A stretch of DNA of 64,000 nt from an uncultured Actinomycetes bacterium (GTDB lineage: Bacteria > Actinomycetota > Thermoleophilia > UBA2241), in contig CAVYCN010000019.1 of NCBI GenBank assembly GCA_963767005.1, forward strand, positions 32,001 through 96,000, written 5' to 3'. Under the pieces are notes generated by a model that saw only the letters and a program-made list of their open reading frames with translations, did no database searches and had not been told where the DNA came from. This document shows, piece by piece, positions 1 to 64,000 of the stretch (position 1 is the first letter of the stretch; every line of letters starts with the position of its first letter). The position numbers were made by a program, and so were the translations under genes.

Positions 1-173
1 TCGTAGGCGCCGACGAGCAGGGAGACCTCGCCGGGCAGCGGCGAACCGAAGCTCTCGGCCGCGATCAGCGCGAAGAGGATGACGAGACCGTGCCGGCCGA
101 CCTGGTCGGCCACCTCGCGCAGCACGCCGTGCAGCGCGGCCGCGACGAAGGCGTGGGCCAGGAGCGCCGTCAT
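1..173 (-). CDS. DedA/SNARE-associated membrane protein, 5' part (runs off the window start)
   Basis: Manual translation from ATG at 173 gives MTALLAHAFVAAALHGVLREVADQVGRHGLVILFALIAAESFGSPLPGEVSLLVGAY; the E-x-x-G-x-P-L-P-G-E motif is typical of DedA. Confidence 0.75.
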   Translation of the reverse strand, partial: MTALLAHAFVAAALHGVLREVADQVGRHGLVILFALIAAESFGSPLPGEVSLLVGAY

Positions 174-311
174 GCGGCGCCCCGGCGGGCGGACGGGCAG
201 ACCACTGAGCTGCTCATGGTCCCATTCTGCCCGTTCCCGAACGGGCGCGCTGGGGGCGCGGGCGGGCGGGGCTGTGCAGCCCCGCCCGCCCGCGCCCCCG
301 CGGCCCGTCGC

Positions 312-3086
312 CTACCGCAGCTGGCGCAGCAGCAGCGCGCGACCGAGCGGTCCGAGCAGCGGGCCGACCCGACCTGCCGCCAGGCGGGTGAACGGACCGT
401 CGTGGCGCGGCGCGAAGTTGCCGGGCAACCCCGCCGGCCACCACGGATACGTCACCGCCGGCGCCCCGCCGCGCACCACGTGCAGCACGCCGCGCGCCAC
501 CTTCTGCTGCGGGTTGCCGGCCAGGTCGGTGGCGCGTACCACCACGTGATAGCTCCCCGGCTTCAGCGTGCAGCGGAACTTGAGCCAGAAGTACGACGGC
601 GTCGAACCCGTCGACCAGTCGCCGGGCCGCTCGACGAAGCGCTTCGCGACCCGTCCGCGGGAGTTCACGATCGTGATCACGGCCTTCGCCACGCCGCTCG
701 TATGGTCGGTCGCCTTGAAGCGCAGGATCCCCCAGCCGCCGCTGTCGACCGGCTTGTCGGCCGGCGCGCCGCAGACCGGCCCGAGCGTGTCGATCCCCAC
801 GTTCACGCTCTCGGTCTGCTCGACGTTGCCCGCCAGATCCGAGGAGCGGTAGAGCACCGTGTGCAGGCCGTCGTCGGCGTGACTGGCCGGCGCCTGCAGC
901 TCGACGCTGTCTCCGGGCGTCCAGGTGCCGCCGTCGACGCTGGACTGGGTGAGGTCCAGGCCGGATCCCCCCGTGTCGCTCGCGGTGAAGGGAATCGTCA
1001 CCGCGCCGCGATGCCAGCGCGGCAGCGCCGCCGGCCCCTGGATCAGGGTGACCGGGGCGGCCGTGTCGGCGTCCGGCGCGTCGACGGACGAGACCAGCGA
1101 GTCGTAGCCGAACGCCCAGACGTGCTGCGCGTCGGCGGCGACGATCGCATTGACGTCGCCGGCGCCGGCCACCTGCTGCCAGTCGGCGCCGCCGTCGGTC
1201 GTCCCGTACACACCCTCGGCGGCCCCGACCCAGCCGTGCTGGGAGTCGCTGAAGCACACGCTCTGGGCGTAGACGTCGGAGAGCCCGGGCACCGTCGCCC
1301 AGGTGGCGCCGCCGTCGGTCGTGCTCACGACGGTGTCGGTCTCCTCGTACTCGTATGCCGAGATGCGCGTGTAGGCGGCCGTGACCGCCCAGCCATCGTC
1401 GGGGTCGGCGAACGAGAGGCTCCTCATCGTCCCCTGTTCGCCACTGCTCAGGGGTATGGTCGCCCTGATCCAGCTCTGACCGCCGTCTGTCGTACGGAAG
1501 ACCGCCGGGACCTCTGAGCCGTTGCCGTTGGGCACGTAGCCGCCGGCGACGCAGCCGACATCGTCGCTCGAGAAGTCGAGGCTCGTGAGAAGGACCATGT
1601 TGGCGACGTACTGGGGCACCCAGGTCGCTCCCGCGTTCGTCGTGCGCTCGATCGCGTCGTTCGAACCCGACCCCATGCCCGGCTCGGCACTCACCGCCCA
1701 GCCGTGCGTCGCGTCGACGAACTGCACGGCCTGGAGCGGGCCGCTGAGCTGTGAGGCCTGCGGCGACCACGTCGTGCCGCCGTCGCTCGTGTGAAGGATG
1801 ATGCCGTCCATGCTGGAGTCTTCTCCGACGACCCAGCCGTCGCTCGCGTCGGAGAAGCTCACGCCGGACAGGGCGTTCAACCAGCGCCGCACCGGGCTGG
1901 CCGGGTCGGACGGTTCGGACCAGCGCGCCCCGTCGGTCGAGTGCAGCAGGGCGCCGGCACCGTCGACCGCCCAGACGTCGGTCGCCGACACCGCGTCGGC
2001 GCCCACGAACTGATAGTCCTGGCCCGACGAGGCCGCGCGCCACGTTGCGCCCCCGTCGGCCGACGTCAGGATGCCGTCGCCGACGCAGCAGACCGCGTCA
2101 CCGCGCACGGCCACCGCCCAGAGTCCGAGGGGCGCGGCGACCTGCGACTCCTGCCAGCGCGTGCCGGTGTCGCTCGTGCGCAGGAACAGCGTCGTCTGGT
2201 TTTCTGCCTCGTACACCGGGTCCTCGTCGGCTCCGAGGGGTTCGCTCGCGTCGTAGCTGAGCAGCATGGCGCTCGCCCGGCCCCCGACGGCCACGTCGCT
2301 CGCCTGAGAGCTCGCCTGCGGAACGGCGCGCCAGCGCAGGCCGCCGTCGCTCGTGACCCGCAGGGCGGTCGAGTCCCAGTCGTCGACCTCGGCAAAGGCC
2401 CAGCCATGGAGCCGGTCGACGAAGACGAGCTTCTCGACCTGCGCGCCACTCGCGAAGCCGGTGGTCTCGGCTGTCCAGCTCGTCCCGCCGTTCGTCGTAC
2501 GCCAGACGCGGCCTTTCGTGCCGCCGACCCAGCCGTGGGTGGCGTCGAGGAGGTCGACAGCCGTGTCACCCTTGTACGTGCCGATCTTGACGGTCTTCCA
2601 GGTGAGGCCGCCGTCGGTGGTCGACAGGACCGCGCCGCTGCCGGTGCCGACCCAGCCGTCCGTGTCCGTCGCGAAGCTGACGTTCATGAGCGTGGCGGCC
2701 GACCCCGCCGGCGTGCGGTCGACCCACGTGCCGCCGTCGGTCGTCGCCACGATCGCGCCCGAACCGTCGGCCGAGCCGCCACAGGCCCAGCCGTGCTCGG
2801 CGTCGGTGAAACACACCGACCACAGGTCGGCGTCGGTGCCGCTCGACGTGCCGGCCCACGACGTGCCGGCGTCGGTGCTGTGGAGGATGGCACCGCCACT
2901 CCCCACAGCCCAGACGTCGGTCGCCGTGGCGAAGGTGACCGCGCTCAGGTCGCCCGCCGGCTGCGGCATCTGCCAGACCCAGCCGTGCTGGCCGTCGGGC
3001 ACGAGTGCCGCGGCCGGCGTCGCGAGCGCGAGCGCGCCGCCGATCGTCGCGATCACGCAGAAGGCAAATGCGCGCCAGCGTGCCAT
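312..3086 (-). CDS. Secreted YCF48/BNR (Asp-box) beta-propeller protein with two C-terminal Ig-like domains
   Basis: Signal peptide (MARWRAF...AAALVP) and many T-x-D-G-G-x-T-W repeats with alternating F-x-D-x-x-H-G-W-A-V. Followed by a DTAAPVT...DGLHTVLYRSSDLAGNVE Ig module and a basic terminal Ig module. Confidence 0.85.
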   Translation of the reverse strand: MARWRAFAFCVIATIGGALALATPAAALVPDGQHGWVWQMPQPAGDLSAVTFATATDVWAVGSGGAILHSTDAGTSWAGTSSGTDADLWSVCFTDAEHGWACGGSADGSGAIVATTDGGTWVDRTPAGSAATLMNVSFATDTDGWVGTGSGAVLSTTDGGLTWKTVKIGTYKGDTAVDLLDATHGWVGGTKGRVWRTTNGGTSWTAETTGFASGAQVEKLVFVDRLHGWAFAEVDDWDSTALRVTSDGGLRWRAVPQASSQASDVAVGGRASAMLLSYDASEPLGADEDPVYEAENQTTLFLRTSDTGTRWQESQVAAPLGLWAVAVRGDAVCCVGDGILTSADGGATWRAASSGQDYQFVGADAVSATDVWAVDGAGALLHSTDGARWSEPSDPASPVRRWLNALSGVSFSDASDGWVVGEDSSMDGIILHTSDGGTTWSPQASQLSGPLQAVQFVDATHGWAVSAEPGMGSGSNDAIERTTNAGATWVPQYVANMVLLTSLDFSSDDVGCVAGGYVPNGNGSEVPAVFRTTDGGQSWIRATIPLSSGEQGTMRSLSFADPDDGWAVTAAYTRISAYEYEETDTVVSTTDGGATWATVPGLSDVYAQSVCFSDSQHGWVGAAEGVYGTTDGGADWQQVAGAGDVNAIVAADAQHVWAFGYDSLVSSVDAPDADTAAPVTLIQGPAALPRWHRGAVTIPFTASDTGGSGLDLTQSSVDGGTWTPGDSVELQAPASHADDGLHTVLYRSSDLAGNVEQTESVNVGIDTLGPVCGAPADKPVDSGGWGILRFKATDHTSGVAKAVITIVNSRGRVAKRFVERPGDWSTGSTPSYFWLKFRCTLKPGSYHVVVRATDLAGNPQQKVARGVLHVVRGGAPAVTYPWWPAGLPGNFAPRHDGPFTRLAAGRVGPLLGPLGRALLLRQLR

Positions 3087-3227
3087 GAGCTCCCCCCAGA
3101 CGTCGCCTGTTTCCTAGGGGAAGCATACGACTCCTGTAAAGAGGTCGACAGCGGGACCGGACGGAACGACCGTCGCCGCAAGTGGACGATCACGCGGCGG
3201 GCGTGCGATGCGCGCCGCGAGCGCCGG

Positions 3228-3893
3228 TCAGCGCGCGATGCGCGAGCGCCCGTGCAGGTCGCGCCAGCGGCGTCCGGCGGAGCGCAGGCGGAAGGCGCCG
3301 CCGATCATGACCGCCCCCCAGACGACGCCGCAGAGCCCCACGACGACGCCGATCAGCGTGATGGTGGCCCCCGGCCAAGCGATCATGACGGCGCCGGCGA
3401 CGATCAGCGCGATACCCATGACGACGTCGTGCGTGCGCGTCTCGTAGGGCCGGCCGAACGCCGCCGCCGCGCGCACGATGCCCCAGACGAGCACCGTCAC
3501 ACCCGCGATGACGGCCAGCACGGTGAGGGTCTCGCCGGGCCAGGCGAGCAGCACGATCCCGCCGATGAGCGCGACCGCGGCGCCCAGCAGGTGCGAGCGC
3601 GGCGCGCCGCCGCGCCGCATGGTAAGGAGCTGGGCGACGCCGATGAAGAGCAGGAAGAGGCCCGTGAGCCAGACCAGCGCGCCGAGGCTGCCGAAGGCGT
3701 GGCTGAGCACGACGATGCCGAAGACGACGGCGATCACCCCGAGGGCGAGCAGCCAGGTCCAGTTGTGCGCCGCCCAGCCGCCCTGGCGGTCGAACAGACG
3801 CTCGCTGCGATCCCCGACGACGTCGCCGCGGTACACGAAGGTGTGCTCGTCGTCGCGCGGCGGTGAGCCCGTCTCGCCTCGCCTGTCGTCCAT
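3228..3893 (-). CDS. HdeD/DUF308 family membrane protein
   Basis: NWTWLLALGVIAVVFGIVVL, repeated G-x-x-L-x-x-W-P-G-x-T helical hairpins, about 6 TM segments; GGAGG RBS upstream. Confidence 0.8.
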   Translation of the reverse strand: MDDRRGETGSPPRDDEHTFVYRGDVVGDRSERLFDRQGGWAAHNWTWLLALGVIAVVFGIVVLSHAFGSLGALVWLTGLFLLFIGVAQLLTMRRGGAPRSHLLGAAVALIGGIVLLAWPGETLTVLAVIAGVTVLVWGIVRAAAAFGRPYETRTHDVVMGIALIVAGAVMIAWPGATITLIGVVVGLCGVVWGAVMIGGAFRLRSAGRRWRDLHGRSRIAR

Positions 3894-3964
3894 GTCTTGC
3901 TACCTCCCGTTCGCTCGCCCCTGCGCGACCCGCGTCGTGCGGCGGGACGGCCCCCGTCGGGGTG

Positions 3965-3970
3965 ATACCC
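3965..3970 (-). promoter_or_regulatory. Putative SigB/SigF-type -10 element (GGGTAT) upstream of the HdeD-like gene
   Basis: GGGTAT about 70 nt upstream of the start; the same hexamer lies upstream of ku. The -35 is poorly defined. Confidence 0.3.
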
Positions 3971-4039
3971 GCCGCGCCGCCCGCGCCCACCGGCTCCGTG
4001 TCGACCACCGGACAACGGCGGCTCGCGGAGCGCCGGGTC

Positions 4040-4477
4040 TCAGGACGAAGCCCTGTCGCTCGTCAGCGTCTGGAGCTCGTTCGTCATCTTGTGGATGGCG
4101 GTCGTGAGCTCGAGGATCTGGTTGGAGAGCCCGATGATCTTCTCGTTCTGCTGCTCTTCGGTCTGGACCGTCTGCCACTGCGCGTCGGCCAGCACCTGAC
4201 GTCGCGCGTCGGCCCGGTTCTGGCTGATCATGACGAAGGTCGACAGGAAGATGGCTTCGAGCGAGACGATCATCGTCAAGAGACCAAAGGGGTACTTCTC
4301 GACCCTGAAGACGATCCAGATGAAGAACCACACCATGTGGACGTAGACGAAGGTCATCGACCCGGCGAAGGTCGTGATCGCGTCGGCGACCCTCGACTGC
4401 ACATGCTGGAGGCGCTCCTCCTCGTGCTTCAGGAGCGCGGGGTGGACGCCCAGGGCCGTCTTCCCGTCGGTTGCCAT
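4040..4477 (-). CDS. DUF1003 membrane protein
   Basis: ADAITTFAGSMTFV...YPFGLLTMIVSLEAIFLSTFVMISQNR is the DUF1003 signature; AAAGGAG RBS. Confidence 0.9.
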   Translation of the reverse strand: MATDGKTALGVHPALLKHEEERLQHVQSRVADAITTFAGSMTFVYVHMVWFFIWIVFRVEKYPFGLLTMIVSLEAIFLSTFVMISQNRADARRQVLADAQWQTVQTEEQQNEKIIGLSNQILELTTAIHKMTNELQTLTSDRASS

Positions 4478-4505
4478 CGGTCTCCTTTCGGTGCCGTTCA
4501 GTTCG

Positions 4506-4619
4506 GCCGAGCGACTGCATCGTCGGCGCTCAGGCGGGCGTGGCTTCGTGGTGCGCCTGGTGCCGCCGAGCGACTTCGTCGTCGGCGCTCAGGCGGGCGT
4601 GGCTTCGTGGTGCGCCTAG
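4506..4619. repeat. Tandem pair (59-bp period) of a dispersed double-hairpin repeat
   Basis: GCCGAGCGACT(G/T)C(A/G)TCGTCGGCGCTCAGGCGGGCGTGGCTTCGTGGTGCGCCT(G/A)G at 4506 and 4565; related copies at 9309, 18821, 50183 and 50244. Confidence 0.85.
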
Positions 4620-5056
4620 TCCGTGAGGCCGGCGACCCTGGTACGGCGCCGCGAGAAGCCCTTCACCATGCGCACGAGCGTGCCGCTGCCCTGTTTGCGC
4701 GAGCGCACCTCGACATCATCCATGAGGTGGTGGATGAGGAACAAGCCGCGACCGTGCGTCGCCAGGGGGTCGGGGACGGCCTTGACGTCGATCGAGCGCG
4801 GGTCGAAGCCGCAGCCGCGGTCACGGATCTCGACGACCACGCGGCCGGCACCGACCTCGGCGCGCACGTCGACGAGGCCGGCGACGTCGCCGCTGTGCAT
4901 GAATGCGTTGATGAACGCTTCGTCGGCGGCGAGAAGGACCTCGCGGGCGGCCCTGGCGGGCACGCCGTTCTCGGACAGCAGGCCGGCGATCGAGCTTCGC
5001 ATGCGCTTGGCCGCGACGCGCGTGAGCGGCAGGCGCAGGCGCAGGGCGTCACTCAC
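4616..5056 (-). CDS. RsbW-like anti-sigma factor / Ser-Thr kinase (HATPase_c_2)
   Basis: EVLLAADEAFINAFMHS (N box), IRDRGCGFDP (G1), HGRGLFLIHHLMDDV and GTLVRMVK. GTG start at 5056 preferred. Confidence 0.88.
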   Translation of the reverse strand: MSDALRLRLPLTRVAAKRMRSSIAGLLSENGVPARAAREVLLAADEAFINAFMHSGDVAGLVDVRAEVGAGRVVVEIRDRGCGFDPRSIDVKAVPDPLATHGRGLFLIHHLMDDVEVRSRKQGSGTLVRMVKGFSRRRTRVAGLTD

Positions 5057-5189
5057 GTCTGTTCGTCTCCGTTCATGGCTGTGCCGGGCCCTCGCGCCCT
5101 CGATCCCCATGCCTTGTCCTCGTCTCTGGCGTGCTGTTCGACCGACCGCCGCGTTCTCCTGCCGGGGCCGCCGTGGCGGCCGGCGGCAC

Positions 5190-5228
5190 TCTCAGGAGAC
5201 TCAAAGGAAGCCCTCAGAGGCTGCCAAG
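5190..5228 (+). promoter_or_regulatory. MprA-like direct hexamer repeats upstream of htrA
   Basis: TCTCAG-N5-TCAAAG-N5-CCTCAG-N5-GCCAAG with an 11-bp period, about 105 nt upstream of the htrA start. Confidence 0.5.
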
Positions 5229-5332
5229 CCCGGCTGGTTACAACTGTCCCGAGCGCAGGGCTCCCGCGGGCGGCGCGGTTCACGGTCCGCCGGGGAAGAT
5301 TGTGGGTGAGCAGCGATCATTGTGGAGGCACG

Positions 5333-6673
5333 ATGTCCGATCCGATCCCGCCGGGTGAGCCCGTGGAGGCCCGGAACACAGACCGAGCAGGCGACGTTCA
5401 CGCCGCCCCCAACACGGCCTGGAGCCTGCCCGAGGGCGGCTGGCCGGGCGCCGGCGGCGCCTGGACACCTCCGCCTGCCGGCGGGGCGGCCGGCCCCACG
5501 GGCCGGCCGCCCCGCCGGCGTCACCTCTTCGCCAGGTTCACGGCGGCGGCCGCCCTTGTCGCCATCGCCGCGTTCCTCGGCGTCGCCATCAGCCAGGGCT
5601 TCTGGCAGTCGAGTCAGGTCACGTCGATCCGCAGCCCGGCCGCGAACGGCACGAACGGTGCGAGCACCGGCGGCGCGTCGCGCTCGACGAGCTCGGCGAC
5701 GGCGGGCCGCGCGCTCTCGGGCAAGGCGGCGATCGCCGCGCGCGTCGACCCCGCCCTCGTCGACATCAACGTGGCGCTCGGCTATCAGGGCGGACGGGCG
5801 GCCGCGACGGGCATCGTGCTCACGTCGTCGGGCCTGGTGCTGACCAACAACCACGTCGTCTCCGGCGCGACCGCGATCAGCGCGACCGACGTCGGTAACG
5901 GTCGTTCCTACACGGCCACCGTGGTCGGCTACGATCGCACCCACGACATCGCCGTGATCCAGCTCAAGGACGCCTCGGGCCTGACGACGGCCACCCTGGG
6001 CGACTCGTCTGCGGTCGCGGTGGGCGAGGCGGTCGTGGCGATCGGCAACGCCGGCGGCACGGGCGGCACCCCGAGCGCGGCGGCCGGCAGCATCGTGGCC
6101 GTCGATCAGCAGATCGTGGCAAGCGACGAGACCAGCGCCTCGTCGGAGCAGCTCACCGGCCTGTTCCAGACCAACGCCGCGATCCAGCCCGGCGACTCGG
6201 GCGGTCCGCTCGTCGACTCGAGCGGCCGCGTGGTCGGCATCGACACGGCGGCCTCGAGCCAGTACTCGTTCCAGTCGACGCAGACCCAGGGCTTCGCCGT
6301 GCCGATCGACACGGCCACGCAGATCGTGGCTCAGATCGAGGGCGGCCAGTCGTCGGCGTCCATCCACATCGGCGCGACCGCGTTCCTCGGCGTGCAGCTC
6401 ACGTCGACGGACCAGGGCTTCGGCGGCGCCGGCGGCCAGTCGAGCGGCGCCGTCGTGGTCGGCGTGCTGTCGGGCTCACCGGCATCGCAGGCGGGCCTGA
6501 CCGGCGGCGACACCATCGTGACGCTCGACGGCCAGACGGTGAGCTCGCCCACGGCGCTCAGCAGCCTGCTCGGCACGTACCACCCCGGCGACAAGGTCAC
6601 CCTCGGCTGGGTCGACCAGGCCGGCGGCCAGCACTCGACCACAGTGCAGCTCGCCACGGGGCCGGCTGCCTAG
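5333..6673 (+). CDS. htrA: HtrA/PepD-like membrane-anchored serine protease with PDZ domain
   Basis: One TM segment; catalytic motifs LTNNHVV, DIAV and AIQPGDSGGPL; C-terminal PDZ (AFLGV...SPASQAGL..GD.I). ATG at 5333 with GGAGG RBS. The longer ORF from 3863 is an upstream extension. Confidence 0.92.
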   Translation: MSDPIPPGEPVEARNTDRAGDVHAAPNTAWSLPEGGWPGAGGAWTPPPAGGAAGPTGRPPRRRHLFARFTAAAALVAIAAFLGVAISQGFWQSSQVTSIRSPAANGTNGASTGGASRSTSSATAGRALSGKAAIAARVDPALVDINVALGYQGGRAAATGIVLTSSGLVLTNNHVVSGATAISATDVGNGRSYTATVVGYDRTHDIAVIQLKDASGLTTATLGDSSAVAVGEAVVAIGNAGGTGGTPSAAAGSIVAVDQQIVASDETSASSEQLTGLFQTNAAIQPGDSGGPLVDSSGRVVGIDTAASSQYSFQSTQTQGFAVPIDTATQIVAQIEGGQSSASIHIGATAFLGVQLTSTDQGFGGAGGQSSGAVVVGVLSGSPASQAGLTGGDTIVTLDGQTVSSPTALSSLLGTYHPGDKVTLGWVDQAGGQHSTTVQLATGPAA

Positions 6674-6743
6674 ACCAGGGCGATCAGGCGCAGGCGCACG
6701 GATCGGCGCCGCGGCACGGCCGTGCCGCGGCGCCGATCCCGCG

Positions 6744-7964
6744 TCAGGACACGCAGACGAGCGTGCCGATCGGGTCGTACCGGTAGACCACGGCGGCCGG
6801 GCCGTAGGGCAGCTCGACGCAGCCCAGGCTCTGCGGCCAGCCGTAGGAGCCGCGGATGAAGCCGTGCACCGCGTCGCCGCCGTTGAAGTAGGCGACGTAG
6901 GGCACGCCCGGGTCGCTGTAGTGGCTGCCGTCGGGGTTGGTGCCGCTCATCGTGGTCGACAGGTAGCGGGCGTAGACCGGGAACGTGCCGTACGCGGTCG
7001 GTCGGACCGCGATGCCCGTGTTGCAGAGGCTGCGGTAGATGGTGCGGCCGTCGGACCACACCCGCAGCGTCTCGGGGATGGCCGTCGAGACTTCGAGGTA
7101 GCGATACGCGCGCCTGGTGGCCTTGTGGTGAGAGGCGTCCTTGAGCAGGTCGGTCCAGACCGCGCGGCCGGCGACGCTGTCGGTCGCCAGGTGGTGGTCG
7201 GCTTCGAACTCCATCACCGCCCCGCGGATCAGCACCGTCGACCGCCCGCGCTTCCAGATCGCCGACAGGGTCGTCGGGATGTGGCGGTAGCGCCACTTGA
7301 AGGTGCCGGACAGCGGCTTCAGCGAGACGAGGTCGAGCGCGGCGGGCTCCCGGCTGATCGCCGAGACGGTCCCGCTGCCCGTGCCCGACGGCACTGAGAA
7401 GCGCAGCGGCAGGTAGCCGACCTCGGCGAGGAGCTGCTGCAGGCGCAGCACGGACGACGGTCCGCCCACCGTGAACGAGGCCGTGCGGGTGGCGGCAAGC
7501 CGGCCGCCGTCGGCGGCGAGCACGCCCGCGGCCCCGCCGGGGATGGTGACGGTCACCTTCGCGTACACGGGCAGGTGGCCCGTCGTCACGAACTGCAGGG
7601 TCGAGCCGGCGACCTTCCAGGCGCCCGGCACGCGGGGCTTGAGACGCGGCAGCGGCGTGTCGGCGGCCAGCGCCCTCGAGAACTTGACCGTGATGCGACT
7701 CGAGAAGGCTACGTTCGCGGCCTTGTTCTTGGGCGTCACCGAGCCGAAGCGCAGCGGCGACGGCGTCGGAGTGGGCGACGGGCTCGTGCTGTCGGACGGG
7801 CTCGGGGAGGGGCTCACGCTGCCGGACGGGCCGGGGCTCGGGTCGGACGCGGTCGAGCCAAGGGCGGTGGCATGCGACGGTACGAGCGTGAGGAAGGCGA
7901 CCGCGAGCAGCACCGCTGCGACGGGCACGGCTACCAGGATCCAACCGGCGACGAGCTTCTTCAC
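6744..7964 (-). CDS. L,D-transpeptidase with Ig-like domain
   Basis: N-terminal anchor, PS/PT-rich linker, Ig-like domain and a YkuD-type catalytic motif AVHGFIRGSYGWPQSLGCVEL. Confidence 0.88.
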   Translation of the reverse strand: MKKLVAGWILVAVPVAAVLLAVAFLTLVPSHATALGSTASDPSPGPSGSVSPSPSPSDSTSPSPTPTPSPLRFGSVTPKNKAANVAFSSRITVKFSRALAADTPLPRLKPRVPGAWKVAGSTLQFVTTGHLPVYAKVTVTIPGGAAGVLAADGGRLAATRTASFTVGGPSSVLRLQQLLAEVGYLPLRFSVPSGTGSGTVSAISREPAALDLVSLKPLSGTFKWRYRHIPTTLSAIWKRGRSTVLIRGAVMEFEADHHLATDSVAGRAVWTDLLKDASHHKATRRAYRYLEVSTAIPETLRVWSDGRTIYRSLCNTGIAVRPTAYGTFPVYARYLSTTMSGTNPDGSHYSDPGVPYVAYFNGGDAVHGFIRGSYGWPQSLGCVELPYGPAAVVYRYDPIGTLVCVS

Positions 7965-8199
7965 GCGAGCATCCTCCGCTCCTCGGACCCGCGGCGCGGG
8001 TCGCCTTCGCGCGACGCGCCGGCAGCTCCGCGGCGGCGCTCACGAACTTCCCCTTCAGTGTAATCGTAGGAGGGGGTTCGCGAAACCATGGCGAGCGCGG
8101 TCCGCGCGAGGGCGGGTGGCGTGAGCGGAGGTCTGAGCGCGGCGGGCGTCGGCCGGAGCACGCACCCGCAGGCGGGTGGCCGTCAGCGGCGGGCGACGC

Positions 8200-9231
8200 T
8201 CACAGCGGGTCCATGACGACGGCGTCGGCGCGGCAGCCGGTCGCGCACACGCCGCACCCGCGGCAGAGCGCGGGATCGACAGCCGGCGGCGCCGTATCGC
8301 CCCGGGGCGGCCGCCCCGCGCGGACGATCGCGTCGAACGGACAGCGCGCCACACAGCGGTTGCAGCCGTCGCACGAGCCCGTGTCGATGCGTGCCACGTA
8401 ACGCGTCAGCGGCCACAGCTTGACGGCGTCGAGGCGCTTGCCGGCGAGCTGCGGGAAGCAGCAGTCGGAGCAGCAGGTGCAGATACCGCGCATGGCGCTG
8501 CCCGGCAGGCCGCCGGTGTGCATGAGGCCGAGGCGGCTGTGCTCGCGGGCGTTCTCGACGGCGCGCTCCACCGAGATCTCCCAGCCGAGATCGTGCCAGT
8601 GGCCGTGCGGACCCTCGAAGCGCAGGCAGTTGAGCGTCGGCTTGCGGCAGCGGCCCATGATCGTGCGGCAGTCGCACGGATACAGGTAGATGTGCTCCTG
8701 AGCGCGCAGGATATCCTCGACCTCGTCGAGCAGCAGATAGGTCATGTTCTCGATCGGCTCGACCGGCAGCCCCGCCTTGGCGGCGTCGACGAACGGGCGG
8801 GCGTGCTCGACGTAGTAGGCAAGCTCCCACTCGCGCAACCGCTCGCGGACGTCGTCGGGCAGGTCGAGCCAGCCCTCGAAGAAGGTCCACACCACGAAGC
8901 GGTCGTGGAACGAGGCGACCCGGTAACGCCTGCGAGGGGCCCGCTCGACCACCGCTCGCCGGTAGGCCCGCTCGAGGAACGCCCGCACTTCGGCGGGCGC
9001 GGCCGCCGGCGCGAGCCGCCGGCGCAGCGCGACCACGCCGAGCGGTCCGCCGGCGAGCGCCGCGACCAGAGTGGCCTCGGCGGGCTCGTAGAAGCGGTCG
9101 AGGAACGGCAGGACGAAGTCGGGGACGCCCGCCACGCGGGCGACGAGCTCGAGCGGCGCCGTCGCGGCGCCGGGGATGGTCGATGTCCCCGGCACGACGG
9201 GCTGCTGTCGACCAGTGTCGGGGGGCTTCAT
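8200..9231 (-). CDS. 4Fe-4S dicluster ferredoxin-domain protein
   Basis: Cys motifs CDCR..C..C, ICTCCSDCC, CDGCNRCVARCP and CRGCGVCATGC. Start uncertain. Confidence 0.8.
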   Translation of the reverse strand: MKPPDTGRQQPVVPGTSTIPGAATAPLELVARVAGVPDFVLPFLDRFYEPAEATLVAALAGGPLGVVALRRRLAPAAAPAEVRAFLERAYRRAVVERAPRRRYRVASFHDRFVVWTFFEGWLDLPDDVRERLREWELAYYVEHARPFVDAAKAGLPVEPIENMTYLLLDEVEDILRAQEHIYLYPCDCRTIMGRCRKPTLNCLRFEGPHGHWHDLGWEISVERAVENAREHSRLGLMHTGGLPGSAMRGICTCCSDCCFPQLAGKRLDAVKLWPLTRYVARIDTGSCDGCNRCVARCPFDAIVRAGRPPRGDTAPPAVDPALCRGCGVCATGCRADAVVMDPL

Positions 9232-9308
9232 CGCCACGGGAGCATCATGCCTATTGTAGCGAACCGTCGCCGGCGGCGCCGCCCCGGGCGAGGCCGGCCT
9301 GACGGTTC

Positions 9309-9363
9309 GGCGATCGACTTCGTCGTCGCCGCTCAGGCATGCGTGGCTTCGCTGCGCGCCTGG
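9309..9363. repeat. Copy of the dispersed double-hairpin repeat
   Basis: GGCGATCGACTTCGTCGTCGCCGCTCAGGCATGCGTGGCTTCGCTGCGCGCCTGG, directly after the stop of the ornithine cyclodeaminase-family gene. Confidence 0.8.
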
Positions 9364-9364
9364 T

Positions 9365-10381
9365 CTAGTCGCCGGCCGTGCTGCCGAAGCGGCGCCCGCC
9401 GATCTCGAGCCAGGCGCCGGCACCGCGTTCGCGCGCCTTGTCGAGCACGTGACGCGCGGCAGCGAGGTCCTCGACGGCCAAACCGAGCGACTTGAACAAG
9501 GTGATCTCGTCGGGCGCGCCGCGACCCGGCGCCGCGCCGGTCAGCACCTCGCCGATCTCGCCGACGATGTGATCGTCGCCGATCGCGCCTTCGGCCTGCG
9601 CGAGCAGGAACTCGCCCGCCTCGCTGCGCGTCGCCTCGCGGCGGTCGACGTACAGGCGGGCGCGCGCGACAGCCCGCGTATCGAGCTCGCGGGTGGTCGG
9701 CGAATAGGCACCGACGGCGTTGATGTGGGCGCCCGGCGCGAGCCACTCGCCGCGCAGCACCGGCTCCGTCGCCGTCGTCACGGTGCAGACGATGTCGGCG
9801 CCGCGCACGGCCTCCTCGGCCGACCCGGCGACCTCGACGGTGAGCCCGGTACCTCGTTCCTCGCGCCGGGCGAACTCCTCGGCGCTGCCGGCCGGCAGGC
9901 TGAACACGCGCACCCGCCGCAGCGGGCGCACGCAGGCCATGGCGGCGAGGTGGGTGTGCGCCTGCGTACCGGCGCCGATCAGCGCGAGGTCGCCGGCGCC
10001 GGGCGCCGCGAGCAGGTCGGTCGCCACGCCGCTCACGGCGGCGGTACGGATGGCGGTGATAGAGGTGGCGTCGACGATCGCCCGCAGCCTGCCGTGGTCG
10101 TCGTCGAAGACGAGCACGACGCCCTGGTGGGTGTCGTACTCGCCGCCGAAGTTGGCCGGAAAGCCGGTGATCACCTTCACGCCGAGCGTCCCGGCGCCGC
10201 CGAGGTACGCCGGCATGAGGCTGAGGACGCGCTCGCCGCCCGGCAGCGCGACGACGTCGCGCAGCGGCAGGAGCGTGTCGGGCTCCCGAAGCCGGCGCAG
10301 CGCGTCGCGCATGACCGCGACGGCCTCGCTCATGGGCAGCAGTTCGGTGACCAGCTTCTGGTCGGCGATGAGGACGTCCAA
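9365..10381 (-). CDS. Ornithine cyclodeaminase / mu-crystallin family protein
   Basis: LMPAY, GVKVITGFPAN, ITAIRTAAVSGVAT, IGAGTQA, HINAVGA and FKSLGLAVEDLAAA motifs. Confidence 0.93.
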   Translation of the reverse strand: MDVLIADQKLVTELLPMSEAVAVMRDALRRLREPDTLLPLRDVVALPGGERVLSLMPAYLGGAGTLGVKVITGFPANFGGEYDTHQGVVLVFDDDHGRLRAIVDATSITAIRTAAVSGVATDLLAAPGAGDLALIGAGTQAHTHLAAMACVRPLRRVRVFSLPAGSAEEFARREERGTGLTVEVAGSAEEAVRGADIVCTVTTATEPVLRGEWLAPGAHINAVGAYSPTTRELDTRAVARARLYVDRREATRSEAGEFLLAQAEGAIGDDHIVGEIGEVLTGAAPGRGAPDEITLFKSLGLAVEDLAAARHVLDKARERGAGAWLEIGGRRFGSTAGD

Positions 10382-10585
10382 GGGGGCCTCCCGGTCGGCG
10401 CGTCGTCTGGCGAGGCGCGCGGAGCGGCGCCGGCGCGGGCCTCGAGAGCCGAGTATACCCGGGGAGGGCCCGGCCGCGAGTGCGGCGCGTCGAGGCTGCC
10501 GAACGGCGGCGCGGAGGCGCTCGGTCCGACAGGCGCGAAAGGTAGTCGCGCCGGCTCCGGCGGCGCGGCAGCGCCGCCGAGTCGC

Positions 10586-11479
10586 TCAGACGGCCGCGGC
10601 GACGGGCTCGCCGAGGCGCTCGCGCAGGCGTGCGCCGCGGTTGCGCAGGGCGTCGCGGTCGGCCTTGCGGCCGCAGTCGGCGCACTCGAGCAGATCGAGT
10701 GACGAGGCACGCTCGACCTCGGCGAGCGCCTCGGCGTCGCGTCCCATCGCCTTGAGCACGATGGTCAGCCGGTTGAACAGGCCGGGCAGCTCGTGGAGCA
10801 CGCGACGCTCGTCCAAGGCCTCGTCGCGGGCCCCCAGCAGGATCTCGAGCGCCCGCCGGTAGAGCGCGACGGCGTCGGAGGGAGCGTGCTTCTCGCGGGC
10901 CCGCGCCTCGGCGGCGAGCGTCAGAGCGTCGGCGACGCGGCTCTCGGTCTCGAGCGTGCGCCGGCGCTGCTCGACGTGGAAGGCCGCGACCGCGGCGCCG
11001 GTCGGGGCGAGCGACCGGGTGGTGGCGAACACGACGAACGCAGGCGGCTCGTCGGCAGCCAGCCGCTCGTGCTCGAACAGCACGAGGCAGCGGCAGCCGC
11101 CCGGCGCGCTGCAGTGCGGGTTGGGCGCCCAGGCGAGGGCCTCGTCGACATCGCCGGTCTCGCGCCCGTCCCAGGCTGCGCACTCGGGACAGGTGGCGTC
11201 GTCGGCGACCGCCGAGTAGACGGCGGTGGACACGGTCGCGCGCACTTCGCGGGCGAGTGGCCCCGCGGCGAGGCTCAGGGCCGGCGCCTCGGCGCCGTCG
11301 GCCGACACCAGCAGGTCGAGGGCGCCGGCGCAGGCCGGGCACAGCCCGAAGGGCTCGTCGGGATCCGCCGCGGCGCCGCAGAGCGGACAGGCCGCTGCAG
11401 CGGGGACCGCTGCGCCGCAGGTGGCGCAGAACGTGGCGGTGTCACCGATCGAAAGCCCGCAGCTGTGGCAGCGCTTCAT
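10586..11479 (-). CDS. Hypothetical Cys-rich protein: zinc ribbons, MuF-like Cys/His motif and TPR-like helices
   Basis: CHSC..CATC..CPLC..CPAC at the N-terminus, DDATCPEC...DG...NPHC..GGCRC centrally, helical C-terminus ending in CADC; AGGAGG RBS. Confidence 0.65.
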   Translation of the reverse strand: MKRCHSCGLSIGDTATFCATCGAAVPAAAACPLCGAAADPDEPFGLCPACAGALDLLVSADGAEAPALSLAAGPLAREVRATVSTAVYSAVADDATCPECAAWDGRETGDVDEALAWAPNPHCSAPGGCRCLVLFEHERLAADEPPAFVVFATTRSLAPTGAAVAAFHVEQRRRTLETESRVADALTLAAEARAREKHAPSDAVALYRRALEILLGARDEALDERRVLHELPGLFNRLTIVLKAMGRDAEALAEVERASSLDLLECADCGRKADRDALRNRGARLRERLGEPVAAAV

Positions 11480-11543
11480 GGACCACCTCCTGACGCCTCG
11501 GCTGGCGGGGGGCGCGGCGCAGTGGGCACGCGATCACTGCAGG

Positions 11544-11570
11544 TCATCGGCCGGTTCGGCCACATCGTTA
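11544..11570 (-). promoter_or_regulatory. Putative sigma-28 (FliA/WhiG)-type promoter
   Basis: Minus strand reads TAAC-N15-GCCGATGA, against the sigma-28 consensus TAAA-N15-GCCGATAA. Confidence 0.5.
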
Positions 11571-11704
11571 GGGGGCGCGCCGCTTTGGGCGGCACTCGGC
11601 GTCACCAGAGCAGACGACGGCGCCGGGGCGGCGGCCTGCGGCCGCCGCCCCGGCGCCCCGGCCGGGCGCGCGCCGCGCGCCCGGCCCTCCCTCGTCTGTG
11701 CGCG

Positions 11705-14482
11705 CTACGTGGTGTGCTTGCGCGGCACCGCAGGCCACTCGGCGGCATGCCAGGCGCCGCGATGCTGCGGCGCGCGCACCATGGTCGGCGCGCCGGCGAA
11801 GCGCAGCAGCCACGCGGGCCGCAGGCCGCGGTTCATGCGGTCGAACCTATAGGTGCCGAACTCGAGGCCCGCCGGCCACCACGGCGCGTGGAAGACCGGA
11901 GCGCCCTTGCGCACGACGCGCAGGACGCCGCGTCCGGTCGTCGCCTGGTGGTTGCCGGCCAGGTCCGTGGCGGTGACCACGACGCGGTAGGTGCCCGGCT
12001 TGAGCTCGCAGCTGAAACGCAGGTAGTAGTACGGGACCTCCTCGCCGAACACTTCCCAGTCGCCGGCACTCTCGACGAAGCGGCGCAGCACCCGGCCGTG
12101 CCGATCCTTGATCGCGACGGTGACGCTCTTGACGCCGCTCATCTCGTCGGTCGCCATGAAGAAGAGCGTGCCGCGGCCCCCGGTGTCGACCACGCTGTCG
12201 CGCGGCACGCCGCAGGCCGGGCCGAGGGTGTCGATGCCGACCATCCGCGATTCGGTCTGCTCCTGGTTGCCGGCCGCGTCGGTGCTGTAGTAGAGCACCG
12301 TGTGCTCGCCATCGAAGTGGTGATCGGCGTAGGCCGGCACCGTCAGCGACGCCCCGCTCTGCCAGGCGCCGGCGTCGAGGCGCGACTCGGTGCCCGCCAC
12401 GCCGGCGGTGCCGATGTCGTTGGTGGTGAAGCCGATGGTCAGCGGCTTGCGGTGCCAGCCGGTGTCGGCACGCTCGTCGAGGGTCACCGGAGCGGCCGTG
12501 TCACCGGCCGGGTCGAGGGTCGAGACGAGGAACCCGTCGCCGAAGGCCCAGACGTGGTGCGCGTCGGTGCCGACGATCGATTCGACGCCGTAACCGGCCG
12601 CGACCCGCTGCCAGTCCGTGCCGCCGTCGGTCGTCTGATAGACACCGTTGTAGCCGCCCAGCCAGCCGTGCTGCTGGTCGCTGAAATGGACGGTCGTGGC
12701 CTGCGCGTCGCCGAGGCCAGGCACCTGCGCCCAGGTCGCGCCACCGTCGGTCGTGTGCAGCACCCAGCCCGCCTCGACGTCGTCGTTCTCGTCGTAGGTC
12801 ACGCCGACCGCCCAGCCCTCGGTCGGGCTCACGAACTGCAGGCCGGTGATCGCGGGAGCCCCCTTGGGCAGCTTCTCGCGCGTCCAGGTGAAGCCGCCGT
12901 TCGTGGTGGCGAAGATCGCGCCGGCCGGATAGGAGAAGTCGGACGACCACCAGTAGCCGCCCACCCAGCCGTCGGACGCGTCGGTGAAGTCCATCGCGAT
13001 GAGGCCCATGTTGCCGGGCACGAACTGCGGGATCCAGGTGGCGCCGCCGTCGGTCGTGTGCTCGATCGACAGGTTGGCGCCCTCGTTCCAGCCGGTGGTG
13101 TCGTTGCTGACCGCCCAGGCCGTCTGGGCGTCGACGGCGTCGACCCCCCAGAGGCCGCCGCCGAGGTTGGACTGCTGCGGCTCCCAGGTGGCGCCGCCGT
13201 CGGTCGTGTGGAAGATCAGGCTGCCGTCGCCCCAGTCGTCGCTAGCGCCGACCGCCCAGCCGTTGGCGGCGTCGGCGAAATCGACACCCAGCAGCGCCGT
13301 GGTGCCACGCAGCGGCACGGGCTGCTCGACGAAGCGGGCCCCGTCGGTGCTGTGCAGCAGCGCGCCGGAGGTGTCGACGGCCCACAGGTCGGTGGCCGAG
13401 ACCGCGTCGGCGGAAGCGAACTCGTATTGCTGGCCCGAGCTGCCCGACCGCCAGGTGGTGCCGGCGTCGGTCGAGAGCAGGATGCCGTCGCCCACCGAGC
13501 ACACAGACGCCCCGCTCGCCGCGATCGTGTACGGCATGGCGGGCGCGGCCACGGTGGTGGTGCGCCAGCTGAAGCCGCCGTTGCTCGAGTGCAGGAACAT
13601 GGTCGGCGCCTGGATGTCGTAGTCGTCCCAGCTCTCGCCGACCGCCCACAGGCCGCCCAGGCCATCGGTGCAGAGATCCGACACCGAGACATCTCCGAAT
13701 TCGCGCAGCGGCAGCCAGGAACGGCCCCCGTCGTGCGTGAAGATGAGCATCGAGTCGCCCCAGCCGTCGGTCGTAAGGCCCCAGCCGTCGGAGCGGTCGG
13801 TGAACACGAGCTGCTGGAGCATGTTGTAGCCTTCGCTGCCCGGATAGCGACTCGAGGTCCACGTGCGACCGGCGTTCGTCGTGCGCCAGATGCGGCCCCG
13901 GGGGCCGCCGGCCCAGCCGTGCCGAGCGTCGACGAAGTCGACCACTACGCTGTCCTTGCCGGCGCTCGGCAGCGCTATCGTCGCCCAGGTGGCGCCGCCG
14001 TCGGTCGTCTTGAGCACGGTGCCGACGGCCGTGCCGACCCAGCCGTGGGTCGCGTCGCTGAAGCTCACGTTCGTGAGCGTCGCCGTGAGGCCGGCCGGCG
14101 TGACGTCGGACCAGTCCGCGCCGGCGTCGGTCGTGCGCAGGATCACGCCCGGCTCGTCGGCGGTCGCCTGGCCGCCGACCACGCAGCCGTGGTCGGCGTC
14201 GGCGAAGGCCACCGACCACAGGTCGGCGTCGCTGCCGGTCGGCTGCGCCGCCCAGGTGGCGCCGCCGTCGGTGCTGCGTTCGACGAGGCCGCCGAGGCCG
14301 ACGGCCCACGCCTGGCCGGGAGCCGCGAACGTGCAGCCGTTGAGCGCGGCCGCCGGTTGCGGCATCTGCCAGTACCAGCCATGCGCACCGTCGGGCGCGA
14401 GCGCGCGAGCGACTCCGGGCAAGACAGCGAGCGCCGCGAGCGCCGCCGCCATCGTGATGCAGACCATCCAGGCACGTCTCAT
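11705..14482 (-). CDS. Secreted YCF48/BNR beta-propeller protein, paralog of 312..3086
   Basis: Same architecture. Shares APDG.HGW.WQMPQPA at the mature N-terminus, SSGQ.Y.F..ADAVSATD.WAVD internally and the PWWPAGL tail. ATG at 14482. Confidence 0.85.
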   Translation of the reverse strand: MRRAWMVCITMAAALAALAVLPGVARALAPDGAHGWYWQMPQPAAALNGCTFAAPGQAWAVGLGGLVERSTDGGATWAAQPTGSDADLWSVAFADADHGCVVGGQATADEPGVILRTTDAGADWSDVTPAGLTATLTNVSFSDATHGWVGTAVGTVLKTTDGGATWATIALPSAGKDSVVVDFVDARHGWAGGPRGRIWRTTNAGRTWTSSRYPGSEGYNMLQQLVFTDRSDGWGLTTDGWGDSMLIFTHDGGRSWLPLREFGDVSVSDLCTDGLGGLWAVGESWDDYDIQAPTMFLHSSNGGFSWRTTTVAAPAMPYTIAASGASVCSVGDGILLSTDAGTTWRSGSSGQQYEFASADAVSATDLWAVDTSGALLHSTDGARFVEQPVPLRGTTALLGVDFADAANGWAVGASDDWGDGSLIFHTTDGGATWEPQQSNLGGGLWGVDAVDAQTAWAVSNDTTGWNEGANLSIEHTTDGGATWIPQFVPGNMGLIAMDFTDASDGWVGGYWWSSDFSYPAGAIFATTNGGFTWTREKLPKGAPAITGLQFVSPTEGWAVGVTYDENDDVEAGWVLHTTDGGATWAQVPGLGDAQATTVHFSDQQHGWLGGYNGVYQTTDGGTDWQRVAAGYGVESIVGTDAHHVWAFGDGFLVSTLDPAGDTAAPVTLDERADTGWHRKPLTIGFTTNDIGTAGVAGTESRLDAGAWQSGASLTVPAYADHHFDGEHTVLYYSTDAAGNQEQTESRMVGIDTLGPACGVPRDSVVDTGGRGTLFFMATDEMSGVKSVTVAIKDRHGRVLRRFVESAGDWEVFGEEVPYYYLRFSCELKPGTYRVVVTATDLAGNHQATTGRGVLRVVRKGAPVFHAPWWPAGLEFGTYRFDRMNRGLRPAWLLRFAGAPTMVRAPQHRGAWHAAEWPAVPRKHTT

Positions 14483-14558
14483 GTGCCACCCCCCAGCGCC
14501 GTTGCCCATCACTGCCAGATGCGAGGACGCGACCGTGTCGCCACGGCCGGCTCGCTCG

Positions 14559-15932
14559 TCAGCGCACGACCAGCCTGTTGCCGGCCGCCGCGGTCTGCCG
14601 GTTGCCGGCCTGGTCGGTCGCCGCCACGGTGAAGCGGTAGCGCCCCTTGGGCAGCCAGCAGGTGAACTCGTAGCGTTGCAGGCGGTCGACCGCGACCCCG
14701 GTCAGGACCGTCTTGTACACGAGCTTGCGGTGACGATCGACGATCCTGAGCGTCACGGTCGCGGTCGGGCTGCCGGGCCGGGCGTCGCGCACCAGATAGC
14801 GCAGCGCGCAGCGTGCGCCCCGCCGGGCCAGGCCGGCCCAGTTGGCGACCGGCGTCGGCCGGCGCGTGTCGATCAGGACCAGGCAGGCGCGCTTTCTTTC
14901 GACGTTGCCGACCTTGTCGGTGGAGCGGTAGAGGATGCGGTGGATGCCGTCGCCGGAGTGGTTCGCGGCAGCGGCCACGGTGAGCGCCGTGCCCACCGTC
15001 CAGGTGGCGCCGCCGTCGGTCGAGTACGTCGTCGAGGCGACGCCCTGACCACCCGAGTTGTCGCGCGCCACGAAACGCAGCTTCGCGGGGGCGCTGCGCC
15101 AGCGTCCGACGGCGCCGACCACGGTGGTGCGCGGCGGCGTGCAGTCGGTCGTGACGTAGAAGCTCGCGCCGTCGGCGCCCAGGTCGGACGTCTTGGCGAC
15201 CAGGGCGTCGCTGTACTCGCTCGTCATGTTGATGCGGTTCCAGTCGTAGGCCGAGATGGGCTGGCCGTCGAAGCTGCAGCCGCTGAAGTGCACGATGGCG
15301 AAGTCGCTCACCGGCAGCACGTCGCCCTCGTCGCTCGACGGCGCCTCGGCGATCGCCTCGGCCGACGCCAAGGCGGGCGGGATGCTCATGAGCTGGCCGG
15401 TGCTGAAGGTGTCGCCGGTCGTGGCGTCGGTGAGCGTCAACGTGAAGCTCGCCGGCTGCGCCCAGGTGACGGTGCCGGTCATCGCGTCGCCGGCGTGGAT
15501 CGCCATGTCGATCGCCACCGGGTAGAGCGGGTACATCTCGTACCAGGCGTCGTAGCCGCCCACGCCCTCGCTGTAGCCCTCGGTGCCGATCTGCTCGACC
15601 GTGTCGGAGTTGTCGCCGTCGAGGCCGACCCAGAAGGCCGCGTCTGAAAACATGGTCCCGGTGACGCGAACGCGCGGCTGGACCCAGGTGGCGGTGACCG
15701 TGCCGAAGGGACCGTCGGTCGAGTCGTCGTAGCCCGACCAGTTCACCGAGGTCGTGGTGGTGCCGGCGAAGGCGGCGGCGCCGGCGGCCGGGCGCGCCGT
15801 CTGCCCCGACCCGCTCGTGATCAGCGGCTCGGTGTGCGTCGGCGGCCGGGTCGCGGCCGAGGCCGCGGCGGGCACCGCGACCGCGGCGAGCATTGCTGCC
15901 GCGCACCCGAACACGAGGACCAGACGTCTCAT
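14559..15932 (-). CDS. Secreted G1 family glutamic endopeptidase (eqolisin-like) with C-terminal Ig-like domains
   Basis: Signal peptide, then SVNWSGY, WVGLDG, VEQIGT (catalytic Gln region), AWYEMYP and SAEAIAEAP (catalytic Glu region). Confidence 0.85.
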   Translation of the reverse strand: MRRLVLVFGCAAAMLAAVAVPAAASAATRPPTHTEPLITSGSGQTARPAAGAAAFAGTTTTSVNWSGYDDSTDGPFGTVTATWVQPRVRVTGTMFSDAAFWVGLDGDNSDTVEQIGTEGYSEGVGGYDAWYEMYPLYPVAIDMAIHAGDAMTGTVTWAQPASFTLTLTDATTGDTFSTGQLMSIPPALASAEAIAEAPSSDEGDVLPVSDFAIVHFSGCSFDGQPISAYDWNRINMTSEYSDALVAKTSDLGADGASFYVTTDCTPPRTTVVGAVGRWRSAPAKLRFVARDNSGGQGVASTTYSTDGGATWTVGTALTVAAAANHSGDGIHRILYRSTDKVGNVERKRACLVLIDTRRPTPVANWAGLARRGARCALRYLVRDARPGSPTATVTLRIVDRHRKLVYKTVLTGVAVDRLQRYEFTCWLPKGRYRFTVAATDQAGNRQTAAAGNRLVVR

Positions 15933-16007
15933 GGCATGCCCCCCAGGGACCCCGCCCCGCAAGGCGGCGAGTCGATGTTCACCGGCCAGTCTAGCACTAC
16001 GGACCTA

Positions 16008-16027
16008 TGAAGATAGTGGGATCTTCA
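16008..16027. promoter_or_regulatory. Inverted-repeat operator candidate upstream of the G1 peptidase / beta-propeller pair
   Basis: TGAAGAT-N6-ATCTTCA lies just upstream of an extended -10 (TGCTAGACT, minus strand, 15988-15996). Confidence 0.45.
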
Positions 16028-16058
16028 CTGTTGCGAGCTCACAGCGGTTGTGAGGCCC

Positions 16059-17561
16059 TCAGAGCAGCCGCGAGAAGAGCCGCGCGCACGAGTTGAGCCA
16101 GCGCGCGCGCCGGCCCAGGGCCCACCAGTCGTCGAGCGTGAACTCGCGGCAGTGGGTGAGGTCGTCCTCGAAGATGGCCGCGTGGCGGGCCGCCAGGCCT
16201 TCGTCGAAGATCGCGCACGACAGCTCGTCGTGCAGGATGGTGCTGCGGACATCGAAGTTGCAGGTGCCGATCATGCACCAGCGCCGGTCGATCGTGACGG
16301 TCTTGGCGTGCAGGAAACCGTCCGTGTACTGGTAGACCTTCACGCCGGCGTCGAGGAGCTGCTTGTAGTAGGCGATGGCGGCATGGAACGGCAGCTTCTT
16401 GTCGGGCACCCCGGCCATCATGAGACGCACGTCGACCCCGGTGAGCGCCGCGGTGCAGATCGCCGTGATCAGGGGCTCGTCGGGTACGAAGTAGGGAGAC
16501 TGGATCCACACGCTCTCGCGCGCGCCGAGCAGCACCACGATGTAGGCGTCGCGGATCGACTTGAACGGCGTGGCCACGCTCGAGTAGAGGACCTCGACCG
16601 GCGGGTCGGTGTCGCCCGCGGCCAGGCGGGCCCGCTCGTGGTGCTCCACCAGCGGGTCGCCGCGCCCGCCGTTGAAGCGCCAGACCAGGGCGAACAGCAC
16701 CTCGAACACGGCGACGACGGGGCCGGTGAGGCGCAGCGACGTGTCGCGCCATGTCGCGAAGCGCGGCCCGCCGTCGATGTACTCCTGCCCCATGTTCATG
16801 CCGCCGGTGTAGGCCACCCCACCGTCGACCACCGCGATCTTCATGTGGTTGCGGTAGTTCAGGTGCGCGAGCCGCTTGTAGCAGGGCTTGACCTCGGCGC
16901 CAGCCGCGGCCAGGCGCCGGAGCTCGCTCTTGCGGTAGCGAAACGACGAGAGCCAGTCGTAGAGGATGCGGACTCTGACGCCGTGGGCGAGCCGGTCGAG
17001 CAGGATCTCGGTGACCTTGGCGGTGAGCTCGTCGCGCTCCCAGATCAGGTACATGAGATGCACGTAGTGCTGCGCCCCGGCGAGCTCGTCGAGCAGGCGG
17101 GCGAACTTGTCGGCGCCGCGCCGGTAGACCTCGAGCGAGTCGGCCGGCAGCACTGGGAAGCCGGTGACGTGACGGCTCATGACGAGGAGCTTGCCGGCGG
17201 GCGTGCCGGCGAGCCGCTCCTCGAGATCGGCGGCGAAGGCCGCGTGCTCCTCGTAGACCGAGCGCAGCGCGCCCACCGCGAGCTCACGCACCTCGGACCG
17301 CAGCCGGTCGCGCTCGGGCGTGGCGCGCCGCAGATTGCGGCCGATGAAGAAGTACAGCACGATGCCGAGGACGGGCACGAGCGCGATCACGAGCAGCCAG
17401 GCGATGACCGTGGTCGGGTCGCGGTCGTCGGTGACGAGGGCTACGACGACGCCGGCCACGGCGACGAGGAGCGCGCAGACGAGCACGAGCGCGACGACCT
17501 GGGTGAGCGACACGGCGACGTGCGCCGGCAGGACGGCGAGCGGACTGGGCACGGCGATCAC
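16059..17561 (-). CDS. cls: Cardiolipin synthase
   Basis: N-terminal TMs (RDPTTVIAWL..P.LG..LY...G) and two HKD motifs, RNHMKIAVVDG and FLHAKTVTID. TATAGT lies 6 nt before the GTG at 17561, suggesting a leaderless mRNA. Confidence 0.93.
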   Translation of the reverse strand: MIAVPSPLAVLPAHVAVSLTQVVALVLVCALLVAVAGVVVALVTDDRDPTTVIAWLLVIALVPVLGIVLYFFIGRNLRRATPERDRLRSEVRELAVGALRSVYEEHAAFAADLEERLAGTPAGKLLVMSRHVTGFPVLPADSLEVYRRGADKFARLLDELAGAQHYVHLMYLIWERDELTAKVTEILLDRLAHGVRVRILYDWLSSFRYRKSELRRLAAAGAEVKPCYKRLAHLNYRNHMKIAVVDGGVAYTGGMNMGQEYIDGGPRFATWRDTSLRLTGPVVAVFEVLFALVWRFNGGRGDPLVEHHERARLAAGDTDPPVEVLYSSVATPFKSIRDAYIVVLLGARESVWIQSPYFVPDEPLITAICTAALTGVDVRLMMAGVPDKKLPFHAAIAYYKQLLDAGVKVYQYTDGFLHAKTVTIDRRWCMIGTCNFDVRSTILHDELSCAIFDEGLAARHAAIFEDDLTHCREFTLDDWWALGRRARWLNSCARLFSRLL

Positions 17562-17690
17562 GCGCACACTATAGCAGCGCCCCTACGCCGCGCCGCGGGG
17601 CACCGGAAAGACCGCACAGCGTGGCTCGCGGCCGGAGTGCGGTGTCCGCGTCGGCGCCGCACCGGCGTGTCGACAACGCGGCCGGCGCCG

Positions 17691-18749
17691 TCAGACGCCG
17701 AACGCCTCGGTGCCCCACGGCGAGGCGGCGACCGCCGTGGCGACGGCGAGCGCGTCGTCGCCGCGCTGCAGGGCGGCGAGGATGGGGCCGTACAGGCCGT
17801 CGCGCAGCGTCGCGACGGTCGCGACGAAGCCCTCGGCCCAGCTCGTGTACGCCTTGACGCCGACACCGTTCATGGCGGTGGCGCCGGGCTCGGGCATGGT
17901 CGTGTCGAGCGGGTTGTAGCGCGCGGCGTTGAACCAGTGGCCGCCCTCGGCGAACTCCCATGCGGTGATCGCGGTCAGATTCTGCGAGCTGAGCGGCGCG
18001 CCCAGGTAGCCGAGCAGGGCCCGGGCCCAGCTTTCGGGCGTGTAGGCGCCGGCGACGCCCGGCAGCGTGGTCGCGCCGCGGGCCCGGGCGGCGGCCGCCG
18101 CGGCGGCCGCCGCCCGGGCCCGCTCCTTCGCCTGCGCGACGAGCGACTGCACCCGGCTCTGGGCCGCGGCCAGCAGCGCTTCGCCGCGATGCACCTCGGT
18201 CACGAGCTCGGTACGCTCGCCGGCGACCTGGGCCACGAGGGCGGCCGCACGCCGGCGCTGCGCGGCGAGGCGCACGCCCTGGCGCTCCACGCGGGCCTTG
18301 GACGCCCTTACCTGGGTGACCGCGTCTTGCGCCTGCTCGTAGATATCGCTCCAGAGGCGTACCCGGCTCACGAGGTCGTCGAAGCTGCCCGCCGTGAGCG
18401 CCGCGTCGAGGAAGCCGCTCGCCGGCGACTTGTAGAGGGCGACGAGACGCATGGCCAGCGTGCCCCGCGCGACCGCGAGGTCGTAGCGCGCGACGGCGAG
18501 GTCGTGACGGTTGCCGACGACGCTCGCGTCGACGGCCGCGAGGCGCTGGGTCGTCGCATCGTAGCGGGCGGCCGCCGCGGCGAGCTCGCCGTTCAGCGTG
18601 GCGACGTCGCCGCCCAGGCTGGCCGCCCTGGCCCTGGCCTGACCGACCGAGGGCGCGGCGGCGGCCGCGCGGGGCATGGCCAGACAACCCGTGAGGGCGA
18701 TGACGGCGACGAGGAAGACGATGGACATGCGGGGGCGTGGACCGGACAC
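17691..18749 (-). CDS. Secreted coiled-coil protein with C-terminal lysozyme/lytic-transglycosylase-like domain (putative cell-wall hydrolase)
   Basis: Signal peptide, PcsB/CwlO-like coiled coil (RLVALYK..LDAALTAGSFDDLVSR), then AWEFAEGG...YNPLDTT...GVKAYTSW; GTG start with AGGAGG. Confidence 0.7.
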   Translation of the reverse strand: MSGPRPRMSIVFLVAVIALTGCLAMPRAAAAAPSVGQARARAASLGGDVATLNGELAAAAARYDATTQRLAAVDASVVGNRHDLAVARYDLAVARGTLAMRLVALYKSPASGFLDAALTAGSFDDLVSRVRLWSDIYEQAQDAVTQVRASKARVERQGVRLAAQRRRAAALVAQVAGERTELVTEVHRGEALLAAAQSRVQSLVAQAKERARAAAAAAAAARARGATTLPGVAGAYTPESWARALLGYLGAPLSSQNLTAITAWEFAEGGHWFNAARYNPLDTTMPEPGATAMNGVGVKAYTSWAEGFVATVATLRDGLYGPILAALQRGDDALAVATAVAASPWGTEAFGV

Positions 18750-18820
18750 GCGGCGACCTCCTGACCTGCGACCGCGTGCGGTCTCGCCGGACTCTAGCAG
18801 CACACGGAGCCGGGTGCCAC

Positions 18821-18848
18821 CAGGTGCGTGGCTTCGCTACGCGCCTAG
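18821..18848. repeat. Short copy of the dispersed hairpin repeat overlapping the sigma-factor stop codon
   Basis: CAGGTGCGTGGCTTCGCTACGCGCCTAG forms a stem-loop; its CTA at 18845-18847 is the gene's TAG. Confidence 0.7.
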
Positions 18849-19819
18849 TCGAGGCACTCGCGCAGGCGCTGCGTATCGCCGCAACTGCGCAGCTTGGCGA
18901 GCGTCTTCGCCTCGATCTGGCGGATGCGCTCGCGCGTGAGGCCGAAGCGCTGGCCGACCTCGTCGAGGGTGCGCGGCCGGTCGTCGCGCAGGCCGTAGCG
19001 CAGCTCGATCACGCTGCGCTCGCGGTGCGTGAGGCCGGCGAGGACCTCTTTGAGCTGCTCGCGGCGCAGCACCTCGCCGACGGCCTCGACAGGCGCCACC
19101 GCGGTGGCGTCCTCGATGAGCTCACCGATCTCGGAGTCGCCGTTGGCGCCGGCCGGCGTCTCGAGGCTGACCGGCTGCTGGCTGATCGTGAGCATCTCGT
19201 GCACGCGCTCGACCTCGACGCCGAGCTCGGCCGCCACCTCGTCGGCGGTCGGCTCGCGCCCGAGCTCGCGGGTGAGCTCGCGCTGCACGCGCAGCAGGCC
19301 GCCCATCTTCTCGGTCATGTGCACCGGGATGCGGATCGTGCGCGCCTGATCGGCGATGCCGCGGGTGATCGCCTGACGGATCCACCAGGTGGCGTAGGTC
19401 GAGAACTTGTAGCCGCGCCGGTAGTCGAACTTCTCGACGGCGCGCACGAGGCCGAGATTGCCCTCCTGGATGAGATCGAGCAGCGGGATGCCGCGACCCA
19501 CGTAGCGCTTGGCGATCGACACGACGAGGCGCAGGTTGGCTTCGGTCAGCTTGCGCTTGGCTTCCATGTCGCCGCGCTCGATGCGCTTGGCCAGGCAGAC
19601 CTCTTCGTCGGCCGTGAGCAGCCGCACCCTGCCGATCTCGCGCAGGTACTCGCGCACGGCGTCGACGGCGGTCGGGGGCGCCGCACGTACCACGGGGGCA
19701 TCGGCCGCCGGGGCGCTGCGCAGACGGCCGTTCGAACCGAGGGCCGCCATCTCGTGCCAGCCGTCGTCGTTCGTCCGGTTCTCAGTCTCGGCGCCCTCAC
19801 CGGTATGCCACCTGTGCAT
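18845..19819 (-). CDS. RNA polymerase sigma-70 factor, RpoD/SigA-like but lacking an acidic region 1.1 (group 2-like)
   Basis: [17 protein letters not shown] (1.2), [49 protein letters not shown] (2) and TRERIRQIE (4.2). Confidence 0.93.
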
Positions 19820-20095
19820 GCGCATCGCTCCTTGCCCGCGGCCGTGCCGCTTCGTCGTCTTCGCACGACCCACGATACCAGTGGTCGGCAGCTACTCCTT
19901 CTGCTCTTAACAACCCTTAACGGGCGGCCGGCATCACCCTTAACGAAGACGCCTCGTCATCCCCTCGCGATCGATCGTTGCGACAAATCCGTCGTCCGCC
20001 CGGACGACGAACTGCAGGCGCTCTGGGTGAGCGGCCGCCGCGTCAGCCGGGCGACCGACGGCGGGCGCCGGCCACCGCGAGCCCGGCGCCCCGGG

Positions 20096-21598
20096 TCAGG
20101 GGACCGACACGCAGGTGGTCGCCAGGCTCAGCATCTGCCGGTTGCTGAGCTCTTCGTCGAGCGTGTTGGCGATCCAGTAGGCGACGCCACCGCGCTGCCA
20201 GGCGACCATGGTGAGATGGGCGCCGTCGTAGTAAAGCGAGTAGGTGCGTCCGCCGATGGTGCGGGTCGCATCGGGGTTCGCCAGGATCGGCGCACCCGGC
20301 CAGGCGATGGCCTGCACGTCCCAAAAGCCGCCCTGCGGCGTCGTGCCGACCACGACGGCGGCGCGCGCGCTGCCCGCGCCGGTCGGCACACCGTAGGCGC
20401 GGAAGTCGTCGTATCCGAGGCCCGCCGGCAGGCCGGCCGGCATGAAGAGCGTCAGACCGGCGTGACGCTGCAAGGTGCGCCACTGCGGCAGATGGACGGT
20501 GTCCGTGATCCTCACCGGGCGACGTGCGCCCGATCGGGCTGTACCGCCCGCCGCGCCGGACCCTGCGCCCGCGCCATCGCCGTGCGAGCTCGTGGTCGTC
20601 CCCCCGCGCGGCGCCGGCGTCGGGTGCAGGAACTGCCGCACGGCGGCGTGCACCTGCTGCGACGTCGCGACGACGTACGAGACGCCGTTGATGGTCGGCG
20701 TCGAGCCGTCGATGTGCGTCTGGTAGATGTGGTGAGTGTTCAGGCTCAGGGCCAGGGACACGATGCCGTAGAGCTTGCCGAGGCTCGAGATGTCCGAGGT
20801 CACGTTGTGCGACAGGATGCTCATCACCGACAAGAAGCGCGGCAGGCTCGTGAGCGTGGCCGAGCCGGCGAGCTCGCGCTTCATCTCGCGCAGGAACATC
20901 TGCTGGCGCACGATGCGCGTGAAGTCGCCGTTCTGATCGTGACGGAAGCGCACCCAGCCGAGCGCCTGCGCGCCGTTCAACCGCTGGTATCCGGGCTGGA
21001 TGTCGATCGACGCGTAGTTGGTGACCGCCGTGTTGTTGTAGTAGCGCCGGTCGATCATGAGGTAGGCCCCGCCGAGCTTGTTGACGACCTGCTTGAAGCC
21101 GTCGAAGTCGATGTCGACGAAGTCGTTGATCGGCACGCCGAGCAGGTGACGCACGACCTCGAGCGCCAGGCGGGCGCCGCCGAGCGAGTAGGCCGCATTG
21201 ATCTTGTTCTGGCCGTAGCCGGGGATCGTGACGAGCAGGTCGCGCGGCACCGAGAGCATCGAGACGCTGCCGGTCCGGGGGTCGAGCCGCACGAGGAGCA
21301 GCGTGTCGGAGCGCGCGCCGAGGTCGGGCTGGCCGGCGCGCCGGTCGCTGCCGATGATCAGGATGTCCACCGGCTTGCCCGACCGTGGCGCGGTGAGCTG
21401 CGAGGCCGCCGCCTTCACCTCGCCCGGGTCGTTGCGGGCGACCTGTCCCGCTGTGCGCTGCAGAAAGCCGGTGAGCGCGCCCGCCGTGGCCGCGACGAAG
21501 CAGACCACGGCCACGACGGCGATCCCCAGGACGCGCGTCCAAAGAACGGGGGACGCTCGGCGTCCCCCACGTGCGGTATATCGCTTGTAGGTCGCCAC
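20096..21598 (-). CDS. LCP (LytR-CpsA-Psr) family cell-wall glycopolymer ligase
   Basis: TM segment, then IGSDRR, RSDTLLLVRLD, SVPRD, KINAAYSLGG and RFRH..GDFTRIVRQQ. Confidence 0.92.
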   Translation of the reverse strand: MATYKRYTARGGRRASPVLWTRVLGIAVVAVVCFVAATAGALTGFLQRTAGQVARNDPGEVKAAASQLTAPRSGKPVDILIIGSDRRAGQPDLGARSDTLLLVRLDPRTGSVSMLSVPRDLLVTIPGYGQNKINAAYSLGGARLALEVVRHLLGVPINDFVDIDFDGFKQVVNKLGGAYLMIDRRYYNNTAVTNYASIDIQPGYQRLNGAQALGWVRFRHDQNGDFTRIVRQQMFLREMKRELAGSATLTSLPRFLSVMSILSHNVTSDISSLGKLYGIVSLALSLNTHHIYQTHIDGSTPTINGVSYVVATSQQVHAAVRQFLHPTPAPRGGTTTSSHGDGAGAGSGAAGGTARSGARRPVRITDTVHLPQWRTLQRHAGLTLFMPAGLPAGLGYDDFRAYGVPTGAGSARAAVVVGTTPQGGFWDVQAIAWPGAPILANPDATRTIGGRTYSLYYDGAHLTMVAWQRGGVAYWIANTLDEELSNRQMLSLATTCVSVP

Positions 21599-21747
21599 TG
21601 TCGCGAGTTCCTTCGCCGTCGGGCGACCCCCGAGCCCTTGCAGACGGTTCTACCCCTCACGCCTGGCCGACAGTCTGTTCGAGCCGCGGAGGAGCGCGCC
21701 GGACGTCGGCCGGCGCGAGTGCGACGCGGCCCGCGGCGTCAGACCGG

Positions 21748-23349
21748 TCAGGGCGCGGTCGGCAGGGAGTGCTCGGGGACCTGCCGGCCGCGGGCCGCGT
21801 AGTCGACGATCATCGCGTCGGTGATCCACTCGATCGGCGCGCGGTCGTCGGTCCAGGGCCTGGTCGCCGGGGCGACGCCGCGCATCTGCGCCGCCAGCAG
21901 CCGGGTGAGCGGGCGCACCGCCGCCGGCACGCCGGCGGCAGCGAGGCGCCGGCGCAGCTCGGCGAGCGGCGCCGGCGCCGACAGACCCACCACGAGGTCG
22001 TTGAAGCGCAGCGCCGGCCACACCACGACCTCGGGGAACTCGGTCGCCAGAGTGCCGGCGATACCGTCGACGAGGCGCGGGTCACCGGGCACCGTCGAGA
22101 CGTTCAGAGCGACGATCCCGCCCGGAGCGAGGCGCTCGCGACAGAGCGCGAAGAACTGCTGCGTGGCGAGGTAGAACGGCACGTAGGGCTGGCGGTAGGC
22201 GTCGACCATGATCAGGTCGTACCGCTTGCGTGTCGCCCGCAGGTACGGCCGCGCGTCGGCCGTGTAGACCGTCAGGCGCGGCAAGTCGGCCATGCCGAAG
22301 TAGCGCCGCGCGACGGCCGTGACCTGCGGGTCGATCTCGACGCCGTCGTAGGCCACCGCCGGATAGAGCGTGCCGAAGGCACGCGCCGTGGTGCCGGCGG
22401 CGTTGCCCAGCATGACAACGCGACGCGCCGGATGGCCGAGCAGGGCCGGCAGCGCCAGGAACATGTCCCACTCGCCGCCGGTGAACACGCTGCCGGGACG
22501 CCATTCCGAGTGCACCGCGTAGCCCTCGTTCAGGTAGAGATAGCGCACCGCATGCGCTCCTCGTCCCTGCTGCACGACCTCGATGAACTGGTAGCGCGAC
22601 TCGCCCTCGTAGATCACGCCCGGCTCGGGCTTGACGAGGCCGGCCGGCAGGGCCAGCAGCAGGGCGACGGCGAGACCGGCCACGAGCCAGCGCCGGCCGA
22701 GCAGCAGGGCGGCCGCGAGGGCCACGACGGTGGCGGCGCCGAGCAGCGTGCGCTGCGTGCCGATCAGCGGGATCGTGAGCAGGGCCGGCACGAAGGTGCC
22801 GAGCAGGCTGCCGGCGGTCGAGAGGGCGAAGACGCGGCCGGCGACCACGCCGGCCGCGGCGACGTCGGTCACGGCCAGGCGCACGGCGAACGGCGTGACC
22901 ATGCCGAGCAGCACGACCGGCGGCGCAAAGAGCAGCAGCGACGCGAAGAACGAACCGACCACCGCGCCCACCGACAGGCTCGCGAGGCCGCCGATCGAGA
23001 GGTCGAGAAAGGGCCGCGCGACGAACGGCAGGGCGGCGACCAGGGTCGCGGCGGCCAGCACCACGAAGCCCAGCAGGCGCGGGCTCGGCCGGCGGTCGGC
23101 CAGGCGCCCGCCGAGCCAGTAGCCCAGGGCGAGCGCGGCGAGGATCAGACCGATGATGTTCGCCCAGACCACGGTCGAGGAGCCGTAGAAGGGCGCCAGC
23201 AGGCGCGAGGCGCAGATCTCGGTGGCCATCGAACCGGTGCCGGCCAGAAAGACCAGGGCCAGGACGGCGCGCGGGCGCGCCGGGGCCGGTGTGGCGAGCG
23301 GCGCGACGGGAGCGGGAGGCGGCGCCGCGGCGAGCTCCGCCGTCGCCAT
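21748..23349 (-). CDS. Fused MFS-like membrane domain / spermidine synthase-like methyltransferase
   Basis: About 7 TMs (EI.ASRLLAPFYGSS.VVW...IG), then ESRYQFIEV, MLGNAAGT, VEIDP and DAR..L.....YDLIMVDAY. Confidence 0.88.
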   Translation of the reverse strand: MATAELAAAPPPAPVAPLATPAPARPRAVLALVFLAGTGSMATEICASRLLAPFYGSSTVVWANIIGLILAALALGYWLGGRLADRRPSPRLLGFVVLAAATLVAALPFVARPFLDLSIGGLASLSVGAVVGSFFASLLLFAPPVVLLGMVTPFAVRLAVTDVAAAGVVAGRVFALSTAGSLLGTFVPALLTIPLIGTQRTLLGAATVVALAAALLLGRRWLVAGLAVALLLALPAGLVKPEPGVIYEGESRYQFIEVVQQGRGAHAVRYLYLNEGYAVHSEWRPGSVFTGGEWDMFLALPALLGHPARRVVMLGNAAGTTARAFGTLYPAVAYDGVEIDPQVTAVARRYFGMADLPRLTVYTADARPYLRATRKRYDLIMVDAYRQPYVPFYLATQQFFALCRERLAPGGIVALNVSTVPGDPRLVDGIAGTLATEFPEVVVWPALRFNDLVVGLSAPAPLAELRRRLAAAGVPAAVRPLTRLLAAQMRGVAPATRPWTDDRAPIEWITDAMIVDYAARGRQVPEHSLPTAP

Positions 23350-24275
23350 CAGGCCGCCTTGCGGCGGCCGCCCTTGCCGCGCTTCGAGCGCGCCTTGCCG
23401 CCGGCCGACCCGCCGGACTCGCCCCCCGCCGCGGTGGCGCCGCCCACGCCCTCGCCGCCGGTCGTGCCGCCGTCGTCGCCGCTCGCCCGGCGCACCTCGT
23501 CGACGCTGCGCTTGAGCAGCGCCATGATGTCGATCACCTGGCCGCCGCCCTCGGGCTCGCCGGCGGCCACCGCCTCGACGTGCCCGGTACGCTCCTTCTC
23601 GGCGATGACCCGCATGAGGTCCTCGCGGTACTCGTCGCGGTAGGCGTCGGGGTCCCAGTGCGTCGTCATCGCCTCGATCAGCTGCTGCGCCATGACGGCC
23701 TCGGGCCCGGTCACGCCGAGCGACTCGAGATCGCCCTCGGGTACGTCGAGCTCACTCGGGTCGCGCAGCTCGGAGGCGTAGCGCAGCGTCTCGAGAACGA
23801 GCACGTCGCCGCGCGCGACGATCGCGCAGAGGTAGCCCTTTGTGCGGATCACAACGCGGGCGATCGCCACCCGCCCGGTGTCGCGCAGCACGGCGCGCAG
23901 CAGCGCGTAGCCCTTCTTGCCCGAGCCCGTGGGCGCCAGGTAGTAGGGCCGCTCGAAGTAGGTCACGTCGATCTCGTCGGCCGCTACGAAGCCGAGGATG
24001 TCGACGGTCTGCGTCGCCTTCGGGTTGGCCGCCTTGATCTCGTCGTCGGTGATGACGACGTACTGCCCGCCGCCGGTGTCGTAGCCCCGCACGATCTCCT
24101 CGTAGGGGACCTCGCTGCCGGTCTTCTCGTCGACGCGCTTCTCGCGCACGCGGCTCATGGTGCGCCGGTCGAGCTGGTTGAAGCGCAGCTCGTCGCGCCG
24201 CTCGGCCGAGTACAGCCCGACCGGCACGTTGACGAGTCCGAAGCTGATGGCGCCTTTCCAGATCGATCTGGCCAT
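23349..24275 (-). CDS. ku: Ku protein (non-homologous end joining)
   Basis: MARSIWKGAISFGLVNVPV, YFERPYYL, YRDEYRE and VIDIMALLKRSV, with a basic tail. Confidence 0.96.
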   Translation of the reverse strand: MARSIWKGAISFGLVNVPVGLYSAERRDELRFNQLDRRTMSRVREKRVDEKTGSEVPYEEIVRGYDTGGGQYVVITDDEIKAANPKATQTVDILGFVAADEIDVTYFERPYYLAPTGSGKKGYALLRAVLRDTGRVAIARVVIRTKGYLCAIVARGDVLVLETLRYASELRDPSELDVPEGDLESLGVTGPEAVMAQQLIEAMTTHWDPDAYRDEYREDLMRVIAEKERTGHVEAVAAGEPEGGGQVIDIMALLKRSVDEVRRASGDDGGTTGGEGVGGATAAGGESGGSAGGKARSKRGKGGRRKAA

Positions 24276-24461
24276 GTCTCACCTCGTGGTCATGCCGCCG
24301 CCACGCGGCCGTGCCCGCGAGTGGCGAGATACCCCGAGCGGCCGCGTCCGACGACTGTTGGAGGGGCGCGGCCCCGGTCGGCGCAGGCATGAACGACGAC
24401 GATGGACGGGCGCGGCCCGTGGGCAGGCGTGGAGCGAGCCGCGCCCGGGCATCAACGCGCC

Positions 24462-24833
24462 ATGGACGTCGCGCCGGACACCGCCCAGAGCTCGACCGCG
24501 AACGCTGCGCCACCCGCGGTCGGCGGCGCCGAGTCCAGCGTCGAGGTGGTCGCCGGACCCGGCGTCGCCGAGTTCGTGACCGCGGGCGGCGGCCGGCTCT
24601 ACGTCTGGGTAGAGGAGCATCGCTGCTGCACCGGCGGTCTTGCGCTGCTCGAAGCCGACGTGTCGCCGCGCCCCGGACGGCCGCCTGCGGGCACGCTGCT
24701 GCCGGTCGAGGGGTTCGAGCTGCGCCTGGACGCAGCGCGACACGGCCTGCCCCGCAAGCTCGTCCTCGAGCTGGGGCGCCGCGGTCGTCGCGTGCGCGCC
24801 TTCTGGAACGGCTGCGCCTTCGTCATCGACTGA
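24462..24833 (+). CDS. Small hypothetical protein with a CC motif (possibly HesB/DUF779-like)
   Basis: FVTAGGGRLYVW..HRCCTGG...RAFWNGCAFV; fills the gap between Ku and the anti-sigma-like gene. Start uncertain (24402 or 24462). Confidence 0.55.
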   Translation: MDVAPDTAQSSTANAAPPAVGGAESSVEVVAGPGVAEFVTAGGGRLYVWVEEHRCCTGGLALLEADVSPRPGRPPAGTLLPVEGFELRLDAARHGLPRKLVLELGRRGRRVRAFWNGCAFVID

Positions 24834-24900
24834 CGGACGGCAGCGACACGCGGCCGGGCGAGCGGCACGCTCCGCCCGGCCGCGTGTCGCGACTCTGTAC

Positions 24901-26418
24901 CTACTGAAGCGGCTGCAGTGAGTTCGCCACGCCCAGCAACTCGTCGCGAGTGAGGTCGCCCGAGACCGTCACCAGCGTGCCGTCGTGCCAGGCCCACAGG
25001 TGCGGCGTGTCGAGCAGCGGCATCACGAGGTAGGCGGTGACGCCCTGCCAAGCGCCGCCCGAGAGCGTGACCGTGTCGGGCGTGCCGGTCGCCTCCAGGC
25101 TGTCCGCCGGCGTACCGCCCACGAACGGATCGGTCAGCAGGAGGTCGGCCGGCGCGGGACCGCCCGCGGGCTGCCGGCGGGTGGTGACCATGACATGGAG
25201 CAGGCCCGCGCGATAGCTCAGCTGGGTGACGTCGTGGCTCTCGGGCCAGTAGTCCGGCTTGTAGCCGACCGACGTCCAGAAGGGGAACCGCGAGCTCGGC
25301 GCCACGGCCGCGGCGAAGGCCGAGAAGCCGCTCGGCAGCCGGCTCGGCGCCAGGGGAGGCGTCGCGAACGCGTGAGCGGCGGCGGCGAACGAGACGTGAC
25401 GGAAGCGCTCCCCGACGGTGCTGACCTTCGTCCCCGCCGGTAGCTTCAGCTCGAACACGCCGTCGCCGAGCGGTGCGTCGACCCGGATGTTCGTGAGACG
25501 GTCCTCCTGCACGACCTCGCCGCGCAGCAGGTAGCTCGTGTCGACGACCAGCCAGGTCCTCTGGTCGACCACGATCCGCACGGTATCGAAGAGATGCGCG
25601 CCCATGTCGAGGCCCGCGATGGAGACGGGGGCGATGGCGACCGACAGGCTGAGCGCCGGCCGTCCCTCGAAGGTCGTCTTCGCGACCTGGCCGCGGGCCA
25701 TGACGGCGAGGTTCGCCGGCTGCCTGAAGCCGACGTCGTACCAGATGCCGACCGAGTACGAGGAGACCGACCGGTCCAGGCCGTTTACCGAGGACCCGGC
25801 CTGGAGCGGGTAGCCCGTCATCACGTGGTCGGTCCGCTCAGACGAATCGTAGTTCGCAAGGACGCCCGTGACCTCGTTGCCGGTGTACCAGTCAAAAACG
25901 CCCTCGCCCTCGGGAGTGTCGAAACGCCAGCGCCCATCGGCGTCGACCACGATGGGATCGGCGACGCCGCCCTGCAGTCGACCGATCCGGGCGCGCGCCC
26001 ACCAGTCGGCGGTAGTCCAGCCGGCCTGCCACTCCGCCTTGGGCGGCCCGGTGACCTGGCGGTAGGACTCGACTTCGTCGGCGCGCAGCGTGCGGATCTC
26101 GCTGAGCGCGGCACGCACGTTGGCGACCACCTCGGCGGCCGAGGCGACCGGCGGCTGGCTCAGCTCGGCCACGGTGTGCCTGGTCGCGGCATAGCCGACG
26201 GCCGCCCCGAGCACGACGGCGGCGGCCGCAAGCGTGGCCACCAGGCGCACGCGACGGCGCACCCGCGGCGTCACCGCCGCCGCCGGCCGGTCGAGGCCGG
26301 CCTCATCCCGGTCGCGGCCCGCGTCCGCGCGGATCGCCGCCCAGAGGCGCTCCTCGAACCCGGGGCCGTGATCGGGCGGAGCCCCATCCTGGCGCAAGAT
26401 CTGTGCCAGATCCTTCAT
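24901..26418 (-). CDS. Membrane-anchored protein coupled to the ECF sigma (putative anti-sigma with LolA/RseB-like extracellular domain)
   Basis: Short cytoplasmic N-terminus (PPDHGPGFEERLW), one TM and a beta-rich ectodomain (IVVDQRTWLV...TNIRVD.P..D..F); ATGA overlap with the sigma gene. Confidence 0.65.
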   Translation of the reverse strand: MKDLAQILRQDGAPPDHGPGFEERLWAAIRADAGRDRDEAGLDRPAAAVTPRVRRRVRLVATLAAAAVVLGAAVGYAATRHTVAELSQPPVASAAEVVANVRAALSEIRTLRADEVESYRQVTGPPKAEWQAGWTTADWWARARIGRLQGGVADPIVVDADGRWRFDTPEGEGVFDWYTGNEVTGVLANYDSSERTDHVMTGYPLQAGSSVNGLDRSVSSYSVGIWYDVGFRQPANLAVMARGQVAKTTFEGRPALSLSVAIAPVSIAGLDMGAHLFDTVRIVVDQRTWLVVDTSYLLRGEVVQEDRLTNIRVDAPLGDGVFELKLPAGTKVSTVGERFRHVSFAAAAHAFATPPLAPSRLPSGFSAFAAAVAPSSRFPFWTSVGYKPDYWPESHDVTQLSYRAGLLHVMVTTRRQPAGGPAPADLLLTDPFVGGTPADSLEATGTPDTVTLSGGAWQGVTAYLVMPLLDTPHLWAWHDGTLVTVSGDLTRDELLGVANSLQPLQ

Positions 26419-26975
26419 CGCGGCACTCCTCCTTGATCTTCGAGCGAGAGCTCCCGCACGAGCTGCTTTCGCGCCAGGGCGACCCTGCTTGCCACGGTCC
26501 CCGGCGGGACGCCGAGGATGCGGGCCGCTTCGGCATAGGTGTAGCCGTCACGCAGCACCAGCAGGACGGCCGCGCAGCGCTCCGGCGGCAGCGCCACGAG
26601 CGCGCGATGGAGCTGATCGCGGAGCGCCGCGTCGTCGTCGAGCGCGGCGTGCGCCGCGGGCATGGCTTCCAGGTCGCGTAGCGCGGTGAGCGGCGCACGT
26701 TGGCGTTGCCGCAGCGTGTCGAGGCACGTCGTCAACACGATGCGATACAGCCAGGTCGCAAGCGACGACTCTCCGCGGAACGAGCCGAGGCGGCGGTGGG
26801 CCTTGACGTAGGCGTCCTGGAGCGCGTCGTCCATGGCGTCGCGGCTGCCGAGCAGGTGGTAGGCGAGGGCGCGCAGACGCTCGTCGGCGTGCGCGATCAT
26901 GGCGGCGAACTCCGCCTCGGTCACCTCGTGTCCAGGGACCCACGTCCTCGCCCCTGCGGCATGTCGCTCCAGCAC
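26415..26975 (-). CDS. ECF-type RNA polymerase sigma factor
   Basis: LAYHLLGSRDAMDDALQDAYVKAHRRLGSFRGESSLATWLYRI (region 2) and YTYAEAARILGVPPGTVASRVALAR (region 4). Confidence 0.92.
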   Translation of the reverse strand: MLERHAAGARTWVPGHEVTEAEFAAMIAHADERLRALAYHLLGSRDAMDDALQDAYVKAHRRLGSFRGESSLATWLYRIVLTTCLDTLRQRQRAPLTALRDLEAMPAAHAALDDDAALRDQLHRALVALPPERCAAVLLVLRDGYTYAEAARILGVPPGTVASRVALARKQLVRELSLEDQGGVPR

Positions 26976-27110
26976 GACCCCTCCGTATCGCGGTGCGCCC
27001 ACAGCTCGACCTCGCGTCGCAGGCTACGTCGCGCGGACCGCCTGCGGTAGCGATTGATCGTCCTTGCTGGATTGGACGTACGCGACCGCGCCGGATTTCA
27101 GGGGCTCACC

Positions 27111-28451
27111 TCAGTCGCTCTCACCGGGCAGCTGCGCCGCGAGGCCGTGCCCGCCGCCGAGGCGCCGCAGGTCGGCGCAGCTCCGCACGCCACTCACGCC
27201 CGCACTCGACACGCAGGCCCATTCGCGACGCAGGACCGGCACGGCCACGGCCACGCCGGCCAGCGCCACCGCGCCGACCAGCGCGAAGATGGCGCCGCCG
27301 ATCAGCCCGTACAGCGGCGGCGCCGTGAGCGTGCCGACCAGGGCGGCGAGCTGCATGGCGGTCTGTTCGACGCCCTGGACCGCCCCGAGCCGGCCCGGCG
27401 CCGCGACCTGGACCAGGAAGCCCTGCTTGGCCGGGAAGCCGACGGCGAAGGCCGCGCCGCCGACCAGCATGACGCCGAGGTAGACGCGCAGGTCGTGGGT
27501 GAGCGAGAACGGCACCCAGCTCGCGCCGACGACGGCGAAGCCCCACACCATGAGCGCGTAGCGGTTGGTGCGGTCGGCCAGATGGCCGCCGGCAAAGGAG
27601 AACGCCATGGGCAGGCTGAAGGCGATCCAGGTGAGGCCGATCACCTGCATCGGCGCGCCGATGCGCCGCAGCCAGAGGCTCCACACCACTTCCCAGGCGC
27701 CCGTCGCGAACTCGGCGGTCGCCACGACCACGATGATCGCGACCACCGGCCGCGTGAGGAGCGCGCGCAGAGGTGGGCCGGCCTCGCGCGAGGCGGGCTC
27801 CGCGAGACTGGGCCCGGACGCCCGGCGCGGCTCGCGCAGGAAGACGGCGAGCACCACGGCGACCACGGCGGTGAGCGCCGCCCCGAAGATGAAGATCGCG
27901 TCGAAGGCCCATCTGCCCTGGCCACCGCCCAGGGCGTAGAGCGGCCAGGCGAGCGCCGGCCCGACGATGAGCCCGCCGAACTGGGCCGACGTGAGCCAGC
28001 CATAAGCGCGGCCGCGATTCCCGTCGACCGTGATGTCGGCGATGAACGCCTGCGCCGCCGGCACGACGGCGGCCGTCCCGGTGCCCTCGACCAGGCGGAA
28101 GACGATGAACCAGAACGGGTCGGTGGTCGTCAGGAACAGTGCGGTGGCGGCAGCGTACAGGACGGTGCCGGCGATGATCATGGTCCGCCGCCCGACGCGG
28201 TCGCTCAGATGCCCGAACCAGCCCGACAGCGCGAAGACAGAGGCGAAGTAGGCGGCGGCGATCAGGGCGATCAGCGTGAGCGACGCGTGCGCCTGCTCGC
28301 GCAGGAAGATCGGCAGGTAGGGCATGATCGCGCCCGAGCCGAGCCAGACGGTGAAGTCGGTGACGGCGATCAGGGCGAGCTGCGAGCGACCCCGGCCAAA
28401 GCCGGGGGCACCGGTACCGCGCGTCTGTGTCCGCCGTGCGTGCGTCGCCAT
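27111..28451 (-). CDS. MFS transporter (DHA1/TetA-like)
   Basis: GHLSDRVGRR motif A, FRLVEG and RGRAYG; about 12 TMs. Confidence 0.88.
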   Translation of the reverse strand: MATHARRTQTRGTGAPGFGRGRSQLALIAVTDFTVWLGSGAIMPYLPIFLREQAHASLTLIALIAAAYFASVFALSGWFGHLSDRVGRRTMIIAGTVLYAAATALFLTTTDPFWFIVFRLVEGTGTAAVVPAAQAFIADITVDGNRGRAYGWLTSAQFGGLIVGPALAWPLYALGGGQGRWAFDAIFIFGAALTAVVAVVLAVFLREPRRASGPSLAEPASREAGPPLRALLTRPVVAIIVVVATAEFATGAWEVVWSLWLRRIGAPMQVIGLTWIAFSLPMAFSFAGGHLADRTNRYALMVWGFAVVGASWVPFSLTHDLRVYLGVMLVGGAAFAVGFPAKQGFLVQVAAPGRLGAVQGVEQTAMQLAALVGTLTAPPLYGLIGGAIFALVGAVALAGVAVAVPVLRREWACVSSAGVSGVRSCADLRRLGGGHGLAAQLPGESD

Positions 28452-28564
28452 CGGAGTCGTTCGATCGTCGACGCCGGGGGCGGCGTGACTTCGTCCGAAT
28501 CGCCGGCAAGGGACACGCCACCGCCCGGTCCGGGGGGGCCGTCGCGCTGCCGGCATCCCAGTCT

Positions 28565-28604
28565 CTTCCCCGCCGCCGGACGGGTGAATCCCGGCGCCGG
28601 GAAG
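28565..28604 (-). terminator. GC-rich hairpin after the inositol monophosphatase gene
   Basis: CTTCCC-CGCCGCCGGA...CCGGCGCC-GGGAAG imperfect stem immediately after the stop at 28607. Confidence 0.4.
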
Positions 28605-28606
28605 CT

Positions 28607-29452
28607 CTAGCGGACGGCGCCGGCCTCGCGCAGCAGCGTGACGAACGACGGCAGGAGCTCGGGGGCGGCGCCGACCACAGCCGGCCCCTTGCCGTGAGCG
28701 GCGGGCAGCTCCAGCACCTCGGCGCCGGCCTCCTGCGCGATGAGGCGGCCGGCCGCGTAGTCCCAGGGCGAGAGGTCGAGCTCGAAGTACGCGTCGAGCT
28801 GGGCAGCCGCGAGCCGGCAGAGGTCGAGCGCGGCGGCCCCACCGCGGCGGATGTCGGCGATCTTGTCGAGCAGGTGCGCCATGACCGCGCCCTGTCGCGC
28901 GCGCTGCCGGGCGTCGTACGAGAAGCCGGTGCCCACGAGGGCGCGCCCCAGGTCGGTCTGGTGTCGCACGGCCAGACGCCGGTCGTCCCGCCAGGCGCCG
29001 CCGCCGCGCACCGCCCAGAACACGCTGCCGGTGGGCGTCTCGCTCACCGCGGCCACGGCCACCTCGCCGTCGACCTCGGCGGCCACCGACGAGCAGTACG
29101 CCGGGTAGCCGTAGACGTAGTTCATGGTGCCGTCGAGCGGGTCGACGATCCAGCGCACGCCGGAGTCGCCGGTGTGCGCGCTGCCCTCTTCGGCGAGCAG
29201 GCCGTCGTGCGGCCGGGCCGCGGCGAGGCGCTCGGCGATGGTCGCCTCGGCCAGACGATCGACGTCGCTCACGTAGTCGTTCGGCGCCGACTTGACGGAG
29301 ATCTCGAGGGCGCGTTCGCGGCCCTGCCGATGCACGACGCTGGCCGCCATGGCGAGCTCGACGGCCAGGCCGCGAAGCTCCCCGAGGTGATCGCTGTGGC
29401 CCGCGGCGGTCGTGGCGGGCGCCCTAGAGCTGGTTGTAGAAGCCGCTGCCAC
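28607..29452 (-). CDS. suhB: Inositol monophosphatase family protein (SuhB-like)
   Basis: DYVSDVD, LAEEG, WIVDPLDGTMNY, RRGGAAALDLC and WDYAAG. Start uncertain. Confidence 0.9.
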   Translation of the reverse strand: MAAASTTSSRAPATTAAGHSDHLGELRGLAVELAMAASVVHRQGRERALEISVKSAPNDYVSDVDRLAEATIAERLAAARPHDGLLAEEGSAHTGDSGVRWIVDPLDGTMNYVYGYPAYCSSVAAEVDGEVAVAAVSETPTGSVFWAVRGGGAWRDDRRLAVRHQTDLGRALVGTGFSYDARQRARQGAVMAHLLDKIADIRRGGAAALDLCRLAAAQLDAYFELDLSPWDYAAGRLIAQEAGAEVLELPAAHGKGPAVVGAAPELLPSFVTLLREAGAVR

Positions 29453-29852
29453 CCAGGCCGCTGCGGCCGCCGCCCGAAAGGTCGACGTGGCTCGGAGCGA
29501 GCAGGATGAGGTGTTCGGCGAGCGGCCGCAGCGCGCCGCCGCGCGCGTAGGCGAGGCCGCTGCAGAAGTCGGTGACGCGCCGCGCCAGGTCGGGGGCGCA
29601 GCCCTGCAGGTCGACGACCACCGGCGCCTCGCGACGGAAGACGTCGGCCACCTGACGCACGTCCTCGAAGTCGGCGACGCTCACGACGCCGATCTCGTGG
29701 TGGCGTGCCTCGACCAGGCGCAGATCCGGGCGCTCGTCGTATGCCTCGTACTCCACGTCGTCCTCTTCCCACGCCGGCTCGCCGGCCGGCTCGCCGCCGA
29801 GGGCCGCGGCCAGCCGGCCGCGCGCCCGGCGAAAGGTCTCGCCCGCGTTCAT
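29424..29852 (-). CDS. sepF: Cell division protein SepF
   Basis: Acidic N-terminal linker, then FEDVRQVADVFR...PVVVDL...ARRVTDFCSGLAYARGG.L....ILLAP. Confidence 0.85.
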   Translation of the reverse strand: MNAGETFRRARGRLAAALGGEPAGEPAWEEDDVEYEAYDERPDLRLVEARHHEIGVVSVADFEDVRQVADVFRREAPVVVDLQGCAPDLARRVTDFCSGLAYARGGALRPLAEHLILLAPSHVDLSGGGRSGLGGSGFYNQL

Positions 29853-29976
29853 CGTGTCGCGTCTCCCGGTGCCGAGCTTGCCGTACCGCCCCGTCGGCCG
29901 AAGGCCGGTCGCGGCGCGGGTCGCGCCCGGAGCGGCCGGCGTGCGCCGGCCGCGCCCGGCTCGGACACATGAGCCG

Positions 29977-31425
29977 TCACCCGGGACCGGCTTCTGCTTC
30001 GCCGGCCGGCGGCCGGTTCCTCTCGACCGCGGCCGCCTGGGCAGGACGCGCGGGCGCCGCGGCGCCCGCGCCGTCCGCCGCCGCGGCGTGGCCGGCAGCG
30101 CGGCCGCGCTCGTCAGACGCGGCCGGCCTCGAGCGCAGCAGCGGGTACGCCACGGCGCCGGCTACGGCCATGGCGACGATCACGCCGAAGGCCACGTGCA
30201 CGCCGAGCCCAGCCAGCATGATGCCGCCGAAGATCGGCCCGAGCGAGCCCTGCCCCGCCGTCCAGACGAAGGTCCAGGCGCCCATGTAGCGGCCGCGCAT
30301 CTCGACCGGGGCCATGCGCGCCACGATCGCCGACGTGACGGGCCCGAAGAGCGCCTGGGCGAGCGACAGCGCCGCGATCGTGAGCAGCAGCGGCCAGCTC
30401 GCCGTCACGAACGCGGTCAGGCCCACGCCACAGAACAGCAGGCTGGCGAGCGCCACCTGGTACATCGGGTCGAGACGCCTGACCAGGCGCACGCTCGGAT
30501 ACTGCGTGGCGACGATGACGAGCGCGCTGAACGACATGAGCAGTCCCCAGTCGGCGTCGCGCACGTGGAGCGCGCCGGTGATCACCACCGGGAAGGTCGT
30601 GTACATCTGCCCGAAGCAGAACAGCGGCAGCAGCGAGACGGCGCAGAAGGCGCAGAAGCGGCGGTCGGCGAGGACCCCGCGCGGCACGCGTGGGCGCGTC
30701 CTGCGGCGTCGGTGTGAGCGACGCCGCGCCGGGATCAGGATGACGTCGCGCACGCCGAAGACCGGCGCCCCCTCGCTGACCGACCTCGAGCGCACCGGGC
30801 GCGCCTCACGTGGCCGGGTCTCGCGCAGGGCGAGGAGCGTGAAGCCGAGGAAGACAAAACAGCCGAGGCCGGCGAGCACGAACAGCGGCGGCTTGCCGAG
30901 GCCGGCGGTCAGCAGGGCCCAGGCGATGGCCGGGCCGACGATCTCGCCGGCGCCGATCATGAGACGGACGAGGCTGTAGCCTTCAGTGCGCAGCCGCGGC
31001 CGCACGAGGTCGGCGACCATCGCGTTGCTCGAGGTCAGAAACAGCGGCCAGCCGAGGGCGCGGTCGCAGAACACGACGAGGAAGACCGGCACGAGGCCGT
31101 GGACGAAGGCGAGGCCGCCGTACATGCAGCCCGAGCAAGCGGCGCAGACGATCATGACGACGCGCCGCCCGAAGCGATCGCTCAGCATGCCGGCCAGCGG
31201 CTGGAGCGGCAAGCCGGCGGCGGCCGCACCGCCCATGATGAGACCGACGACGGCCATCGACACGTCGAGCCGCTGCCTGATGAGGATCGCCGTGTAGGGG
31301 AACGCGAGCGAGATCGCCGTAAGGTAGAAGAACGTGCCGCCCACCAGCAGCCAGAACTGGCGTGGGAACAGCCGCAGCTGGCGTGCCAGCCGCGCCGTCC
31401 GCTGACTCTGTGTGACTCTCCGCAC
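29977..31425 (-). CDS. MFS transporter
   Basis: GMLSDRFGRR motif, AMVADLV and RGRYMG; about 12 TMs. Confidence 0.88.
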   Translation of the reverse strand: MRRVTQSQRTARLARQLRLFPRQFWLLVGGTFFYLTAISLAFPYTAILIRQRLDVSMAVVGLIMGGAAAAGLPLQPLAGMLSDRFGRRVVMIVCAACSGCMYGGLAFVHGLVPVFLVVFCDRALGWPLFLTSSNAMVADLVRPRLRTEGYSLVRLMIGAGEIVGPAIAWALLTAGLGKPPLFVLAGLGCFVFLGFTLLALRETRPREARPVRSRSVSEGAPVFGVRDVILIPARRRSHRRRRTRPRVPRGVLADRRFCAFCAVSLLPLFCFGQMYTTFPVVITGALHVRDADWGLLMSFSALVIVATQYPSVRLVRRLDPMYQVALASLLFCGVGLTAFVTASWPLLLTIAALSLAQALFGPVTSAIVARMAPVEMRGRYMGAWTFVWTAGQGSLGPIFGGIMLAGLGVHVAFGVIVAMAVAGAVAYPLLRSRPAASDERGRAAGHAAAADGAGAAAPARPAQAAAVERNRPPAGEAEAGPG

Positions 31426-31489
31426 GACGACCCGCCGTCAAGGCTATCCGACCGCGCACCGCAGCGCGACCCGCGCAGCGGCGCCGCGT

Positions 31490-31539
31490 GCCGGCGGGCG
31501 CGGCCGCCGGGTCGCGACCCGGCGGCCGCGCCCGCCGGC
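31490..31539. repeat. Perfect 50-bp palindrome with no spacer
   Basis: GCCGGCGGGCGCGGCCGCCGGGTCG|CGACCCGGCGGCCGCGCCCGCCGGC, checked base by base. Confidence 0.92.
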
Positions 31540-31569
31540 GGCAGACGTCGTGAGACGTGGCAGTTGTGG

Positions 31570-31597
31570 TCAAGAACGTGGCTCCTTCGACCGATAC
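31570..31597 (+). promoter_or_regulatory. Putative sigma-28-type promoter of the HTH-GAF-HD-GYP-GGDEF gene
   Basis: TCAAG-N15-ACCGATAC ends 7 nt before the ATG (possibly leaderless); identical spacing at 56345. Confidence 0.5.
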
Positions 31598-31604
31598 CGT
31601 CGGC

Positions 31605-33923
31605 ATGAGCCAGCGAACAGGCAGCGGCGAGTGGTTGCGGGTGCAGCAGGCGGCGGACCTGCTCGGCGTCAGCCCGACCACGGTGCGGCGCTGGGCCGAC
31701 TCCGGCACGATCGGCTCACGGCGCACCCCGAGCGGCCAGCGCCGCTTCTCGCGGCAGGACCTCGAACGTCAGCTCGCGGCGGGCGACGGGCCGGCGCCCG
31801 GTCCGACCGGTGATCCTCTGGAGCAGCGTTTCCGGCTCCTTCTCGACACGAGCCTCGAGCTGTCGTCGACCATCGAGCTCGACGAGGTGCTGCAGTCGGC
31901 CGCGCGCCGCCTCACGACGACCCTCGCCATCCCCGACTGCGACATCTACCGGCTCGAGGAGGGCGATCGCCTGGTCTGCCTGGCCTCGGCGTTCAACGGC
32001 GCCTACGACGGAGGCTGGGTGGGCAAGGAGGTCCATCTCTCCGACTGGGGCCTCGACCGGATGGCCGTCGACACGGGTCGCGCCCAGACGGCGAGCAGCC
32101 TCGACGATCCGCGCCTTTCCGACGAGGAGCGGGCCGCCATGGAGCCGTACGGTCAGCGCAGCGAGATCGCGCTGCCGCTGGTCGCCCGCGACAGGGTGAT
32201 CGGCCTCGTCGACCTTCTCGACCACGTCGAGCACGACTTCACGCCCGATGATATCGCCGCCGCTGAAGCCGTCGGCCAGCTCGTGGCCCTGGCGATCGAG
32301 CACGCCCAGCTCTACGACGAGGTCAAGCGCCTGCACCTGGCCAACCTGCGGGCGCTCTCGTCGGCGCTGTCGGCCAAGGACCACTACACGCTCGGTCACG
32401 CCGGCCGCGTCGCCGCCTACTCCGCCATGCTCGCCCAGGAGCTCGGCTGGTCCGAGGAGCGCGTGAACGAGCTCCAGAACGTCGCCTTCCTGCACGACAT
32501 CGGCAAGATCGGCGTCTCCGACCGCGTGCTGCTCAAGGCCGGTCCGCTGACCTCCGAGGAGTGGGAGCTCATGCGCCAGCACCCCGGCATCTCGGCCGAG
32601 ATCGTGCGGCCGCTGTTCGACGACGAGCTCGTCGCCGGCGTGCGCCACCACCACGAGCGCTTCGACGGCTCGGGATACCCCGATCACCTCGCCGGCGCGG
32701 CGATCCCGCTCGTGGCCCGGGCGATGTGCGTGGTCGACTGCTACGACGCGATGTCGTGCGAGCGCCCCTACCGGCACGCGCTCTCGTATCGCGACTGCCG
32801 CGCCGAGCTGCGGCGCTGCGCCGGCACGCAGTTCGACCCGGAGATGGTCGAGGCGTTCCTGCGGGCCCTCGACAGACTGCGACGCCGCCGTGCGCAGGTC
32901 GCGGGCCTGGCGCGCCAGGCCGCGGCCCTGATCGACCCCGCCCGGCACACCCTGCTACGCAGCCGCGCCGACGAGGAGCGGCCCGAGTACCGCGAGATGG
33001 TCGAGACGCTGCGCGCCTTTCGCGACACCCACGCGCCGGTGCGCTTCATCACGAGCTACGCCCTCGCCGACGACCGCTGCATCACGGTGCTCGACACCGG
33101 CGAGAGCGAGGACGACCTGTCGCACGTCGGCGACCTCTGGCTGGCCGACGACGAGGTCGCCCGCGTCCTCGCCGGCGAGCGACTGACGGCCAACGTCCTC
33201 GACGCCGACGACTTCGGCGTGTGGGTCTCGGGTACCGTGCCGCTGCGCGACGGCGATGGGGTCGTCGTGGCCGCGCTCACCGTCGACGTGCCGGTCGTGG
33301 GGACCTTCGACCGCGCGGCCCGGTCCGACCGCTCCCACACCCTGGCGGCGATGCTGCAGGCCGCCGCCATCCGCTTCAGCCGGGCCGAGGTCGAGGCCAT
33401 CACCGACGGCCTCACCGGCCTCTACAACCACCGCTACCTGCACGAACGGCTCGAAGAAGAGATCGAGCGCGCCCGCCGCCACAAGACCCGTCTGTCGCTG
33501 CTGTTCTTCGACTGCGACGACTTCAAGCGGTACAACGACCTGTACGGTCACAAGGCGGGCGACGCCGCCCTCACCCGCATCGCCCGCATCGCCGAGGGCT
33601 GCAGCCGGCGCGTCGACCTGGCCGCCCGCTACGGCGGCGAGGAGTTCGTCCTCGTGCTGGTCGACACCGAGCACGAGGGCGCTCTCAAGGTCGCCGAACG
33701 GATCCGCAGCGAGGTCGAGAGCACGAGCGTCGCGACCGACCGTCCGCTCAGCGTGAGTGTCGGCGTCGCCGGTTTCCCCGACGACGCCACCGCCAAGGAC
33801 GAGCTCCTCGACAAGGCCGACTGGGCGATGTACGCGGCCAAGCGGGCCGGCCGCAACCGGGTGCTGTCGTTCCGCGACGGCCTCGTCACCAAGGAGACGT
33901 GGCTGTCGCGCCGCGGCCGCTGA
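31605..33923 (+). CDS. BldC/excisionase-type HTH - GAF - HD-GYP - sensor-like - GGDEF multidomain c-di-GMP enzyme
   Basis: AADLLGVSPTTVRRWADSG..RTPSGQRRF (HTH), GAF (LPLVARDRVIGL), KDHYTLGH..LHDIGKIG..HHERFDGSGYP..DCYDAM...RPY (HD-GYP) and DGLTGLYNHRY..ARYGGEEF (GGDEF). Confidence 0.9.
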   Translation: MSQRTGSGEWLRVQQAADLLGVSPTTVRRWADSGTIGSRRTPSGQRRFSRQDLERQLAAGDGPAPGPTGDPLEQRFRLLLDTSLELSSTIELDEVLQSAARRLTTTLAIPDCDIYRLEEGDRLVCLASAFNGAYDGGWVGKEVHLSDWGLDRMAVDTGRAQTASSLDDPRLSDEERAAMEPYGQRSEIALPLVARDRVIGLVDLLDHVEHDFTPDDIAAAEAVGQLVALAIEHAQLYDEVKRLHLANLRALSSALSAKDHYTLGHAGRVAAYSAMLAQELGWSEERVNELQNVAFLHDIGKIGVSDRVLLKAGPLTSEEWELMRQHPGISAEIVRPLFDDELVAGVRHHHERFDGSGYPDHLAGAAIPLVARAMCVVDCYDAMSCERPYRHALSYRDCRAELRRCAGTQFDPEMVEAFLRALDRLRRRRAQVAGLARQAAALIDPARHTLLRSRADEERPEYREMVETLRAFRDTHAPVRFITSYALADDRCITVLDTGESEDDLSHVGDLWLADDEVARVLAGERLTANVLDADDFGVWVSGTVPLRDGDGVVVAALTVDVPVVGTFDRAARSDRSHTLAAMLQAAAIRFSRAEVEAITDGLTGLYNHRYLHERLEEEIERARRHKTRLSLLFFDCDDFKRYNDLYGHKAGDAALTRIARIAEGCSRRVDLAARYGGEEFVLVLVDTEHEGALKVAERIRSEVESTSVATDRPLSVSVGVAGFPDDATAKDELLDKADWAMYAAKRAGRNRVLSFRDGLVTKETWLSRRGR

Positions 33924-33945
33924 CCGGCCGGCCCGCGACCCCCCC

Positions 33946-34896
33946 CTACTCCGGCACGACCAGCACGATCTTGCCGAGCTTGCCGCCGGCGGCGAAGCGC
34001 TCGAAGGCGGCCGCCGCCCGCGCGAGCGGGAAGATGGCCGCCACGGGCACCCGCACGCGACCGGCCGCGAGAAGCGGTAACGCGGCCGCACCGAGCGCCG
34101 CGACGACGCCGGCCTTTTCGGCAAGCGACCGGGCGCGCAGCGTCGCGGCCCGCACCTGGGCGCGCCGCGACATGAGCAGGCGGAGGTCGAGCTCGAGCGT
34201 CGCGCCGGCGCCGACGCCGACGACGACGGCGCGCCCGCCGGTCGAGAGGCAAGGCAACGCCTTCGCCAGGCTCGGACCACCGACGAGCTCGAGCACGAGG
34301 TCGTACGGCCCGCGCCTGCCGACCTCGGCGGCGCCGATGACCTCGGCGGCACCGAGGCCGGTGACGGCGTCGCGCAGGCTCGGGTCGCGGACCTCGGCGA
34401 CGACGTGGGCGCCGGCCGCGGCGGCGAGCTGCAAGGCGGCAGTGCCGACCCCGCCGGCGGCGCCGCTCACCAGCACGCGCTCACCGAGACCGAGATGGCC
34501 TTGCGTGAAGAGGGCGTCGTGGGCGGTCGCGAATGCTTCGGGAAAACCGCCCGCCTCGGGCCACGGCACCCCGGCCGGCAACGGCAACGCGTTCGTCTCG
34601 TCGACCGTGGCGAGGGTGGCCTGCGCCCCGCCGCCGACGAGCGCCATGACACGGTCGCCCGCGGAGAAGCGCCGGACGCGCGCGCCCACGCCCACGACCT
34701 CGCCGGCCATCTCGAGCCCGGGGACGTCGGCCGGCCAGCCCGGCGGCGCCGGGTAGCGCCCGTCGCGCTGGGCGAGGTCGGCGCTGTTCACGCCGGCCGC
34801 CCGCACGGCGACCAGGAGCTCGGTGTCGCCCGGCACGGGGGCGGGGCGCTCGACCACGTCGAGCGCCCCGCCCGCGCCGATCACGACCGCGCGCAC
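33946..34896 (-). CDS. NAD(P)H-quinone oxidoreductase (MDR, PIG3-like)
   Basis: AAGVNSAD..QRDGRYP, PGLEMAG, PEAFATAHDAL, VSGAAGGVGTAA and GKIVL. Confidence 0.9.
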   Translation of the reverse strand: MRAVVIGAGGALDVVERPAPVPGDTELLVAVRAAGVNSADLAQRDGRYPAPPGWPADVPGLEMAGEVVGVGARVRRFSAGDRVMALVGGGAQATLATVDETNALPLPAGVPWPEAGGFPEAFATAHDALFTQGHLGLGERVLVSGAAGGVGTAALQLAAAAGAHVVAEVRDPSLRDAVTGLGAAEVIGAAEVGRRGPYDLVLELVGGPSLAKALPCLSTGGRAVVVGVGAGATLELDLRLLMSRRAQVRAATLRARSLAEKAGVVAALGAAALPLLAAGRVRVPVAAIFPLARAAAAFERFAAGGKLGKIVLVVPE

Positions 34897-34915
34897 AGGG
34901 CGACCCTCCCGCCGG

Positions 34916-35245
34916 TCATTGGTCCGCGACCGGCGAGTCGCCCCTCTCCCGGATCTGGGACACGGCCGACCGCAGCAGCCGCACCTGCTTGTGGTCGGCC
35001 ACCTCGACGACCACGAACCGGTCGCGGACCTGGCGCACGGTCCCGAGGATGCCGTCGATCGTGACGATCTCGTCCCCCTTGCGGATGGCGGACAGCATCT
35101 CCTGCTGGACGCGGCGCCGGCGGCGCTGCGGCCGCACGAGGAGCACGTAGAAGACGACGACGACGACGACGATGTACACCACGAGGATCGCGCTGCCGGA
35201 TCCGGCTGACCGCGCGAGGAACACCGAGAGGATCGCTGCGCTCAC
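34916..35245 (-). CDS. yajC: Preprotein translocase subunit YajC
   Basis: TM segment, then FYVLLVRPQRRR....M...IRKGDEIVTIDGILGTV. Confidence 0.88.
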   Translation of the reverse strand: MSAAILSVFLARSAGSGSAILVVYIVVVVVVFYVLLVRPQRRRRRVQQEMLSAIRKGDEIVTIDGILGTVRQVRDRFVVVEVADHKQVRLLRSAVSQIRERGDSPVADQ

Positions 35246-35455
35246 TTCGCCGACCCGCCCCCTTTCTGTTCTCGCATGAGCGACCGCGACGCGATCGCCC
35301 GGACTTGTCCAACGAGGCCAAGTCTATCCCCGATCGGCCCTCGTCGACCTTTCGGACGCGGAGAGGACCGCCGTTGACCGCGGGCCGCCGGATGAGTACC
35401 GTCGTCTCACCGGCCCGCACAGAAGGAGCGGCGCCGCGCGGCGACACGACAGGAG

Positions 35456-36100
35456 ATGAGAGCGACGCTGAAGAGACGACCTCCGCTGGCGACCGTCGCC
35501 GGCCTCGTGGCCATCGTCGTCGCGATCTCGCTCGCGCTCGTAGCGTACAGCTACTACCCGTGGGCCTTCAGCCCGGCGGCCAACTGGATCAGCGACCTCG
35601 GCAACACGCTGCTCAGCCCGCGCGGCTCCATCTACTTCCGGCTCGACATGGTCGCCCTCGGCGGCGTGCTCAGCGCGTTCTTCGTGGGCCTGCGCGCCTG
35701 GTCGCGCGGCCAGTCGCTGTTCGTCAGGCTGCTCGTGATCGTCGGCCAGCTCAGCGGTCTCGTGAGCGCCGCCGCCATCGTCATGACCGGCGTCTTCTCC
35801 GAGAACGACTACGCCGCTCATGCGCTGTGGGCGACCGTGATGTTCATCGCCCTGGCCACGGCCGTGCTCTTCATGGGCTGGGTCCACGTCTGGCACACCG
35901 ACCTGTCGCAGCGCCTCGCCTACGCCGCCTTCGCGGTCTGCGCGGTCGACGTCGTGTCGGTCATCGAGCGGCGTCACTGGCTCGAGTGGCTGGCGGTGGG
36001 TCTGCTGCTGTGTTTCGTGGCGGCCGTGTCGCTCGGCACCTGGTCGTTGGGGCCGCGTCCCGCGCCGGCCGAAGGCCTACGAGGGCGAGTCGGCCGGTAG
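35456..36100 (+). CDS. DUF998-like membrane protein
   Basis: YP..FSP..NWISDLG and GVFSE....H...A..F; 5-6 TMs; AGGAG RBS. Confidence 0.7.
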   Translation: MRATLKRRPPLATVAGLVAIVVAISLALVAYSYYPWAFSPAANWISDLGNTLLSPRGSIYFRLDMVALGGVLSAFFVGLRAWSRGQSLFVRLLVIVGQLSGLVSAAAIVMTGVFSENDYAAHALWATVMFIALATAVLFMGWVHVWHTDLSQRLAYAAFAVCAVDVVSVIERRHWLEWLAVGLLLCFVAAVSLGTWSLGPRPAPAEGLRGRVGR

Positions 36101-38022
36101 CGGCGGACCGAGCGGCGGGCCCAGCTTGCCCGGCCGCTGGGCCGGGTGCGAGTGGCGGCCCTCCTCGGCCGCGCTGCGCTGGCGGGCCTTCTGGTCTTTG
36201 GCGGCAAAGACCTCCTCGGCCGGGGTGCCGCCAAGCAGCGCCTCGAACTCCTCGCGTTCGATCGTCTCGCGCTCGATCAGGATGGCGGCCACGCTGTCGA
36301 GCTGGCTGCGATGCTCGCCCAGCACGCCGCGGGCACGCTCGTGGGCATCGGCGATGATGCGCCTGATCTCCTCGTCGATCGCGCGGGCGATCTCCTCGGA
36401 GTAGTCGGGCTCCTGGTTGAAGTCTCTACCTAGGAAGGGCATCGCCTGGTTGTGGCCCAAGGTGCGCGGCCCGAGCAGCTCGCTCATGCCGTAGCGCATG
36501 ATCATCTGCTTGGCGGTGTCGGTGGCCTTCTCCAAGTCGTTGGCGGCCCCGGTCGTGATCTCGGCAAAGACGATCTCCTCGGCGGCCCGGCCGCCCAGGG
36601 TCATCGCCAGGGTGTCGTTTAACTCGCCCATCGTGGTCAGGAACTTATCCTCGGAGGGCAGCGAGATGGTAAAGCCCAAGGCGGCGCCGCGGGAGACGAT
36701 CGAGATCTTGTGGACCGGGTCGGTGTGTTCCAGGTAGTGGGCCACCAGGGCGTGGCCCATCTCGTGGTAGGCGGTGATGCGGCGCTCGCGCTCGGAGAGC
36801 AGGCGGCTCTTCTTCTCGGGGCCGGCCAGCACGCGCATGATGCCCTCTTCGCACTCGGCCTGATCGATCGTCTTGCGGCCGTGCCGTGCGGCCAGCAGGG
36901 CGGCCTCGTTGACCAAGTTGGCCAGATCGGCGCCGGTGAAGCCCGGGGTCTGGGCGGCCAGGGTGTCGAGATCCACGCCCTTGGCCAGCGGCTTACCGCG
37001 GGTGTGGACGGCAAGGATCGCCTGCCTTCCGATGCGGTCGGGGCGATCGACCACGATCTGGCGGTCGAAGCGGCCCGGGCGCAGCAGGGCGGGGTCCAAG
37101 ATGTCGGGGCGGTTGGTGGCGGCGATCAGGATGATGTTGTCCTTCATCTCAAAGCCGTCCATCTCGACCAGGAGCTGGTTCAGGGTCTGCTCGCGCTCGT
37201 CGTTACCGCCGCCAAAGCCGGCGCCTCTGTGGCGCCCGACGGCGTCGATCTCGTCCATGAAGACGATGCAGGGGCTCTGCGCCTTGGCCTGGGCAAAGAG
37301 GTCCCTGACCCGCGAGGCGCCGACCCCGACGAACATCTCGACGAAGTCGGAGCCGGAGATGGAAAAGAAGGGCACCCCGGCCTCACCGGCCACGGCGCGG
37401 GCCAGCAGCGTCTTGCCGGTGCCGGGCGGGCCGTAGAGCAGCACGCCCTTGGGGATGCGGGCGCCGAGCTGCTGGAACTTGCGCGGGTTCTCTAAGAACT
37501 CCTTGATCTCCTGGAGCTCCTCGACGGTCTCGTCGATGCCGGCCACATCGGCGAAGGTCACCTTGGGGGCATCGGGGGAGACCTGCTTGGCGCGGCTTTT
37601 GGCAAAGCCCATGACGCGGCTGCCGCCGCTGCCCATGCGGCGCATCATGAAGGCAAAGAAGACGACGATCAGCAGCAGCGGCAAGAGCAGGGTGAGCAGG
37701 CTGCCCCACGAGGTGCCGCCGCTCTTGGCGGTGACGGCCACGCCGGGGTGGGCGGCGAGCAGCTGGGCGAGCAGGGTCGAGTCGGGGTAGGAGATCGTGT
37801 AGGGGGTGCCGCCGGCCGGGATCACGGCGATCGTCTGGGCGCTGGTGTCGACGGTGACGGAGCGCACCTGGCCGGCCTGGAGCTGGGCGACGAAGCTCTC
37901 GGCCCGCCCTGATAGGCATGGCTGACGCTGCTGCCATGGTTGGAACGCGTGACCGTCTCGATGATCAGGATGAGGGTCACGACGATCAGCAGCGGGACGA
38001 CGATGCGGCGGACTGTGCTCAC
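36077..38022 (-). CDS. ftsH: ATP-dependent zinc metalloprotease FtsH, interrupted by a 1-nt frameshift near 37900
   Basis: [19 protein letters not shown] motif and HEMGH in 36077..37867. TM1 is in another frame (37822..38022). Adding 1 nt joins ...HAYQGGP to [14 protein letters not shown], giving 648 aa. Confidence 0.9.
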
Positions 38023-38190
38023 GTCGGCTCTCTCTTCTGTCGGGTGCGATTGGCCGGCTCGCCCGTTATGTTCCTCACAATCGGGCAGACGAATCTCGCG
38101 GACCCGAATCGCGTCGCCTGCGACCTTCGCGGCAGACGGGGCAAAGCCTTGCCGGCGGCGCCGCTGCGCGACTCCGCGCCGGCGGCGCCG

Positions 38191-38796
38191 CTACAGCCAG
38201 CCGCGCTCGGCGGCCAGGCGCGCCGCCTCGACCCGGTTGCGACTGCCGGTCTTGGCGATCGCCGTCGAGAGGTAGTTGCGCACCGTGCCCTCGGACAGAA
38301 AGAGCGTCGCCGCGATGTCGGCGACGGTCGCTCCGCCGGCCGCCGCCTCGAGCACCTCGCACTCGCGCTTGGTCAGCGGATTGGGCCCCGCGGCGAGGGC
38401 CGACGCGGCGAGCGCGGGATCGACGACGCGGGCGCCGGCGAGCGCCCGGCGGATGGCCGTCGCGAGCTGCTCGGCCGGGGCATCCTTGACGAGGAACCCG
38501 CTGACCCCGGCCTGCATCGCCCGCGCCAGGTAACCCGGCCGGCCGAACGTGGTCAGGATCAGGACCTTGCAGCCGGGTAGAGCGGCGCGCAGGGCCGCGG
38601 CGGCCTCGAGCCCGTCGATTCCCGGCATCTCGATGTCGAGCAGGGCGACGTCGGGACGCGCCGCGAGGGCCGCATCGACGACCTCGTCGCCACGCCCGAC
38701 CTGGGCCACGACCTCGATGTCGGGCTCCAGTCCGAGCAGCGCGGCAAGGGCGCCGCGCACCATCTCCTGGTCCTCGGCGAGCAGGATGCGGATCAC
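38191..38796 (-). CDS. DesR/NarL-family response regulator
   Basis: IRILLAEDQEMVRGAL, DIEMPG, ILTTFGRPGYL and LuxR HTH LFLSEGTVRNYLS. Confidence 0.95.
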   Translation of the reverse strand: MIRILLAEDQEMVRGALAALLGLEPDIEVVAQVGRGDEVVDAALAARPDVALLDIEMPGIDGLEAAAALRAALPGCKVLILTTFGRPGYLARAMQAGVSGFLVKDAPAEQLATAIRRALAGARVVDPALAASALAAGPNPLTKRECEVLEAAAGGATVADIAATLFLSEGTVRNYLSTAIAKTGSRNRVEAARLAAERGWL

Positions 38797-40180
38797 GGTC
38801 GGCCTGCTGACGCCGGCGAGGTGCGGCCCCCGCCGTCGGCGATCGCGGCAGTGCCTGCTTCGGGGCCATCGTCCCCGGCCGGCTCGACGCTTGCGGCAAC
38901 GCCTTGCTCGGGGCCATCGTCCCCGAACTGCTGCTCGACGAGCGCCTTCATCGTAGCCGGCGCCGCGGCCCCGCCGTCGGCGTCGGGCTCACGGCCTCCA
39001 CACGGCAGCTCGGCGACGAGCCTGAATCCGGCCGGCCGGGCCGACCCGGCCTCGAACCGCCCGGCCGCGTCGGCCACCGCCTCGGCCAGGCCGCGCAGCC
39101 CATGACCGGCGCCTGCGCTCCCCGCCGCCGAGCCGACGCCGTCGTCGCTCACCTCGAGGCGCACGCCGCCGGCCGTGCGAGAAAGGCGCACGGCGGCGTG
39201 CGCCGCCCGACTGTGGCGCACGATGTTGGTCGTCGCCTCGCGCAGCACGCGGGCAAGCAGCGCCTCGACGTCGGGTGGCAGCGGCTCGTCGGGCATCTCG
39301 GCGCCCATCTCGACGCCGGCCGCGTCGAGCGCGTCGCGCGTGCGCTCGAGCTCGGTACGCAGCGAGCGCGCGCGATAGCCGGTCACCGCCTCGCGCACCT
39401 CTTCGAGCGCGCGCCGCGCGATGTCCTCGACGTCGCCGACCTCGGCCAGCGCCCGTCCGGGAGCGGCCTCTCGCTCGAGCAGGCGGCGCGCGAGCTCGGC
39501 CTTGAGCACGATCACCGACAGGCTGTGGCCGAGCAGGTCGTGCAGATCGCGTGCGAAGCGCAGGCGCTCGTCGGTCACCGCGTCGGCGGCGGCAAGACGG
39601 GCGACCTCGTCGCGCGAGCTGCGCAGCTCCTCGACCATGACGCCGCGGCGCCGCAGGAGCAGCGCGATCGACGCCGGCCATGACGATCGACAACCCGTAC
39701 GACACGCCGGTGATGAGGTACGTCTCGCCGCGCCCCGAGGCGACGTTGACGGCGACCGAGCAGAGCGAACAGCCCACGATCGACGCGGCCGGCGTAGCGC
39801 AGCGGGAGAGACGCCACCATCGTCACGACCACGAAGATGAACAGCACCATCCAGTCCGGCCCGTAGGCAAGCGTCGTACCCACGGCGATCGCCGCGAACA
39901 GGACGAGGGCACCGCCACGCAACCGGCGACTGCCGCGGTGGCCGAGCAGGTGACCGTCGGCGGTCATGGTGTGCGGGATGGTCTGGACGAACACGGCGAA
40001 GCAGACGACGAACGCGACGAGCGCCGCGCCCGACACCCAGCGCGGACCCGCCACCCCGCTCACGACGTCGTTGACACAACCGGCCAGCGAGAGCAGGAAC
40101 AGATAGACCACGGAGTGGATGAGCCGGTCGTAACGCCGCTCGGCGACGCTCTGGCCCACCGGTGTCGCGGGACCGGTCAC
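38793..40180 (-). CDS. DesK-like (HisKA_3) sensor histidine kinase, split by two +1 frameshifts
   Basis: ERLRFARDLHDLLGHSLSVI, REATTNIVRHS, DDGVG and GHGLRGL. TM region spread over three frames. Removing one base near 39781 and one near 39669 gives a continuous 461-aa ORF. Confidence 0.85.
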
Positions 40181-40340
40181 GACCCCGCCACGCTCCTCGA
40201 GCTCGGCCGCGGGCTCCCTGCCCGCGGGCTCGCCTCATTGTACGGCAAGCGGCGCCGGCCCCGCGCGCTGCGCCGCGGGGCCGGCGCCGCGCGCCCGGTC
40301 CGTCGTCGCGCGCTTGCACCGACTCGCTCACGGGGGTCGC

Positions 40341-41075
40341 TCACACCCGCTGCGTGTCGCGCCGGTAGGCGCGGGCGGCGAGCAGCGACAGGCCCACGCC
40401 CCAGGCGCCGACCACGATCCAGCCCTTGGCCGGCCAGCCGCCCGCGCCGAGCGCGGCGTGGCTGGCCTGCACGAGCCAGTACGAGGGCAGGCACTGCGCG
40501 ATCGTGTTCAAGAGGCCGTTGCCGAGCGGATACCAGGCGCCGCTCACGAAGGCGAGCGTCGCCGTGAGGCCGCCCATCGCCGGGCCGATCGCATCGACGG
40601 TCAGCAGGTGGCCGCACAGGATGCCCAGGGCGGCGAGCGGGATCAGCCCGATCAGCAGGAGCGCGGTCATGTGGAGCCACTCCCCGGCCGACAGACGCAC
40701 GCCGAGCAGCGTGCCCGACAGGTACAGCAGGCCGATGGTCAGCCCGGCCATGAGGTAGGCCGTGACGACCTTGGCGCGGAAGTAGTCCCGCGTCCGCAGC
40801 GGGGTGACGCGCAGTTGACGGTTCCAGCCGACGGCGCGCTCACCGGCGATGCGGGTGCCGCTCGACAGGATGGCGGCCATGGTGCCGAACGCGGCGAGCC
40901 CGATCATGTAGTACGTGGGCGCCGGGATGCCGCTGCCGCCCAGGTCGGTCACGTTGCGGTTGGGCGCCGCGATCAAGAAGTAGATGGCGAGCGGGAACCC
41001 CAGCGACATCACGAAGAAGCGCTTGCTGCGCAGCGTCCGCAGCAGCTCGAAGCGGGTGTAGACGAGGGCGTTCAT
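40341..41075 (-). CDS. ABC-2 type transporter permease
   Basis: ELLRTLR, ERAVGWNRQLRVTPL and LPSYW; 6 TMs; ATGA overlap with the ATPase gene. Confidence 0.9.
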   Translation of the reverse strand: MNALVYTRFELLRTLRSKRFFVMSLGFPLAIYFLIAAPNRNVTDLGGSGIPAPTYYMIGLAAFGTMAAILSSGTRIAGERAVGWNRQLRVTPLRTRDYFRAKVVTAYLMAGLTIGLLYLSGTLLGVRLSAGEWLHMTALLLIGLIPLAALGILCGHLLTVDAIGPAMGGLTATLAFVSGAWYPLGNGLLNTIAQCLPSYWLVQASHAALGAGGWPAKGWIVVGAWGVGLSLLAARAYRRDTQRV

Positions 41076-42103
41076 GGCCTCTCCTTCGGGTCGTCGATCG
41101 CGGTCGACCGGTCGTCGTGCGCCGCCCGGCCGTCGCCGGTGAGCTCGAGAAAGGCCTGCTCGAGACCGGCGCCGACGATCTCGATGTCGCGGGCGGCCGG
41201 CCAGCGTACGAGCAGCGCGCGGATGGCGGCGTCGGAGTCGCTGCACGAAAGCGCGACGGCCGCGCCGTGCCGCTCGACGGCGGCGACGCCGGGCAGCTCG
41301 CCGAGGGCGGCGTCGCCGGCTTCGGGCAGCGTGGCCTTGATGACCTTGCGACCGACCCGCGCCTTGATCTCGGTCGCCGGACCGTCGGCCACCACGCGGC
41401 CGGCCGACATGAGCACCACGCGGTCGGCGTAGGCGTCGGCTTCGTCCAGATAGTGCGTCGCGAACAGCACGGTGGTGCCGGCGGCGGCGGCCGCCCTGAT
41501 CGTCGTCCAGAAGGCGTGGCGCGACTCGACGTCCATGCCCACGGTGGGTTCGTCGAGCACGAGCAGCCCGGCGCCGCTCACGAGGGCGGCCGCGAAACGC
41601 GTGCGCTGCCGCTCGCCGCCCGAGAGCTTCTGCGTGCGCTGTCCGGCGAGCGCGGTCAGGCCGGTCGTCTCGAGCACCTGGTCGACGCCGAGCGCCGCCG
41701 GGTAGAGGGCGGCCGCAAGCTGTACGAACTCGCGCACCGACAGGTCGCGGATCAGCTCGCCGGTCTGCAGCATGGCCGCCACACGACCGCCGGCGACGGC
41801 CTCGACCGGGCTGCCGCCGAAGAGGGTGACGGCGCCGGCGTCGGGCCGGCCCAAGCCGAGCAGCAGGTCGATCGTCGTCGACTTGCCGGCGCCGTTCGGG
41901 CCGAGGAGCGCCACGGTCTCGCCGCGCTCGATCAACAGGTCGACGCCGCGCACCGCGCGGATGGCGCCCTGCGGCGTGGCGAAGGTCTTCTCGAGTCCGC
42001 GGGCGACGACGCCGGCGGCCCGCGGCGCGAACGACACCCCGCGGAGGGCACCGACCGCCGGTCTCTCGCGGTCGCTCACTGCCATCGGCGCTTTGCGTTC
42101 CAT
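41072..42103 (-). CDS. ABC transporter ATP-binding protein
   Basis: GPNGAGKST, LSGGERQR, LDEPTVGMD and THYLDEA. Confidence 0.95.
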   Translation of the reverse strand: MERKAPMAVSDRERPAVGALRGVSFAPRAAGVVARGLEKTFATPQGAIRAVRGVDLLIERGETVALLGPNGAGKSTTIDLLLGLGRPDAGAVTLFGGSPVEAVAGGRVAAMLQTGELIRDLSVREFVQLAAALYPAALGVDQVLETTGLTALAGQRTQKLSGGERQRTRFAAALVSGAGLLVLDEPTVGMDVESRHAFWTTIRAAAAAGTTVLFATHYLDEADAYADRVVLMSAGRVVADGPATEIKARVGRKVIKATLPEAGDAALGELPGVAAVERHGAAVALSCSDSDAAIRALLVRWPAARDIEIVGAGLEQAFLELTGDGRAAHDDRSTAIDDPKERP

Positions 42104-42230
42104 CGCTCTCCCTTCGCGCGACCCAGGTGGGCCGCGATTCGATCGCCTGCTGCCCCCCGCCGCGCGATCCGCGCGGAGGCAGTCCGGCAGGGAGTCTAGG
42201 ATCGGCGGTGAGCGGGCTGTAGTGCCGGCC

Positions 42231-42260
42231 GTCACCGGTCGCGCGTGACGTTTGTCACGC
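42231..42260. promoter_or_regulatory. DesR/NarL-type operator upstream of the ABC / two-component operon
   Basis: Palindrome GCGTGAC-GTTT-GTCACGC plus a GTCAC half-site; minus-strand -10 TAGACT at 42193-42198. Confidence 0.55.
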
Positions 42261-44195
42261 CGGTGGTCCCGATCGACCCCACCCTGACTGAAGGAAGTTG
42301 GCAAGGAGATCGAGACCGGCCGGACTCAGCATGCTCTCCGGGTGGAACTGCACGCCCCAGGCGGGCAGCGCGGCGTGCGCGATCGCCATCACGAGGCCGT
42401 CGTCGGTCCAGGCGGTACGGCGCAGCTCGGCGGGCAGGTCGCACACGTGGAGCGAGTGGTAGCGCGTGAACGGAGCGGGTTCGGGCAGGCCGCGGAAGAG
42501 ACCTTCGCCGCCGTGGTGCACCTCGTGAGCCTCGCCGTGCACGGGGCGCTCGGCGCGCGCCAGGCGGGCGCCGAGCGCCACGCCGAGCGCCTGGTGACCC
42601 AGGCAGACGCCGAGCAGCGGCAGCCGCCGGGCGAGGCCAGTCTCGACCCAGGCGAGCAGGCGGCCGGAGCTCGCGGGGTCACCCGGCCCCGGCCCGAGCA
42701 CAAGGTGCGTGGCGCGGGCCGGCAGGGCGTCGACCGGCTCGCTCACGTGGTCGACGGTGACGACCGTGGCGCCCAGCATGCGCAGGTAGTCGACGATCGT
42801 GTGGCTGAACGAGTCGTGGCACTCGACGAACACGACCCGCGCCGGGACACGTAAGCGAGGTCGAGGCGGCCGCCACGAGTGGTCGCGCACCGGCGCCGCC
42901 GGCGCGCGACCCGAACGGCCGCCGCCCAGCACGTGGAGCAGCGCCTCGGCTTTGTGGCGAGTCTCGTCGTACTCGCTCGCCGGGTCACTGCCGATCACGG
43001 TGCCGCCGCCGGCCGAGATGTGGCCGCGGCCCTCGGCGACGGTCAGGCTGCGGATCAGGATGTTGAAGTCGCAGCGCCTCCCCGACACGTAGCCGAGCGA
43101 GCCGGTGTAGGCGCCCCTGGGCACCGGCTCGAGCCGCGCGATCTCGCGCATGACGCTCTCCTTTGGAGCGCCCGTGATGGTGCCGCCGGGGAAGATGGCG
43201 CGCACGAGTTCGGCGACCGACGCGTCTGAGCGCCCGCGCACCTCGCTCACCAGGTGCATGACGTGGCTGTAGCGCTCCACCGTGAAGGCCTCGCCGACCT
43301 CGACCGTGCCCGGCCGGCAGACCCGCGAGAGGTCGTTGCGCAGCAGGTCGACGAGCATGACGTGCTCGGCGAGCTCCTTGATCGAGCCGCGCAGCTCGGC
43401 CTCGAGGGCGGCGTCGGCGGTCACGGTCGCGCCGCGCGGCCGCGTACCGGCGATCGGCCGCGCGCTCAGCGTGTCCCGATGACGCTCGAAGAGCCGTTCG
43501 GGGCTGCCCGACACGACGGCCCAGCCGGGTCCCTCGACGATGCCCATGAACGGGCTTGGGTTGGCCTCGCGCAGACGCGCGTAGTAGGCGAGCGGGTCCA
43601 GGTCGCCGGCCGCGAAGCTGAAGCGGTGGGAGAGGTTGACCTGGTAGACCCAGCCGGCACGGATACGCTCCTGCACGGCGAGGACGCCGGCGATGTAGGC
43701 GTCGCGAGCGTAGTCGCTCGTCACGGCGATCCGCGGCAGCGAAGACGGCAGGGGCGCGAGCGCAGCTCGAGACGCGGGCGTGGAGGCGACCCGCCCGGGC
43801 CGCATCCGTGCGCCGGCCGACTCGCGCCCGTCGCACCAAAGGCGACCGTCGTCGTACAGACAAAAGGCCGCCTCGGGCAGGCCGGGCAGGGGCGGGTTGG
43901 CCGGCAGGCCCAGGCGGCCGGCGAACTCGTAGCTCAGAAAGCCGATCCACACGGGGAAGTCGCGCCCGGGCCGCAACCCGCTCGCGAGTTCGTCGAGCAG
44001 GTCGGTCGCAGGCCCGATGCGCCGGCCGTCGCCGTAGAGGGAGCCGTCCCAGACCTCGAGCGTCCGGCGCGGCGCGACGCCGAGGAGGCTGCACCGCGAG
44101 AAGGGGGTCGGCGGCCCGAGCGACTCGAGCAGCGCGGGGCGCAGGCCGGCGGCGCGCGCCTGTGCGTAGGTGGTCGACGGGTCGGGCTGATCCAC
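42255..44195 (-). CDS. Fused chorismate-binding enzyme + glutamine amidotransferase (PabB-PabA / TrpE-G type)
   Basis: YQVNLS, SPERL, RPIAGTRPRG, EH.MLVDL.RNDL and PGGTITGAPK, then GATase motifs GPGPGDP, GVCLGHQ and QFHPES. Folate versus tryptophan role not resolved. Confidence 0.88.
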   Translation of the reverse strand: MDQPDPSTTYAQARAAGLRPALLESLGPPTPFSRCSLLGVAPRRTLEVWDGSLYGDGRRIGPATDLLDELASGLRPGRDFPVWIGFLSYEFAGRLGLPANPPLPGLPEAAFCLYDDGRLWCDGRESAGARMRPGRVASTPASRAALAPLPSSLPRIAVTSDYARDAYIAGVLAVQERIRAGWVYQVNLSHRFSFAAGDLDPLAYYARLREANPSPFMGIVEGPGWAVVSGSPERLFERHRDTLSARPIAGTRPRGATVTADAALEAELRGSIKELAEHVMLVDLLRNDLSRVCRPGTVEVGEAFTVERYSHVMHLVSEVRGRSDASVAELVRAIFPGGTITGAPKESVMREIARLEPVPRGAYTGSLGYVSGRRCDFNILIRSLTVAEGRGHISAGGGTVIGSDPASEYDETRHKAEALLHVLGGGRSGRAPAAPVRDHSWRPPRPRLRVPARVVFVECHDSFSHTIVDYLRMLGATVVTVDHVSEPVDALPARATHLVLGPGPGDPASSGRLLAWVETGLARRLPLLGVCLGHQALGVALGARLARAERPVHGEAHEVHHGGEGLFRGLPEPAPFTRYHSLHVCDLPAELRRTAWTDDGLVMAIAHAALPAWGVQFHPESMLSPAGLDLLANFLQSGWGRSGPPA

Positions 44196-44412
44196 GGCCG
44201 CTCCTTCCTCGATCGCTGCGGGCGAAGACGAGGTAGGGTGGCCGGTGGCCTAGAGCTTGCCTCGGTTGAAGCGTCCGCCAGTGTAGCCCCTCGGAGCACC
44301 CGCGCGCCAGCTGGTTTGGACCAGGCCTGGTCGCGGTGACGCTGTCCGACATGGCGCGGCGCACCGGCCGAGGTCGCGCCCGTCGGCGCATGAGCGCAGG
44401 AGAGACCGGGCA

Positions 44413-45549
44413 GTGACGACGACAGTCGGGGTGCTCACCGAGGTCACGCCGGGAGAGCGGCGCGTCGCCCTCGTCCCGGCGGCGGTCGGGCGCGTCGCGG
44501 GGTTCGGCGCAACGGTCGTCGTACAGGCCGGCGCCGGCGCCGGCAGCTTCTTCGCGGACGAGGACTACCGCCAGGCGGGCGCCGCCGTGGTCGCGGACCC
44601 CGCGGCGCTGCTCTCGGGCGCCGCCGTGGTCGCCAAGGTGCGGCCCCCCAACGTCGCCGAGGTCGCTCTCCTGCGCCCCGGCCAGATCGTGCTCGGGCTG
44701 CTGGATCCGGCCCGCGACCCGGGCCGCGTCGCGACCCTCGCCGGCGCCGGCGTCACGAGCTTCGCCCTCGAGCTGCTGCCGCGCATCACGCGCGCCCAAT
44801 CGATGGACGCGCTCACCTCGCAGGCGGCGGTGGCCGGCTATCGTGCCGTCCTGCTGGCCGCCACGGCCCTGCCGCGCTTCTTCCCCATGCTCACGACGCC
44901 GGCCGGCACCATCCGGCCGGCCCGGGTGCTCGTCCTGGGCGCCGGCGTGGCCGGCCTGCAGGCGATCGCCACGGCACGGCGCCTGGGAGCGACCGTCGAG
45001 GCCTACGACGTGCGGCCCGCCGCGCGGGAGCAGGTTGAGTCGCTCGGAGCGCGCTTCGTGGCCCTCGACGTCGACGCCTCCGCCGCGGGCGGCTACGCGC
45101 GCGAGCTCACCGCCGCGGAGCGCGAGCAGCAGGAGGCCCTGGTCGCCGACCACGTGAGCGCGAGCGACGCCGTGATCACGACCGCCGCCGTGCCGGGCCG
45201 TCGCGCGCCGCTGCTCGTGACGGCCGCCATGGTCGCCCGCATGCGGCCCGGCGCGGTCGTCGTCGATCTGGCCGCCGAGGGCGGCGGCAACTGCGAGCTG
45301 ACGCGGCCCGGCGAGACGGTCGAGCGCGACGGCGTGACCGTGCTCGGGCCGCTCGACGTAGCGAGCCTGCTGCCGGTCAACGCGAGCGAGACCTACGCGC
45401 GCAACGTCGCCGACTTCCTCGCGCTGCTCGTCCACGACGGCGAGCTCTCCCCGGCCTGGGACGACGAGATCGTCGCCGCGAGCCTGCTCACGCGCGACGG
45501 ACAGGTGGTGCACGAGGCGACGCGGGCGCTCGTCGAGGCGGCCTCGTGA
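44413..45549 (+). CDS. pntA: NAD(P) transhydrogenase alpha subunit part 1 (domain I)
   Basis: GERRVAL, PRITRAQSMDAL, GAGVAGLQAIATA, GGYARE and DLAAEGGGNCE. Confidence 0.95.
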   Translation: MTTTVGVLTEVTPGERRVALVPAAVGRVAGFGATVVVQAGAGAGSFFADEDYRQAGAAVVADPAALLSGAAVVAKVRPPNVAEVALLRPGQIVLGLLDPARDPGRVATLAGAGVTSFALELLPRITRAQSMDALTSQAAVAGYRAVLLAATALPRFFPMLTTPAGTIRPARVLVLGAGVAGLQAIATARRLGATVEAYDVRPAAREQVESLGARFVALDVDASAAGGYARELTAAEREQQEALVADHVSASDAVITTAAVPGRRAPLLVTAAMVARMRPGAVVVDLAAEGGGNCELTRPGETVERDGVTVLGPLDVASLLPVNASETYARNVADFLALLVHDGELSPAWDDEIVAASLLTRDGQVVHEATRALVEAAS

Positions 45550-45955
45550 GCGGCTGGTCCGCCCTGTACATCTTCTTGCTCGCGGCCGTGACCGGCTACG
45601 TCGTGATCGGCGCCGTGCCGGTCATCCTGCACACGCCGCTCATGTCGGGCGCCAACTTCGTGCACGGCATCGTGCTGGTCGGCGCGATGGTCACGCTCGG
45701 CCTCGCACGCACGCCGCTCGAGGTGGGGATCGGCATCGTCGCCGTGCTGCTCGCCACTCTGAACGTGCACGGCGGCTTCGTCGTGACGGTGCGCATGCTC
45801 GCCATGTTCAAGAGCAGCGGTGAGCGCGCCGGCGCGGATGGGGGCGGCGCCGGGCAGTCGTCCGCCTCGCCGGCCGGCGAGGCGGACGCCGGCGCCGCCG
45901 CCCGCAGCGCGGGCGCCGACGGCGGCGCCCGCAACGCCGGCGCCGGACGGTCCTG

Positions 45956-45956
<1 letters not shown>
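45546..45956 (+). CDS. pntA: NAD(P) transhydrogenase alpha subunit part 2 (membrane)
   Basis: VPVILHTPLMSGANFVHG and GGFVVT.RML.MFK. Confidence 0.92.
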
Positions 45957-47362
<1,406 letters not shown>

Positions 47363-47455
47363 CCGGCTGACGGAGGGCTCGAGAGGGAGCACGCACGCGG
47401 CGAGCCGCTGCGGACGCGACGCCGGCGAGCGCTACCGCTCGCCGTCGCCCGCGCG

Positions 47456-49417
47456 TCAGACGAGCGGCAGCAGGTGCGCCATGGCGCCGCCGACCAGCAG
47501 GGCGGTGACCACGGTGCCGGCGCTGATCGCACCCGCCCGCCGCCAGCCGAGCTCGCGGCCCAGCATGGCGATCGTCGCCACGCAGGGCACGAAGATGGCG
47601 GCCACGAGAGCGTAGACGACGATCTGGTGGGGCGTCATGAAGGTGCGCAGGTTGTGCGCCCCGGCGCCGTAGCGCGCCACGGCGAAGACGACGAGCATCT
47701 GCAGGGCGAGCTCCTTGCGCAGGACGCCGAGCAGCAGGGTCAGTCCGGCCACGGCGGGCAGCCCGAGCCAGCCGACGACCAGTGGCGACAGCGGCCGCTC
47801 GAGGTGCCAGATGAGTCCGGTCTCGTAGAGCGCCCCCAGGGTGAAGCTGCCGATCAGCATGATGGGGGCCGCGGCCCAGAGGAACTGAGCGAAGCGCTTC
47901 CAGGTCTTGACCACGACCAGGCCAAGCGAAGGCCGGCGGAAGGGGAACATCTCCATGACGAGACCCTCGGGCTCACCCGGCAGGATGCGGTTGAGCAGCA
48001 CGCCGGCGGTCAGGCCGACGAGGCCGAGGACGCCGAACACGAGCAGCGCCCACTGCCAGCCCACGAACAGCGACACCGAGCCGAGGATCACGGCGGTGCG
48101 CGCGCTGCAGGGCACGAGCACGACCAGGGCGCAGGCGATCGTGCGCTCACGCTTGGTGGCGAGCACCCTGGTCCCCATGATCGCCGGCACGTTGCAGCCG
48201 GCCGCCGCCATCAACGGGATCACGGCGCGACCGTGCAGGCCGAAGGCGTGCATGAGGCGGTCGGCGAGAAAGGCGGCTGCGTTCATGTAGCCCGAGTCCT
48301 CGAGCAGGGCGAGCACGAAGTAGAAGGTCAGGATGTAGGGGATGCCGACGGCGAGCGCGGCGAGGATGCCGCCGTCGAGCCCCCAGAGCAACGTGCCGGC
48401 CAGGGCGCCGTGACCCACGAGGTCGTGCACGGCGGCGGCGAGCACCGGCGAGGCGGTCGCCGTCCAGGCCGCCGTCAGCAGGTTCGACAGCCAGCCACCG
48501 ACGAGGAACAGAAAGGCGAAGACGGCGGCGAGCACGCCGAGCAGGATCGGCACGCCCGTGAGCGGCGCCGTCGTGGCGCGCCACCAGCGGTCGGCGGCCG
48601 GCGCGCTCGGGCGACCCTCGGTGCAGGCCTCGGCGACGGCGGCCGCGGCGGCGTGTCGCGCCGCGGCGATGGTGACGGCGAGCTCGGCCGGCGGCGCCTC
48701 GCGCGGCGCCAGGGCCGCCGTGACCTCACGGTCGCCTTCGAGCACGGCGAGCGCCACGGCGCGCGGGGGCAGGCCCTCGGCGAGGTCGTCGACGCTGAAC
48801 GAAGCCTCGAGCTCGGCGAGGCGTTCCTCGACGGCCGGCGCGTAGCGCACGGGGCGGCCGTGACCGGCGCCGTCGCCGTCGGCGGCCACGGCGACGGCCG
48901 CGTCCGTGAGCTCGTGCAGCCCCTCGCCGCGCCGCGCCACGATCGGCACGACCGGCAGGTCGAGCGCCCGCGACAGCGCCTGCGAGTCGATGAGCAAGGA
49001 CTGTCGGCGCGCCTCGTCGATCAGGTTCAGGGCGATCACGACGCGCGGACCGAGGTCGACGAGCTGCAGGACAAGGTAGAGATTGCGCGCCAGGTTTGTC
49101 GCATCGACGACGGCGATGACCACGTCGGGCCGCCAGTCGAGGAGGCCGTGGCGCGCGACCCACTGATCCTCGGAGACCGGGTCGAGCCCGTACGTGCCCG
49201 GCAGGTCGACGAGTTGCACCTCGCGGCCGGACCAGCACGCGTCGGCGATGTTCAGGCCGACCGTCATGCCGGGGTAGTTGGCGGTCTCGACGGCCGCGCC
49301 GGTGAGGCGGTTGAAGAGGGTCGACTTGCCGACGTTGGGGTTGCCGGCCAGGGCGACGACCAAGGCGCTCGTCGAGCGCCGCTCGGTGGCGAGGTCGGTG
49401 CAGCAGGCGGTCGCCAC
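47456..49417 (-). CDS. feoB: Ferrous iron transport protein B
   Basis: GNPNVGKS, NYPGMTV, DLPGTY, LEDSGYM, GCNVPA and VPCSAR; gate and TM domains. Confidence 0.95.
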   Translation of the reverse strand: MATACCTDLATERRSTSALVVALAGNPNVGKSTLFNRLTGAAVETANYPGMTVGLNIADACWSGREVQLVDLPGTYGLDPVSEDQWVARHGLLDWRPDVVIAVVDATNLARNLYLVLQLVDLGPRVVIALNLIDEARRQSLLIDSQALSRALDLPVVPIVARRGEGLHELTDAAVAVAADGDGAGHGRPVRYAPAVEERLAELEASFSVDDLAEGLPPRAVALAVLEGDREVTAALAPREAPPAELAVTIAAARHAAAAAVAEACTEGRPSAPAADRWWRATTAPLTGVPILLGVLAAVFAFLFLVGGWLSNLLTAAWTATASPVLAAAVHDLVGHGALAGTLLWGLDGGILAALAVGIPYILTFYFVLALLEDSGYMNAAAFLADRLMHAFGLHGRAVIPLMAAAGCNVPAIMGTRVLATKRERTIACALVVLVPCSARTAVILGSVSLFVGWQWALLVFGVLGLVGLTAGVLLNRILPGEPEGLVMEMFPFRRPSLGLVVVKTWKRFAQFLWAAAPIMLIGSFTLGALYETGLIWHLERPLSPLVVGWLGLPAVAGLTLLLGVLRKELALQMLVVFAVARYGAGAHNLRTFMTPHQIVVYALVAAIFVPCVATIAMLGRELGWRRAGAISAGTVVTALLVGGAMAHLLPLV

Positions 49418-49424
49418 GGCGCCC

Positions 49425-50081
49425 TTAGGGCCGCACGAAGATCTTGCCGGCGACCTCGCGGCCGAGGGCGTAGCGCGCCCGGCCGACGCGCACGAGCAGC
49501 GGCCCGCCGAACGGTGCGACGTCTTCGACGGCCACGGCCGTCTGCGGCAGCAGGCCGAGCGACGAGAGGTAGCGCAGCAGGTCGGGCTGCTCGTCGGACA
49601 CGTACGAGATGGTGCTGCGCTGGCCGGCCGCGAGCTCGGCGAGCGGCCGCGCCTCGTCGACCACGAGCTCGCCGTCGGGCGAGGGGATGGCGCGCCCGTG
49701 GGGACAGGTCTGGGGGTTGCCGAGCTGCGCGGCGAGGCGCTGCTCGACTTCGTCGGACAGCACGTGCTCGAGCTTGCAGGCCTCGTCGTGGACCTGGTCC
49801 CAGGGGAGCGCGAGATAGTCGGTGAGGAAGCGCTCGCTCAGGCGGTGACGGCGCACGAGGCGCAGGGCCTCGCGGCGGCCCTGCTCGCTGAGCACGATGT
49901 GGCCGGCCGCGTGGCGCTCGATCAGGCCTTCGGTGGTGAGGCGGGCGACCATCTGCGAGACCGAGGGGGCCGCCAGACCGAGCTCGTCGGCCACGCGACC
50001 GACGGTCGCGCCGCCGGACTGCTCGGCGAGCTTGAAGATCGCCTCGAGGTACTCTTCGCGGCTCTCGCTCTTGACGGCCAT
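49425..50081 (-). CDS. DtxR/IdeR family metal-dependent repressor with C-terminal FeoA domain
   Basis: EEYLEAI, PSVSQMV.RL, VRRHRLSERFL, EACKLEH and CPHG..IP, followed by a FeoA/SH3 domain. Confidence 0.93.
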   Translation of the reverse strand: MAVKSESREEYLEAIFKLAEQSGGATVGRVADELGLAAPSVSQMVARLTTEGLIERHAAGHIVLSEQGRREALRLVRRHRLSERFLTDYLALPWDQVHDEACKLEHVLSDEVEQRLAAQLGNPQTCPHGRAIPSPDGELVVDEARPLAELAAGQRSTISYVSDEQPDLLRYLSSLGLLPQTAVAVEDVAPFGGPLLVRVGRARYALGREVAGKIFVRP

Positions 50082-50104
50082 GCAGGTCTCCCTTCGCTCT
50101 GCGA

Positions 50105-50117
50105 TTAGGATAGCCTA
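50105..50117. promoter_or_regulatory. DtxR/SirR-type operator
   Basis: TTAGGATAGCCTA, 24-36 nt upstream of the dtxR-like start; resembles the DtxR-family core TTAGG-N4-CCTA. Confidence 0.65.
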
Positions 50118-50151
50118 CAGGCGTTGCTTCGGCAACGGCTACCGATTTCTT

Positions 50152-50270
50152 TAGTCCGACAAAATGGACTACGTTCGGCGCCGCTCAGGCGGGCGCGACT
50201 GCGTTGCGCGCCTGGTCCGACGAAAGGGACTACGTTTGGCGCCGCTCAGGCGGGCGCGATGTCCGCCTGG
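50152..50270. repeat. Tandem pair (61-bp period) containing the dispersed hairpin repeat
   Basis: T(A/G)GTCCGAC(A/G)AAA(T/G)GGACTACGTT(C/T)GGCGCCGCTCAGGCGGGCGCGA at 50152 and 50213; the second copy contains the hutH stop. Confidence 0.8.
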
Positions 50271-51778
50271 TGCAGGACGGCGGCGAAGCGTCCGTTCGCG
50301 ACGGCCCGGGCCACGGCCTCGATCTCAGGCGCCAGGTAGCGGTCCTCGTCGAGGCGTGCCGCCATGCCCCGCACGATCTCGTGAGCCGCACCGGTGCCGG
50401 TGCCGGGCGCGAGCGGCGCGAGCAGGTCGATCGCCTGGGCCGCGCACAGCGCCTCGATCGCCAGGATCGAGCACACGTTGCGGGCCACCTGGAGGAGCTT
50501 GACGGCCGCCGTCATGCCCATCGAGACGTGGTCTTCCTGATCGCCCGACGAGGGGATCGAGTCGACGCTCGCCGGGTGGCAGAGGACCTTGTCCTCGGCG
50601 ACCAGGGCGGCCGCCGTGTACTGGGCGATCATGTAGCCGTTGTTCAGGCCGCTGTCGGGGGTGAGAAACGGTGGCAGCTCCGACAGCGACGCCGTGAGCA
50701 TCCGAAACGTGCGGCGCTCGCTGATGCTGCCGATCTCGGCGAGGCTCATGGCGGCGAGGTCGAGCGCGAGGGCGAGCGGCTCGCCGTGGAAGTTGCCGGC
50801 CGAGATCACGTCGCCCGAGTCGGGGAAGATCAGGGGGTTGTCGGTGACCGACTCGATCTCGACCTCCGCGACCTCGCGCAGCCAGCGCAGGGCGTCGCGG
50901 CAGGCGCCGTGCACCTGGGGGATGCAGCGGATCGAGTAGGCGTCCTGGACCTTGTCGCAGTTCAGGTGGCTCAGGATGATCTCGCTGCCGGCGGTCACGG
51001 CGCGCACGTGCTCAGCGGTGAGGAGCTGGCCTGGGATCGGCCGCAGGAGCTGGATGCGCTCCTCGAACGGTCCTACCGAGCCGCGCAGGCCCTCGAGGCT
51101 CATCGCGCCGATCACGTCGGCCGAGTCGAGCAGGGCCTCGCCGTCGGTCACGGCGAGGCAGGCGATGGCGGCCATGAACTGGGTGCCGTTCAACAGCGAC
51201 AGGCCCTCCTTGGCCTCGAGCGCGACCGGCGCGAGACCGGCGGCGGCCAGCGCCGGTCCCGCCGGCGCGCGCTCGCCGGCCGCGGTCAGGAGCTCGCCCT
51301 CGCCGAGCATGGCGAGCACGAGGTGGGCCGACGGCGCGAGGTCGCCCGAGGCGCCGAGCGAGCCGCGCGAGGGCACCCAGGGCACGAGGTCCCCGTTCAG
51401 CATGGCGCAGAGCGCCTCGAGCACGCCGGCACGCACGCCCGAGTAGCCCTTGGCGATCGTGCTGGTGCGCAGCAGCATGGCCGCGCGCACGACGTCGCGG
51501 GGCAGCGGTTCGCCCACGCCGACCGCGTGGCTGCGCACGAGGTTGAGCTGCAGGCGGCGCACCTGGTCGACCGGGATGCGAGTGGTGGCGAGCTGGCCGA
51601 AGCCCGTCGTCACGCCGTAGACGACGCGGTCCTCGGCGATGATGCGCTCGACGACGGCGCGGGCCTCTTCGAGGCGGCGCCGGGCGACGTCGCCGAGCAC
51701 GACCCTGCGACCGCGGCGGGCGACGTCGGCGATGTCGGCGATCGTCAGGGGACGGTCGCCGAGGATGAGGTCGTTCAT
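50246..51778 (-). CDS. hutH: Histidine ammonia-lyase
   Basis: VYGVTTGFG, NLVRSHAVGVG (HAL-type SH), MIO-forming GASGDL, KEGL.L.NGT, QDAYS.RC.PQVHG and QEDHVSM. Confidence 0.95.
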   Translation of the reverse strand: MNDLILGDRPLTIADIADVARRGRRVVLGDVARRRLEEARAVVERIIAEDRVVYGVTTGFGQLATTRIPVDQVRRLQLNLVRSHAVGVGEPLPRDVVRAAMLLRTSTIAKGYSGVRAGVLEALCAMLNGDLVPWVPSRGSLGASGDLAPSAHLVLAMLGEGELLTAAGERAPAGPALAAAGLAPVALEAKEGLSLLNGTQFMAAIACLAVTDGEALLDSADVIGAMSLEGLRGSVGPFEERIQLLRPIPGQLLTAEHVRAVTAGSEIILSHLNCDKVQDAYSIRCIPQVHGACRDALRWLREVAEVEIESVTDNPLIFPDSGDVISAGNFHGEPLALALDLAAMSLAEIGSISERRTFRMLTASLSELPPFLTPDSGLNNGYMIAQYTAAALVAEDKVLCHPASVDSIPSSGDQEDHVSMGMTAAVKLLQVARNVCSILAIEALCAAQAIDLLAPLAPGTGTGAAHEIVRGMAARLDEDRYLAPEIEAVARAVANGRFAAVLHQADIAPA

Positions 51779-51863
51779 GGGGACATCCCCCTGTCCACGC
51801 TGTTGAGTCCGTCGCTTCAGCTTAGCTCAGGCGCGCCGCCACCGGCACCATGCAGGAGGCGGC

Positions 51864-52830
51864 TCAGCTCGCGGCGACCGGCACCATGAGGGGGATGACG
51901 ACGGCCGCGCCGGCCCGGACGATCACTGCCTCGACCCGCCACACGCCGGGCAGCGAGAGCTGCAGGCCGCGCCCCGTCCAGGCGCCTGAGCCGGCCGGGC
52001 CCCGCCGCAGCGCGAGCGAGGCGCCCAGGCCCACGTGGCTGGGCAGCGTGAGCTCGGGGGTGACCGACCGGGCCGCGGCCGGCGTCGTGGAGCCGTAGCG
52101 GTCGGTCACGAGCATGAAGCTGTCCTCGCCGGCGACCGTCGGTGAGACCGTGAGGTGGACCGTGACGGTGGGCGGCACGTCGCTCGCGGAGCGCACGACG
52201 GCGTGGCGCGCGGGCGCGGCGAGCGTCGCCGGGCCGGCCGGCGCGAGGCCGGCCAGCACGGCGCTCGCCGCGAGGACCGCCGCGGCCACCGCGAGCTCGG
52301 CCCGCGCCGTGCGGCCGAAGCCGGCGCCCGCGCCGGGGTCGCGCGCCAGCGCCGGGACGAGGCGGAACCGGTTGCGGACGCCGAGCGCCACGAGCACGAC
52401 GACAGGGCCCACCTTGACGAGCAGGGTGACGCCGAAGCTCGTGTGCAGCAGCGCGCACGCCCCGGCCGGCGCCCGCGTGGCCGGCACGAGCAGCGACAGT
52501 GCAGCGCCGCCGAGCAGCGACAGGGGCCGGCCGAGATCGACCACGAGCTCGGCCGGCGTGCCCGGCACGGCGCGAGCCGGCGAGGCTCCCGGCACGGGGC
52601 GGCCGGCGGCGTCGAGGAGTCCGGCCGACGAGAGCCGCGGGTCGGGCGGTTCGCTGAAACGCAGCACGATGCGCTGCGGGGACTGGGCGAGCACGGCGCC
52701 GGCGGCGGGATCGCAGCCGATCAGCAGGGCGTGCGCCGCAGCCGGCGGCGCGAGCGCCCACAGCCAGAGACAGATCAGCCCCGCGGCGACCAGGGCGGCG
52801 CGCGCGGGGCAACCTGCGATGCGGCGGCTC
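51864..52830 (-). pseudogene. Degenerate CopC-CopD (YcnJ-like) copper-uptake fusion with an internal deletion and no in-frame start
   Basis: Upstream in-frame signal-like stretch ...LWALAPPAAAHALLIGCDPAAGAVL..SP..IVLRFSEP (CopC N-half) joins directly to CopD C-terminal helices (T.FG..L.VK...RNRF.L.P...RAEL). No ATG/GTG/TTG precedes the signal segment. Confidence 0.6.
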
Positions 52831-52894
52831 GCCTCGTGCGCCGGGCCCCCGACGGGCCCGGCCCGGCAGCGAGCCGCCGGGTGCTAGCGGACGG

Positions 52895-53194
52895 TCACCG
52901 CCTGCGGCCGCGGCCTCCGCCCTCGCGCAGCTCGCGCCCGATCGTGGCGTACGGCAGGAGCGCCATCTCTCGCGCGCGCTTGACTGCGACGGCGACCTGG
53001 CGCTGGTGGCGGCGGCACGTTCCGGTCACGCGCCGCGACTTGATCTTGCCGCGCTCACTGACGCAGCGCCGCAGCGCGTCGAGGTCCTTGTAGTCGACCA
53101 GGACGACCTTGTCCTTGCAGAAGTGACAGTAGCGACGTCGGGCGGGGTCGACGGGGCGGCCTCGCTTGCGCGGTTTGGCTTTCGAGCTCGGCAC
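52895..53194 (-). CDS. rpsR: 30S ribosomal protein S18 (zinc-binding form)
   Basis: CHFCKDK...DYKD...L...[19 protein letters not shown]....[12 protein letters not shown]. Confidence 0.93.
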
Positions 53195-53556
53195 GTTTCA
53201 GTTCCCTTCGTAGGTCGGCGTTTGCTGACGTTCCTGGGTCAGGCACACCTCGCGAAGCGCACACACCGCCCGCCGCCGCGACCGCGGGCCGGACGGCGCG
53301 CAGCGGCGCTTCGCTTCCGCGCGCACGAGTTGATAGACTACGCCGCCTTCGTGCCCAAACACAACTCGCTCCACACCACCCGGCTTGCCGCACAGCCGCC
53401 CAGACGTCCTCGCGCCCAGCCGGCGACGACAGGCCCAGAGCCGCAGCGAGGGCGACCACAAGCTAGCGGTAGTTCCGACGCCGTCGATCACCCCTTCCTT
53501 GCGGTCGCCGGGCGGCAGCCGCCCGCCGCGCGGCTCCATGCCCGCCGCGGCGACCG

Positions 53557-53623
53557 TCTCCGACGTTTGTCGCCGCGACCGGCTGCGACGCGTGCGGCGG
53601 CGGCTATCTCCGACGTTTGTCGC
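53557..53623. repeat. 17-bp direct repeat (50-bp period) with a palindromic core
   Basis: TCTCCGACGTTTGTCGC at 53557 and 53607. Confidence 0.8.
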
Positions 53624-53651
53624 GACGGCCCTCTGGTGACAAGTTGCCACG

Positions 53652-54605
53652 ATGAGGTCAGACCCCACACCGGCGCGGCCGTCTCCCACCGCCGCGGCGT
53701 CGCGACCCTCGGGCGGCACTCCGGCGCGCGACGACCGGCAGGCCATGCACGACGAGGCGCGGGCCGTGATCGACGCGGCCCGCGCCGAGGGCATGACGAT
53801 GCGACTGCTCGGCGGCCTCGGCGTGCGCGAGCACTGCCGCGACCTCGAGCTCTGCGCGCGCGACTACTCCGACATCGACATGGTCGCGCGGGCGTCCGAG
53901 TCGCGGCGGCTGCCCACCGTGTTCGCCCGCTTCGGCTACCACGAGGACTACGGCGTCGCCGGCGCGACCGGCAACGGCCAGCTACGGTTCGTGCGGCCCT
54001 GCCGCCACGGCGCCGCGCAGCGGCCCGCTCCGCACGACGACGACCACGTCGACGTCTTCCTCGACACGTTTCGCATGGACCACGTGCTCGCCCTCGGCGA
54101 CCGCCTGCACATCGACCGGTACACCCTGGCGCCTTCCGACCTGCTGCTCACCAAGCTGCAGATCTTCAGGCTGACCGGCAAGGACGCGCGCGACGTCGTG
54201 ACGCTGCTCGACGCGCTCGAGGTGCACGGCCCGGCGGGACCGCCGGCGACCGCCACGACCGTGCGCGAGCCGGCGCCTGCGGCCGCCGCGACTGTACGTG
54301 GGCCGGCGGCGACGGCCGCCTCCGGCGCCGGCCGCGACGCGCGCCAGACGATCGACGCCGCCGCCATCGCCCGGCGCTGCGCCGCGGACTGGGGCCTCTT
54401 CCACGACGTCACGACCAACCTGCAGCGGGTCGGCGAGCTGCTGCCGGGGTTCGCGCTCGACGACGCCGGCGCGGCGCGCGTGCGGCGCGGCCTCGCGCGT
54501 CTGGTCGGCGCCCTCGACGATGTGCCCAAGAGCCGGCGCTTCAGGTTGCGCGCCAGGATCGGCACCCGGGCGCCCTGGCACAGCGAGGTCGACGAGCAGG
54601 ACTGA
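53652..54605 (+). CDS. Hypothetical nucleotidyltransferase-fold protein
   Basis: RLLGGLGV...RDYSDIDMV (GG + DxD), VDVFLD, TL.PSDLLLTKLQI and KDARD; contains a low-complexity Ala/Pro/Thr insertion. Confidence 0.6.
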   Translation: MRSDPTPARPSPTAAASRPSGGTPARDDRQAMHDEARAVIDAARAEGMTMRLLGGLGVREHCRDLELCARDYSDIDMVARASESRRLPTVFARFGYHEDYGVAGATGNGQLRFVRPCRHGAAQRPAPHDDDHVDVFLDTFRMDHVLALGDRLHIDRYTLAPSDLLLTKLQIFRLTGKDARDVVTLLDALEVHGPAGPPATATTVREPAPAAAATVRGPAATAASGAGRDARQTIDAAAIARRCAADWGLFHDVTTNLQRVGELLPGFALDDAGAARVRRGLARLVGALDDVPKSRRFRLRARIGTRAPWHSEVDEQD

Positions 54606-54649
54606 CGGGCACGACCGACGGTCCGCTCCGGCCGCGACGACGGGCGGCG

Positions 54650-55105
54650 TCAGTGAGCGGCCGGAGCCGGCAGCTCGACGACCTGCCGGTAGCGACGCTC
54701 CACGAGAAAGCGGCGGACGCGCTGCTCCAGGTAGTCGCGCGCCGTCCGGAACGCGGTGAGGTCGTCGTCGTCGCTCGCCTGGGCGACTGGGTCGTCGACC
54801 GGCCAGTACTCGCGCGTGCCCACCCCGGGGAACATGGGGCAGGCCTTCTCGTCGCGGTCGCACACGGTGATCAGAAAGTCGAAGCGCGCCTTGCCCATGA
54901 ACTCGTCGAGGCCCTTGGAGCGCTGGTCGGCGATGTCGACCCCGCGCTCGGCCATGACGGCCACCGCGCGCGGGTCCACACCATCGGCGGTCGAGCCGGC
55001 GCTCGAGGCCTCGAAGGCGTCGGGAGCGAGCACCCGCAGGAAGCCTACGGCCATCTGGCTGCGCACGCTGTCGGCGCTCGACAGAAAGAGGACGCTCTTC
55101 GCCAC
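54650..55105 (-). CDS. arsC: ArsC / LMW-PTP family protein with degenerate P-loop
   Basis: VLFLSSADSVRSQMA (canonical LFLCTGNSCRSQMA), SAG, AVMAE.GVDI..Q.SK, ITVCD....CP.FPG and W..DDP; GTG start with GGAGG. Confidence 0.8.
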   Translation of the reverse strand: MAKSVLFLSSADSVRSQMAVGFLRVLAPDAFEASSAGSTADGVDPRAVAVMAERGVDIADQRSKGLDEFMGKARFDFLITVCDRDEKACPMFPGVGTREYWPVDDPVAQASDDDDLTAFRTARDYLEQRVRRFLVERRYRQVVELPAPAAH

Positions 55106-55192
55106 TGTCGCCTCCGTTGGACGAACGGTTTGTCTGTGATGGATAGTACCCAACACCAAACGGCCCGGGCGGCGACAGCGCCGGACGGGCCG

Positions 55193-56092
55193 TCAGCCGG
55201 ACCGACCCTCGGTCCAGACGAAGGTGCCGTCGCGCAAGTCCGTCAGCGCCTGCTCGAGCTCGGCCCGCGTGTTCATGACGAACGGGCCGTAGCGGGCGAT
55301 CGGTTCGCCGAGCGGCGCCCCCGAGATGAGCAGCAGCCGACCGCCCTGCACACCGGAGCGCATCGTCGCCTCGTCGCCGTCGCCCAGCACGGCGAGCGCC
55401 GGCGCCGACACCAGGCCGGAGGCGTCGTCGGGCTCCCGCTCGCCGTCGCCGATCTCGGGTCCGAGCGCAACGCTCCCGCGGTAGACGTAAGCGAACGCGG
55501 CGTGACCACGCGGCACGGCCTGGGTGAACATGCTACGCGCCGGCAGCTCGACGTCGAGGTATCCCGGCTGGGCGTAGATCGCCGTCACCGGACCGCGCAC
55601 CCCGTCGACCTCCCCGGCGACGACCCGGACGCGTACGCCGCCCGACCGCTCGACCACCGCGATCGCGGCCGCCGCGACGTCTTGGTAGCGCGGTCGCGAC
55701 ATCTTGAGCGCGGCCGGCATGTTGACCCAGAGCTGGAAGCCGGCCATGCGGCCGTCACGCGGGCGCGGCATCTCCTCGTGCATGATGCCGCCGCCGGCCG
55801 TCATCCACTGGGCGTCGCCGGGACCGATCGTGCCGGCGTTGCCGAGCGTGTCCTTGTGGTCGACCTCGCCAGCCAGCATGTAGGTCACGGTCTCGATGCC
55901 GCGGTGCGGGTGGAGCGGAAAGCCAGCCAGATAGTCGGCGGGGTCGTCCGACTCGAAGTGGTCGAGCAGCAGGAAGGGGTCGTGATAGTCGAGCGAGAGG
56001 CCGCCGATCGTGCGCAGCAGCCGCACGCCGGCGCCTTCGATCACCGGACGCGGGCGCACCACCCGCGCGACCTGCCTCACAAGCACCGCCAT
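55193..56092 (-). CDS. Pirin family protein
   Basis: EGAGV, DPFLLLDHF, FPLHPHRGIETVTY, WMTAGGGIMHEE, FQLWVN and YGPFVMNT. Confidence 0.95.
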   Translation of the reverse strand: MAVLVRQVARVVRPRPVIEGAGVRLLRTIGGLSLDYHDPFLLLDHFESDDPADYLAGFPLHPHRGIETVTYMLAGEVDHKDTLGNAGTIGPGDAQWMTAGGGIMHEEMPRPRDGRMAGFQLWVNMPAALKMSRPRYQDVAAAAIAVVERSGGVRVRVVAGEVDGVRGPVTAIYAQPGYLDVELPARSMFTQAVPRGHAAFAYVYRGSVALGPEIGDGEREPDDASGLVSAPALAVLGDGDEATMRSGVQGGRLLLISGAPLGEPIARYGPFVMNTRAELEQALTDLRDGTFVWTEGRSG

Positions 56093-56344
56093 GGCCCCTC
56101 CTTCGCACGCGTCGCCACCTGATGCCCGGCGAGCCACGGTGGGAAACGAGCGGCCGTCCCGGGACCCGCTCGGCGCCCGGGCCTGGCTCAGCCGCCGCGC
56201 GCCGCCGGCCGGCAGTCGCGCCAAGTCGGTCCGCCCCGACCGTCATCGTCGAGCAGCGTCGGGGCGACCTCGCCGGCTCGCGCGACCGCGAGGGCCTTGA
56301 CTTCGGGCACGCCGCGCCCGACACTTGGCCGGCCTCTCCGCGGG

Positions 56345-56372
56345 TCAAGTCGGTCGACCGGCGCTCCGATAC
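56345..56372 (+). promoter_or_regulatory. Putative sigma-28-type promoter of the diguanylate cyclase gene
   Basis: TCAAG-N15-TCCGATAC, with the same elements and spacing as 31570. Confidence 0.5.
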
Positions 56373-56454
56373 CGCACAGCAACCACGCCTGCGCCGCCGC
56401 CCCGCGAGTGGCGCGAGGCCGCAGGGGACACGGGGTGCTCGAGGTGCAGGGAGC

Positions 56455-58131
56455 ATGAAGGACGGCCAGACCATCATCGCCGAGATCGGGGCCACGATCG
56501 CTTCGACTCTCGAGGTGGGCGACGTCATGGCCAGGATCGCCCGTCAGGTCGGTCAGGCGTTCGACGTCTACTCGTGCGACATCCACCGCTACGACGCCGA
56601 GAACGACCTGCTCACCTACCTCGCCTTCTGGGACCGCGAGCTCGAGCGCGGCGACGGACCCTGGGTCTGCGAGGCGCACCACCAGGTGAGCGAGCAGGTG
56701 ACCGGCGAACCGTTCCACCCCGACCTGCGACCGAGCTTCCTGCCCACCGTGCGCGAGGGCAAGATCGTCGAGGTCCACCGCGACGACCCCGGCCTGCCCG
56801 CGGCCGAGGCCCGCGAGATGGACCGCTGGAGCGAGAAGTCCACGCTGGACGCGCCGCTCGAGTTCGACGGCAGGATCATCGGCGTGCTCGGCCTCGTCGA
56901 GACCGCCTCGTGCCGACGCTTCACGCCCGACGAGATCGAGCTCTTCGCCCAGGTCGCCGTGCTCGCGGCCATCGCCATCCGCAACGCCGATCTGTTCACC
57001 GAGCTCGAGCAGCAGAACCGCTCGCTGCACTCGCTGCTCAAGGCGAGCCGGGCGCTCACCTCGACGGTCGGGCTCGACGAGACCCTGACCGTCATGGCCC
57101 GCTCGGCCGCGGAGGCCCTGAACGTGCCGGGCAGCGCCATCTACGAGTACCTCACCGACGAGCGTGCCCTGGTGCCGCGCACCTCGTTCGGCGCGGCCGA
57201 GATCGAGCAGGCCAACGTGCCCATCCCGATCGAGCGCCACTCGGGCGACCGCCTGGCGCTCGAGCAGCGCGAGATCGTGCTCGAGCGGGTGACCGACGAG
57301 TCGGTGCCGGCGCACGTGCGGCAGGCCATGCGCGCCGCCGGCGAGCTGACCCACCTGCACGTGCCCCTGGTCTACGGCGATCACCTGCTCGGCACGATGC
57401 TGCTCGTCGAGCGCTCCGGGCAGCGCGAGTTCACCTCGTATGAGCTCGAGATGGCTCGCGGCCTCGGCGAGCATGCCGCCGCCGCCCTGCACGCCGGACG
57501 CGCCTACCAGGCCATGCAGGTCCAGGCCCTGACCGACGGTCTGACCGGGCTGTTCAACTACCGCCACCTGAACGACCGCTTGCGCGAGGAGACGGCGCGC
57601 TTTCGCCGCTACCGCACGCCGCTCTCGCTGCTCATGTGCGACGTCGACGACTTCAAGCAGTTCAACGACACATACGGCCACCAGGCCGGCGACGCCGCCC
57701 TCGTCGCGGTCGCGCACGTCCTGAGCGACACGCTGCGCGCCGACATCGATGTCGTGTGCCGCTACGGCGGCGACGAGTTCGCCGCCCTGCTGCCCAACAC
57801 GCCGCTCGACCACCAGACCGGCGGCGACGGCGCGCCCACGGGCCGCGAGAACGTGCGCTCCGAGGGCGCCATGGCGACGGCCGAGCGCCTGCGGGCGGCC
57901 GTCGAGGAACGCGCCCGCGACCTCGTCACGCCGCCGCTCGCGCGGGCCATCACGATCAGCGTGGGTGTTTCGTGCATCGCCGCCGAACCGCACACCCCCG
58001 AGGAGCTCGTGGCCGCCGCCGACCGCGCGCTCTACCAGGCCAAGCGGCGCGGCCAGGACCGCGTCGAAGCCTGCACGCCCGAGCACGAGCGTACGGCGCC
58101 CGCCGCGCCGGTGTCCGTCCCGGGCGCCTGA
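56455..58131 (+). CDS. GAF-GAF-GGDEF diguanylate cyclase
   Basis: Two GAF domains (APLEFDGRIIGVL, VPLVYGDHLLGTM), then DGLTGLFNYR, DVDDFKQFNDTYGHQAGD, RYGGDEF and ADRALYQAK. Confidence 0.92.
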   Translation: MKDGQTIIAEIGATIASTLEVGDVMARIARQVGQAFDVYSCDIHRYDAENDLLTYLAFWDRELERGDGPWVCEAHHQVSEQVTGEPFHPDLRPSFLPTVREGKIVEVHRDDPGLPAAEAREMDRWSEKSTLDAPLEFDGRIIGVLGLVETASCRRFTPDEIELFAQVAVLAAIAIRNADLFTELEQQNRSLHSLLKASRALTSTVGLDETLTVMARSAAEALNVPGSAIYEYLTDERALVPRTSFGAAEIEQANVPIPIERHSGDRLALEQREIVLERVTDESVPAHVRQAMRAAGELTHLHVPLVYGDHLLGTMLLVERSGQREFTSYELEMARGLGEHAAAALHAGRAYQAMQVQALTDGLTGLFNYRHLNDRLREETARFRRYRTPLSLLMCDVDDFKQFNDTYGHQAGDAALVAVAHVLSDTLRADIDVVCRYGGDEFAALLPNTPLDHQTGGDGAPTGRENVRSEGAMATAERLRAAVEERARDLVTPPLARAITISVGVSCIAAEPHTPEELVAAADRALYQAKRRGQDRVEACTPEHERTAPAAPVSVPGA

Positions 58132-58271
58132 GCCCCCAGCGCGACGCGCGGGGCGTCTCCAAGACTGACGAAGGGTTCCGTACCATCCTCTCCTTGACGA
58201 CCGCGCCGCGGCTTGGTACAAGCCGGGCAAGCTCGCAAACGTCGAGATCGCACGTCGCTCAGGGGGGAACC

Positions 58272-60491
58272 ATGTCGCCTGCCCGCCGCACCCTGCTCGC
58301 CAGCCTCGCCACCCTCGTCGCTTTGTTCGCCGGCGCCCTGGCCCTGCCCGCCGCCGCCGCCGCGCTGACATCGACCGGCGACGGCTCCTGGGTGTGGCAG
58401 AACCCGCAGCCCATGGGCACCATCATGAACGGCGTCAGCTTCGTGTCGGCCAGCCAGGGCTGGGCCGTCGGCGACGGCGGCGCCGTGCTCATGACCATGA
58501 ACGGCGGCGCGACCTGGACGGCCGAGCACTCCGGCTCGTCGGCGTATCTGACGGGCGTCGACTTCACCGACGCGCTGCACGGCTGGGCGGTCGGCGAGAT
58601 CGGCTACGAGGGTGTGGTGCTGGCGACCACGAACGGCGGCCTGTCCTGGCGCCTGCAGGACACGGTCGCCAACGACGAGCTCACCGGGGTGCGGTTCGCC
58701 GACGCGCGGCACGGCTGGATGGTCGGCCTGAACGGCACCACCTTCGCCACGACCGACGGCGGCGCGCACTGGACGAGGCACTCGGGCGCCGCCACCGACA
58801 GCCTGTACGGCATCGCCTGTGCCGGCACCCTGCGGGCCTGGGCCACCGGCGACGGCGGCGAGATCGAGGCCACGACCGACGGCGGCAAGCACTGGCGGCT
58901 GCAGGGCGTCGGCATCACGGACGAGGACCTGAACGCGGTCACCTTCGCCAGCGCTGCCGACGGTTGGGCGGTCGGCGATTCCGGCACGATCGTCGCCACG
59001 ACCGACGGCGGCAAGCACTGGCGGCTGCAGGGCGTCGGCATCACGTCGGAGTACCTGAGGGCCGTCGCCTTCCGTGACGCCGCGCACGGCTACGCCGTCG
59101 GCAACAGCGGCACCGTCCTGCGCACGGCAAACGGCGGCAAGAAGTGGACCGCGAGCTCGCCGACGACGGTCGATCTGTGCGCGGTCGCCGCGCCGGCGAC
59201 CGGCAGGGCCTGCGCCGTGGGGCGCGACGCGGTCTCGCTGCTCAGTACGAACGGCGGCAGCACCTGGACGCAGCACGGCGCCCAGGGGCCGACCGGAGAG
59301 CTCGACGCCGTGTCCTTCCCCGACGCCCTGAACGGCTGGGCGGCCGGCGACGGTGACGAGACCGTGCTGCACACCAGCGACGGCGGCGCCACGTGGGCGT
59401 CGCAGGACGCCGGCGCGGGAGCCGCGCTTCTGGCCGTGCATTTCGCCGACTCTCAGCACGGCTGGGCGGCCGGGTTCTCGGGCCAAATCTACGGCACCAC
59501 CGACGGCGGGCAGACCTGGCAGCAGCAGGGCGCCGGGGTGACGACGCAGAACCTCGAGGCCGTCGCGACGACCGACGCCCAGCACGCCTGGGCGAGCGGC
59601 GAGGCCGGCACCATCGTCGCCACGACCGACGGCGGTCAGACCTGGCAGCAGCAGAGCGTCGATCTCCCGACAGGCTACGGGACCGACACGGTCTACAGCC
59701 TGGCCTTCGCCAGCGACGACGTCGGCTGGGCCGCCTGTTTTAACCCGATGTCGGGCTCGCGGAACGGCGTGATCCTCGGCACCACCAACGGCGGCGGGAC
59801 CTGGACGGTCCAGTACTCGAACGACAACGACGAGCTGTACGCCGCAGCCTGTGCAGGCACGTCCGACGCCTGGGTCGCGTCGAGCACGAACAGCACTGTG
59901 TACCGCACGACCGACGGCGGCACGACGTGGACCCCGGTGGGGCTCGGCGCGCTCGCCAGCGGCGTGCTCAGCGTCGCCTTCGCCCCCGACGCTCTCCACG
60001 GCTGGGCGACCACGTGGATGCCGACCGACGGCATTATCGCGACGACCGACGGCGGCGCCACCTGGACGGGGCAGGACGTCGGCACGGGCCAGTCCCTGTA
60101 CGGCCTGGCCTGTACCGATGCGACCCACGCCTGGGCCGTCGGCGAAGAGGGCGGCATCCTCGCCACGGCCACCGGCGGCGTGCGCGACACGACGCGCCCC
60201 CGCACGACTGCGCTCAAGGCCGTCACGGTAGTGCACAACCACCGCTGCAGCCTGCGCTACAAGGTCACCGACGCGGGCGGCGGCACGGCCCTCGTCGTCA
60301 TCCTCATCAAGACCACGCACGGCAAGCTCGTGCGCTCGCTCACGCTCGGCTCGCGAGCCGAGAACACACCGCTGTCGGTCTCGCTCAAGGCGACGATGGC
60401 CAAGGGCAGCTACCGCTGGTACGTCGTGGCGACCGACGCCGCCGGCAACACGCAGGCGAGCGTCGGCAGCGCGAAGCTGACCGTCAAGTAG
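58272..60491 (+). CDS. Secreted YCF48/BNR beta-propeller protein with basic C-terminal Ig-like domain
   Basis: Signal peptide, W.WQNPQP, many T(T/N/D)GG.TW repeats and terminal DTTRPRT...YVVATDAAGNTQ...LTVK. Confidence 0.85.
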   Translation: MSPARRTLLASLATLVALFAGALALPAAAAALTSTGDGSWVWQNPQPMGTIMNGVSFVSASQGWAVGDGGAVLMTMNGGATWTAEHSGSSAYLTGVDFTDALHGWAVGEIGYEGVVLATTNGGLSWRLQDTVANDELTGVRFADARHGWMVGLNGTTFATTDGGAHWTRHSGAATDSLYGIACAGTLRAWATGDGGEIEATTDGGKHWRLQGVGITDEDLNAVTFASAADGWAVGDSGTIVATTDGGKHWRLQGVGITSEYLRAVAFRDAAHGYAVGNSGTVLRTANGGKKWTASSPTTVDLCAVAAPATGRACAVGRDAVSLLSTNGGSTWTQHGAQGPTGELDAVSFPDALNGWAAGDGDETVLHTSDGGATWASQDAGAGAALLAVHFADSQHGWAAGFSGQIYGTTDGGQTWQQQGAGVTTQNLEAVATTDAQHAWASGEAGTIVATTDGGQTWQQQSVDLPTGYGTDTVYSLAFASDDVGWAACFNPMSGSRNGVILGTTNGGGTWTVQYSNDNDELYAAACAGTSDAWVASSTNSTVYRTTDGGTTWTPVGLGALASGVLSVAFAPDALHGWATTWMPTDGIIATTDGGATWTGQDVGTGQSLYGLACTDATHAWAVGEEGGILATATGGVRDTTRPRTTALKAVTVVHNHRCSLRYKVTDAGGGTALVVILIKTTHGKLVRSLTLGSRAENTPLSVSLKATMAKGSYRWYVVATDAAGNTQASVGSAKLTVK
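58869..59045 (+). repeat. Exact 51-bp intragenic repeat (126-bp, 42-aa period)
   Basis: GCCACGACCGACGGCGGCAAGCACTGGCGGCTGCAGGGCGTCGGCATCACG at 58869 and 58995. Confidence 0.85.
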
Positions 60492-62292
60492 AGGGTGAGA
60501 AAGGCCCGAGAGCGGCGGCCGGCGCAGCCGGCCGCCGCTCTCGCGGCACCGTGGCGATCGGCATCCGCCAGCCCACACCGAAGGCACGGTCGGTGACCTT
60601 CAGGCCCGGCGCCGCCTGCTTGCGCTTGAACTCGTTGGCGGCCACCAGGCGCACGACGCGCTCGACGGTCGCCCGCTCATAGCCGCGGACGACGATCTCG
60701 TCGGCCCCCAGGTGCTCCTCGATCAGCAGCGCGAGGATACCGTCGAGCACGTCGTAGGGCGGCAGGCTGTCCTGGTCGGTCTGGTCGGGTCGCAGCTCGG
60801 CCGACGGCGCCTTGTCGATGATCGCCCGGGGGATCACCTCGTGCCCCTCGCGCTCGTTCACAAAGCGCGCCACGGCGTAGACCATGGTCTTGGGCACGTC
60901 GGAGATCACGGCGAGACCGCCGGACATGTCGCCGTAGATCGTGCAGTAGCCCACCGCGAGCTCCGACTTGTTGCCGGTCGTGAGCAGCAGCGAGTCGAAC
61001 TTGTTGGAGAGCGCCATGAGCAGGTTGCCGCGGATGCGCGCCTGGACGTTCTCTTCGGTCACGCCGGGCGGGAGCCCGGCGAACACCGGCGCCAGGGCCG
61101 CGTCGAAGGCGGCCATGAGGTCGGCGATCGGCAGGGTCACCGTGCGCAGGCCGAGGTTGGCGGACAGGGCGCGGGCGTCGGTCACGCTGCCTTCGCTCGA
61201 GAACGGCGACGGCATGAGCACGGTCAGCACGTTGCCGGCGCCGAGCGCCTCGGCCGCCACGGTCGCAACCAGAGCCGAGTCGATGCCGCCCGAGAGGCCG
61301 AGCAGGGCGCGCCGAAAACCGCTCTTGGCGACGTAGTCGCGTACGCCGAGCACGAGTGCCTGCCACACCTCGGCGGCCGGCGTGAAGTCGTCGGGGGCAA
61401 GCGCGGCCGGCGGCGCGAGCGGCACAGCGCGTGCCGTGGCGGGCCCGTCGCGCCGGCCGGCGCTGGCGTCGCCGGCCGCGGCCGGCGACGCTGCGGCGGC
61501 CGCGTCGCCGGCAGGGCCGGCCGCGAGCTCGTCGAGCTCGACGACGAGCACGTCGGGGGCGAAGGCGGCGGCGCGAGCGACGAGCGCGCCTTCGGCGGTA
61601 AAGGCGCAGCTGCGCCCGTCGAAGACGAGCTCGTCGGCCGCGCCCACCTGGTTCACGTAGATCACCGGCACGCGGTACTTGCGGGCGAGCGCGCCGAGCA
61701 TGGCCTCGCGGTGACGCTGCTTGCCCATGGTGAAGGGCGAGGCCGAGAGGTTGAGCACGCACGAAGCGCCGGCGCCGATCAGCTCGCCGACGGGGTCTGA
61801 GTGGTAGCGCCGCCGCTGCCAGAAGTCGCGGTCGTTCCAGACGTCCTCACAGACCGACACCCCCAGGCGGCGGCCGTCCCAGGCGAGCACCTGCGCACCC
61901 CGGGCCGGCTCGAAGTAGCGGTCCTCGTCGAAGACGTCGTAGGTGGGCAGCAGCGTCTTGCGGTAGACCTCGCGCACCTCGCCGCCGGCGAGCAGCGCGG
62001 CCGCGTTGAAGAGCGGCCGCCCGGCGCCCTCGTTGGTCTCGGCGAGACCGACGAGCAGGGGCGGCCCCGCGGCGAGCTCGCGCGCGAGCTCGCCGCACAC
62101 CCGCCAGGAGCGCTCCACGAACGAGCGCCGCAGCAGCAGGTCGCGCGGCGGGTAGCCCAGCAGCACGAGCTCCGAGGCAACGGCAAGATCGGCGCCGGCG
62201 CGGCCCGCGGCCGCGGCGGCCGCGGCGATCAGCGCGGCGTTGCCCTCGAGGTCGCCGACCGTCGGGTCGAGCTGCAGAAGGGCGATCTTCAC
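60484..62292 (-). CDS. nadE: Glutamine-dependent NAD+ synthetase
   Basis: Nitrilase domain (EL.L.GYPPRD, K.LLPTYDVFDE.RYF, CEDVW), then SGGIDSA, ENVQARIRG, TGNKSE and APSAELRPDQ.D.DSLPPY. GTG at 62292 overlaps the upstream TGA. Confidence 0.95.
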   Translation of the reverse strand: MKIALLQLDPTVGDLEGNAALIAAAAAAAGRAGADLAVASELVLLGYPPRDLLLRRSFVERSWRVCGELARELAAGPPLLVGLAETNEGAGRPLFNAAALLAGGEVREVYRKTLLPTYDVFDEDRYFEPARGAQVLAWDGRRLGVSVCEDVWNDRDFWQRRRYHSDPVGELIGAGASCVLNLSASPFTMGKQRHREAMLGALARKYRVPVIYVNQVGAADELVFDGRSCAFTAEGALVARAAAFAPDVLVVELDELAAGPAGDAAAAASPAAAGDASAGRRDGPATARAVPLAPPAALAPDDFTPAAEVWQALVLGVRDYVAKSGFRRALLGLSGGIDSALVATVAAEALGAGNVLTVLMPSPFSSEGSVTDARALSANLGLRTVTLPIADLMAAFDAALAPVFAGLPPGVTEENVQARIRGNLLMALSNKFDSLLLTTGNKSELAVGYCTIYGDMSGGLAVISDVPKTMVYAVARFVNEREGHEVIPRAIIDKAPSAELRPDQTDQDSLPPYDVLDGILALLIEEHLGADEIVVRGYERATVERVVRLVAANEFKRKQAAPGLKVTDRAFGVGWRMPIATVPRERRPAAPAAALGPFSPST

Positions 62293-64000
62293 GCGTCGCC
62301 CGCGATGCCGGGCGCGGCCTGGGGCAGCGCCGGCTCGGAGAGCGTCGGGATGCGGCCGGCGAAGATGTTGCCGGTACGGCCGTCGATCGACAGCCAGTCG
62401 CCGGCGTGCAGCTCGGCGCCGGCCAGTCGGGCGACGCCGCTGCGCTCGATCACCTCGAGGTCGCGGCAGTCGACGACCGCCGTCTTGCCGAGCCGCTTGG
62501 CGGTCACCGCGGCGTGGGAGGTGGCGCCGCCGCGGGCCGTCAGGATGGCGTTCACCCGCGTGATCATGGCGATGTCCTCGGGCACGGTGTCGGGCCGCAG
62601 CAGCACGATGTTCTCGCCGGGCGCCTCGCTCAGGAGCTGCTCGATCTGCTGAGCGTTCACCGCGACGCGTCCCGAGTAGGCGCCGCCCGACACGCCCATG
62701 CCGACCGCGACCGGCGGTCCGAACTCGGGCGACGACGTGTCGAAGTAGGCGGCCTCGCGCGACTGCCGGCGGCCCTGCACCACGGCGCGCTTCTGCAGCA
62801 CGTACAGGTCGGCCGCGTCGGGCCCCTCGAAGGTGAACTCGAGCTCCTGCGGGTCGTACTCTTGCTCGCCGACGAGCTCGCGGGCGACCTTGAGCAGCTC
62901 GCCATAGACGGCGGGGTAGTCGCGCTCGAGCGAGTGGTCGGTGCCGCGATAGGTGGGGCTGCCCAGGCGCTGCGCCTCGGAGATCGGCAGCGGGAACACG
63001 AGCCCGCCGACCAGGTCCTCGCCCTGGCTCTGCATGGCGAAGTCGCCGAACAGGCGCACCTGGCGGCTGTAGGGGTCGAGCGGGTTGTGGGTGAAGGTCA
63101 CGCCCGAGCCCGACTCGCGGCTCAGGTTGCCGAACACCATGCGCTGCACGACGACTGCCGTCCCCCACTCCTCGGCCACGCCGACGTACTGGCGGTAGAG
63201 GCGGGCGTGCGGCGAGTCCCACGACTCGAGCACCTTGAACACGCACGACACGAGCTGCGCGAACGGGTCCTCGACGAACACCACCCCGCCCTGGCGGGCG
63301 CGGTCCTTGTAGGTGAAGGCGATCTCACGCATCTGCGCGACCGTGAAGTCGAGCTTCTGCTCGACGCCGTAGCGCTCCTTGAACTCGCTCATGATCGCGT
63401 CGAAGAAGTCGCGGTCGATGCCCGACGACATCGCCCACGACTGCAGGAAGCGCCGGTAGCAGTCCCAGGCGGCCCAGCTCAGGCGCGGCTCGGCCGACAT
63501 CGACTCGGCGAGCTCGTCGTTCAGGCCGACATTGACGAAGGTCGTCATGAGGCCCGGCATCGAGACGGCGGCGCCCGAGCGGATCGACAGCAGCAGGGGG
63601 CGCGCGGGGTCGCCGAGGCGCCGGCCGGTGACCTTCTCGAGCTGGGTGAGAGCGCCGGCGATGCGCTCGATCGTGTCGTCGTAGAGCGGCCGGTACGACA
63701 GCGCCGGCATGGCGCTGAACAGCTCGGTGGAAAGCACGAAGCCCTCGGGCACGTTGTGGCCGTACGAGGCCATCTGCTTGAGCCCCAGGCCCTTGAAGCC
63801 CAGCGTGTGCTGGTCGTCGGTGTCGGGATCGGGCCGGTGCAGCAGCGACACGAGCCGCTCCGGGTCGTAGTTCATCATGCGCGTGAGGGCCTGGCTGCCG
63901 AGGCGGCCGTTGAGCAGCGAGATGCGCCGCAGAGCGGCGCCGGCGAAGCCGTCGAGCGCCTGCATGCCGAGCGCCGAGACGAGCACCTCGCGCAGCACGA
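62289..64000 (-). CDS. PPDK-like protein (ATP-grasp + phospho-His swivel domain, no C-terminal pyruvate domain); 5' end lies outside the window
   Basis: LGFKG.GL, VPEGF, PLLLSIRSGAAVSMPGLM.T..NVGLN, QRMVFGN...SGSGV.FT, QGED.V.G and ARGGATSHAAV; the protein ends shortly after SIDG.TG.I. Confidence 0.8.
   Translation of the reverse strand, partial: VLREVLVSALGMQALDGFAGAALRRISLLNGRLGSQALTRMMNYDPERLVSLLHRPDPDTDDQHTLGFKGLGLKQMASYGHNVPEGFVLSTELFSAMPALSYRPLYDDTIERIAGALTQLEKVTGRRLGDPARPLLLSIRSGAAVSMPGLMTTFVNVGLNDELAESMSAEPRLSWAAWDCYRRFLQSWAMSSGIDRDFFDAIMSEFKERYGVEQKLDFTVAQMREIAFTYKDRARQGGVVFVEDPFAQLVSCVFKVLESWDSPHARLYRQYVGVAEEWGTAVVVQRMVFGNLSRESGSGVTFTHNPLDPYSRQVRLFGDFAMQSQGEDLVGGLVFPLPISEAQRLGSPTYRGTDHSLERDYPAVYGELLKVARELVGEQEYDPQELEFTFEGPDAADLYVLQKRAVVQGRRQSREAAYFDTSSPEFGPPVAVGMGVSGGAYSGRVAVNAQQIEQLLSEAPGENIVLLRPDTVPEDIAMITRVNAILTARGGATSHAAVTAKRLGKTAVVDCRDLEVIERSGVARLAGAELHAGDWLSIDGRTGNIFAGRIPTLSEPALPQAAPGIAGDA

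Follow-up and report, generated by a model that had tools for sequence, protein, structure and literature searches.

We conclude that a basic Ig module of about 102 aa, here called class I, likely (with a probability of about 60%) serves as a non-covalent, mainly electrostatic anchor which holds exported proteins of an uncultured bacterium of the Thermoleophilia on an anionic wall glycopolymer. The module was studied on four proteins encoded in a window of 64,000 nucleotides (positions 32,001 to 96,000 of contig CAVYCN010000019.1), to which all coordinates below refer.

Four carriers of the module in the window

Three of the four carriers are BNR/YCF48-type beta-propellers and the fourth is a peptidase of the A4/G1 type. 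A sequence-only reading of the window had proposed a homologous C-terminal module on these four signal-peptide proteins, and mapping placed its ORFs and modules correctly to within a few bases. The four copies share 30–57% pairwise identity, and an HMM built from them alone retrieved 14 more proteins in the genome (domain E-values of 2e-34 to 2.5e-9). In the iterated class I model, the best reversed-ORF decoy reached an E-value of 0.27. The N-termini of all four carriers are signal-peptide-like, as called by eye and hydropathy.

The first carrier is a secreted propeller of 924 aa (312..3086, minus strand) with a signal peptide (residues 1–27), an acidic passenger (net −62), an OmpL47-type module (795..1067, net −8), the class I module (471..794, residues 765–872, net +9) and a 52-aa tail (315..470, net +5), in which A-P...P-x-W-P-x-G-L is conserved and the end is basic. 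A paralogous secreted propeller of 925 aa (11705..14482, minus strand, ATG start at 14482) likewise combines an acidic passenger (net −59), an OmpL47-type module (12236..12502, net −8), a class I module (11909..12235, residues 750–858) and a tail, here of 67 aa (11708..11908, net +7), which shares the W-P-x-G-L stretch. With a net charge of +1 and a pI of 8.0, its class I module is nearly neutral and the least basic in this genome’s set. Directly upstream lies the gene of the secreted glutamic peptidase (Pfam Peptidase_A4, family G1; 457 aa; 14559..15932, minus strand), in which the catalytic domain (approx. 15152–15743) is followed by an OmpL47-type module (14874..15146, net +6) and, at the extreme C-terminus, by class I (14562..14873, net +15). 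The remaining propeller of 739 aa (58272..60491, plus strand) has an acidic passenger (net −39) and no OmpL47-type module, and its class I module (60183..60488, net +12) again forms the extreme C-terminus. Thus, two carriers end flush with ...LVVR and ...LTVK, and the other two add the tails of 52 and 67 aa.

A second Ig module had been noticed in three carriers, and these OmpL47-type modules indeed pass NCBIfam NF047446 with 56, 51 and 46 bits against a cut-off of 40. An Arg/Lys-rich module on acidic passengers had also been described; this holds for the three strongly basic modules (+9, +15 and +12), which ride on passengers of pI 4.1–4.5, but not for the module at 11909..12235. Two neighbors suggested as possible partners are real genes, namely an LCP glycopolymer transferase (20096..21514, minus strand), one of four LCPs in the genome, and a YkuD L,D-transpeptidase with a Big_5 domain (6744..7964, minus strand), which is without a class I module. 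Both are given as context only, and no link of the LCP to the module is shown.

Fold and conserved residues

Class I is predicted to fold as an Ig-like beta-sandwich and to descend from bacterial Ig (Big_13) repeats. AlphaFold folded the module of the G1 peptidase as an Ig-like sandwich with a pLDDT of 92, and Foldseek returned generic Ig folds for class I as well as for a second family, class II (see below). After structural re-alignment, a PKD domain ranked first for class I (Z 11.8, rmsd 2.3, 94 aligned residues), and 224 chains had a Z of at least 8. All ESM Atlas leads for class I were below 0.9 and belonged to Ig clusters, the best 150 matches to the module profile among 1.84 billion representatives were all giant Ig adhesins, and a locus scan across named genomes yielded only three loci and no usable taxonomy. 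A comparison with FlgD-Ig and the T9SS C-terminal domain had been suggested earlier; a sandwich is indeed predicted, but the best aligned module reached only 21.9 bits with FlgD_ig (PF13860; gathering threshold 27), and no T9SS tail model matched. The latter search covered TIGR04183, TIGR04131, PF18962 and CHU_C, using 19 modules against NCBIfam and 21 isolated modules against Pfam, both at an E-value of 0.1.

The best matches among solved sequences are adhesin Ig domains (whole-protein E-values of 1.5e-9 to 8e-6). Big_13 (PF19077)/BIg repeats of adhesins (SiiE, 2yn3; Lap, 6xi3; the Siglec-like GspB, 5iuc) share with class I the Ig sandwich, the D-T-x-x-P start, G-x-Y and D-x-A-G-N, and the invariant residues of class I are exactly these generic Ig features. 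However, class I is single, terminal and basic, whereas the adhesin repeats are repeated, internal and acidic. When aligned modules were scanned singly, 2 of 18 reached the Big_13 cut-off of 27 bits (28.5 and 27.1), and the three window modules scanned obtained 20–23 bits. In 66 modules, three aspartates are conserved (D2 in 95%, D30 in 90%, D87 in 100%). They resemble the interdomain type I calcium site of SiiE as given in the accessible text of PMC5466336 and might be equated with 117D, 43D and 97D of that site. A conserved disulfide was rejected, as cysteine patterns differ and 18 of the 66 modules have no cysteine.

Distribution, position and exchange between passengers

The host genome encodes 19 clear class I carriers, all of them exported-type proteins. 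The module had been described as terminal, which is true in the strict sense for 13 of the 19; four others carry a tail of 52–67 aa, and in two the module precedes a wall enzyme. Elsewhere, it is terminal in 46 of 51 full-length matches; these comprise all matches in four genomes from three further genera, together with two in G011. Among 114 homologs, 113 have the module at most 14 aa from the end, and 95 have no residue at all past the terminal L-x-V-[RK]. The seven internal copies (2 of 19 in the host genome, 5 of 51 elsewhere) are followed by 180–440 aa. Internal copies were seen ahead of an L,D-transpeptidase, beta-lactamase-like proteins, polysaccharide deacetylases, an M14 peptidase and a C5-epimerase-like domain, among others. 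Class I is also found on a conserved amidase, whose true FlgD_ig repeats lie upstream of the module. Since these copies precede enzymes acting on peptidoglycan or polysaccharide or sit on the amidase, they point to the cell’s own wall.

The support that the sequence-only reading had called for was obtained: each genome has numerous carriers, these are signal-peptide proteins whose N-termini vary, the module almost always stands at their end, and the taxonomy is restricted. Its proposal of a lineage-specific module fits the presence of class I in all 46 same-family genomes (Thermoleophilia, a class assigned from how the sources of 2 of 115 homologs are named), but class I is separately expanded in G509, a 40%-GC genome of another class (terminal in 11 of 12), which rules out strict family restriction. 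Class I is exchanged as one unit between unrelated passengers; for instance, the module of the G1 peptidase is 77% identical to one on an unrelated propeller (contig C2). The underlying module tree is a quick version, in which 6 of 63 branches are starred. Neither class I nor class II occurs on any of the 20 proteins classed as having a C-terminal membrane anchor; this absence is partly built in, because module and anchor compete for the C-terminus.

Charge of the module and a second Ig family

The median charge of 21 modules is +8, compared with −5 in the preceding 95 aa (Wilcoxon p 7e-5); the background has a median of −1, and 6% of it reaches +7 or above. Higher values were obtained elsewhere, with a median of +14 in other genera and +9 to +33 in G509. 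Because modules are basic even in this 40%-GC genome, and lysine amounts to 4.7% compared to 2.0% in the proteome, an artifact of GC content was discarded as the source of the charge. Exceptions are the window module with +1, terminal copies with −1 and −4, and an internal copy with −13. In the module alignment, K and R replace one another at 13 positions which reach at least 50%, and no position is invariant; such diffuse charge is expected for a polyanion ligand. The basic tails of four large propellers show moderate helical amphipathy (moment 0.60–0.79).

The same division is seen in other Ig families, in which stalk-internal repeats are acidic (−2 to −7) and terminal matches basic (+6 to +26). 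Class II is a second Ig family with a terminal-basic pattern like that of class I and no detectable homology to it (profile probability 14%), and high charge, up to +33, persists across the two families at 40% and 71% GC. Class II additionally occurs directly after the signal peptide and as three to five near-identical tandem copies, which resemble wall-binding repeats and speak for wall anchoring. Together, both classes mark approximately 35 exported proteins of the host genome, many of which are proteases and propellers.

Envelope gene content and known anchors

By its envelope gene content, the host is a monoderm. Omp85 was found neither in the host genome (100% complete) nor in five other carriers (0 of 6), while the control was detected in 7 of 14. 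A PorP/SprF search matched none of five genomes, but the control genomes gave no match either. The earlier statement that LPxTG and SLH anchors are missing was confirmed: the last 60 aa of the four window carriers have no LPxTG, and the host genome has no match to SLH or CWB2. A genome-wide scan for LPxTG-type patterns detected no clear sortase substrates; one class E-like sortase is encoded. Further, no Pfam match to SLH, CWB2, SLAP, GW or LysM was obtained on the modules at an E-value of 0.1.

Regarding possible ligands, the host genome encodes the four LCPs, UDP-glucose and UDP-HexNAc dehydrogenases and a pyruvyltransferase, the last being present in only two of five genomes. Classical teichoic acid was rejected as a general ligand, as only 1 of 21 family genomes has the TagF family and no TagF-type polymerase was found in the host. 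The linkage of LCP genes to carriers is weak: they lie within 10 kb of a carrier in 5 of 17 cases compared to 1.7 expected (P approx. 0.02, uncorrected and not independent) and at 5 kb in 3 of 17 (P 0.06). One LCP has a gene of the O-antigen-ligase family two genes away. By eye, the set of 221 membrane or exported proteins common to the host genome and G509 appears housekeeping-like, and 23 less obvious ones, when scanned, comprised 17 of known families and 6 without a match at an E-value of 1e-8. Hence, in this comparison of two genomes, no unusual membrane machine was seen to be shared by the two lineages with a module expansion.

Discussion

The tether to an anionic wall polymer, one branch of the sequence-only reading, fits these results best. 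According to this model, carriers would be exported via Sec or Tat, after which the module would stick to the wall and the acidic passenger would point outward, on an acidic Ig stalk where present. D2, D30 and D87 would probably coordinate calcium and so stiffen the link to the preceding domain. The ligand would probably be an LCP-attached uronic-acid or pyruvylated polysaccharide rather than classical teichoic acid, and anchoring should need neither cleavage nor a dedicated receptor.

By analogy, the closest functional model is SLAP of the Lactobacillus S-layer protein SlpA (PF03217), which the available portion of PMC10293925 describes as a cationic domain (pI 9.92) at the C-terminus that anchors non-covalently to the surface, binds teichoic acids and is released by LiCl, CTAB or pH 10. 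SLAP may differ from class I in fold, being suggested as SH3-related rather than Ig in the excerpted text of PMC5817068; moreover, it is not among the Pfam matches of the modules, and the host lacks a TagF-type teichoic acid polymerase. FPm-1 of Fibrobacter succinogenes, according to the available text of PMC3079729, is likewise a basic module and forms the C-terminus of 24 secreted enzymes; its function is described as unclear, and surface localization has been proposed. This is a likeness by description, and its host is diderm, in contrast to the monoderm host of class I. T9SS C-terminal domains (TIGR04183, PF18962, CHU_C) share with class I a terminal Ig-like sandwich, unrelated signal-peptide cargo and a conserved last strand; in contrast, the class I host has no outer-membrane marker, internal copies occur and a processing enzyme was not identified.

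Some findings count against this reading. The flush L-x-V-[RK]-stop is tighter than binding by charge alone should demand, some copies are neutral or acidic, and a polycation module would attach just as well to membrane lipids, extracellular DNA or soil polyanions. Class I could accordingly mediate cationic adhesion to a polyanion that is not the wall polymer of the cell itself, and in this way hold enzymes near the cell on membrane phospholipid, an S-layer or surface protein, extracellular DNA, biofilm matrix, or humic or mineral surfaces. Diffuse K/R charge fits this equally well, and the amphipathic tails of the four propellers and the adhesin Ig and Siglec-like domains as nearest solved sequence relatives speak for it; nevertheless, the copies ahead of wall-acting enzymes and on the amidase make it rather unlikely, and no S-layer protein was encountered in searches directed at other features. 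We consider it improbable that the module is a passive cap or intramolecular chaperone, which ends an Ig stalk or neutralizes the acidic passenger in export and has no surface ligand. The generic nature of the invariant residues would agree with such a role, but the propeller at 58272..60491 has a module and no stalk, none of the 3064 Ig domains in 150 giant adhesins exceeds 36 bits, compared to 70–118 for the host genome carriers, and the high charge is retained in two Ig families across 40% and 71% GC.

The other branch of the sequence-only reading, routing to a dedicated machinery, found little favor. Here the module would be a folded C-terminal signal, similar to a T9SS tail but in a monoderm, recognized by a machine which would then process the cargo, glycosylate it or attach it. 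The flush terminus, the family-wide presence (46 of 46 genomes), recent module swaps, FlgD_ig matches under the cut-off (best E-value 1.7e-4) and the O-antigen-ligase-family gene near an LCP are in its favor, as is the tolerance of T9SS tails for C-terminal extension (accessible part of PMC11285876). PorU also turned up in the fold comparison (Z 9.0, rmsd 2.9, 95 aligned), but its Z is no higher than that of unrelated Ig folds (best 11.8). Since the host has neither Omp85 nor a T9SS tail match, a T9SS-like export signal is unlikely, and the seven internal copies, the same pattern in two families without detectable homology, the tandem repeats of class II and the housekeeping-like proteins shared with G509 render any dedicated machine very improbable. 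It would be just as surprising if the cationic Ig tails of both families had a dedicated partner that reads them, such as an LCP or an O-antigen-ligase-family transferase coupling cargo to wall glycan; this would be an undescribed surface-display system of deep-branching Actinomycetota, the monoderm counterpart of T9SS sorting.

We know of no studies on surface retention of enzymes in Thermoleophilia and other deep, mostly uncultured Actinomycetota. Neither the module nor a cationic-Ig anchoring route was found described in the literature covered, which excluded subscription papers and preprint supplements. The surprise of a non-covalent wall anchor is limited, because cationic anchoring of this kind is already known from Lactobacillus SLAP. 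Class I and class II can serve directly as markers of surface proteins in this lineage and allow a simple binding test. If the wall anchor is true, a common Ig stalk repeat would have been converted into an anchor through charge reversal.

A basic Ig-like module on exported proteins

Four exported proteins of the window share a basic Ig-like module (class I; 102-109 aa, 30-57% identity), namely three BNR/YCF48-type propellers (312-3086, minus strand; 11705-14482, minus strand, module at 11909-12235; 58272-60491, plus strand) and an unrelated peptidase A4/G1 (14559-15932, minus strand). The common C-terminal module claimed in the sequence-only reading is real. Its description as Arg/Lys-rich on acidic passengers (the proteins to which it is fused; net -17 to -62) applies to three modules (+9, +15, +12) and fails for that at 11909-12235 (+1).

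An HMM of the four modules, the check suggested with that reading, found 14 further proteins in the 3.44-Mb source genome (G000; domain E 2e-34 to 2.5e-9), which supports the expected many copies per genome; the best reversed decoy of the iterated model reached E 0.27. With a profile of 19 class I sequences, 19 genes of G000 are carriers at 70-118 bits, scores which are partly circular since the carriers built the profile. In 13/19 the module is flush with the C-terminus, four are large propellers with 52-67 aa beyond it, and two have it internally, with either a YkuD transpeptidase or a beta-lactamase-like domain after it; a further two internal copies are weaker and lie ahead of polysaccharide deacetylases. 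Judged by eye, 18/19 open frames start with a signal-peptide-like sequence; the remaining frame is the downstream part of its gene, and such a start is found in the upstream part.

The tail of 52-67 aa, with A-P...P-x-W-P-x-G-L and a basic end, occurs only in the four large propellers (window 315-470 and 11708-11908; propellers at C4:559478 and C4:524465 of G000), whose modules are also less basic (+1 to +9) and have a loop insertion with a Trp. The succession of G1 peptidase gene and large-propeller gene is present in duplicate (window 11705-15932; C4:524465-528783). All three G1 peptidases of G000, bacterial occurrences of this family, carry the module. Between the window G1 gene and the LCP gene lies an exported PcsB-type coiled-coil protein without module (17691-18728), a further likely wall enzyme.

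Position, passengers and charge

The full set of 54 matches at E 1e-6 from four genomes, which represent three other genera, together with two from a further genome (G011), gave 55 hits after exclusion of one with an internal stop; among the 51 spanning at least 80 profile positions, 46 are terminal and five internal. Carriers without in-frame signal peptide are, on inspection, mostly fragments or contig ends. Passengers of the 49 carriers scanned include C1A, C11, S8, M6, M10 and M14 peptidases, amidases, a GDSL lipase, a C5-epimerase-like domain and BNR, NHL, RCC1, FG-GAP and DUF5122 propellers; Pfam at E 1e-7 returned nothing for 9/49. The expectation of a nearly always terminal module behind diverse N-termini is thus upheld. 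Likewise, among 114 scored homologues of the window module, a set that includes the window protein itself, 100 finish at most 2 aa from the end, 13 finish 11-14 aa from it and one is internal. The protein at L073:189-2594 (G014) has the module ahead of a domain resembling D-glucuronyl C5-epimerases, enzymes that act on uronic-acid polymers. True FlgD_ig repeats are present in a conserved amidase (L001:4901-7432; orthologues L047, L053, L065, L082), whose C-terminal copy of the module is divergent and less basic (-4 to +10).

Net charge has a median of +8 in 21 class I modules and of -5 in the 95 aa ahead of them (p 7e-5), against a background median of -1 for the C-terminal 102 aa of 1752 other proteins. 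Terminal copies from the other genera have a median of +14 (minimum -4). In five other-family genomes chosen by their best hits, terminal hits carry +6 to +26, stalk repeats -2 to -7, and two internal hits are also basic (+10, +22).

Fold, distribution and exchange

AlphaFold predicts an all-beta Ig-like sandwich (pLDDT 92) whose structural matches are generic Ig folds (top: PKD domain, Z 11.8, rmsd 2.3, 94 aligned). By sequence, bacterial Ig repeats of adhesins are nearest; Big_13 and FlgD_ig score below threshold, and none of the curated models covers the module. Since 3064 Ig domains from 150 giant adhesins score at most 36 bits, class I is a distinct subfamily. Across 66 modules, D2, P6, D30, G77, Y79, D87, A89, G90 and N91 are near-invariant, while K or R reaches at least 50% at 13 positions spread over the strands and turns of the whole domain, none of them invariant. 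D2, D30 and D87 resemble the type I calcium site of SiiE, which draws one Asp from the preceding domain and two from the following one and adds rigidity (PMC5466336), and may form a putative site of this kind.

In a scan that scored 19 candidates per genome, class I matches occur in 46/46 genomes of the same family (E 1.3e-19 or better) and, in other families of the class, in 64/204 at E 1e-5, only one of these being better than 1e-13; in a phylum-wide sample, 6/300 match at E 1e-8. Thermoleophilia is the source name for 2/115 homologues. One of the six phylum-wide matches, G509 (a different class, GC content 40%), shows an expansion of its own: 12 proteins carry the module, in 11 of them terminally, with net charges of +9 to +33. 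The module is concentrated in one family yet not confined to it, and of the proposed lineage specificity the concentration stands whereas the restriction does not.

The window G1 peptidase and its C4 paralogue share 67% identity in the catalytic domain and 53% in the module. The window module, in contrast, is 77% identical to that of an unrelated propeller on contig C2 (preceding domains only 46%). The module thus moves as a unit between passengers. In a quick tree of the 66 modules, in which most forks lack resolution, G1 modules share starred clades with propeller modules, as do C1A modules; the passenger labels require 38 changes, between the minimum of 23 and 50 when shuffled, which indicates both inheritance and swapping.

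A second basic Ig family

A screen of basic, beta-rich C-termini yielded class II, with 15 ORFs in G000 (including two pairs of identical duplicates) and two weak ones. The copy is terminal in 14/15 (net +3 to +20), on exported proteins at C15:35769-38765, C19:13649-16645, C3:452032-457346, C16:5614-8337, C4:530244-533609 and others (L086-L095, L002, L004, L007). The C15 and C19 loci hold the same adjacent gene pair with identical C-terminal 130 aa, possibly an assembly duplication, and one RCC1 protein has a copy immediately after the signal peptide. Class II is found in 27/27 family genomes, with weak matches in several other families; at the best loci of 24 genomes, 22/32 hits are terminal (median +14.5). 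Five and three near-identical tandem domains (net +9 to +14 each) close two proteins (L113, G041:C1:1587348-1590641; L107, G020:C1:848975-852268), and G509 likewise has many class II-like tails. The predicted fold is again an Ig sandwich, and profile comparison with class I gave no significant similarity (probability 14%). The two classes have charge and terminal position in common, not sequence.

Anchor or sorting signal

The simplest account, to which we give a probability of about 0.6, is that the class I module would act as a non-covalent cationic anchor holding proteins on a wall glycopolymer, by analogy with SLAP, the C-terminal anchor of Lactobacillus SlpA, whose cationic nature is required for teichoic acid binding (PMC10293925). 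G000 encodes four LCPs, a WecA/TagO-like initiator, a pyruvyltransferase, a UDP-HexNAc dehydrogenase cluster and, near one LCP, a UDP-glucose dehydrogenase, most names being best matches under curated equivalog cut-offs; TagF, SLH and CWB2 were not found in this genome. Given the LCP, dehydrogenase and pyruvyltransferase genes and the absence of TagF, an anionic, non-teichoic wall glycan is plausible. Proximity of LCP genes to carriers is weak. On C6, a candidate wall-glycan locus (L040:12594-18471, L041:516-2291) groups an LCP gene with genes for an O-antigen-ligase-family protein, a UDP-glucose dehydrogenase, an exported protein of 124 aa and a membrane-anchored protein of 579 aa that has no annotation. 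A single class E-like sortase lies near dnaA (L045:8942-9574, C4); a simple pattern scan of G000 found no LPxTG substrate.

Binding to polyanions other than wall glycopolymer is an unlikely alternative, and a merely passive cap is less likely again. A dedicated T9SS-like machine reading the module, as the sequence-only reading had considered, is the least probable: the flush L-x-V-[RK] end is its best argument, and T9SS tails tolerate extension (PMC11285876), but internal class I copies, tandem class II repeats, the same pattern in both classes and the lack of an outer membrane (Omp85 absent from 6/6 genomes tested) speak against it. Among 221 membrane or exported proteins common to G509 and G000, no dedicated machine is obvious; 23 of these were scanned, and six had no Pfam match at E 1e-8.

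The literature searched holds no description of the class I module. A review of monoderm wall-binding domains names LPXTG, LysM, WXL, SH3, SPOR, CWB and SLH types (PMC5817068), and a described analogue is the basic terminal domain of Fibrobacter, presented in PMC3079729 without an assigned function. New here are the negative machinery comparison of G509 with G000, the second expansion at low GC in G509, the tandem repeats, the test of module swapping between passengers and the convergence of two families inside one genome.
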